Shown here in pieces: positions 1 through 64,000 of a stretch of 64,000 nt of DNA. The notes beneath the pieces were generated by a model. That model was not told the origin of the DNA and made no database searches. It worked only from the letters and a program-made list of their open reading frames with translations. The DNA comes from Podarcis bocagei. Taxonomy: Eukaryota. The translations under genes and the position numbers were made by a program. Every line of letters starts with the position of its first letter. Within the stretch, counting starts at the first letter, position 1. The stretch lies in the NCBI GenBank assembly GCA_964188305.1, contig OZ076886.1; one strand, written 5' to 3'.

Positions 1-1979
1 CTGTTGATGTACATATTCTGCTTTGGCAATCATATCAGGGATGACTGGTCCCCGTGTCCCAGGTGTGTTTTCTTTTAAGAGGATCAAAGTCCGGAAGGGT
101 TGGGCAGAGCCACCGTGAGGGCTGGTGAAGGTAATTTGCAGATGTAGCAAACTACGTCGTCTCTTATCCAACCTCCCTCTAGTGACGGATGTAGTTGTGG
201 AATCCATCGTGGCATTGCCATGACGATAGAAAGGTTAATGGAAATCGTGAAGAGGCACAAAACATTGGACAGGAGTGTGTGTGTGGAGAGACAGTTGCGC
301 AAATATTTTTGTTCCTGAAGCATTTTGAGAAAGCCAGTCTCTTGATCAAGGGTTTCCTTCAGTGCTTCTTGGAAAATTTGCTTGGGGCAACTTCTGTTGC
401 CGGTCACCTAAGTAAGGCGAGAGTTGCCCCAAGCAAAATATTTGTGCAGCTTTTTCATGCTTGTTTGTTCCTATGACTGTTTTTTATCCTCCCTCTCTCG
501 GTGTGTGCTTGCTTTAAAATGGCATGAGCTCAGGAGTTGGAGAGAAGTGACTTTGTAATCCAGCCTTCACCAAGCTAGTGCCCTCCAGATGTTTTGAACA
601 ACAGCTCCCATCAGCACCAGCTGTAGTCTGGAACATCTGGAAGTGCCAAGTTGGAGAAGTCTGGTGTGAAAGAGATCTCTGAGGGCAGCTGGGCAGCGAT
701 GGGACTCTTGAGTTGTGGCTCCGCTTGGTGGAGGGTGAACCTCTGTTGCTCCCCTCTATCTCCTCTCATGGATGTGGTGAGCATTTTTTGCAGGGTCAGC
801 CAGCCACTCACTCTTTTCCCCCCAGTGGGACAGAAAACCAGATTTGCAGACTAGGAGGAAGGGAGCTCCTTGGCAGTTTCTACACCAGGTATTTTGCTCC
901 CTTCTAGGTAGCAGGTTTATGACGCTCACACAAGAGCACACTTGCTTTTGGAAACATTGAAGGTCCTAGTAGATCTGTATTAGCATTCATCTTGTGGCTC
1001 CACATATGCAAGCTACATGTTAACTCTCTGAGCTGGGAGGCGATGCTGGAGGGCAACACTGTTCCCATGAGAAAGCATGTTTTCCCCACTCCTTCCTCGA
1101 GACTACTTCAATTCTGTACATTTACCAGGGTCACGGTTGTGTCTGGGACCACCTGTTTCCCTGTATGTCTGAGCACTGCCCCTTGCTGGAAAGTGTGAGA
1201 AGTAAGATCTTCGTTCAGGAGCACACATGCCAAGAAGAGAGCAAGGAGCAAGTGAAAAGTTGTCTAAATAGTTGCAGGGGAGTAAGGTGAAGGGCACATC
1301 TCTGTGGGCCAGGGGGAAGCACACTGCATGTAGCAGATAGGCTCTCCAGGCGTGGCTCAGGCCTTTGCAACCCGATCTCGGTCCATGTGAGCTCTTCGCA
1401 TCCTGTTTTCACATGGCTATTTAAAGCTCCAAACACTCTCTTCTTGTTGACATGGCCCCTAAAAACCTAGTTCTGCAGAGGAGTGTATTTCTCTTACTTA
1501 CGACGCTGGCAGGTTAAGTCCTGCTCTGTTTTTCACATCCACAGACTCCAGGGATGAGGCTTGCTGTTATGTAGCTCACTCCCAGGTTGGCCTGAAGTTG
1601 CGGATGAGTAGAGGGAAGCAGGAAGTGATCTCAGAGTCCTCTCCCACCCTATCACCTCTTGGCTATTTTAAAAAATTATCTGGTCTCCCATCATTGATCT
1701 GTGGTAACCATGGATGCCAATCCCTAACTAGACACCAGATTAGGTGAATGGAGGATTTTGTGTTGCTGGGATGAATGTCAGGGACCATTTGCCTGTTGGC
1801 ACTTATTTCAAAGGATCTCTGAAACTGCTGCCCTCGTGCAATTCCATGATGACTTCTTGAAACCGATCCAAATGCCTGTAGCTGGGTCCTCAATTACAGG
1901 GACCTTACAGTCAGCATCACTTTTTCATTTTTAATCCAACTTCTGAAACTGAATAACACATACCTTTCTACCTCCTCAG

Positions 1980-4900
1980 CAAAGCAAGAAGGCCGGACCT
2001 GCGAATACAACGGCCGCATCTACCAGAACGGGGAGAATTTCCAGCCCAGCTGCAAACACCAGTGCACTTGCATCGACGGGGCTGTGGGTTGCCAGCCGCT
2101 CTGCCCACTAGAGCTGCCCCTGGCCTCCCTGGGCTGCCCCAGCCCCAAACTCCTGAAGGTGCCTGGCCAGTGCTGCAAGAAGTTTGTGTGCAGCAAAGGA
2201 CTCAAGAAGTATGGAGGGGTCACCTTTGAGTACAACGCCAATGGCGACTCCAGTGACAATGAGCTCATCTATGTGGGCAAAGGCGGACACTGGAAAAACC
2301 TACCAGGTGAGGGCTGAAGGGTGCAGTCAGAGCTGCTGCGACTGGAGGAGTAGGAATGCTATTCAGCTTCTGCCTATATTTATACCAAGAGGCTTGTGGC
2401 ACCTTAAAGACCTAACACATCTGTTGTGGCATAAGTTTTCATGGACTACAGCAGGGATGGGGAGGCTCAGGCCCCAGGGCTGAATAAGTCCCGCCCCCAC
2501 TCCCTTGGGACTTCCCCTAGGCCACACCCTCTCACCGAGCACACCCCCTATCCCCAGGCAACACCACTGCTTCGCTAGCCTGGCTTTGCACGCTTCCTGA
2601 GTCTTCTTGACAGGCTGGTGTGTGTCTCTGAAAATGCCTCAAGCTTGCATGCGTGGACCGAGAGGAGCGTGTGAGCGAGTCTAGAAACTAGTGTACTGTC
2701 TGAGTTAAAATTTGCACTGATTGCTTGGCTCCCTTTGCCTCTTGCCCCACCCACCCCTTGAACACTTGAAGGTTGTCCAGATGGGAATGTGGCCTGCAAA
2801 TGGATGACGAGATTAGTCCACCTGGAAGTTTCTTTTGCAACAACAAACATGGGTGCTCCTTTGGAAATCCTTAGAATGGAAGGCATCCCTTTATACTGGA
2901 TGTTTTCCATCGTATTAGGTCACTCTAATGTTTGCATAGGAATAGAGAGTCTGCATGGGGATAGTCTTGGGCACTATATTTGTGGTTGTTGCTAAATTTG
3001 GTGTGCATCACAATTTAAACAATTGCTTTGGGGACCTGAATATAGGTAGTTATGAGGTGATTTATGGCTGTAGGGATTCTCCACCTCCCCAGCTTAGAAC
3101 GATAGGCACCTTTGGACCAAAAAAACCAAAACTGCTTTATGAGCTGTGCAGCAGTGTGTTGCATCTGCCCCATGGGAAATGGCATAGCAAAGTAAGATGA
3201 AGCTTCCAGCCATTGCTCGTGAGACTGCATCTGTCAGAGGCATTCCCTTGTAGGATAATGTACTGTAGGATGTCATACCAGGATGTTTATTAGCAGGCCA
3301 CATTGCAAGGCTTAAAAGTCATCTGCTTACTGTGTGGCATTGCTCTTTGATGACAAGCTGCTCCTTAAACCGCTTTGGGACACCATCTCACCCATGAAAC
3401 CTCCTTGCACTATCAATTTCTAGGTCCGTGTCTCACACAAGCTAGTGGCGATGTAGCTCCCTTCTCTTTTTGGCAGCAATCTAGTGACTTTGCTACTAAC
3501 TCTCTAATTGGAACCCTGAAATTTCCTCCTGCCTCCAAGTATCTTGGTGTCTTCACTTCCTACTACTTGGGCCTCATGCGGTCTGTGCACCAAGGCACTG
3601 AGGGAAAGGTTGCGCCTTGAGAAGAAGTGCCTAAGATGCAGCTGGCCAAGTTTATAACCGTTTTGCTCCAAGGGCGGGAAATGGAAAGCTGGCACTGTGT
3701 TGCGTGGAAGCGGCATCTAAACAGGGTGGAGACACAGAACATAAATAGGGGTAAGAGTGGGAGTTGGCCTTTGCCCTTTCAGGATCTATATCTGATGCTC
3801 CCGAGGGGCAGGAAATGTGATCCTTCACTTGCATTTGCTTTGGTTCCCAGTTGCTATTTCGACTAAGCATGGCAGTGGTTGCATAAGAGAGGGACCGAAA
3901 AGCATTAAATCTGTCTGAGAGGGATTGTTCACACAATCTCCTGTATCACTCTTGCTCCCAAGTGATGGTTGGTCGGGATGCCACTACTCCTGCATATTTT
4001 GTTTTGTGGTTTCATGGCAAAAGAGGAATGCAGGCATTTCCTTCCCAGAAGACAAGAGTTTGCACCTACTGGGAATTTATTCTACAGATGCCAGTTTAGT
4101 CTAAATGGAGTTGATGGGTTCTCAGTTGCCAGAGTCCCGAACAGCCTCCACATCCACACCCTCTTCCCTCCATTTCCCCCCTACAAACTCATTTCCCATG
4201 TTTCCTACCCAGCATGTGGCCTTGCCTCTTTCTGTAGTTGCCATTTTGAATGGTGTGGCTGCCATGGAGGCTTACGAAGAATCCTGCTGAGTCATCTTGA
4301 CTTAGCATGATGGCAGCTAGATGCCTCTGGGAAGCTCATCTACAGGACAAGGAGACAGTTGCCTTCTTCTGTTGCCCATTAATGCCTGCCTTCCGTTTGT
4401 GGAAGTTGCAGGGAACCTGTGGCTCCCCAGGTGCTGCTGGACTCTAACTCCCATCATTCCCAGCCAGCATGGCCAGTAGCTGGGAATGATTGGAACTGTA
4501 GTCTAGTAACATCCAGAGAACAGAACAGACGTGTTCCACATCTCTTAAGGAACTTAATCCCTTTCAATCTCATGTTATGCTTGGCCAATGTGTGTAGCTG
4601 CTGGCAGTACATTGCTCACTGTTCCCTTTGGGTTCAGAATGACAGTGCGGTAACTGGGATTCCCTTCTCTTCCCCAGCATGGAGGCCATTCTTCCAAAGC
4701 CACGTGGCAAAGCAACAGCACAAGTGCTTGGCTCAGACTACGGACTGGTCGCCGTGCTCCAAGAGCTGCGGCTTCGGCATCTCCACCCGCGTCACCAGCG
4801 ACAACCCGAAGTGCAAACTGATCAAAGAGACCCGGCTCTGTCAGATCAGGCCTTGCGGGAAACCTGATTTTTCCAAACTAAAGGTGAGGGTTGGGAAGGC

Positions 4901-5670
4901 GGGAAGAGGGTGAGCAGGGAATAGGGGAGGGCACTGCTTACCACAGAAGCCCAGCATCTGGGACACGAGAGCTGAGTCTGCCTGCACTCCCAACCATTCA
5001 AAATGGCAAGTTTTGAGCCTAACAGGTGGGATTAGGGCCCAAGATGGTGAGATGTTCTGCTCCAGGCTTACATTACAGGAATGGTGCCTGTGGGGCTAAG
5101 AGGTGTGTGTGCTTGTTTACTAGAAAGAAGAATAGCTCAGCTGGATACAGCGTGGTGCTGATAATGCCAGGGTTGCAGGTTTGATCCCCCATATGTGACA
5201 GCTGCATATTCCTGCAACTGTCCCATATTCCCTTCCAACTCTACAATTCTATTATTCTATTCCATGACTAGGTTCTCCAGCTGTATGCTTTGTGTGCATA
5301 CAGCTTTCCTGGGCTGTATTCTTTTGCACACAGTGCAAATACTTTCCTCTCCTCTTTTCAGAAGGGCAAGAAGTGCTTGCGGACACACAAAGTGCGTGAG
5401 CCGGTGAGGTTCAGCTACGCTGGCTGCAAGAGCCCACGCCGTTACCAGCCCAGCTACTGCGGGTCCTGCTTGGATGGCCGCTGCTGTGTCCCTCTGCGCA
5501 CTCGCACCCTGAGCGTGCCCTTCCATTGCCCGGATGGGAGCTCCTTCTCCAAGAACGTCATGATGATCCACACTTGCCAGTGCGGCCCGGCTCATTGCCC
5601 GCTCCTCAGCGAACCTGCCATGGGGCCCCGGTACCAGCTCAATGGGGATATTCACAAATTCCTGGAGTGA
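1980..5670 (+). CDS. CCN1/CYR61-like matricellular protein, 3' part (VWC, TSP1 and CT exons); 5' exons lie upstream of the window
   Basis: Exons 1980-2306 ([43 protein letters not shown]...[10 protein letters not shown]; VWC plus linker), 4678-4883 ([45 protein letters not shown]; TSP1) and 5362-5670 (KGKKC...[11 protein letters not shown]...FSKNVMMI...DIHKFLE*; CT). All junctions are AG/GT, phases 1-1-0 match, and the 10+6+10 cysteines are present. The NELIxVGKG linker and DIHKF terminus are CCN1-type. Confidence 0.93.
5127..5267 (+). mobile_element. tRNA-derived SINE with CR1-type 3' tail in the last intron of the CCN1-like gene
   Basis: A-box-like TAGCTCAGCTGG, B-box-like GGTTTGATCCC, tail CCCTTCCAACTCTACAATTCTATTATTCTAT. 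Confidence 0.7.
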
Positions 5671-8354
5671 TGGAGCCCGCTATCCTCGGGAACCGAGTCA
5701 ACACATCTCCAGTGACTCTGGATCACCCCTATGGACTTGAGGCCCCTCTGCCTGATGTCAGGAGAAAACAGGACATCCTAAACCTGCCCTGCTTCCATGA
5801 ATGCAAATGCGACTAAAATTAGGAAAGGCAACATGGATTTTGGAGGTGCACTAGTTCCTCAGTATATGGGTTGTGCCTGGGAGTCTAGAGATCTAGCGAT
5901 TTGAGGAATGGATCTCATGTCGCTGGGTTCAATCTCTCCATTCAGCCCGGCCAGGCTCAGGCTGGAACTGGGCCTTGGGCAACAAAATGGGGAGTCAAAC
6001 AAAGAGATCTCCCCATTGCAGTCACCTTTAGGGCTCCACAGTCCATGATTTGGTCACAGTGCTGGAATGAAGGAGGAAGCACAGCCCTTGCACGCTAGGG
6101 ATAGCTGTAAATTCTCTGGTTTGATTTGCCAAATTCCAAGATGGACAGCTCTGATATCCTTAAGGTCCTTTGACTGGAAAGAGCAGAGGAGGATGCAAGG
6201 CAGATAACCCACAGCTGGACTGGATTGGGGTGAGGGGGAGTCAGATCTGCCCTGGATGCCTCCCTAAGATCCTACAGTCCTTTTTAGATTGAAATCTGGC
6301 AATGCAACCTCAAGACAGTCCCACAAATAATGAATTAGGATGAGTTTTGGTACAGAGTTCAAATTAATGGCCAGTAGAGGAAGCCATGGTGGAGTGGCAG
6401 TGCTCACTTGACCTCCAGGCAACTGAGTTGCTACTATGGGTGGAGGGGGCAAGGCAGTGAGAAGGTCACCATGGTGCAAATGCAGAGGCAGACCGGCACT
6501 CCTGGTGTGTTTGCACTGCGCTGACCTCCTCGCTGCCTGGCCCCTCCCCTTCCAGGTAAGCAGAAGCAACTTAGCTACCCAGAGGTCAGGTGATTGCTGC
6601 CACTCTGCCATGCTGTCTGCTGCTGCTGCTGCTTTTTTAACCCTGTGAATTATTGAGAAAATGGCCAAACAAGGGTTGACAGGGACCTGCTTCCCCTTCA
6701 CCGCCTGCTGTTTGCACCTGTGCTTCTAATTCCTTCCTTGTCTGCCTCAGTTGGAAACCTTTGCTTCCCATTCTGTCCTCCTTTGAACCGAAGGGCTGCC
6801 TTGCCTCCTGCTCACAGCACACCCTGGTGGTGAGATGGTTTCCTGGAGAGAAAGAAACCTGTTGGCAACAACAATGCGGAAAGGGAAGGGCTTCTTTCTC
6901 CAGTTTGCGCTGTTTCCCAGCTCATCCTTCTGCGTGTTGCTGAACTGTTATTCAAACTTGGGTTGGGGGGGAATATTTTTTAAAAAATTAAAATGTGGGG
7001 AAAATCAGAGTAAACACACACACTGCAGACTGAAAACAAAAAAGAGGGAGGGCTGAGAGTTGAAGGAGATTTTCTGTGTTATTTCAAAAACCAGCAGACC
7101 CTATTTATCCATATGTGATGGTAGCAGAAGGGAAACACTTTATCAAATCACTTTCTTCCTTTGAAAATCACTTTCTTCCTTTGAAAATCAGCATCTGCCT
7201 CCAGACTAAGACATGTTGATTTCCGGAACAGTCATTTGTAAAAGGCAATCCCCCATTTGGCGAGACTCTCCTCTCCAGCAATTCTGTTGCACCATGGCTA
7301 AGCTTAAAGAGACCTCCTCCGAGATTTATTGAAGCACTTTTTAATAATTAATCATGTTCCCTATATGTTCCTGGTGAGCAGCAACAGGGATCGTCAGAGA
7401 ATAGGGGGGCAATGTTGGAACAGATATTAAACTGTTAAGTCTTTCTTGTCCTGTTGAGGAAAACTATATTTATGAGCGCAGCAAAGTAGGCTTTGCTACA
7501 AATAAGGAGATTTTATTTTATTTACCTTTTTTTTGCATAAATATTATAGCTTCAACGCTGGTTTGGAGTGTCGGCTATTTAGCTTCATAATGAAGCCTTC
7601 CTTGCTTTGCATCTTGTAAGCAGAGCTTTTGATTCCACTCTCCCTCTTGGATCTTAAAAGTTGCTAGAATGAAATGTCTGTCACTTCATTCTGGTGTTTG
7701 TGCCTCTTTCCGTCGTCTTGGAGGTTTTGGTGTAGGAAAATCATGACACTGCCCTTGCAAAAGGGCTTGATATAAAATGTTCAAGGGGTATGTGATAGGT
7801 AACCTTGGTTGCTTTCCATTTCTACAGCCATCGCCCCTGAACTCCATTCTTCCCAATGTAGGAGGAAATTGGATTTGCAAATCCAGCAGGACCTGACCTT
7901 AGTTGGAACTGAGGGGTTCTTGTTATTTTCAAAATGTATTCTTGGGCTCTCAATTATGATTTTAAGGCTACAATCCTAATCACATTCTCTTGAGAGTTTG
8001 CCTCACTGAACTGATTGGGTCTTACTTCTAAGTAAACATGCACAAGCCTTGTTCATGAGATACTAGTGACCATATTTATCACATCCTCATTATTAGCAGC
8101 TGACATATATTTATTGTTTAAGTTGTGCCAAATGTCGTAATGGTTTCTTTTTACAGGTGAACCAATTTAGTAGATATGGGGAATGCAGTAGGTTTTATAT
8201 AGTTCGCCTTCAGTGTTATTTTAAACAGTCTCAGCCCACTGCCATTCTACCATTTTTACCAGACACTTCAATGGAGCAACAGAAGACTATGCATATACAT
8301 ATTACATTTGACTAAGACTGAATGGTGGGAGGCAGGGTTTCAAATACTATAGGG

Positions 8355-8792
8355 CAGAGGTTTTCAACCTTTTTGAGTCCAACTTGACCAACTACATTCT
8401 TTCTGCGGCTCCCCTGTGGGGCTCAGGAGCCCAGATATGTCACCCCTTGCCTCCAGAGCTGGCAGCCTCTCACCCTTTTTGGAACACCCTCCCTTGTGGA
8501 GGGTTCCCTCAGCCTCCTCTCCTCTCCCCTGGGCTGCTGCTGTCCCTGGTCTCTGAGCTGCCCCCCCCTCCCCCAAAGACAGGTGCCTCCCAGAGGCACC
8601 ATTTGCCTGTGGAGCTTGTGGCCTGGGCTGCTGCAACAAACAGCTGTGCAAGCCTTTGGGAGGCAGAGACACAAGAGGGCATCAGAGGAGGGAGGGAAGG
8701 AAAGAGGGGCAGAGGCCAGTGTTGCCTGTGGCACCCCTGACCATCATTCAAGGCACCCCAGGGTACCATGGCACACTGGTTGAAAACCACTG
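8355..8792. mobile_element. hAT (Charlie-like) MITE
   Basis: TIRs CAGAGGTTTTCAACC / GGTTGAAAACCACTG (14/15) with a perfect 8-bp TSD CTATAGGG. Confidence 0.88.
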
Positions 8793-11700
8793 CTATAGGG
8801 AATCAACATGAGCTGGGAACAGTGGCGGATCTTGGTGTTTCAAATTTAAGCGGTCAGGATCCGCCCCGCCCCCCACCTCTGGCGCCATCGAACTGGTTGT
8901 GCTCTCCTACATCTGCTTTTGATAGGAGTGCTGATCTGAAAACATTCAAACCAAATTCACCAAAGGTGAATGCTAAATGCTATCCACTCCAATAGCCCTA
9001 CAAGGATAGAAATACAAAACATGATGAAAATCACCAGCATACGACATCCCCTGAAGATATTTGGATTCTAGTAGGTCCCAAAATGAATAAGTTAGCAATA
9101 TGTCATTATTTTGCAAGGGGGTGGAATAAGAAATATGCCATTAATGCTCACGTTAACAGAAAGATGGTAAGATACAGATGATGCTAGCATTGTTCTGCTC
9201 TGGTTAAATCTCATTTTAAGGATACAAATGAACGCCAGAAGCTTCTATACATAGAGTCAGACCACTTGGCCTTGTATTTGCTAGCCGGACTGACAGCAGC
9301 TGTCCTGGATTTCAGAGAGGAGTTTGTAACTGTACAACAAGCTTCAAGACCTGGAAAGAGACTTACCTTGGGTCACAGTGCCTGTAGGGCAGGAGAGGGG
9401 ATCTTACAGCAGTGTGACTTTACTGCCATCTAGAGGCCACCTTCTCTGTAAAAGCCAGGTTGGCTGCCTGAACCATGCATGGAATGTGGTTTTTGGAGTA
9501 AGAGACCAAAACCTCTTGCTTTTAGACCAGCTTTTACAAATAGGAGAGGGGTAAAGTAATTTAGCTATGTCTCCACAAGCAATGACAATCCAATTCTTGT
9601 CTTCTGGAATTAGCATATTCATTGACTCACAAAATCTGTGAGAAGTGTCACCTTTGGGGTTATGGATTTTCTGAATTTAAATGTTTAAAAAGAGGTATCT
9701 TATGGAGCCAGAACCAGCGACCAGATCTCTAAAAGATGTCATGCAAATATGCTAATAATAATAATAATAATGGTTCATTGTATCCACTGCAGCACAAGTC
9801 CATTGAAACTGGGGCCGGGGATGGGTTAGGAGGGTAGAGTTTATTTTTCCGGTTTCCAACAATGGCTTGCTCCCTGCTCAAGCCTAGATGTCTTTCCATT
9901 ATGTTGTTGTACACCACTCTAATCTCCCCGTGACACTTACCCAAGGTTCGGTTTCCTTGGAGCGTGGCACAGCGGAGGCTATGGTGCACAGTTGATTTAC
10001 ACTTCTATACAATCTAAGCCTACAATGGAGGGGTTCACAGCATTGACACCCCAAAAGGGTCTTGCTTCTCCCATAGCCGCAGCCTTGGATTGCAAAAGAA
10101 ATCAGGCATCACTCTGACCCTCTGCCTTACCAGCCTGCTGCCTTGCTTCCATCTTCTAACTCACATAACTTCACTCTCAACTCTGACCCTCGTCTCTCTA
10201 ACTTCCAGCCAGCGGAGGGAGGAGGCCCACCCTTTTGCCCTCTGGTGCTGAGCCACTTCTGTCATCGGTAGCCCAGTACCCAGTCTGTCACCTCACCAGG
10301 AAGCTAGCCTCGCTTTTCCAGGAATTAGAATCCTTGATTAGATTTCAACACTTGCTGGGTCCAGGGGTTAGAAGGGCCTCAGCATACGGCCTACCTCCTC
10401 CAAAACTCTTAACGCTATGCAACTTAGCAAACACAAGAGAGAGCGCTTAAGTCTGCAACAGCCGGCTGCTTCACTGGACTGCACTATATAATCTACACCA
10501 CCTTTTCCCAAGCTGAAAACACATAAAATAAATTGTGGGATTTGGGACAGTTGCAAATCAGTACTCAAAACAGTAATCAACAATTCCGAGTGTTATTACC
10601 GTCCCTCATCTCAATCTCAAAGCTCTTTGGCTCATTAAAGACTTCGATCTGTGAGTGGAAAGAGGTTGCTGTTCATTGATCTCCCTTACTGGAGTGTAAG
10701 GGCTGGAGTAGGAGTGAAATGATCTGATCCAGCCTGCTTAAGAGTGTACAGCTGAACACATTGCCAGCTCTATCTATGCTGATCCTTGAAGAGGGGGGTT
10801 GGAGGGGAGGCAGAGAAGGTGATGGATTGAGTCCAGTGTCCCTCTTCGCCACACAAAAATTAGAGCCAGCAGGACTGGAGGAGCACTAACCATGTCACTG
10901 GGGGGAATGGATGTGTGCATTTTTAAGCACAGCAGCACATGTGCAACTTCCTGGCGCATGCAGAAATCTCTGATTCGGGCCCTGGTGCCTGGTTAGGGTG
11001 GGGTGGTGGAATATGGCCTATAAAGAATTAACCAGGTATAGCAGCCATATGTGATGAATGTCTCTCTCCTTATCCATTATTATTGTTGTGATTTTTCTTA
11101 AATAATCATATTAGAGCTATTTTCATTGTGCAAAGTGCTTTCCAGTTCTCCTCCTCCTTTGCTGTTTCTCCCAATTCATCTAATGAATAGTGGGCTTTAT
11201 TTTAAAGAGATCTATGTATTAAAATGAAAAGGTTCAGCAGTTTTATATTTTGCAGATACATGGATATATGGAAATCTTTGTTTGGTTTTTATAAAATTAA
11301 ACAATTATTACATAAGACAACTCTGATCCAGGCTAAGTTCTGGGGGACTAATGAAGGGACTTCAGGGTGGTGGTGATTAATGAGCACAGCTGACAGTGAA
11401 GGAGAAATTCTGGATGCAGAAAGAGCCAATACACACAGCCATTAGGAGTGTTGAGGAACTCAGGTTCGTCTCCAGTCCTGTTGAATTCTGTACGTGGGAA
11501 GGAGAGGGGGCACTATTTTGCCCTTTGCCTGAGGCAGCAAAATGATTTGGGCTAGCCCTGCTCTTCCCCTAGTATTGAGATTCAGCATTTTCACTCCTAA
11601 AGTAAACAAAAAATTAAAAAACACAGAGGAGATCAGAGGCAAGCAAGAAGCACCCACCTCTGGAATTAGCTGCCAGAAGCAAGTTTTCACTCTGAAGGCC

Positions 11701-12092
11701 AGGACAACTCTTCCCATAATAATCCTCACTACTCCTTGTTGGCTAAGGAAGGATGGAGATAACTTCAACATCAGGCCTTTCTGCAACACACCATGCAGCA
11801 TCTAACCCAGGAGCTGCAGCCTGCAAATACAATCCAAATTAGTTTGTCCACCATCAGGATGCACGCTGCGAAGATGGCCCTAAGGCAAGTTGCAGGTCTG
11901 AGCAAACATGAAAGAAAATGCTAGACATGGGGGTGGGCAGTGCTAGATAATATAGTGCTATATTAAGTGTTTTGTTTTCAGCTGATTTTGGAAAGCAGCT
12001 CTCAGAAGTAGCATGGTGTAAAATATAGCAGGGTGTGTAAGCCACTTGGACTCTGCTGCCACAAAGCACATAGGCTGATGACATGTTGATTA

Positions 12093-12152
12093 AAAGCAAA
12101 GCAAAGCAAAGCAAAGCAAAGCAAAGCAAAGCAAAGCAAAGCAAAGCAAAGC
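12093..12152. repeat. (AAAGC)12 microsatellite
   Basis: Read directly from the sequence. Confidence 0.97.
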
Positions 12153-12762
12153 AAAAAACAACCACCAGAAAGACTTGTGGCACCTTGAAGAGTCTCCAAT
12201 TTATTGCAGCATAAGACTTGGTGGACTAGAGCCCAGTTCATCAAACATATATTGCATGGCTATAGAGAAAACAATTGTGAACAACTGGGCCAAAAGGTCA
12301 TGAAAGACAAGAGATCATGAGACAGAAATTCCTGATCTGAATACATAGGATTAAATTTACTGTACTCATAAATTCTAATCCAGCAATTTCACACTGGAGT
12401 CCTCGTAAAAGTTTTTGCTGCTGTTAAATGCTGGTGACTTTCAGGTTGGCAGCAGTGTGTCCTGAGAAAATGAAATAGTATCTTCCCACTAGCTTATGCT
12501 GCCTTAAAAAAAACATGTAAGCATTGTGCCCATTTACTCTTAACTGTGGATCCTTGCTTATTTGTCCTATGCAGACACTAGGAAGGCATTGTTGGCAGCT
12601 GATACCGTACCATACTTCAAAAAGTAAAAACCAGGACACCTCAAAAGTTGTTGAGGAAACCCCCAAAATTGTTGGGCTTTTTTTAAAGGAACAGTTTGGG
12701 CTGGTTCCTTTGACAAAATGCTGTGTCCAGTTGCTTTTTCTTCTGGGTCTGTCCTGTAGTAG

Positions 12763-14124
12763 CAGGCAGCTGGATCGAGGCGGGTCAGGGCTGCTGATTC
12801 TTTTAGATCTGTCAGCAGCCTTTGACATGGTCGATCACGAACTCCTGGACCACCGCCTTGCCGACGTGGGGATCCAGGGCACAGTCCTTCAATGGCTGCG
12901 CTCGTTTCTCTCTGGTCGGGGACAGAGGGTGGCGCTTGGGGGGGAATTGTCATCACGCCACTCCTTGGTGTGTGGAGTGCCTCAGGGTGCAATTCTCTCC
13001 CCGATGCTTTTTAACATCTTTATGCGCCCCCTCGCCCAGCTTGTCCGGAGTTTTGGGCTGGGTTGCCATCAGTATGCTGATGACACCCAACTCTATCTGT
13101 TGATGGATGGCCATCCTGACTCGGCCCCAGACACACTGACCAGATGTCTGGAAGCTGTGGCTGGATGGTTACGTGGGAGCCGGTTGAAGTTAAATCCTTC
13201 GAAGACAGAGGTCCTCTGGCTGGGGCGGGACGATATGGGATCGAGGGGGCAACTCCCATCTCTTGCGGGGGTGCAATTAGTGCCAGCACCGGCCGTTAAG
13301 AGTTTGGGTGTAATCTTCGATACCTCCCTCTCTATGGAGTCGCAGATTACAGCTATAACAAAGGCGGCATTTTTTCATCTCCGCCAAGCTAAGCAGTTGG
13401 CCCCTTATCTCTCTCGTCCTGACCTAGCCACTGTGATCCATGCGACGGTCACCTCCAGACTGGATTATTGTAACTCACTCTACGTGGGGCTGCCCTTGAG
13501 ACTGACCCAGAAACTCCAGCGGGTGCAGAATGCCGCGGCGAGACTCCTTATGGGGTCTTCGCTGCGAGAGCACATTCATCCGGTATTATACCAGCTGCAC
13601 TGGCTCCCGGTGGAGTACAGGATCAGGTTTAAGGTGCTGGTTTTAACCTTTAAAGCCCTATACGGCCTAGGACCCTCGTACCTACGGGACCGCCTCTCCT
13701 GGTATGCCCCACAGAGAAACCTACGGTCTGCAAATAATAACATCCTCAAGGTCCCAGGCCTCAGAGAGGTTAGGCTGGCCTCAACTAGAGCCAGGGCCTT
13801 CTCGGCTGCAGCTCCAAACTGGTGGAATGCTCTGTCAAAAGAGACTAGGGCCCTGCGGGACCTGACATCTTTCCGCAGGGCCTGCAAGACAGAGTTGTTC
13901 CACCAGGCCTTTGGTCAGGGCGCAGCCTGACTCCCTCCTCTGGCAACCTGCACATAATTCTGCTTAATTGGTTGCCATCAATTTGATTTAATTAATTTTT
14001 ATAATGAAATATTTTTAGATTGTGTGATTATTTGACTGATTATTTGATTGTTGTTAGCCGCCCTGAGCCCGGCTTCGGCTGGGGAGGGCGGGATATAAAT
14101 AAAATTTATTATTATTATTATTAT
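12763..14124 (+). mobile_element. 5'-truncated L2-clade (CR1/L2 group) LINE with a stop-free RT C-terminal region
   Basis: LLDLSAAFDMVDH, GVPQGAILSP, YADDTQLY, SRLDYCNS and LHWLPV motifs; stop at 13930; AT-rich 3' UTR, terminal stem-loop and (ATT)n tail; flanking TAGTAG at 12757-12762 and 14125-14130. Confidence 0.93.
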
Positions 14125-14539
14125 TAGTAGATCATTCCAGCCTTTCCAATTCTGTCTCTTCATTCTGTGGATATTATAGTTTTTAGAACGCCTGAGGCAA
14201 ATCTTTTGGATGAGATCACTGTCTGAGGAACTGGAACAAATTCTTGTTTCAGAGGGCTACAGTACAGATAATGGATGGGGAGACTGTGGCCCTCCGGAAT
14301 ATCCTCATGGTGCGGAAACGGGAAAGGGCAACCGCAGGCAAGTAAAGCTGTGCAGGCCTGGCTGGTGCTCCTGTCAGTACCACTGCCAGACAGTGAGCCT
14401 GTTTGGGGATGGGGAGGGTGGGCCAGCCCGGTCTGCCAGGAGGGCCCACTTAAGGACCCCTTTGACCCAGGCAGGGTCCTGCAACCCGGGTCGGCCCCTG
14501 CTCGAACAACTCCTTTCAATAAAACCAGTTCACACGTTC

Positions 14540-15420
14540 AGGTCAGAAGGGGGGTATATCCGCGCACGTGTGAACCAGCCCCGTGTGTCCTCTTCTGACA
14601 GTAGCAGGCTCGCTATCAGCGCTCCAGCAGGCGGAGGGTTAACGCTCCCCCCCCCCCGCGGCTGAATTACTATTAACCAGCTGCCACATGGGCGGGGGCG
14701 GGGCGGGGGCCATAATAGCTGCCGGCGGCGCAGCCGAAGACACAATTGATCCGCGCAGCGCCAGCCTCTCCCCGCGAGAGTGACATCATCCCTTCCAAAC
14801 CCCAACTGGCGCTGCCATTGGCTGTCCAGGTAATTGAGAGGGGCATTTCTGCTCTCCCTCCCGCCCCGCCCCTTTCCCCATGCCTACTTTGTGCGTCTCT
14901 GGCGCTGCCGCCGCCGCCGCCTCCTCCACTCCGCCTTCCTCCGCGCCCTCCGGCCACACACGCCCAGGGCAGGCGCCGCCGCCGCCGGCAGCAGCACCAG
15001 CAGCAGCGACGCCCAGGCCGGCCGGCAGCATCCCCTGCACGGAGACAAAAGCCCCCCAGGGCTCCTTCGCTTGCTGGAGCGGCCGAGGGACGGTTGGCTC
15101 GGCTTCCCGGCGCGCCGCGAGCGAGCGTGCGAGGTAACAGCCGTCGAGGGGGCGCCGGGAGTTCCGGCGGCGGGCGGCCCCTGGCCGGAGCTTTGGGAAC
15201 TGCGCGCGGAGCGGAGAGGGTCTGGACGGCTCTCCTCTCCCCCCACGGCTGGGCAGGGCGGGTTGCTTCTCTTCTCTTCCCCCCGGTTTCCCACGTGCTG
15301 GGGGTCAGCTTATGGGGGGGGGCGCTTGGGGCTCCGGTGCACATGGCGCCGGCAGGTGCAAAGCGGACCGAGCGAACAGCCCTGATCTGGAGGGGCGGGG
15401 CGGGGTGTTGGCTTTTTTGT
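14540..15420 (+). promoter_or_regulatory. CpG island promoter and probable non-coding exon 1 of PRR36
   Basis: Dense CpG; CACGTG E-box near 14566; tandem GGGCGG boxes near 14690-14710; splice donor GAG|GTAACA at 15133/15134 that can pair with the acceptor at 21454/21455. The TSS cannot be determined. Confidence 0.75.
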
Positions 15421-16434
15421 TAGGCTGGGCAGTTTTTGAATGGATCCTCCCGGCCAAAGGGAAGACTGGGAGCTGGATCCCAGGCTCTTCTCCGGGCTTC
15501 GTGAAGCCTTCGGGGCAGAATCTGCTGTGTTAGCCTGTTAGCCCCGTCCGCTCTCCCTCTCCGACCAACTCGTCACCCTCGGAGAGGGGAGCTGCACACT
15601 GCATTTGCTGTACCCGTTGGTGGCTATTCTTCTTGTTGCACTTTCTCTGGGTGCAGTAAGCAGGGCATTTTTTCCTTTTTAAAAAAGGCGTGATGCGAAA
15701 GGGGTTTTTTTCCCAGCAAGCTGATTGAAGCGAGCTAACGCTACAAGTGCATTAAAAGCGTCGGTACCGAAAAGCGAGGTTTATATTATATATAAACAAA
15801 CAAAAAAACAAAGCCTCCATAATGTCAGGGGCCACCGGGGGAAGTGGCTCCCATCCCTAAAAAGTCTCGCATGAAACCAGGAGGGACCAATTCCTAAGAT
15901 CTGCAGGCCCTTTCCTTTGTTAAGGGAGGGATTTGCAGTGGTGATGAGCTACCATCTCGTATGAACACACAGCCCCACCCTGTGCTTCTTTGTGAGAGTG
16001 AATAGGCTTTCCCTGGTATTGCTGGATGAATCCATTTAAAAGATAAAATGAAATTGAGGCTGCCTTTTTGCAGGAAAGGCAAACTGAACCAAATCTCTCT
16101 CAGCTGGTTACTGGAAGAACAAATGTCAACTATCTCACCTTTCATAGGGTCCCATGTAGTGGACAGTGGACAAAGGGGTTCCTTTCTCCCTCTCCATCAC
16201 AGTATACATGTAAAGGAGCCTGTCTCTAAAATGGAGAGAAAGTTTGTATTAAGGCTTTGTACTCAACAGAAAAAAGCCTCCCCCTCCCCGATTAGCTCCT
16301 CTCTAGGAAAGAGGCTACCCCTCCAAGAAAAATCCCACAGGAAATAAAGTAAAAAAATGGGGGTGGGGGAATCCAGGTGAGCTAGCGGCTTTTAGATGGA
16401 TGGCTGAGATATGCAGAAATGGGCTAGTCTAGAG

Positions 16435-16683
16435 CATGGGTAGGCAAACTAAGGTCCAGGGGCTGGATCCGGCCCAATCGCCTTCTAAATCCAGGCTGCG
16501 GGTGGTCTGGGAATCAGTGTGTTTTTACGTGAGTAGAATGTGTGCTTTTATTTAAAATGCATCTCTGGGTTATTTGTGGGCCATAGGAATTCGTTCATTT
16601 TTTCCACAATATATAGTCCGGTCCCCCACAAGGTCTAAGCCGGACAGTGGACTAGCCCCTTGATGAAAGCTTGCTGACCCCTG
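16435..16683. mobile_element. hAT (Charlie-like) non-autonomous element
   Basis: Ends CATGGGTAGGCAAACT / GCTTGCTGACCCCTG; 8-bp TSD GTCTAGAG/CTCTAGAG (7/8) with the central TA typical of Charlie elements. Confidence 0.8.
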
Positions 16684-17884
16684 CTCTAGAGGAAAGGCAA
16701 AGCCTTTTTGGGATTGAGATGAATGAATGAAACCCTTTAGGGCAAGGTGTATGGACCATTTGCTAGTAAAAGGATGTTGCTACAGAAGTGTGCAAAGGAA
16801 GGGCAGTGCATGAACACTGAAGGATAAGGAAAATCACTGGTGAGGTAAAGTACTTCAGTTATAAGATGGAAATAAGTTTGGGGAGTATGCATCAAATCAG
16901 GTGAGTTTTTAAATGGGAGAGATGTCTGCTAATCTAATCACCTACCTAACCTAACAGGAAGCAGAAGTCATGGATGATTGTGTTGGGGGGAAGATAATGG
17001 ATTGGGGTAGCTAAGCAGGTGTAACTGTGTCTTTACACACTGATGCTTCTAGATCGATCTCCCTGGTACGTACTTTGTGTAATTAAAGCGGATCGGCAAG
17101 GTTGTAGCTGGGGAACGTAATGGCCATCTCCAAAACCAGAAGAGAAATTATAGGCTTGCTAGCAGAGCTCTTCCTCCTGGGACAATAATTGGAACAAACA
17201 AAAAAACAAAAGTGAATGGGTGACTGTTGGCATGATCTAACTCTCTTGCTTTGGGGGCAGGGGTGGAGGGGCTGCAGCTCCCTTGCACTTCTTATGGCTT
17301 CAAGGAAAGAGCAGAGGAGGGAGCGTTGAGTGTCTAATGTAGCTGGAAAGTTTGGGAGAATGTGCAGCAGCATTCAAGGGCTAGAAAAGAAGCAGGTTTT
17401 CCCATGGGCCTGCCTTGGGCTCAGATGTGGACTGAAACATATGCTTTGCAGCTTTGGGTGATGCAGAATTATAAACATGCCAGGATGTTGTGGTGGGTTA
17501 TAAACAACCGAACAAGATATTTGAGACAACTGAAAGGTACTCATGGTGGGCAGTGGAAGGGTGGGGGGAAAGTGTAAATACAATTTTGGGCAGGGGGTGT
17601 GTAGGAGAGATTTCAGAGAGTTCAACTGTAGCATGAACAACACTTAGCTCTGCTGGGTTTTAAAATGTCAAGTTGTATTCATTAACAAAACAATATGGAA
17701 AATAAAAATTGGAGGCTGGTTATGACTTAAAAGTTAAATGGCTACCTTCTGTGATACTCCAAGGAACGGCATATGCATATATAAGGGATTTTGGAGGGTA
17801 CACACTTTCAGCAAGCAGAAAGTGAAACGGAAACTTGACCATGCAGGAGACAAGAAGGTCAGGAGAAACCAAAGTACAGCATTA

Positions 17885-19205
17885 CCGTATTTTTCGCCCC
17901 ATAAGACGCACTTTTTCCCCTCCAAAAATGAAGGGGAAATCGGGGTGCGTCTTATGGGGCGAATGCCTGCAAGCCTCGCGCGCCCGGCAGGAGGTCCGAC
18001 CGGGTGCGCGAGGCTTGGGGCGGCAGCCTGTCGCCCGAAGCACGGGGAGCCCTCTGGAGGGCTCCCCCTGCTTCGGGCGAGTGTCTGCAAGCCTCGCGCA
18101 CCCGGCAGGAGGTCCCACCGGGTGCGCGAGGCTTGGGGCGGCAACGGACTGCTTGCGCGCACCGAGAAGCTTGGGGCCAGCTGAGCTCAGCCCGCCCCAA
18201 GCTTCTCGGTGCGCGCAAGCAGTCCGCTGCTGCCCCAAGCCTCGCGCACCCGGCGGGACCTCCTGCCGGGTGCGGGAGGCTTGGGGCGGCAGCGGACTGC
18301 TTGCCGGCATGCAGAAGCTTGGGGCGTGCTGAGCTCAGCACGCCCCAAGCTTCTAGGTGCGCGCAAGCAGTCCGCTGCCGCCCCAAGCCTTGCGCACCCA
18401 GCGGGACCTCCTGCCGGGTGCGGGAGGCTTGGGGCGGCAGCGGACTGCTTGCCGGCATGCAGAAGCTTGGGGCGTGCTGAGCTCAGCCCGCCCCAAGCTT
18501 CTCGGTGCGCGCAAGCAGTCCGCTGCTGCCCCAAGCCTCGCGCACCCGGCGGGACCTCCTGCCGGGTGCGGGAGGCTTGGGGCGGCAGCGGACTGCTTGC
18601 CGGCATGCAGAAGCTTGGGGCGTGCTGAGCTCAGCCCGCCCCAAGCTTCTCGGTGCGCGCAAGCAGTCCGCTGCCGCCCCAAGCCTCGCGCACCCGGCGG
18701 GACCTCCTGCCGGGTGCGGGAGGCTTGGGGCGGCAGCGGACTGCTTGCCGGCATGCAGAAGCTTGGGGCGTGCTGAGCTCAGCACGCCCCAAGCTTCTAG
18801 GTGCGCGCAAGCAGTCCGCTGCCGCCCCAAGCCTTGCGCACCCGGCGGGACCTCCTGCCGGGTGCGGGAGGCTTGGGGCGGCAGCGGACTGCTTGCCGGC
18901 ATGCAGAAGCTTGGGGCGTGCTGAGCTCAGCACGCCCCAAGCTTCTAGGTGCGCGCAAGCAGTCCGCTGCCGCCCCAAGCCTTGCGCACCCAGCGGGACC
19001 TCCTGCCGGGTGCGGGAGGCTTGGGGCGGCAGCGGACTGCTTGCCGGCACGCAGAAGCTTGGGGCGCGCTGACCTCAGCTTGCCCCAAGCTTCTGGATTA
19101 GCGCAGCGCACCTGGGGGGGAAATAAATTTTTTTTCCTTTATTTCCCCCCCTAAAATCTAGGTGCGTCTTATGGGCCGGTGCGTCTTATGGGGCGAAAAA
19201 TACGG
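17885..19205. mobile_element. Non-autonomous Tc1/mariner-superfamily (Tc2/pogo-like) DNA transposon carrying an internal palindromic tandem array
   Basis: Perfect 27-bp TIRs CCGTATTTTTCGCCCCATAAGACGCAC (17885-17911; reverse complement at 19179-19205), TA at 17883-84 and 19206-07, extra subterminal copies of the TIR core, and no transposase ORF. Confidence 0.92.
18085..19095. repeat. 148-bp-period GC-rich palindromic minisatellite
   Basis: CTGAGCTCAG recurs at 18181, 18329, 18477, 18625, 18773 and 18921, with a degenerate copy at 19069. Each unit is an imperfect inverted repeat. Confidence 0.97.
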
Positions 19206-21538
19206 TAAAACAAAAGGACCTCTTAAGATAATAACAGGGTGGGAGGGCAAAAGTTTCCTATCAGAACTGTTTGGCAATAGCTGATATTGACTGGGAAGGT
19301 TATTTACACGGAGAGGTGTTGTGTCAAGTGTGACTTAAGGGGTTGGTCCCATAAAGTTCATTCTTGTTGCATTGAACAAATGTGCTTTTTTGCAAATATG
19401 GTGCTGTTTGTGCATCTTTCTCTCCCACATCAAACAATGGGTTAAAAGTTAACCATTCTTTTCAGCATAGGAGTGGCTAAATGTCCTGGATGTTCAGTTA
19501 GGGCTTTAAAACAACCAGCTGAATAAGCAAATATGGGTGAAGACTCTACTCATAGCCCCCTCATTGCCTTGTGCTCTAAGAGCAGAATGGAAATGACCCT
19601 GGGAACTGCCTTCAGGATCTAATAGCTGTCAGCAGTCACTGAAGCTTTCTGCATATGGCTTCTCTAGAGTGGGCAGAAGGTAATGTGATCTGGTGGAACA
19701 TTGGGTGCCCTAGGATATAGGTGGAAGAGCCTCTCTAAGTCAGTGGGTGACTTGAGACCTATCTACCTAAGTCAGCTCTGTCAGTTCATGGGCAGCGGGC
19801 AAAGTATTCTATGACACTTATTGCCTGGGAAGACTGTGCAGAGGCTGCCAAGGGCCAGTTAGTCTTTCACTTCCTGCACAGTAAAATAGATCATTGGTAG
19901 TGTCAACGTTGGACCACGTGGCTTGGCAGCCCTCCCCTTGTCTTCTGCCCTCTCCCCTGGAGAGGAGTGCTATCATGTATTGTGGCCTCTGCAGCCACAG
20001 TTCATCACACTTCTGCTCAGGTACAAAATTACCACTGGCAACAAGGCTTGGTTGGTCCCAAACCTGCTGTGCAAACTGCATCAGGTGCACCCAAGGTTCT
20101 CATAAGGGGAGCTCTCCCGACCTGGTACCCTCCAGTTGCTTTCGGCTTCAGCCAGTGTTCTATGCTGGCAGGGGCTGATTTGATGGCAGGGGCTGCTCTC
20201 GTCAAATCAACCCAAGATTCAGTGCATGGCAGTTGCATAAGGCCTTCAGCTCTTTTGTATGCTACATGCCAATCCTGGATAATCAATGTGGATAAACCTT
20301 GCATTTTAAATAGGCTCCAAGCAAGTGTGTGTAAGTACGAGGCATTTTCTGGAACAAATTTGCATCTTCTGTTTTGCTGTTCACCTTGTCTCAGAGGCAC
20401 TTCAACTTTCCCTGTAAAGTTTTGAGTCTCTCCTCAGTTTAGAGGCAGGAATTGAACTGTCTTCAACAAATCCCTTAAAAAAAAACCAACCCACCCTCCA
20501 AAGCTAAGACATGTTTAAAATAACTTCCTCTCTTTGGTCATACTGAAAAGGGCTTTGATAGGAGATCTAATTATCTAATAGTATGGCTCTGAGCTGCCTT
20601 GGTTTTGCGGCATAGGATTTATTGTTGAATATAAATTTCAGCTACAGTAGTGGTTGTAAATTTTGTAGCGATCTTTTAAATGCCTTGACGGTCCATTGGA
20701 TGCCATCTGGGAAGAGTCCTCCTTTCAAGTTATACTCTGTCTTGGCCTGTCCCTGCCAGCTGCTCTTCCACTGATAAGTCACATGGGAAGGCATAGGGAG
20801 CAGAGCATGGTGAGGAATATCAGGTTCTCCTTCTGCTGGTGGATTTGGTTTTCTTTCTCACCACATCCCCCAAGCTTGAGTGCTCTGTGGTTTTGATGGA
20901 ACACATTTCTTTTCTTTTCTTTTTTTGCTGGGAGTGACGGAACCCTTGTTGCAAAGTAGACAGCTAAAATAGTTGCCAGCCATGGGCAAATGCTGCTCTC
21001 TGGGCGGCAATGTTCCTGATTTGTCACTTTGCACAGTGGCAGAAATAGGGCTAATCTAATGAACAACACAACATTGGCCTTGTGACTCTAAGGTGGATCC
21101 TAGCAACGCAACTGTTGCTTGACTGATCTGACTTACCAGTAAGACTCCAACATAAGGCAGCTGCCACTATGACTTTGGCATCCCTAGAAAATTAGTTTTG
21201 TACTGCGTGGATGTTCATGCTTTTCTTTGCAGTCCCCCAATGTAGAATCCACCTCTCTGAAAGCTTTTGGCAACAAGCTGCAGATAGCTTCATGTGACTA
21301 GATGGCCGCATATGAATGCTTTTGTGTATATAGTCAGTGCTGGCTTTTTGCATCCGAAGCAGCTGTGAGAGTCATCTGCAATACTACACACAATCCCCGC
21401 AGAGCTTCATTGGGGTGGGGTTCCACACAAAGTGTTGGTGGTCCTCTTTTTCAGGTCGCAGGTGAAAACGGAGCCCTGCACCTGGCCTAGCGGTTCAGAG
21501 AGGTACGGACAGCCTGCCCAGTGTCAGTCGGTGCGAAG

Positions 21539-30742
<9,204 letters not shown>

Positions 30743-32694
30743 ATTTGTTTCCTTGGAAATGGAAAGTTTCCCTTGGGCATTTTGACTTGTTTCCCCCCAA
30801 CACCCTTCCCCTTAGGTACGATCCAGCCGTTCCTGTAGGGACTTCAGAATCTAGTGTTAGCCAACTGCGGGGGTGTTCCTCCTCCCATTCTCCTGATCTC
30901 TTGGGCAGCTAATGAGAAACACTATCTGAGATGATGGCTCTGTTGGCTTTTACCGTAGCTTAGCCACTGTTTTTGCCACTTGCCAGAAAGTGCAAATTCA
31001 CTTTTGAGCTGCTTTTAGCTCACTGGACCCCCTCTACATTTTGTTTGGGTTTTCAGTGATATGGGGCAGCTTCTACACTTGAGATAGTCTTGCGCAACTT
31101 CGCCTGGTAAGTGCTGGGGGGGGGAACCACACCCCTCTGCTTTTGGTTGACATAGCAATACTTTCTCTACTTGGCTGGGGGCTGCCCCCAGCCATAGATA
31201 AGCAACTGTCTGATACAGCTACTGATGTGGCCTTGGAGTTCCACGTGGATTTATTGGCAATTAATGGCTACAAAAGCTGGCAGACCTTTCCTAGGTTGGC
31301 AGAAAGTGTTCACGTGCCTCATTTCTCATAGCTGACTGCAGATACAGGGAACCCTTCTAAAGCAAACTGCTTGCTCTTGGGAGAAAGGCATTTCTACCTC
31401 TTTCCCCTGAAAGAGCAACACATGAAATTGCCCCTCCAATGACATAAAGGGGGGGGGGAGCATCTACAAGTGAGGAGGAACTGCTCTGTCTTTAGCCATT
31501 TCTGTACTTCTCAGGAGCGGGTCATGCCCCAAGTTTCAAAGTATTTGGTGGGAGGGCTTGTGCTGGTATGTGGTTTGCCATCTAAGTGCCCATCAACTTG
31601 GTTTTTTTTACATAGACATCTGTACCCTGTCCAGGGGAAAGGATAATGAGAATCTCTTTGGGAATTATTCTGCTTGGGAATTGTTTGGTACAGAGTGTCT
31701 TCTTCCTGGGAGCTTGAACCCAAAGTTCAGCAGTATAGAGAAGTGGACAAGATTGCAATGCCGATGACTGTGCTATCCTGTCTCAGTATTGGCACAACAG
31801 TAGCAACCTGCAGGTTTCCTATGGTGCTTTGCAGGGATAGCTGTGCCATGCCCAGGGACTTCCTTTCTTTGATGATGGACAAATGCAACTGACACTTTTT
31901 ACTGTGGGACTCTGCAGTAACAGACTTTAATGGCGATGAAACACTGCATCTTTTTTTCTAGTAAAGGTCTCCTAGCATTTGCTGGTATTAAGTGGGACAA
32001 AATTACTGCCAGTACCCCACATGCCAGTTTTGGGATAGAATGTCCCATCACAGGGATTTTAAAAATAAAAAAAAATTCTCCTTCACCTCCGCATACTTGG
32101 GCACGTAGCACAGGACCACTTGCTAGAGAAACTCCTGAGCAGTGCAAAGGTAGAAATGCCTTTGAGGCATTACTTTCCTCCATTTCTGCCTGCTACAATG
32201 GAGATGGCAGAATTTAGGATTCTTGAGTCAATTACCTTGAGAGATTAGTGCTGCTAGGAAAATGTTACATGGGATGGAGAAGATTGTTTTCTAGGTAGGG
32301 ACAAGGTGTCCATGTTGGTTAGCCCTGCCTTGCTTGTGGGGCTGAAAGTGCCCAGGCATTACAAATTGCTATGGTGGAAGTAGCCCAACTGTGAAACCTA
32401 TCATCCGCATGGCAATATGGTCCTTCTCTTCCATGCATTCAGAAGTGGTTTTCCTCTTGGTAACTCTTGTCCATGCAGCTACATGTGCCTTGAATGCAGG
32501 GTTTGGGGAGTATCTCTTAAAACTCGATGGAACTGTAGCTTTGTGTAGTGATATCATTGGAAATGGAGCCTTATTAACTGTAACAAGGTGTGTGGTTTCC
32601 CGCCCCCCTCCTGAAGTTTGCATGTGTGTGACTGCTTTTGTAATGTAGCACATTGTTGGTGATAAATTATGATAGATTTTTCTTAGTTTCTTAA

Positions 32695-32700
32695 AATAAA
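32695..32700 (+). terminator. Probable PRR36 polyadenylation signal
   Basis: AATAAA about 1.95 kb after the stop codon, followed by GT-rich sequence. A second AATAAA is at 32064-32069. Confidence 0.6.
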
Positions 32701-35700
32701 GATGAACTTGAGTTTCCGCTGTTGTGTCCATGTTTCAAAATGGGGGGGGGGGGGGCTTATAGGTTCAGGGTGTACTATATTTCCTCAAAATAGGTTTCAG
32801 TTCTAATACAATTTTGCACTTGTGGTGAATTGCTTTCTTCATCTTCCCTAAAACACTTTCCCTAGCAGATTCACCTTAATATTGGCGCCTAGACTGGTTC
32901 CTTAGATGACTGCAATGCATGGTTCCATGTCAGGCCTGAATCCTGTATCCAGCTCCAAATTCTACATTTGCAGTGTACATTTAAGACTTGCATATACTGG
33001 ACAGTGGTTTGGGGTCTTGCATGATGGGTGGTGCAAATTGCTTCAAAATTAGGTACCAGTTCAGTCCTGGATAAGAGATTTACCATTTGAACTGCTAGCT
33101 CTGTACTCTTCACCTACCCTTATGAAGCATGGGACAGGTGGCATCTTCCTTCTGTTAATGGAGCGCTCTACTATTGTAACCACAACAAAATTGGTTGTTG
33201 GTAATGATGGTTAGCCGGTTCTTCTGTGTGCTCAAGTAAAACTACAAAGTAGAAGCAGCTGGCACAGTTCTGCTGTGTCTATTATGTCATCAAAAGGATA
33301 TGGATGGGCTTTAAAAGATGCAGTCTGCACACAGTGGCCAACACCAACACATTCATCTCTAGCCCCTGTACCTTAAAGCTTGGTTGACAGGTGCAGCTGC
33401 AGTTTGCATACTGAAAGGAGAGACTTTTATTTAAGAGCCTGCTACTTGCTGTGACATCTCTAACTCTTCTAAGTTGAGTGGAGAAGCAGCACCTTGATAA
33501 CTGGGAAGGTAAAGAATGTAACAGTCCAGGCCTGGGACAGGCAAGGCATTTGGCTGCTTATTTGTTTTTACCACAAAACAAGGGGATTTATAAAGCAAAT
33601 CCTGCAGAGAGAGCACTACACTGTTCCTGCTGTAGTTCACAGAATGATTTGCTGTAGCAAAATGAGGTAAAGGGATGTATGTTTACCTTTTAAGTCCCAA
33701 TGACTTAACTGGCACCCTCAGGCTGTATAACTTGAAGTTTTACTCAGGAAATATTTGGTGGAAGTCAACATCACTCTTCCAGCTGTTCAGATAGAATCAT
33801 CTCCCTCTCCTCGTGTGTACTATTCTGGGAGTTCTTCTGATGCGCGCACACCTTGCCAAAATAACCAATTTTTGGGTGTGACATGGTGTGCAGGGGGAAG
33901 CTTGCGCGGTGCTTCTGCTGAGGGGCTGGTTAGGTAAATCCCGTCCATTGAAATTTATCAACCAATCTTAGTCACAGTCATTCATTCCAATGAGTGTACT
34001 CTGAATGACATGTTGGAATGGCACACTAAGTGGTCTCAAAAGTGTCATAGCAGCATATATTTTCCCTTGAGTTCCTGTGCAGATTCTCCAACCTACCTAC
34101 ATCCAAACCAATACTATAAAAAATGCTATACCAAGTATGAGGTTCTATTTGTAAGGTGTCTATCATAGCCTACTTTCCATAATTTGTATTTGTGCAGCTG
34201 GGTCCCCTATACCTTACCCTAAAAAAATTGGTTGTAGCAGGATTTTCCCCAGGCTTAGTTCTATTTTATTTTTTTGCTTTTTTGCCATTCCCAAGACCCA
34301 CACAAACTATTATTTTGTTCCAAGGAACACAGGCTTTGCCTGGGCAAGGAGTCCTGTTATGGTTGCTTGCCCTGCAAAAAGTCCAGTTCAGCATCTTATA
34401 AACAGATGCAAACGTGGATTGATCAAATGGACCCTCTTATAGGAGCCAGGAGTTATTATCCTTTAAACCAAAAGCCTCTGATCTTCCCTCACCCCATTCC
34501 CATCCTCAATATGCAGTTATGTTACTGAAGTCCAGCACAAAGCGCAGCATGCAATCACTTCTCAGGAAGAACGGAATAATAATTGTGAACTCGACAGTGA
34601 CCTAATCTGGAACTCCCTACAGTGGCTACCAAGTTGAAAGCAACGAAGGATCAGCACAATGGGAATTCAAAGTCCTTTACTATTTTTTACTGAAGCAGAA
34701 TCTTCCCTTACACACAGTTATCAGCCACAGAGCTGTTGCTTTCATTGTAAATCTTCTTGGAGGAGGGGGAGAATCAATCCTAATTTATTATCTACTCCCA
34801 AAGGTACATTGAAGTCAGAATGAGGAACATAAAGACTTCCATGGCCTCAGACAGAGTTCATCCATTTCAGCATTCCTGTTTTTGAGAGTGGCTAGACTGC
34901 CAGCTGGCTGTCCAAGGTAGACTGCATCTGAATCAGGTGTGTCCATTTAGTTTATCATGGCAAACAGCTAGTGCTAGACCCTGCACTGGAGCCAGTGGCC
35001 ATCACGTCGTACAACAGCCTTCCATCAACTATCTGACAAAGCATAGTTTTTTTTAAAAAAAATCTGTCCTTGGTCTGTTTGGCAGAGGTGGAAGCATAGC
35101 CTGTATGTAGGGAAGAGATGGACTTGCCACAACACACACAATTCATACCTCCCCTCTTCCATTTAATTATAAAGCGTCCAGTATTTTGGCCTTTCCTCAA
35201 AGTATTTCAGATGCTTAATTGCTTTGATTGCCTTTTTGTGTGTGTATGCTGCAGGACAATGCATTGGGTCCCACCATTAGCCACGAGGTTAAATACTCAT
35301 AGCTAAACAGGAGCAGCACATTATTGTTTTAAAAGATCAACTTCTGGTTGTAAGCACCACAAACATTGATACCTCTAGTATGCCAGTCCTGAATGAATTT
35401 GTTCTGTAGGGATGTTCATCGTTGACAACCCAGCTGCTTTTGGGTTAATCTCAATTTAAATGCCACATAGTGCTGAAAGTACCTAACAAACTTGTACTCA
35501 GCTGTAGGTTCTACTCACTTCGACTGAGCTTATCCCACGGTAAGCAGGTATAGAACTACAGCCTAAGGATCCTCAGAGTGTAAGAGCATCTGCAGGGCCT
35601 AAGATGCTGGTGCTGCATTACGGCTTCCATCATTCCTGGCCATGCTGGCTGGAAGTCCAACTTCTGGAGGGCTACAGGTCCTCCATCCATTTTAAGTCAA

Positions 35701-36268
35701 GGCAGCACATTTGGAAACAGAACAGAGGACATCCAGAGGCATACGTACTTATAGCTCAACCACTTGTAGTCCCAAAGTTGGACAGTTCCATCCCATGTTC
35801 ATCAGCAAATGCTAGTTGCAATCACTTATTCAGAGGGAAATCTGAAGAATTAATAGGAAAGCTGCAAAGTCCATTAGAAGCATGTATTTTCTTAATTATC
35901 CTCCGTCCACTTCTTTCAGGTGGGTATGTGGGCTTAGATTGCATCACCATTTCCAAGGAGAAGCCCATGAAATATCAAGCATTTCCTTGATATTTCAACC
36001 ATACACCCAAGGCATAACTGATCAGCAGTTTGAGGAATGACCACTTTGCCAGAGGCCTAGTTGGTTAAATGGCCCTAGAATATTTCCCACTCCCTGCACC
36101 CCCATTCGCTTTTCACCACCTGTGACATATTGCTTCTGCAGCAACATTGGGTGCTAGACCACCCCTGCACCATGATTGAAATAAGGATTTTAAGCAAGTT
36201 TAGGGAAATGTCTGTGATTCAGTCTCTGACTAGGTTAAGTAACTCTTATGTATTCAATTCAGGTAGAG

Positions 36269-36460
36269 CAGAGCTTTCCAAACTCTGTGTAGCGACACCT
36301 TAGTGTGTTAGTGTGTCGTGCAAATGTTCCCCGCTCTCTTCCTGGTGCTGGAAAGGGGTTAGTTTAACCTCCGGTTTGCTAGCAAAACTGAATTACTGTG
36401 TCACAAAATGATGCATGTCTAAAAAGTGTGTCGCCAACATGAAAAGTTTGGAAAGCTCTG
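36269..36460. mobile_element. hAT MITE
   Basis: Perfect 16-bp TIR CAGAGCTTTCCAAACT and perfect 8-bp TSD AGGTAGAG. Confidence 0.92.
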
Positions 36461-39434
36461 AGGTAGAGGGCGCCAGGTGCGAGGTCTCACACTGAAGTGG
36501 GTGCACGTGATTCCCCAGCCCAGTCCATCCCAAACCTCCGGTTTCAGCTTCACATCCAAACTAGATTTCAAATAAAGGTTGAGATGAAACTTCGTTGGAA
36601 CTGAGTCACCCAAAGTGATGGAGCACTTATTTGACCAGCTGTAGTATTAAAATACTATTTCTCCTCATTAGAATGGTCCAAATTAATTCCTAGCCTTTAA
36701 GTGTTTAATTTCTGGTCGCTAGATTAGCCCAGATCAACATAAAAGACTGTGCAATATGTTGTGTCCACCTTTACTAAGGAAACTTCGCCTTTGGATTTTG
36801 TAGATGTTGAATTAGGGAACACAAGCCCAGTTCACACCTCAGCACAGCCTTAGCCAAGGCCATTCCCCCTGCACAAATTTCCAAAACCTGTATGTTACAA
36901 CCTGGGCCCATTGCCAACCAGCTCAAGCCTAGATCCCAAAGCACAAATCTGTTTTTTAAAAAACCACACAACCAGCCAACACCTTATCTGTGTTTTCATC
37001 AGCACAAGGTCATGTATATCAGCCCTTAAACTGTACTACAGTATATCTAGGAAGTTAGGATCCTGAAGCCCCTTTCCGTCTTGTCTCTTACATGAACTAC
37101 CCTCTGCACTGACAGGCAACACAACCTTGTCCCATCCAAGCCTCACAGAGGAATTTTCAGAAAACTGCGCTGGAACAGCCTTGCTTGGCTTTGTCCATTC
37201 TAATCTACACCTTTCCACTGTGGATTATGAATGTCCTCTCTTCTTTCCACCCTGGCCAGTGTCAATAACAATGAAGTAAACGGGCAGCCCAATTCTATGC
37301 GCCCTACTCTGTTCCCAAAAGGACAGCATGAAGAGTTGGAAAAATCACTCCCACTGTTGAGTCATCTAAATTGGTTCCTAAAGCATTTCACCTCCTATGA
37401 CAGCTCTTTTGACAACTGGTGGCCAATAAACAAAATACATATTAGAACCCAAAAATCTTGTTGTTTTTTTATTCCCAGCTCTGGACAAAATAGTAGGGTC
37501 TAGTGCAATAGGGGGCAACATGCAGCCGGTATGTAAGCCCCTGAGGCACTTTTGTGCTACAACATTGAGAACCTCTGCTTTCAAAGTTCAAACAATAGGT
37601 TTCTAGCCCTCATGGTTCCAAATAAAATTTTGAGAACATAAATTCAGTGTGCTCCTGTCTAGCTGTGCATTCCTCTAGGCATGCATGTTGGATTGTGTCT
37701 CGAGCTACGTACGCTTCTCTGTTTCTGAGTCACAACTAAACAGGGTAGCTACTGTCTATCCACTGATCCTCAAACTGTACTAAGGGCCTGTCTACATTCC
37801 AAATTTAAACCAGTTTCAACCCTCATCTGCCACGGCTCTAAAACAACAAATTCTAGGAACTGTCGTTCTGTAAAAGGGTCTAAGATACTACAAAAGAGTT
37901 CTCAGCAGCCTCACCAAAAGGTGTCCATTCCTACAGTTCTTTACAGAAAGCCGTGACAGTGAAACGAGTTTCAAACTGTTTGTGAAACAGATACTTACTA
38001 AGCAACTGGGGTACTCAAGAGGTGTGCCCTGAAAAATCACCAAGAAAGCTCAGATTTTGTGTTGTGTGCCATAGCTAGATCCTCTCCATTTGATTTGCAC
38101 AAAGAGCCAATTTCACTGTAGTCTTTTTTACCACCCCCTCTTGCCTTTACAGTCTACCTTTGCGGGCTTGGCCTGCTTTAACAAGAGGAGATCCTTTCTT
38201 AAGGCAACAAAAACCACCACCCCATTTTTCGTAACTGAGAACAGGGCTATTTCCTTTCCTTGCTCTTTTCAGTCCCCAAAGTGTTTGCTCCACTTATATT
38301 ATCTGCTATAGAAGCACCAGCTAAGCCACAGGGTTGTGAATATACACAGACGACAAGTCATCTGCCTCTGCTACTGCAATGAGACCTTCCCTAAACGCTA
38401 GGTGTTTCATTTTAGACCTGGTGATGGTGCAAATTGTTACCACACTTTTTACCCCAGTTGATTATAGCATTGAAAATTGAGCCAGAACTCCAGAGTTCTG
38501 CTCCCATCCCTGGACTAGTCAGAATACATCCCATAAACTGATTAGCAACACCACTAGGTGACATCACCACCCTCAAATAAAAAAGGAGAGAAAAAGAGAG
38601 CAGAACTCAGGACTTCCACCTCTTTTTACACATACTTTTGTCCTTTAGACACATGTTCATTTTAGGTGATCCAATACCCCTTCCAGAAGGCTAACAAGTC
38701 TGGGAATACTAAACCAATTGGGTTTTTTCCAGTTTAAATATTTATATATTTTTTTAAAAAATGGGAAGAAAGAAATAATAAAAAGCAGTTGACTCTGGGC
38801 AACGGCCATGAAAACTGGAAGAAAAGCCTACCCAAACAGAAAAGAGAATAAAAAGATATTTGATTAAAACCTCCTGACACCTTCAGCAGGCTCTATCTTT
38901 GTCTTCTTGAGAACAGCAACAAAGGGAGGGGAGCAGGTAGGACCATCAAGTGCTACTGTGGTTGCTGTTGTTGTGGTGGTAAAGGGGAAGGGGAAAGGGG
39001 GATGCTGAAGCACAAATTATCTCAATTAAACTGCGGCTGGGAAGAGGGACAAAAACCACATCTTTCCACCCTTTCCCAATAACAGACAATGCACTATGGT
39101 AAGTAAAATGCTGGGGTAAGTAACACAGACAGGTTGGGAGAAGGGTGGGGTTTTCTTTTTTCTTTTTTTGCAGCCCTCCCTCCCTGTCTTTCCTCTCTCT
39201 GGACAATCAGGGCAGAGAAGCCGCAAAGCCTGGATCATCATTTCTGTCCTCCCCACCATTTTCACAAAAATCTGGCCAAAGTCCTTCTTCCCCTTCCCAC
39301 ACAGCTGCTTCTCTTTGTTTTCATGGAGGCAGAGAAAGGCTGAAATGACTCGAGACAGTAGCGGTTGGCAGAGTCCCCGTTCACTTCTCCCCACCCAAGC
39401 TCTCCACACCCTTCGCGAGCTGCGCCCGTCCTCC

Positions 39435-39673
39435 TCAGCCCATGAAGGAGTCGCCCTCGTCCTCCTCAAAGTGGCACTGCTGCAGCACCTTGATGTGGTA
39501 CTCGTAGATCTTGAGAGCAGGCCCCAGGCGGATGGAGAGGCCGGTCAGGACATCGGTGCGCTGCATCAGCAGAAGAGACTTCCCATCGATCTCCTGCAGC
39601 GGGAGCAACAGAGGGACAAAACAACAGGGCATTTAGGGCACAGGGACTCCCCCCATTAAGAGACAGAATATAG

Positions 39674-39716
<43 letters not shown>

Positions 39717-42700
39717 CTTTTAAGAAAGCAATAGTAGAGATCTGTATTAAGAAGGAATCCCCCTCCTCAGTGAACTGGAGGGAAGAAGGAAAGTGTTCTT
39801 TAAATCTAGACGAGCTTCCAGGTTGAGGAATGGATATAATTGAATTTATGCACATTTTTTTGCCTATCTTGAATGCTTAGTCCTTCCCCATCCTTTTAAC
39901 ACATATTTAAGCATTATCAATTACGATTCATGCCACTGGTTTAACACCCGGCCATCAACCCATTAGGCCTCCAACACAAGCATAGCTGTCAACTTTTCCC
40001 TTTTCTTGCGAGGAATCCTATTCGGAACAAGGGAATTTTCCTTTATAAAAGGGAAACGTTGACAGCTATGAACACAAGTCACCAGGAAATGCCCATCCTA
40101 AGCAGAATTTCATATTTTGAAATAGTCACAAGAGTATTTTTCAGTCTTTTCTATCTGAACACAGCGCATAGGAAGCACAACAACACCACTCTCTGTTGAG
40201 CTTAGGTCGCAACAGGGCCTATGCAAAGGTGGCTTGAAGGTGCAGATGTCCATAGACAGCATCCAGCTCACAAGGTGGGATGCTTCTAAGTGCAGATCCC
40301 TGAAGAGGGAAGCCTGACTTTGGCCTTTGTTGGTGCCATTGACAGCTGTAGTTGGACCAGGCAGAGAGCCTTGATTACAAGAGGAGAGAGGGCTGAAGGA
40401 GTGAAATCCCATACTAAGGGAAAGAGGCCCATGATGCAACATGCAGAGAGGGATGGGGAAGACGTGTGTGGGAGAACACTCTGGATGCTTCCTATGAACA
40501 TAAACACACATTCAAATAGGATTGCTGAGCTCTAGTAACTATTTTTCCTGAAGCAAATAACCAGTCGGAAACAATGGTGGGGAGTGGCAATATGGATAAC
40601 TGAAACAGATCTCTAATCATTGGCAAGCACCTCTGTTATTTGCAAGGCAGGTTTTTTAGCACGCAAGAAAACCCCACGGTGACTGCTGCTTTGATGTACA
40701 ATCATATGCACCCTGGCTTGTGTTTTACATTTGACAAAGAGCCCCTAAGCAACTAGGAACCGAGTGTGCATACTTGCAAGTCCCTACCCTGTTAAACATT
40801 CAGTGCCCATGCCATTCAGAGCCTTCTATTTCACTAAGAGTTCCGCTTGAGCATTAATCCCCAAATCTTTCACTTGGTATCCCAAGGTTCTCACCTGTTC
40901 TTGAAAGGCAGATGCTTGCTCAGCAAAACCAGCTTCTGTGAAATAATCCACAACATCACTCACAGTCCATTCCACTGGGTCAGAAGGCTTCTCCTTCACT
41001 GAGCTACAAGGAGGAGAGAGAGAGAAAAGAGAATTCATACCCCAGGCATCCAATGGCCTCCTGCTCCACAATGAGAAGGGGACTTCTCACCAGGAATTAA
41101 AAAGAAGAGAGTGCATGCATGGATCCAGAATGGGAGGGGGGGGGCAGATCATAAAAAGAACCCAACTTGAGCAAGAGACAAGTTTTTCTGTACGGGGCCA
41201 CCCAAACCCCACCCCAGTAATTTATTATGTGTATTTTTAAACCACACTTCAAATATACTGCGGGAAGGGGAGGGGTTACAAGAGTAAAACAAAATGTGAA
41301 TAATAAAGTCAAATGCCGCAAAATGACAGAGAGCAATAACTTCATCTCAAAAGCTTGGGTAAATAAAACACAACACCTGCTTGGAGCTGAAAGGAAAAAT
41401 AGCATCTTGTCAGGGAAACATCTTTGGGCAGAAGATGTTCCATCACTTGCTGGGGATCCACCAGCAAAAATAAACTTTCTCTGGTTGCCACCCACCTCAC
41501 CTCAGTCAGTGAGGCATATCTGGAGACAGATGGCCCTTCAAGTTCCCTTTGAACAGGACCCACTAATGGAATGGAAGCCAGTGCAGCCGCATAGCACAGG
41601 CAAAACATGATCCTAACACCCAGTCCCAGGCAGCAATCAAGCAGCTGCATTCTATACGAACTGCAGCTTCTGAACAGTTTCCCAAGGCAGCTCTATAGAC
41701 AGTGCATTCCAGCAGTCTATCTTGGAGGTTCCCAGAACATGGGTGACAGAGGCCAGGCTAACAGGAAGCCTATCCCAGCAAACAGGAAGGGAAGGTCCCC
41801 ATTGAGAGGCACCAATATGGCATCACAGTCACACGAATATGGCAATGTGCAAAGCAGCCTAATGAGGACGTCTAAGTATTTCAACCCCACTGTGCCTGCT
41901 TCGGAATCTGAAGGGCAGCAGCAACTCATTTCCTCCAATGAAGGAGGGAGGCAGCTGAAGAAACTTGCAGGACTAACTTACTGCTTCCTCCTCTACTGCC
42001 ACCACCTCAGCAGCCCCTCATTCACTCTGACAGCAGCTTCATTTCCCAGAGTGTGCAAAAGCTAAGTGCTGCTGCTGCTCCTTCTCTTAAGAACCAGCTG
42101 GGGTGAGGCAGCAGCTACAGCTCCTCCCTCATTTCCATAAGCACCAGGGTAGAATGAGGGGCAAGCTTACCCAGATGAAAGCCCTTCTAGATGCAGTCAG
42201 CCTTTACTCACTGCTGAAGACGTCTTGTCTGGTCCTTTTCTAAATAGGTGGTGGCACTGATGGCAGGGGACTCAAGTGTTCTCTCCTTACAGAGGGTCAT
42301 AGGTGAACTAGCTGTCATTAAACAAATGGGTTTTTGGTGCCCACTCAAAACTTACGTGCAGCTGAAGGGTCTCCCATCTGCCTGGATGCCAGGTCTCCCA
42401 GGGGATGAGGGCACAGAGGGCTCAGTACCTGCAACAGCTGGTGACACTGGGAGAAAGTAAGAGAGAGGGAGAAAAAAAAGACACAAATGGGAATGGCCCT
42501 GGTTCTCTTACATAGCAATGAGGCTTTAACTAGCTGGTGAATGAATTTGTGCATGTGTATGTGCCTGGAGCCCTTTTGAGGCAGAGAACAAGAAGCCAGT
42601 TTTAATTCCCATGGCACAAACACCTGAGAGCCAAAGCCACCTTCCCACAATCTGACACCCCCCCCCCCCGCTCCTCATCCACCCATAATACCACTGACCT

Positions 42701-45700
42701 GGCCTAGGGCTCCTAGGCATAATTCTCAATAGTGAGTTGCACAACGACCCCAGGGGTCTATTTACACTGGAAAAACCTGTGCAATAATCTTATCACCATC
42801 TCCAATGGTTCCTCCATTAGGATCTTTTGCCATATCCCTCTAGGGCCTGGGTCTCCCAAGGAAAGTCAAGCTCAGCCAACTACTCCCCCCCGCCCTCTCG
42901 CCCACCCTATACCCTATACCTGCTCTGTCTGGCTGCTGATAGGCGCTGCCATCTTTCTTGCTGCCCCCCAGATGGTGACAGGCACTTTCTCCAGGCCAAG
43001 AGGCCTTTGTATGACATTGCTCATTTCCTTCATGGTGGGGACGCTCTGATCCTTTGTTCAAGGGCTGCTCCTCGAGGGAGTGCAGGTCTCTGGTGAGGGC
43101 ACTGCTGGGTGGGATCTCTTTCCCACCATGCTTGCTGTCCTTACAGTCCCCGTTCACCTGGCCCATCCCAGGTCTGCTGTAGTTGCTGGCCTCATAATCT
43201 TGTGCCACCTCTGAACCTTCAGACATGGTGGAGGCTTCATCCTCTTCTTCTTCTTCCTCCTCTTCTTCTTCTTCACCTTTGACCTCCTCACCTGCCTTCT
43301 GCAAACATAAAAAGAATACATATATATTTACAAATCCAGGCCCTGCTTCCACAGCACCCCAGACTAATCACCCCTGTGTCTAACTCTCCAGGCTTACTCC
43401 ATGTTGGTGCCTCAAGTTCCTTGTTTCACTTTTATTGACTTTACAGTACTGTCCTACACATAATTGTTGTTAATGGTGCTTACTGCCAGGCTAAGGGTGT
43501 ATGGGATTGTGGCCTTTTGCTATGCCAACTTTCCTGGGAGTTAAGTACCACTGACCTCTGTGGCTGTTACTTCTGTCTAGACATATAAACAGGATTGCAC
43601 ACTTTGACAACTAAGCCAATCTACTTCCAGGTTACAATGTAATTTTACTCGGAGCCATTTCTTGTAATCCTGCTTCAGTTTCCCCTATTTGTTCAAAATG
43701 AGTTACTGTACAGTGGTACCTCTGGTTACACACTTAATTTGTTCCGGAGGCCCGTTCTTAACCTGAAACTGTTCTTAACCTGAAGCACCACTTTAGCTAA
43801 TGGGATTCCCGCTGCTGCCGCGCCGCCAGAGCACGATTTTTGTTCTCATCCTGAAGCAAAGTTCTTAACCCTAGGTACTATTTCTGGGTTAGCACAGTCT
43901 GTAACCTGAAGCATATGTAACCTAAGGTACCACTGTACTTGGAACCAGTGGTGTTGCTAGTCTGGGTAAAGGCCTCCACAATACTACCGCAAAATGCTCA
44001 GAGGCTCTTTGAAACACAGCAGGAGCCTTCTAATCCAAGAAGAGATGGAATCAAACTTCAGCCACACCATCCCTCCACTTGGCTTTGTTGTGCAGATCCG
44101 CCTAGATTTATGGAAATCTATTGCCATCCTTGTAACAGAAAACTTGCCAAAAATAAGAGAGAACTGAAAGGGGCTTCTTTTTACTGGACTGTAATTGTAT
44201 TCTACCCTTGATAATTGCTCTGATCCTTACTGGATTGGGTTACATTCCAGAGCTGGTCACCCTCCTGACATGAGGGTGACATGATTTCTCCTTTTCTGCT
44301 CCCCCCTCCGCTCCCCGTTTGCATTCGCTGCCTTACTACTCCCACCACCTCCCGACCTTACTGGAGGTTACAGAACCCTTTAGGTCAAGCACAAACTGAC
44401 TCTTTGTTCTGTGTTTATACGGAGCCTGGCACGGCCTGAGTTTGGCGGGGGGGTGGGGGTGGCGAGGTCGGAGAAGGGGCCACTGTCCATGGCCCGACGT
44501 GCATCCTCAACGCCGCACAAATGTCACCGGAGGGCCACGCACGCAGGTGAGCGGAGCCTCTCCACACGCCCGGGGTTGGTTCTTACCCGCTCCCCAACTC
44601 GGCCCCGCAAGTTCCCCGCGGACCAGGCGGAGTTGTGCCATCCAGCGGCGGCCTTTCCGCTCACCTTCCCACAATACTTCGGAACTGCACGGGAGAATGT
44701 CGCCCCGTCGAAGCCCAGGCACCAATCGTGGCGCCCCCTCCCGTGCCAAAGCGATTTGATTGGGCGCTGCCCATAACTCTTCCTCCCAGACACACGCACA
44801 CCTGCGCGAGCGCCCGCTGACAACATTCGGGGGGCTGGGCGCCGTCTGCCCTCCCCGAAAGCGGCTCCTCTCCGGCGCCCGCCCCTCCGCTCCCCCCCCC
44901 GCGCGCCCAGTGTTCGGGCACCCCCTGCGCGCGCACTCCTCCGCTAGGTCCGTTTCCGTCCTGGGGAAGCTCACCTGTTCCCCTCAGCCCGTGCGCCCCC
45001 GCCGCCCCGCCCCCACCCCCTCCCCCCGCGCGCGCCGCGGCAGCCCCTCACCTTGTTCCTGTAAGCCCTGGCGCTGGGCGCCCGGGCCTGCGCGCCTCTC
45101 TCCGCCCTGGGCAAGGCGACGCTGTTGCCGCTGCCGCCCCCGCCCCCGCCGCCACCCAAGCGGGTCCTCTCCAGCCGCTCCTCTTGGAGCAGCCCCTGCG
45201 CTCGGCCTCGAGTCACTCGGCCGCCCCCCGGCGCGGCGCCGTCGCCGCCCAAGTAGCGCACAATCTCTCGCAGGCTGACGGGGGAGGGCTCCTCCGGGGC
45301 GGGGGCAGGCGGCGGCGGTCGCTCCCGGCCGGTCCGACGAGGAGGCGGCGGCTGCGGCGGTGGCGGCGGAGGAGGTGGCGGCGGCGGCGCGGCTGGCTCC
45401 GCGCGGGGCGCTGCACGCTGGGAGGACCGGGGCGTCGCGGTGGCGGCGGCGGCGGGAGCGCTGGGCGGGGAAGTGCGGGCCGGCCGCTGCGGGGCCGCGG
45501 GGCTGGCGGCGGGCGTTCCGCCTCGCCGAGGCGGCTGGACCCGCGCAGCGTTGCGGTACGAGATGCTTCCCTTGTAGCTGACGCGGAGCACGGCGCGCTG
45601 CTGGATGAGCTTCTCCAGCTCGGCGCGGGTGCGCTCCGGCTCCGGGCCGTGCCGCCGGCGCACCATGCGGCAGATGCGCTCCAGGTCCGGGCGCGCCTTG

Positions 45701-45789
45701 CGCGAGCGCAGCGAGTCGATGGTGTCCAAGATCCACTCCTGGTAGCGCGGCGCCTCCTGGCCCGGGGGCGGCGGCGGGGGCCCGGCCAT
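39435..45789 (-). CDS. SAMD1: Sterile alpha motif domain-containing protein 1 (atherin): N-terminal CpG-binding winged helix, C-terminal SAM, 491 aa
   Basis: Exons 45789-45052, 43298-42920, 42446-42356, 41003-40895 and 39593-39435; phases 0,1,2,0; 1476 nt. Winged helix [35 protein letters not shown]...[10 protein letters not shown]; [25 protein letters not shown]...[30 protein letters not shown]; Kozak accATGg. Confidence 0.96.
39677..39713. repeat. (AC)n microsatellite
   Basis: Read directly from the sequence. Confidence 0.95.
39981..40070. mobile_element. 90-bp hAT-type MITE in SAMD1 intron 4
   Basis: 13-bp TIR CATAGCTGTCAAC and perfect 8-bp TSD AACACAAG. Confidence 0.88.
43711..43935. 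mobile_element. Tigger/pogo-like MITE in SAMD1 intron 1
   Basis: TA|CAGTGGTACCT ... AGGTACCACTG|TA with repeated internal TAACCTGAA motifs. Confidence 0.88.
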
Positions 45790-46170
45790 GGTGTTGCCGC
45801 CTCCCCCGGGGCTTCGCTGCCCCCGTGCGCCGCTCCGCCTTGGCCTCAGCTCTTGCCCGCGCGGCGCCAACTAGACCCTCCGCCCGGCAGGCGCTGCTGC
45901 TGCTGGAAGCGGCGGCGCGCGGGCTGGTCCGGGCAGCGCGAGCTCCTCCCTCCCCTTCCCCCAGCCGCACGCGCCGCCGCCTCCACCACCGCCCGAGCGG
46001 GACCCGCAGCCGCTTAAGGAGGCGCTGTTGCCTCCCGTAGCCTCCCTACACTTGGCGGCTTAAGGTGGAGCAGGAGAATTCGCAGCGTCCCCTTAGCGGC
46101 CGCGCCGGCTGGAAAGGGCGCTCTCTGGCCGCCTCAGGCAGAAGTCAACAGCAGGAATCCGGCGAGTACA
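44420..46170 (-). promoter_or_regulatory. CpG island covering the SAMD1 promoter, exon 1 and start of intron 1
   Basis: Very high GC and CpG density around the ATG at 45789. Boundaries are approximate. Confidence 0.85.
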
Positions 46171-49100
46171 TAATTCTTTTTTTAAAAAAAAACAACTCGC
46201 TGGCTGTTCCATTTATAGCAGCAGGAGTTTCAGCGGCGGATTTTAGCGGAAAGTGGAATAGAAGTTTTCCCCTCAGCCTGCAACGCTTAGCTTTCCTCTC
46301 AAACGCCTGTCTTCATTTGCCCAATTTACGAACCTGACCTCCTCCTAGTCCACATTTATTCACTCAAAACTACAGCGGTCAGCGTCCACGCCCTTGCTTA
46401 ATCCCGATCGCTGAAGGTTTGTCCTGCCTGCCCCTGTACACTTGTATTTCCTGACTACAGCAGATAAATGCGAGCGCTCAAATATGGAAGGAGATCAGAA
46501 CCTCTATGTTTTGCTTTGTGTTGTTTTTTTTTAAGGCGGCTGTAAAGAGAGGAAAAATGTCCCTCCCAGCCACCACTCCTTCACTTCCTATGACATTTGC
46601 TTTTGCAGCCCTATGCTACACCATTAAGGTTTCAGTTCTGTGCACAGAGAAGCAAGCTCCACTGAGCATAGTGAGACTTTCATCCAAGTAAATACACAGA
46701 GGTCAGACTGAACTGAACTCTTGCAGTTGTCACAACCAGTTGGCCTCTGGTCACACTAGGATGTCCTGCTGTAAACTCTCACAGTCTTGGGTACCCTCCT
46801 CCGACTCTTGTTCTCATACACTAGAAATGTTAGAAAGGAGGCCCTTAGATTTCACAATAGGTTGCATTTTGATTACTGTACTCTTCTTTTTGGCCAGGAC
46901 CCCAGAGTTTATGATGTGATGACATAACAAAATATAAGCTGCTAAAACATAGTTTAAGAGGATAAGTAGGATCAGAAAGGGGAAGCTTGTACCTGTTTCT
47001 ATTATGGTTAAGCAATTAATTGTAACAGTTGGATCCCCGCAGCCCCAGAAGTCAGAATCTAAGCAATGCTAGGAATATTGACTATTGAATTTCAAAGAGA
47101 TGAGACAGGAAATCTGCAGTAGAGTGACTGAGGCCTTGAGTATATTTTCTCTGTACTGATGTACTGTAGGGCTGTGAAATTTTCACAAGATGCCAAAGGC
47201 TAGCACACCACACCACACTATTCATTTATTTGTGAACACGAGTTGCACTAAAGCATATCCATAGTAAATAGTGTGGTAGTTATTGTTCACGTAAAAGTCA
47301 GCAGTGCACGTCAGCACTACCAACTTAAGCTATGTCTGGTTGAAGTCAGTGCTATTGTCCATCTTCTCTACCTGCTAATTACTCAAGTCCTGACCAAGCT
47401 AGACCAATCTTCATGACAGTCATTGGGTAGTGCTAGCTTGCAGAGGAAGGGCAGTGCTGCACAATGTTGTGTACGCGGATGCTGCTCCACTTTTCAAGCT
47501 GTAGGCCCTTGCACAAAACGGGAGCTACTACCAGGCATAGGGGAACCCCAAGATTTGTAGCAATACAAAAAAAAGTGGAAAAAAGCCAATGGAAGGAAAT
47601 CTCAAAGCAGACCAATGAGAACAGCATGCTCAGGAGCCAGAGACTGACTAACTGGTTTGAGGGAGGGAGTGGTTGGAATCTTTAATAGCAGCACTCAGCA
47701 GTGCATCGTATTGTTGCAGCTCCAACTTCTATATATATTTCCAACAACACATTGCAATAGCGTGGCCAAGAATTAGAATACAGAGGCAACGTAAATAGGA
47801 ACAGGCTCGGTTCTCGGTGAGAGATGCGTTGAATGTCTATGCAGAGTGCAGCAACCTACTAAACTATATAGTAATGAGTTCCTGCAGTACACTGACCATC
47901 ATAAGAGAGACAGTAGTGATCTGCTTTATGCCTGGGGCAGGAGCAAGAATAGGGGAAAAGTGAATAAGGGATCCTACAGAACAGAATCCCTTCCTTGTTG
48001 ATTCTGGGGGAGAAGAAAAGCATCTGCTTGGCTCAAGGTAGGACTGGGGGGAAACCTTGCATCAAAAACCCTAGCGAGCCACTGCCAGCCAGTGCAGACA
48101 GTACTAAGTTAGATAGACCAATGATCTGACTCAGAATCAGGTAGCTTTCTATGGCCCCAAAAGCAAAATGGATAGTATAAATTGAGCAGCCATGCTAAGT
48201 TACCATGAGTTTTAACATTGCACTATAGACTACTACTATAAGTTGAGGACAGCCGATAAGGATATGTTAAGAGGTAGCTTTCATGAGTTATATTCCCAGT
48301 TCCCACATATTGCAATTAGGGCAGAATAACAGGGTTTTGTGTCTTCTTAGGCTGTACCTGTTTAACTCAATGCTTTCCCCAATGCTAATTTTGTGAGAAT
48401 TTCCAGTCCATCTCAAATCATAGTTTTTCCAGTTATAGCACAGGTAACACGATTTAGCAGTGATGTGGACTGTGGGAAGCAGTAGCTTTGATCCACCCCC
48501 ATTACTGATGGGAAAGAGGCACTGGAAAGGGAAGCAATATGCCCATGTTCACAAGCTGAGTCAGTGAGAGGAAGTGGTCAGGAATGAACTGCCTTCATGC
48601 CATCTCTTTTTCAAGCCCTCCTCCCTTCCAGAGGTGGGAATAAAGCACTGTAGCTTTCAGTATGTTTTGAAACTACCAGTCCACTTGTTTTACTTTAAAA
48701 CTCCCAGTGTGTCAAACGAATGATCTTTTCCAAACTGAAGCATTTGTGCCCTCCAGAGAGATTTCAAGAGCAACCGCCTTGAAAAATTGCAATAGCATTT
48801 TGGTTACTCTTAACATCTCTCATTTGTGGTTTTCCTTAAAACACCAAGGTTCAAGAATTCCAGTATTTGCTGGCAAGCAAATGCAAGGTTTCCAGGCATC
48901 CTGAACAGAGACAAGAGCATGCCAAATGTGGCATTCCTCTTGAGTATACAACTTTAACATATATACACATCAGTTATCTAAATCTTATGTAAAAAGGATA
49001 TTATGCAAGTCAAATGGCCTGAAGACTGCACACACACAAACACACACACACATAGTTTAATCCAACTTGAAGATACCTAAACAGCTGATACATTGAAATT

Positions 49101-49584
49101 GGGGTATGATTCCTTACATAGGGCACCGGAGCCTGTCTTACGTGACAGGAAAAGGGGCAAGTTGCGTTAACAAGTCTGTGTTTGAGACATTTAACTTTGT
49201 GCTTCTGGGTTTTCAACATTCTCTAGTGTTATAGTGTCTTTTGTACCAACTTTCTTGCATAGTAGCCATGAGTTGTATGTGGACCTATTGAGAGGCCGCA
49301 CGGTTTCAGACAGCTCCAAGAAGCTGCAAGAACTGTAGGCAGTCTCACTGGCCTACAACTTCTGCACCCTGTTAGCTTTGGAACGCTGGGGATCACTGTT
49401 AACCAAGTGCTACCCTCCTGAGCAAGACTTTGCTCATCACCAGATGTGGCCTCCTTGCCTGACCATCATGAAGAGAAAAAAGTGCTCAATGGGGACCAGA
49501 TAGGGTATCAGAAGGCAATTTAAGAGGAAGACAGGTACGCTTGAGAGATGAAAAGTGGTTTGAGAAGGGCTTCAGTTCCCATGT

Positions 49585-49586
<2 letters not shown>

Positions 49587-49629
<43 letters not shown>
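49587..49629. repeat. (AC)n microsatellite
   Basis: Read directly from the sequence. Confidence 0.95.
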
Positions 49630-49630
<1 letters not shown>

Positions 49631-50507
49631 TTTTGTCCCACTGCCATCTCTGGTCAAAAAGATTTTGCAGTTTTTGAAAGTAATACCACAGCTATTAACC
49701 GGAGGTGAAAGTGGAATTCCTCTTCCAAACTGTCGTCAACATTGGGGGAAGGTGGAGTGAACAAACTACAGTGTATCTGGGTTTAGCTAAGAAAATTAAA
49801 AAAGGAACCAAAAAGGATCTCATAGCTCCAAGAAGTCTTACCTCTGTATGAACTGGGAAAGCAGCTAGCATGCTTCAAATCAAGTGGCATCCCTTTGCTG
49901 TTCAGTCCCTAATGCTTGTTATTCTCAGAATGACCCATTCACTTTTAGAACAGTTCACCCTAGTTTTCCAGTGCACCTCATTCCATCACTTCACTTGAGC
50001 AGACATCTCTTTAGAAGCCAACTTCAGTCGAACTAGAACAAGAAAGGAGCCTTGTAGCAGCATGAAAAACTGTTCTAGCATCCTAGCTAGCTAATGCAAC
50101 ACAAAAAAGTTAGTTTGTAATGTGCCATAAGCTATTGGTAGGCTGTCACTTTTTCAAGCCAAGCCTGAAAATATGTACATAGAAAAAGCAAAATTTAGAT
50201 TAAGGAAAAGAGTGACATTATAGCCAACTACAGTTGCCATACATCTTGCTGAAAAAGTTCTTTAACTATGATGATAAGCAGAGGCCCCAAAAGCAAAACA
50301 CAAATGTCCAGAGACCTTGCAATATAGTTGTACCTCTGGAGACTAATACAATTAGTTTTCTCAGAGACAGTGTTGATAATGGTTGATCTCTTACAAGAAC
50401 AGGAATGTCTGTGTACCATTAAAGTGGTTTATATTTTGTCTGCCCAACTTTCAATGGCCTTGAATGGATGGATTTTGTACTAGGAGACTTTGTACAACAC
50501 TATAGTT

Positions 50508-50643
50508 CAGTGTTGCCCAACCTTGGGCCTCCAGCTGTTTTTGGACTACAACTCCCATCATCCCTAGCTAGCAAGACCAGTGTTCAGGGATGATGGGACT
50601 TGTAGTTCAAAAACAGCTGGAGGCCCAAGGTTGGGAAACACTG
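50508..50643. mobile_element. Foldback hAT MITE (ACTACAACTCCCATCATCCC family)
   Basis: Near-perfect hairpin with CAGTG...CACTG ends and a perfect 8-bp TSD CTATAGTT. Confidence 0.9.
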
Positions 50644-51329
50644 CTATAGTTCATTACGTAACTCGACATGTGACATTTATTTCACATACAAATAGTGTAT
50701 TCTTTTGTAATCAGCAGGGTAGGAGCTTTCTACAAATATCAACATTCTATGGCTCTATCTATCTGTCTATCTATCTAAACACACAGGTCCAGTGAATCTG
50801 GCAATTGTGGAATGCTGGTGTAAACTTTAGGTAACAGACACGTGATCCCATTTTCACAGCTGTTTGATAATCTTAACTTTCCATCTTTAAGATGCTAGCA
50901 GAATTCCCACAAACTAAAAATTAAATAGTCTCAAAATATCACTTATATTGCTACTGCATTATTGATTGGCTAGTAAGTTAAAACTAGCTAATCCATTTTG
51001 TTAGCTGACCTCCTTAAAGTTGATCAGGACAGACAATACCCTCAATCTATGTACCTTCAGGCATGGCAATTAAACCATAGGTAAAGAATCTCACTGTGTC
51101 AGTGGCAAATGTGAGCACACATACTGCTCTCTAAGAAGATATATTCCATAACTTCCCATTCAGTGCCATCATTTAGCACCTGTCATTTGGAAGGCCCAAG
51201 TACTGTCTCCCGTCTTAGCGTTCAAACTTCTCAATGTCATCACAGCCCCTCGCTTCTTCCTCTTCTCTGCACCACCCTGTCTTAAGTCACACTTCAGAAA
51301 TAAAAATTCAGGTTTTTTTTAAACAAAAC

Positions 51330-51335
51330 TTTATT
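51330..51335 (-). terminator. PRKACA polyadenylation signal
   Basis: Minus strand reads TGTAAACATATTTGAAACTATTACCAATAAAGTTTTGTTT, about 2.1 kb past the stop codon, with an upstream TGTA. It resembles the PRKACA mRNA end as I recall it. Confidence 0.75.
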
Positions 51336-52359
51336 GGTAATAGTTTCAAATATGTTTACAACAAAGCACACTGTTAAAGAGGAAGTAGGGTTTGTTTTTT
51401 TCTCAGTGAAACAAGTTTTGTTGGATTACATAGAAGTGTTTTTTTCTGAGGCAGGGAGCTGGTGGGTATTTTAACTCCCGCTGTCTCCCCAACCCAACAC
51501 AGAAGAGGCCAATGAGCTATTGGTGGGAAGAGGACGACGAGGAGTTGGAGGGGCAAGCAAAGCTTGCCTGCTCCTGACAGCGCTTCTGTATGTGTTATAT
51601 GTCATCTATCAATCTAAAGAAGACTGCTTTGCTCCCCAGCCACAGAAAGAAAACAAAAGAAAACTAAACTGGTGAATATAGAGTGTGTTTGGAGTGGGGT
51701 AGGTGAAGACAGAACACAAAGAGGCATTGCATTGGAAAGGGAGGGGGAGGAAAGAGTCGGAACAAATTAAATGGAGAGAAATGGGCTCCCCCTCCTCATC
51801 TTTGAGTCACAGCTCCCTCCGCATCCATGAGAAAAGACTCTAATAAAACAGATGCCACCTCTCATTCCCTGTCAGAACTGCAGGTCAAAATGGAATGGGC
51901 CTTCCCAACACTTTCGTTTCTAAGCCCCTACCCCACCTCCATTTACACCGGGATTTACATTTTCCACTCCCTCCTTACCGTCTTAACATTAAAAAAAACC
52001 CCACATAGCAGGCCGATGGAGCCCTTAAGGACCGGTGCGATGGAGTTTCCACCAACAGACTGGAAAGATTGTTGTATTACAAAAACAGATGTCAGAGGTT
52101 TGAGTTGGGAAGGGTAGGATCCCAGCAGCCAATGCATTTTGCCTGCGACGGTCAAGCTCTATCTACATGGATTTTCTCCCACCCTGATGGCTCACCAAAC
52201 GGGAGAGGCCCCTTTGAACCATGGCAACTAGCTAGAGTCTATCTGATGTTTCACAGGGTGGACTAGATCCTGCTTGTTTCTCTTCCGTTCAGGCAGATGC
52301 TCCAAGAGTTGCCTGAAGTGGGGAAACTCATGTTGGGACATTTGGATTGGAGGGTGGTG

Positions 52360-52492
52360 NNNNNNNNNNNNNNNNNNNNNNNNNNNNNNNNNNNNNNNNN
52401 NNNNNNNNNNNNNNNNNNNNNNNNNNNNNNNNNNNNNNNNNNNNNNNNNNNNNNNNNNNNNNNNNNNNNNNNNNNNNNNNNNNNNNNNNNNN
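52360..52492. other. Assembly gap (133 N) inside the PRKACA 3' UTR
   Basis: Run of N. Confidence 0.99.
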
Positions 52493-53427
52493 AGAAAGAC
52501 AAATTGAGACAAGCTTCTTTCTCTCAGTATGCCTTTGCCAGCTGGCAACCAGTCACTGCTCCCTCCTACAGGTGTGAAAACTATTGCCCCCTTCTTTCCC
52601 CCAAAATAGGGAGACAAAGATTGGAAATAAAGTGTTTTTCTATCCAAAAAACACACACAAATTCTTCATGCTAAAACTCAGTTGTTTTTACAGAGTTAAA
52701 ATTCCGGCTGAATTTAATTTAACGGTGCGGGAGACAGAGCGTATAAAAAAGCACTGTGCCCTGCCTAGACTTTTAAAACCCTTTTTTATAAAGCCAGTCA
52801 ACTATTTCTTTAAACTTTTTATTTAAAGATAATAAAAGGGGCCTGGAAAGGGGGGGGGGGCTGATAAAAGGACAGGAGTTGTCCCATAGGGGAAGGTGAG
52901 AGGGTGGGGCCATTAACCTGTTCAGTGCTGGTCTAAACACCAAAGTGCTGTGTGGATGCGGTTATTTCTTGCCCTAACCCCCCCCTCCAGAAATTCTTGC
53001 AATGCCCCATGAACCAGACCTTTCATAGGGGGTGATGAATGGCAAATATATCCCCTTTCCCCTAAAAAATAAAATAAAAATAAAATAAAGCCACCCATAA
53101 ACCAGGGACTGTCCAATTAGGGTTTGTGTGTGGTAGTGGTGGAGTCAATATGAGGAGGAAGGGAATTTGTTTAAAACCTGCCTGAGAGTGGCTGGGAGCC
53201 ACCTTACAGCTTTCAGTGGGAGGTGGATGGATGGCACTCCGACTGCTGCCTTTTCCACAGCTTCAAAATGAACTCCCCTTTTCTCTCTTCTGCCCAAACA
53301 GATTCAGGTGAACCCCAACACTCTCCCACCTCCCCAAATTAACATATAGGCAAGGAACTCTGGCCCTTGGGGCTGATCAAATCCAGCCCTTCCTTTTCCT
53401 GGGCACACAAAGCAAGGGGGACTGGCC

Positions 53428-63196
<9,769 letters not shown>

Positions 63197-64000
63197 CTGA
63201 AAAAGGATTTGGAAAATAATAATATAAAAAGCAGAGGAAGACAATCTGGCAAGGACACCAGGCTCTAGTTATCAGATTTTGGGGGCCCTTAAGTGGCCGT
63301 GAGGGTTCAAAATGCCGGCTTACTAGTTTCATTTTAAAGATAACCCTTCAGGCAGTACCATGTCTTCCCATGCCATATTAAAGCAGCAACTGTTATTGAA
63401 GAGGATCATCCCTGTGGCGTGCCAACTCTTCTTCCTGAAACTTGCAGCGTTCTTGGGGTTTTTTACCACGAGGGGGCGCAAAAGGCAAGAGTTTTTAGAG
63501 AGAAAGACATACAATCCTCCTGCATACTGAACAGCAAGAAAATCCAACTGAATCCACAAAAAGGACTGTACATACACCCAACACTCACTACACTATCTGT
63601 AATAACCTAGAAACTAGCAGCAACAGGTTAAGCCTTAGAGCCTGACAAAAAAACACTAATATCCCCAAATATCACACTTATTGCAAAATACAACCAGATG
63701 TAATGACACCTTTACGTAGGGGGCAGCAAATGGAACAAGCCAAAACAGCGAGAGCATCCAAATTTCCGGGCCAATTTACACAGTCATTTTATTGCCATGA
63801 AGCAGTTATTTTGGCAGTCACCTTCTGGGAGTTATTTGCTGAAAAGCTAAAGCATCGGACTTGTTAGTTGAGCAGTGAGGTATTCATCAGATATTGCAGG
63901 GAAGAAAATACCTTATTCAGCTAGAGGGAGATTGCATTCCCCTTTCTGTAATATGGTCTGCTAACACCAAAGAGCATATGTGATAGGTGAAGGGCTTCTG

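Follow-up and report, generated by a model that had tools for sequence, protein, structure and literature searches.

A window of 64,000 nucleotides from the lizard Podarcis bocagei (the whole stretch analysed here; assembly GCA_964188305.1, contig OZ076886.1) carries, near its left end, exons of a CCN gene that resembles CCN1 (CYR61), a matrix protein of wound healing. Work on CCN proteins takes the six genes of mammals as its reference, and the question raised by this locus is whether the lizard gene is CCN1 itself or another member of the family. A sequence-only reading of the window had favoured the latter, describing an intact extra gene, probably a CCN1 paralogue.

Features located in the window are listed in Table 1. 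Exons 3, 4 and 5 are each preceded by a polypyrimidine tract and an AG, and their splice sites are canonical. Exon 3 is bordered by AG at 1978-79 and GT at 2307, its reading frame starts at 1982, and the introns on both of its sides are phase 1. Once spliced, the three exons give a stop-free frame of 279 residues with no frameshift and with 26 cysteines (10 + 6 + 10), the tail ...NGDIHKFLE being followed by a TGA stop at 5668-5670. Module limits coincide with exon limits, one module per exon, and the exons of Tiliqua, Phrynocephalus and Emys align with them end to end. The introns of 2.4 kb and of over 1.9 kb that had been noticed earlier correspond to intron 3 and to intron 2, the latter continuing beyond the left end of the window. 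Counterparts of introns 3 and 4 in Tiliqua measure ~3.65 kb and ~0.4 kb. A scan of the 3′ flank revealed no AATAAA, ATTAAA only being found, at 6987 and 7426, and ATTTA was not enriched.

Table 1. Location of the CCN1-like gene and its neighbours in the window.
Feature	Position	Strand	Description
Stretch in intron 2	1554..1692	+	Matches the odd first exon of Podarcis muralis model A0A670K8M8 (Ensembl-derived)
Exon 3	1980..2306	+	VWC module (10 Cys) and beginning of the basic hinge
Intron 3	2307..4677	+	2371 bp; GTGAGG donor, CCCCAG acceptor
Exon 4	4678..4883	+	Remaining hinge and CCN-type TSP1 module (6 Cys); phase 0 end
Intron 4	4884..5361	+	478 bp; GTGAGG donor, TTTCAG acceptor
Exon 5, coding part	5362..5670	+	C-terminal cystine-knot module (10 Cys) and tail
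PRR36 (proline-rich protein 36)	21521..30742	+	Downstream; 96% identical to the Podarcis raffonei and P. muralis PRR36 / LOC114590805
SAMD1, first coding exon	44971..45870	-	Pfam SAMD1_WH 1.3e-27, SAMD1_SHD 3.5e-18
ORF with PKA catalytic-subunit exon	58709..59083	-	Pfam Pkinase 1.5e-07, slightly below the curated threshold (short piece)

Pfam searches recovered VWC in exon 3 (1e-11), TSP1_CCN in exon 4 (1.6e-21) and Cys_knot in exon 5 (6.9e-11), which is the module order of the CCN family: VWC, CCN-type TSP1, C-terminal cystine-knot. In PDB sequence searches the only matches were the rat NOV VWC domain (5nb8, with the VWC of exon 3, 4.6e-22) and the VWF CTCK domain. The last three modules carry 26 of the 38 cysteines of the CCN family; all 26 are present in the window gene, all align with cysteines of primate CCN1, and they are invariant in the 54 other CCN1-type rows checked (26 from clade B, 25 from clade A and 3 from clade C, as defined below). 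The splice sites, the open frame, the Pfam hits and this alignment bear out the earlier description of three clean exons with 26 VWC, TSP1 and CT cysteines.

The two divergent motifs that had been pointed out, KKFVC where CCN1 has EEWVC and CQCGPAHCP where CCN1 has CKCN-YNCP, are both found. As for the hinge, said to be much shorter and non-acidic, the second half of the statement holds, as its 54 residues include 4 acidic and 8 basic ones (net +4, compared to -4 to -9 in amniote CCN1), but the first half was overstated, the amniote hinges of 59-66 residues being only 5-12 residues longer. In the VWC module, 18 of the 20 residues of the alphavbeta3-binding stretch of CCN1 are identical in the window gene, including the Asp of CIDGAVGC, and the basic clusters with which the CT module begins are partly retained. 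The integrin and heparin-binding sites of CCN1 were reportedly mapped by the Lau laboratory.

The closest proteins were P. muralis models (98% identity), followed by those of other squamates (77-84%), turtles (69-71%), caecilian and newt (65%) and coelacanth (63%). Canonical CCN1, at 53-56%, ranked below all squamate, turtle, caecilian, newt and coelacanth CCN1-like proteins. A careful maximum-likelihood tree separated three clades, namely CCN1 (clade A, 99/92), a clade B containing the window gene (100/99), and ccn1l1 (clade C, 98/93); support for clade B was 100 in a quick tree of 89 rows. Clade B is composed of squamates, among which the window gene nests with 100/100, turtles, caecilian, newt, coelacanth, sharks and ray-finned fishes (bichir, paddlefish, gar, teleosts). 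Clades B and A are sisters with moderate support (94/76), and ccn1l1 is placed outside them. The possibility that the window gene is itself a ccn1l1 was discarded, the named ccn1l1 proteins (Ictalurus, Carcharodon, Latimeria) forming their own clade outside CCN1 and clade B. Each of the three clades holds cartilaginous fishes as well as bony vertebrates, and, judging from the tree, the clade B lineage arose before sharks and bony vertebrates split. No clade B protein of mammals, birds, crocodilians or frogs was found in the predicted-protein databases, in keeping with the proposed lack of a mammalian counterpart. Members of the clade are labelled 'CCN family member 1-like' or 'protein CYR61-like', and some of those in teleosts bear a clone name projected from zebrafish, si:ch211-106h11.3.

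Selection on the gene was estimated from dN/dS, which amounted to 0.071 with Tiliqua, 0.073 with Phrynocephalus and 0.146 with Emys. The ratio of ~0.07 relative to other lizards means that the gene is under purifying selection, and marks it as a constrained coding gene. Protein identity is 88% to Tiliqua for exon 3, 90% to Tiliqua and Phrynocephalus for exon 4, and 88-90% to other lizards for exon 5. Among tetrapods, clade B evolves 2.5-4.5 times faster than CCN1. A processed pseudogene or a recent duplicate is ruled out by the intron positions common to other lizards and turtle, by the sharks present in the clade and by the dN/dS of 0.07.

Intron 2 crosses the left edge of the window, and exons 1 and 2, encoding the signal peptide and the IGFBP module (12 Cys), lie to the left of it. 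A search of positions 1-1979 for cysteine-rich reading frames (IGFBP exon) found none. This was to be expected, since intron 2 of Tiliqua is 3.2 kb long; its intron 1 measures ~0.9 kb. The Tiliqua, Phrynocephalus and Emys orthologues are complete five-exon genes including the IGFBP module. The stretch at 1554..1692 has a GT donor after ...SLIC-G, and apparently one base fewer than the P. muralis model, so that reading from the ATG upstream falls out of frame; it is unlikely to be a genuine coding exon. The term intact, used in the first description, consequently applies to exons 3-5, and full intactness and secretion lie beyond what the window covers.

Downstream of the gene, PRR36 was recognized by a big exon of 982 codons (25239-28187) and a last exon (30236-30742) with a BTBD8_C domain (Pfam 2.8e-20). 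It is followed by SAMD1 and by a PKA catalytic-subunit gene, which we take to be PRKACA as it adjoins SAMD1, the choice of alpha over beta coming from mammalian synteny. Canonical CCN1 is linked to DDAH1. The setting here is not that of DDAH1/ZNHIT6, at least on the downstream side, the upstream one being outside the window; SAMD1 and PRKACA had been named as the neighbours from the letters alone, and PRR36 is now added to them. At the PRR36 locus of Lacerta agilis, the 10-kb flank did not reach the CCN gene. In mackerel, the clade B orthologue adjoins a DDX39-type helicase, whose scores (DDX39B 2.3e-52, DDX39A 2.2e-51) do not separate B from A, so that we did not use it as synteny evidence.

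Two other readings of the gene itself have to be considered. It might be the canonical CCN1 orthologue of the lizard, fast-evolving and relocated, as its VWC module is 75-77% identical to that of CCN1, it shares the CCN1-type motifs CEYNxxIYQNGExFQ and ...DIHKF, and UniProt lists the P. muralis models under 'CCN family member 1'. This is scarcely credible given that in the tree it groups with shark and fish proteins in a clade apart from CCN1, and that forcing the amniote B proteins into amniote CCN1 was rejected by the AU test (delta lnL 186.6, p 1.2e-42). The phylogeny suggested by the sequence-only reading, with fish ccn1-like genes, coelacanth, amphibians and sauropsids, has thus excluded a nesting in amniote CCN1. 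In addition, lizards have a canonical, highly conserved CCN1 as a distinct gene, both being carried by Gekko kuhli and by the turtle Chelonia mydas, and the neighbours of the window gene are PRR36, SAMD1 and PRKACA. Alternatively, the lacertid copy could be decaying or truncated, its 3′ exons intact, its 5′ exons, promoter or signal peptide lost, and no secreted protein made. Besides the position of exons 1 and 2 outside the window, what speaks for this is that one P. muralis model begins in the non-conserved intronic exon and the other has no clear N-terminal signal peptide, neither being convincing in this respect, and that the protein search returned no RefSeq lacertid protein for the clade B gene, RefSeq PRR36 from the same lacertids being found. 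Decay is nevertheless quite improbable: exons 3-5 contain neither stop nor frameshift and show a dN/dS of 0.07 when compared with two other lizard families, protein identity between the window and P. muralis is 98%, and P. muralis isoform P0267 includes a complete IGFBP exon; the absence of exon 2 from the first 1.98 kb is what the length of the Tiliqua intron predicts. We conclude that the window gene, seen through exons 3-5, very probably belongs to an ancient sister lineage of CCN1, distinct from CCN1, and is a functional CCN gene for a cysteine-rich, putatively secreted matricellular protein.

How this sister lineage arose is a related matter. We take human CCN1, BTBD8, SAMD13 and PRKACB to lie on 1p, and PRR36, SAMD1 and PRKACA on 19p13, and presumably the PRR36/SAMD1/PRKACA block is paralogous to the BTBD8/SAMD13/PRKACB/CCN1 region. 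As the former block is the one that houses the lizard gene, we regard whole-genome duplication as the likeliest origin. A local or segmental duplication of CCN1, equally ancient but independent of the vertebrate whole-genome duplications, is unlikely, even though three CCN1-type lineages are seen rather than four, and an identical scaffold length (172,207,807) is given for the clade A and clade B proteins of coelacanth, so that they may share a scaffold. Against it, the two genes are on differently sized contigs in Gekko kuhli, Chelonia mydas and Hemiscyllium, and the presence of cartilaginous and bony vertebrates in each of the three clades places the duplications within the 2R interval; the paralogues BTBD8, SAMD13 and PRKACB near human CCN1 are, as far as general knowledge goes, a further argument. 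The retained whole-genome-duplication copy proposed at the outset fits the data, and an origin in the early vertebrate duplications is consistent with them rather than proven.

To our knowledge, the function of the clade B gene has never been studied. By analogy with CCN1, the protein would be secreted and matrix-binding, and may signal via integrins and heparan-sulfate proteoglycans through its VWC, TSP1 and CT modules. Its net basic hinge would be expected to make it differ from CCN1 in heparin binding, in retention by the matrix or in processing by proteases. Clade B is a natural comparison for the roles of hinge charge and CT basic patches in CCN1-type signalling. We give a modest chance to a wider scenario, in which the original set of jawed vertebrates comprised three or more CCN1-type genes (CCN1, ccn1l1 and clade B). 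Under it, clade B, with its basic hinge and partly rewired heparin- and integrin-binding surface, would have disappeared in separate events from mammals, archosaurs and frogs, but would be kept under strong constraint in squamates and turtles by a matricellular role, perhaps in the repair of wounds or the regeneration of the tail, that mammals fulfil by CCN1 alone or lack. A role in lizard tail regeneration is pure speculation; the gene is a cheap candidate to look for in wound-healing and tail-regeneration transcriptomes of lizards, and nothing here links it to regeneration.

Annotation of this gene in the databases of many species is already known, and what is new is its recognition as a distinct, unstudied member of the CCN family. 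Clade B needs its own name and orthology assignment, because the label 'CCN family member 1', used for it by several databases, invites confusion with true CCN1. The 'extra' copies of Cyr61 in zebrafish have been attributed to the teleost genome duplication (PMC3133677). Contrary to such an account, one 'extra' Cyr61 lineage is as old as jawed vertebrates and still constrained in reptiles. The expression 'seventh CCN', coined in the sequence-only reading, is right in that the lineage is an additional one, and undercounts the ancestral set, as ccn1l1 is also absent from the sampled amniotes.

Two extra CCN1-type genes described in other species call for comparison. The first, ccn1l1 (cyr61l1), is a Yap-target matricellular gene of zebrafish (PMC13745464). 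It resembles the window gene as a CCN1-type paralogue without mammalian counterpart and with the same four-module family architecture, and differs by its separate clade (98/93) and by a strongly acidic hinge (net -8 to -13). Among tetrapods, it was found in amphibians only, in the sampled proteins. The second is the novel 'ccn1-like' gene of the met1 region in axolotl (Crowner et al. 2019, PMC6473073). Like the window gene, it is extra, anciently diverged, endowed with a shortened hinge, of unknown function, and found beside a separate true ccn1, but the human counterparts of its neighbours are on chromosomes 3 and 17, and are not SAMD1/PRKACA (PMC6473073). The only Ambystoma 'CCN1-like' protein that we recovered falls in the ccn1l1 clade.

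With CCN1, the window gene has in common the visible module order, VWC - hinge - TSP1 - CT, each module having its own exon, and it keeps the CIDGAVGC stretch, the C-terminal ...DIHKF motif and the 26 aligned cysteines. Identity to CCN1 declines from the VWC module to TSP1 (68-70%) and CT (57%). Apart from the hinge and the EEWVC motif, the two differ in the last CT loop (CN-YNC in CCN1, CGPAHC with one residue more in the window gene), in clade and neighbours, and in the longer introns and faster evolution of the window gene. From clade B the window gene does not differ materially. Basic hinges of ~50-55 residues are found in its members and in the window gene, the clade median being 53 residues and +4.5, compared to median charges of -5 for CCN1 and -11 for the three named ccn1l1 rows. 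Within the clade, CCKKF is the sauropsid form, its counterpart in coelacanth and sharks being CCE(R/K)F, and the sauropsid members also carry the additional residue of the last CT loop. Finally, the ...HKFLE/D tail is common to the window gene and members outside teleosts, and the exon structure of the window gene is that of Tiliqua, Phrynocephalus and Emys.

The sequence-only reading had proposed an intact extra CCN gene with three exons seen, probably a CCN1 paralogue without mammalian counterpart. Splice sites, an open frame and Pfam modules confirmed the gene (see table), whose three window exons are numbered 3 to 5. A strong polypyrimidine tract and an AG stand before each of them; the spliced frame runs through 279 codons with no stop and encodes 26 cysteines (10 + 6 + 10). 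All 26 VWC/TSP1/CT cysteines announced are there: 26 of 26 align with primate CCN1, and they are invariant across 54 of the 54 other CCN1-type sequences checked. The quoted motifs KKFVC and CQCGPAHCP were also found in the window protein. The introns given as 2.4 kb and over 1.9 kb correspond to intron 3 (2371 bp) and intron 2 (>1979 bp, crossing the left window edge); intron 4 is 478 bp.

Features of the CCN gene and its neighbourhood
Feature	Position	Strand	Evidence
First exon of P. muralis model P0001, inside intron 2	1554-1692	+	Sequence match; GT donor in phase with exon 3
Exon 3	1980-2306	+	VWC (Pfam 1e-11); GTGAGG donor; 10 Cys
Exon 4	4678-4883	+	CCN-specific TSP1_CCN (Pfam 1.6e-21); GTGAGG donor; 6 Cys
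Exon 5	5362-5670	+	Cys_knot (Pfam 6.9e-11); TGA 5668-5670; 10 Cys
PRR36, downstream of CCN gene	21521-30742	+	96% identity to Podarcis PRR36; last exon with Pfam BTBD8_C
SAMD1	beyond PRR36	-	Pfam WH and SHD domains
PKA catalytic-subunit gene	beyond SAMD1	-	Sequence and Pfam

A reading-frame search of positions 1-1979 gave no cysteine-rich frame, so the signal-peptide and IGFBP exons lie beyond the window. Absence of exon 2 from the 1.98 kb left of exon 3 is expected, since intron 2 is about 3.2 kb in Tiliqua (introns 1 to 4: about 0.9, 3.2, 3.65 and 0.4 kb). Complete five-exon orthologues with IGFBP, VWC, TSP1_CCN and Cys_knot were found in Tiliqua, Phrynocephalus and Emys, and in the Podarcis muralis isoform model P0267 exon 3 is joined, exactly as in the other species, to a complete IGFBP exon. 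The second P. muralis model, P0001 (A0A670K8M8), starts with a different exon. At the matching stretch of the window one base is apparently missing relative to the model, which breaks the frame from the upstream ATG, and this exon is likely to be non-coding or an annotation artefact. A convincing signal peptide was seen in neither P. muralis model (0 of 2).

Nei-Gojobori codon alignments of exons 3-5 to genomic loci, a check suggested by the sequence-only reading, gave dN/dS values of 0.071 (Tiliqua), 0.073 (Phrynocephalus) and 0.146 (Emys), with dS between 0.81 and 1.06. These exons are under strong purifying selection. We concluded that this is a real, constrained gene and that the proposal of an extra CCN1-type gene was correct. 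Against this stand two weak points: the lack of a convincing signal peptide in the P. muralis models, and the RefSeq result described below.

Relatives were sought in two ways, by profile (exhaustively, with the exon-3 peptide as query) and by word matching from the best full-length hit, and were ranked by identity. Top matches were the two Ensembl-derived P. muralis UniProt models (98%), which points to a lacertid near this species as the source of the window, followed by 'CCN family member 1-like' or 'CYR61-like' proteins from Phrynocephalus, Anolis, Tiliqua, Varanus, Notechis and Gekko (77-84%), turtles (69-71%), caecilian and newt (65%), coelacanth (63%), sharks, bichir and paddlefish (57-61%), then teleosts. 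Canonical CCN1 of any vertebrate ranked below all of these, at 53-56%, and in the profile and word protein searches nothing from mammals, birds, crocodilians or frogs ranked above it. The word search returned no lacertid RefSeq protein for the CCN1-like gene, although RefSeq PRR36 proteins were present from Podarcis muralis, P. raffonei, Zootoca and Lacerta agilis; this may reflect a gap in the lacertid RefSeq annotation or a call as pseudogene there.

Two trees were built, a quick one with 89 rows and a careful one (IQ-TREE, 67 rows, 372 columns, LG+C20+F+G4, rooted on CCN2 and CCN3). Three CCN1-type clades were recovered, in each of which cartilaginous fishes occur alongside bony vertebrates: canonical CCN1 (clade A; ultrafast bootstrap/SH-aLRT 99/92), the 'CCN family member 1-like' lineage (clade B; 100/99) and ccn1l1 (clade C; 98/93). 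Support for clades A and B as sisters is moderate (94/76). The window gene falls inside the squamates of clade B, beside P. muralis (100/99). Nesting inside amniote CCN1, named in the sequence-only reading as part of a refuting outcome, was not seen: the gene falls in this separate clade, and a constraint grouping the amniote members of clade B with amniote CCN1 cost 186.6 log-likelihood units and was rejected by the AU test (p = 1.2e-42). Canonical CCN1 was found in the lizards Paroedura, Heteronotia, Gekko kuhli, Gekko japonicus and Anolis sagrei, and both genes are present in G. kuhli and in the turtle Chelonia mydas. The ccn1l1 lineage is retained in the frog Ranitomeya and the salamanders Ambystoma and Pleurodeles. 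No amniote ccn1l1 appeared among the tree rows; it seems to have been lost in amniotes while clade B was retained in sauropsids.

The separate clade bears out the claim of a CCN1 paralogue; its further attribution to whole-genome duplication is consistent with clade age and neighbours, without being proven. PRR36 and BTBD8 are linked as paralogues by the BTBD8_C domain. Human PRR36, TGFBR3L, SAMD1 and PRKACA lie on 19p13, and their paralogues BTBD8, TGFBR3, SAMD13 and PRKACB on 1p with CCN1. As all three clades also predate the gnathostomes, clade B fits an ohnologue of the early vertebrate (2R) duplications whose mammalian copy was lost. This falls short of proof. In coelacanth, an identical scaffold length is given for the clade A protein and the clade B protein. 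In mackerel (Scomber scombrus), the clade B gene (locus L004, 19413-23306, minus strand) has a DDX39-type helicase gene (427 residues, the A or B paralogue) 4 kb away. Between the window gene and PRR36 there is a LINE-type retroelement (468-codon ORF, 12524-13930, plus strand, RVT_1 4.3e-27). At 17700-19200, near-identical ORFs of about 139 codons recur on both strands at intervals of about 148 nt, indicating a CpG-rich tandem repeat with a unit of about 148 bp. Positions 52360-52492 are 133 consecutive N, an assembly gap or masked stretch.

By homology, the window protein is probably a secreted matricellular protein whose action runs via heparan-sulfate proteoglycans and integrins. In VWC, the alphavbeta3-binding stretch of CCN1 is matched at 18 of 20 positions, including the Asp of CIDGAVGC, and two basic sites assigned in CCN1 are partly retained: the cluster KGKKC.R.HK.R that opens the CT module and the RR pair of CKSPRRY. 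The hinge between VWC and TSP1, described earlier as much shorter than in CCN1 and non-acidic, is indeed not acidic (net charge +4 against -4 to -9 in amniote CCN1) but only modestly shorter (54 residues against 59-66 in amniote CCN1). Its basic charge is a clade-wide hallmark, with a median of +4.5 in clade B against -5 in CCN1 and -11 in three named ccn1l1 rows. It is at the hinge that CCN proteins are protease-sensitive (PMC3133677), so clade B and CCN1 would be expected to differ in their processing and in their retention by matrix or heparin. In tetrapods clade B has evolved faster than CCN1, by a factor of 2.5-4.5 (0.64 substitutions per site between gecko and turtle, against 0.14), whereas coelacanth-shark distances are equal, which suggests that constraint was relaxed or shifted on the tetrapod stem.

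Clade B genes are annotated in dozens of species, often misleadingly as 'CCN family member 1'. In the literature searched we found no paper defining the clade or studying its function, and a 2019 paper on CCN evolution mentions neither reptiles nor an extra lineage. Any link to regeneration is speculation. The window gene is not new in kind: it belongs to a known family, of which it is an under-recognised member. Three zebrafish Cyr61 paralogues were attributed to teleost tetraploidisation (Fernando et al. 2010, PMC3133677). Zebrafish ccn1l1, which belongs to clade C and is distinct from the window gene, has a described role as a Yap target (PMC13745464). In axolotl, a 'novel' ccn1-like gene, anciently diverged and with a shortened hinge, was described by Crowner et al. 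2019 (PMC6473073).

Follow-up and report, generated by a model that had tools for sequence, protein, structure and literature searches.

A recently inserted, probably pogo-type MITE of the lizard Podarcis bocagei with an array of 148-bp two-hairpin units as its interior

We report a transposable element of 1,321 bp at positions 17885-19205 of a 64,000-nucleotide stretch of Podarcis bocagei DNA (contig OZ076886.1, assembly GCA_964188305.1; the whole stretch is hereinafter called the window). The element has perfect terminal inverted repeats (TIRs), a TA target-site duplication, and an orthologous site that is empty in three other organisms; its ends are multicopy, and its 148-bp repeated interior is rare. 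We consider it likely that this is a recently inserted non-autonomous cut-and-paste transposon, namely, an oversized Tc1/mariner MITE, most likely of the pogo (DDE_1) type, which carries the tandem array as cargo. The initial annotation of this DNA described a DNA transposon with a self-complementary tandem array, and the perfect TIRs, the TA flanks, and the 148-bp array all agree with that description.

The 27-nt TIRs at 17885-17911 (plus strand) and 19179-19205 (minus strand) are complementary at 27 of 27 positions, or over 30 nt with the flanking TTA/TAA counted; no such match appeared in 100 shuffles. The TA duplication occupies 17883-17884 on the left and 19206-19207 on the right. At the left end, the inner half of the TIR pairs with an inverted copy of its motif at 17945-17961, which gives a subterminal hairpin of 67 nt (17895-17961, plus strand; -31.6 kcal/mol, z -9.6); the same layout recurs in the metagenome MITEs L004 and L099. 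At the right end, a motif search finds a direct subterminal copy of the TIR inner motif (19162-19175, minus strand), which adjoins a hairpin with a G-run and a C-run round an A/T-rich loop (19106-19166; fold z -4.6). The inner motif is therefore present in a second copy at both ends, inverted at the left and direct at the right, and the copy at 19162-19175 is a likely second transposase-binding site. No further copy of the element ends or of the 148-bp unit occurs within the 64-kb window. The open reading frames of the element are stop-free runs through the repeat and contain no Pfam domains. MITEs are usually shorter than ~0.8 kb; the present element exceeds this size owing to its array, and an array-less core would be ~0.25-0.4 kb.

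The element is located in non-coding DNA between a LINE open reading frame, CpG-island-like stretches, and a low-complexity frame. The first of these, a frame of 468 codons with a reverse-transcriptase domain (12524-13930, plus strand; RVT_1, E 4e-27), lies 4 kb upstream of the element and is what remains of a LINE-type retrotransposon. The low-complexity open frame (25239-28187, plus strand; 982 codons) abounds in Ser, Pro, Glu, and Ala and contains, at 26033-26253, 78-bp (26-codon) repeats in tandem; neither Pfam nor PDB gave a match, and the frame probably represents a large exon of a gene. A very strong CpG island, in which GC reaches 0.79 and CpG observed/expected is 0.98, lies at 44001-46000 and includes a run of GGC triplets (45344-45393); a weaker CpG-island-like stretch is found at 14001-16000. 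The run of 133 N at 52360-52492 is an assembly gap or a mask.

Contigs of three runs, X15 (organism A), X9 (organism D), and X13 (organism F), as well as the raw reads of run X24 (organism D), were aligned to positions 17000-20100. One contig each from X15 and X9 passes from 17882 to 19206, and two letters fit either side; in the X13 contig, 17884 is followed by a single letter and then by 19209, which is equivalent to a substitution beside the site. The orthologous site in all three organisms is thus empty and has a single TA. Since the joint skips 1,323 bases and has exactly two shared letters, the target duplication is TA, the insert is 1,321 bp long, and duplications of 3, 4, and 8 bp are excluded.

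This result bears directly on the superfamily. Target duplications comprise 3 bp (TWA) in PIF/Harbinger, 8 bp in hAT, and TTAA in piggyBac. The TTA...TAA flanks recall the TWA duplication, and Harbinger was indeed our first impression, which was dropped because the empty site shows a 2-bp duplication; the empty site also contains TTAA, as piggyBac would require. An origin from any of these three superfamilies nevertheless disagrees with the 2-bp TA duplication, with the TA that precedes 105 of the 122 ends in the metagenome relatives considered below, and with the occurrence of the same end on DDE_1 elements, so that we give it almost no credence.

The flanks differ from the window at 9 of 1161 positions in X15 (organism A), 31 of 1778 in X9 (organism D), and 56 of 1777 in X13 (organism F). 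As the site is empty in the nearest organism, the flanks of which are 0.8% diverged, the insertion must be younger than this divergence; the earlier view of the element as mobile and recent is thereby confirmed. The depth of the empty-site contig in X15 (97 versus 100-115 nearby) is full, and the X15 animal is therefore not a heterozygous carrier. It was also observed that all three other organisms have 9 extra bases after 17770 and have several differences from the window in common (e.g., at 17829, 19309, and 19882); consequently, the window haplotype has derived changes or deletions of its own near the insertion.

Neither filled junctions nor sequence spanning the array at this locus were found in the four runs (contigs of X15, X9, and X13; reads of X24), and the array at the locus is thus known from the assembly only. 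Together with the empty site in all three contig sets, this is what one would expect if a short MITE or an empty site had been inflated by misassembly of repeat-rich reads. Such an artefact would hardly produce exact junctions with perfect TIRs and a TA duplication; moreover, the variants of the units are orderly and do not look like noise, and array-like sequence is present in both reads and contigs of relatives. We therefore regard an assembly artefact as highly improbable.

The exact end sequence has no match in the metagenome or viral contigs. A degenerate end pattern, with 5 of the 27 positions left open under the guidance of a fish MITE end, has no match in the viral contigs either, but it matches host-derived metagenome contigs, at least 120 of them, which belong to several sample series; by this sequence criterion, the end motif is conserved across very different hosts. 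Complete pairs of ends have TA on both sides in 42 of 57 cases. Most of these relatives are MITEs of 335-680 bp with an ordinary fold energy (-0.10 to -0.21 kcal/nt).

The connection of this end to a transposase is provided by two metagenome contigs, L023 and L099, which have unrelated flanks and, beginning immediately inside the end, align for 1,205 bp with 91% identity. The inward-reading strand of the aligned stretch contains a decayed transposase with a DDE_1 domain (PF03184, E 6e-14) and an acidic tail; the Tc5-type DNA-binding domain (HTH_Tnp_Tc5) is weak (E 0.006, below the cut-off). We interpret L023:1645-2889 and L099:5067-6500 as copies of a decayed pogo-type (DDE_1) transposon of an AT-rich host. 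A MITE of 357 bp in one of these contigs (L099:11079-11435) matches 224 bp (90%) of the subterminal sequence of the pogo-type element and looks like its deletion derivative.

Compared with the ends in L023 and L099, the lizard TIR is identical at 25 of 27 positions, and the right end at 42 of 46, including the direct subterminal repeat; the left end agrees with this group at 54 of 76 positions, including a T-run and the inverted motif copy. The group therefore resembles the lizard element in the TIR, in the layouts of both ends, and in the TA flanks. It differs in that its MITE copies are AT-rich (GC 0.32-0.38), 335-366 bp long, of ordinary fold energy, and free of the hairpin array. On the strength of the sequence comparison, the end of the lizard element can be linked to pogo-type transposases in other hosts; the shared ends support a pogo-type partner but do not prove it for the lizard, the assignment being based on two decayed elements of another, AT-rich host. 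No autonomous partner is seen in the lizard DNA covered, i.e., in the 64-kb window. In a further contig (L058:6263-9036), a pair of end motifs encloses 2.8 kb with a DUF4817 helix-turn-helix fragment, which belongs to another Tc1/mariner type, and a mariner-like remnant; the DUF4817 fragment probably stems from another Tc1/mariner element that became nested there. The longer TIR-bounded stretches in L016, L021, and L058 contain no transposase of their own.

As for the interior, Tandem Repeats Finder reports a single array in the region, at 18088-19094 (period 148, 6.8 copies, 96% matches, score 1790). According to this program and to folding, it includes six full 148-bp units (18181-19068, plus strand), each composed of a hairpin A and a hairpin B, and is closed by a decayed partial unit (19069-19094, plus strand). 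Among the full units, 0-7 of the 148 positions differ, with no difference at all between units 1 and 3. When one 74-bp half of the consensus unit is set against the other in inverted orientation, 65 of 74 positions coincide; the two inverted halves of about 74 bp and the symmetry axes proposed initially agree with this. In single-stranded DNA, the unit is predicted to form two hairpins of ~33-35 bp each, with a fold energy of -81 to -86 kcal/mol versus -39 for shuffled sequence (z -13 to -15). A recurrent 9-mer had been said to occur, counting its complement, four times per unit; this holds, and the element contains 13 occurrences of the 9-mer and 15 of its complement, as compared with 2+2 in the remaining 62.7 kb. 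The suggested relation of the period to the 147-bp nucleosome core finds no support, as the period is simply the size of two 74-bp hairpins.

The count of six full units at 18181-19068 was correct, but the part at 17960-18185 does not consist of partial units: it contains a C hairpin and two B hairpins that are opposite in orientation to those of the array. The first reverse B hairpin (17970-18017, minus strand) has a loop that is the reverse complement of the B-hairpin loop in the array; the second (18088-18135, minus strand) was recognised by inverted-repeat and loop comparison. The C hairpin between them (18023-18088) is a distinct GC-rich palindrome with a single occurrence, defined by an inverted repeat (I21) with 32-nt arms, 88% complementary, and by folding. 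The order of modules is B(reverse)-C-B(reverse)-A, followed by (B forward-A) x6 and by the decayed partial unit, which ends at 19094. At 18185 the direction of the repeats is reversed, and the best-preserved palindrome (18088-18283; inverted repeat I11, 98-nt arms, 94% complementary) has its axis at 18185/18186.

The fold-back in many registers foreseen in the initial annotation is also found: register-shifted self-pairing yields inverted arms of up to 476 nt that are 87-94% complementary (87% for the 476-nt arms). The fold of the whole element has -766 kcal/mol, i.e., -0.58 kcal/nt, versus -0.10 to -0.21 in the array-less relatives. These properties, as well as the flip of direction at 18185, are those of a foldback-type mobile satellite, in which the array would be the active part, would seed satellites, and would readily change its copy number via cruciforms. 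Certain short contig joints in X15, with sides of only 22-24 nt, point the same way: they skip 591 or 1,083 interior bases, hinting at copies with fewer units or with none. The structure is, however, very unequal on its two sides (~0.3 kb in reverse orientation as against ~0.9 kb forward), its true terminal repeats measure no more than 27-30 nt, and the long symmetric TIRs of tandem subrepeats that are a trait of FB and Tetris elements are absent. The read depth in X24 is a further objection. With single-copy flanks at ~1.07x, the left-end bin has 1,589x, the right-end bins 292-519x, and the array bins 0-26x; compared with ~1,600x at the left end, no satellite has grown from the array there. 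The unit is not an expanded satellite in that relative, and the proposal of a satellite seed is not borne out. We believe that a foldback satellite is unlikely.

The same reads characterise the family for which we prefer the reading of a MITE with the array as cargo. About 2,750 X24 reads have unrelated sequence before 17881-17883 (consensus agreement near 0.33), and the left end is thus present at many different insertion sites; 1,077 reads pass after 17966 into a different, common interior. Only 22 of the 5,710 aligned reads have a likeness of at least 99%, and 5,198 fall at 90-95%. It follows that the family with these ends comprises ~10^3 mostly diverged copies, and the array bins add up to ~46 unit equivalents in this relative, both values being valid to an order of magnitude only, as they are derived from ~1x depth and from partial alignments at a likeness of at least 90%. 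Within this large MITE family, the 148-bp interior represents a rare and young variant of the cargo, and most copies have other interiors.

The units themselves retain some record of how the array grew. The arms of hairpin A differ by one and the same 9-nt block in six of six units; around the first axis (18185), hairpin A has one version of this block in both of its arms. Considering that the mismatch is found in all six units and not at the first axis, the palindrome was already imperfect when the 148-bp A+B unit began its head-to-tail copying. From this pattern we infer direct duplication of an already diverged two-hairpin unit, and not the production of units one by one via fold-back synthesis. 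Variants are common to blocks of units (unit 1 equals unit 3, and units 2 and 5, 4 and 1, and 6 and 2 resemble each other), which points to several rounds of duplication or exchange. Compensatory changes between the hairpin arms are absent among the six units; the variants give mismatches or wobbles. The 148-bp unit would thus have begun as a single imperfect palindrome, and its later multiplication as a direct repeat likely proceeded by replication slippage or unequal exchange between hairpin-prone repeats, or by template switching during repair of the excision gap.

Five of the seven variable positions among the units are CpG transitions, which suggests methylation in the past. The lineage has accordingly undergone decay of the methylation type. 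Its high CpG content is a sign of youth and does not prove the unmethylated state considered earlier, which need not be assumed.

The CpG-island-like composition noted in the initial annotation is real: 1.1 kb of the element have a GC of 0.72 and a CpG observed/expected ratio of 0.77, the latter being 0.54 in the left flank and 0.23 in the right one. These values lie within the usual CpG-island limits (>200 bp, GC >0.5, observed/expected >0.6), which concern composition only. Such a composition would suit a CpG-island promoter delivered by a transposon; likewise, the 33-35-bp hairpins resemble long-hairpin miRNA or siRNA precursors, and long-hairpin miRNA models of Rfam match below threshold on both strands, so that the element could be imagined as a source of hairpin RNA or small RNA used by the host. 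Yet the gathering score is not attained for any Rfam family, and the 155 long-hairpin miRNA matches obtained on both strands at relaxed thresholds are generic and strand-symmetric; we read them as a reflection of hairpin shape and not of kinship. In addition, a conserved role is impossible for an insertion that is absent in close relatives. The idea of a functional CpG island is not supported, use by the host in either form is very unlikely, and the element presumably has no host function. A scan for bacterial-style promoters and terminators, which is not relevant to a lizard genome, found none.

The architecture, which the initial annotation did not recognise, can be considered a variant of known tandem-repeat-bearing and foldback MITEs. 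One of the closest cases is miDNA4, a Xenopus Tc1/mariner MITE with a satellite that is present as a single monomer or as an array of variable length (Scalvenzi and Pollet 2014, as summarised in PMC12628747). According to that summary, both are TA-targeting vertebrate MITEs of the Tc1/mariner type, with an internal tandem array that lies between conserved ends and is transposed along with them. Relative to the summarised description, to which the comparison is confined, the lizard element differs in its unit of two long GC-rich hairpins, in ends indicative of a pogo-type partner, and in that a free satellite of the unit is not seen in the X24 raw reads. In Xstir, also from Xenopus, the internal sequence of a MITE gave rise to tandem repeats, and stem-loop formation is invoked for their growth (Hikosaka and Kawahara 2004, as summarised in the same source). 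As outlined there, Xstir is a different family with different ends, and its model joins neighbouring elements, whereas in the lizard a two-hairpin unit was duplicated inside one element.

Bivalves have the tandem-repeat-containing MITEs DTC84 and pearl, the flanks of which are termed a "cassette" for the core repeats; repeat variants are ordered along their arrays, and palindromes in the repeats are proposed as hotspots of length change (PMC3879986). DTC84 has an AA duplication, up to 5 repeats, a microsatellite tail, and a small palindrome at the unit junctions only (PMC3879986); the lizard element has a TA duplication, and its unit is palindromic as a whole. The Tetris/Foldback-like elements of Drosophila are non-autonomous, modular, and strongly self-pairing, with internal tandem repeats of ~220 bp, and Tetris has its terminal sequence in common with a plain MITE that the same enzyme mobilises (PMC4079207). 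The repeats of Tetris are located in long symmetric TIRs and have expanded to kilobase-scale satellites (PMC4079207), in contrast to the lizard element with its 27-30-nt terminal repeats, its one-sided array, and no expansion seen. Among reptiles, the anole has non-autonomous Tc1/mariner families with Tigger- or Tc2-like ends and without autonomous partners (PMC3014272). A search of the literature on MITEs and satellites of Podarcis and other lizards, as well as for the TIR strings, gave no description of the present family and returned only primer coincidences.

We presume that the element moves as follows. Its ends would carry the sequences recognised by the transposase, i.e., the 27-nt TIR and the inner motif of the TIR in its second, subterminal copy; the transposase, encoded elsewhere and plausibly a pogo-type enzyme of the lizard, would excise the element and paste it into a TA. 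The interior is a non-coding chain of GC-rich hairpins, and the array would be passive cargo.

A more far-reaching interpretation can be put forward only tentatively, and we consider it rather improbable. It supposes an active pogo-type MITE lineage in an amniote, the interiors of which are repeatedly rebuilt from GC-rich hairpin modules, possibly originating from the lineage's own subterminal transposase-binding hairpin. The hairpins would then matter through pairing of the ends or through silencing RNAs, and the family would scatter kilobase-sized CpG-island-like DNA.

On the preferred reading of a recently inserted MITE with the array as cargo, the known connection of MITEs with satellites gains a further case, from a vertebrate and rich in hairpins, and the picture of how such elements work stays unchanged; the fully palindromic two-hairpin unit is a structural twist and not a new principle. 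The element does offer a clean snapshot of the birth of a tandem array inside a transposon and of its subsequent carriage to new sites. Recently active cut-and-paste transposons are uncommon in amniotes. The absence of the insertion from a relative with flanks less than 1% diverged indicates that the family is active now or was so very recently, and the insertion should be useful as a population marker and in finding a live pogo-type transposase.
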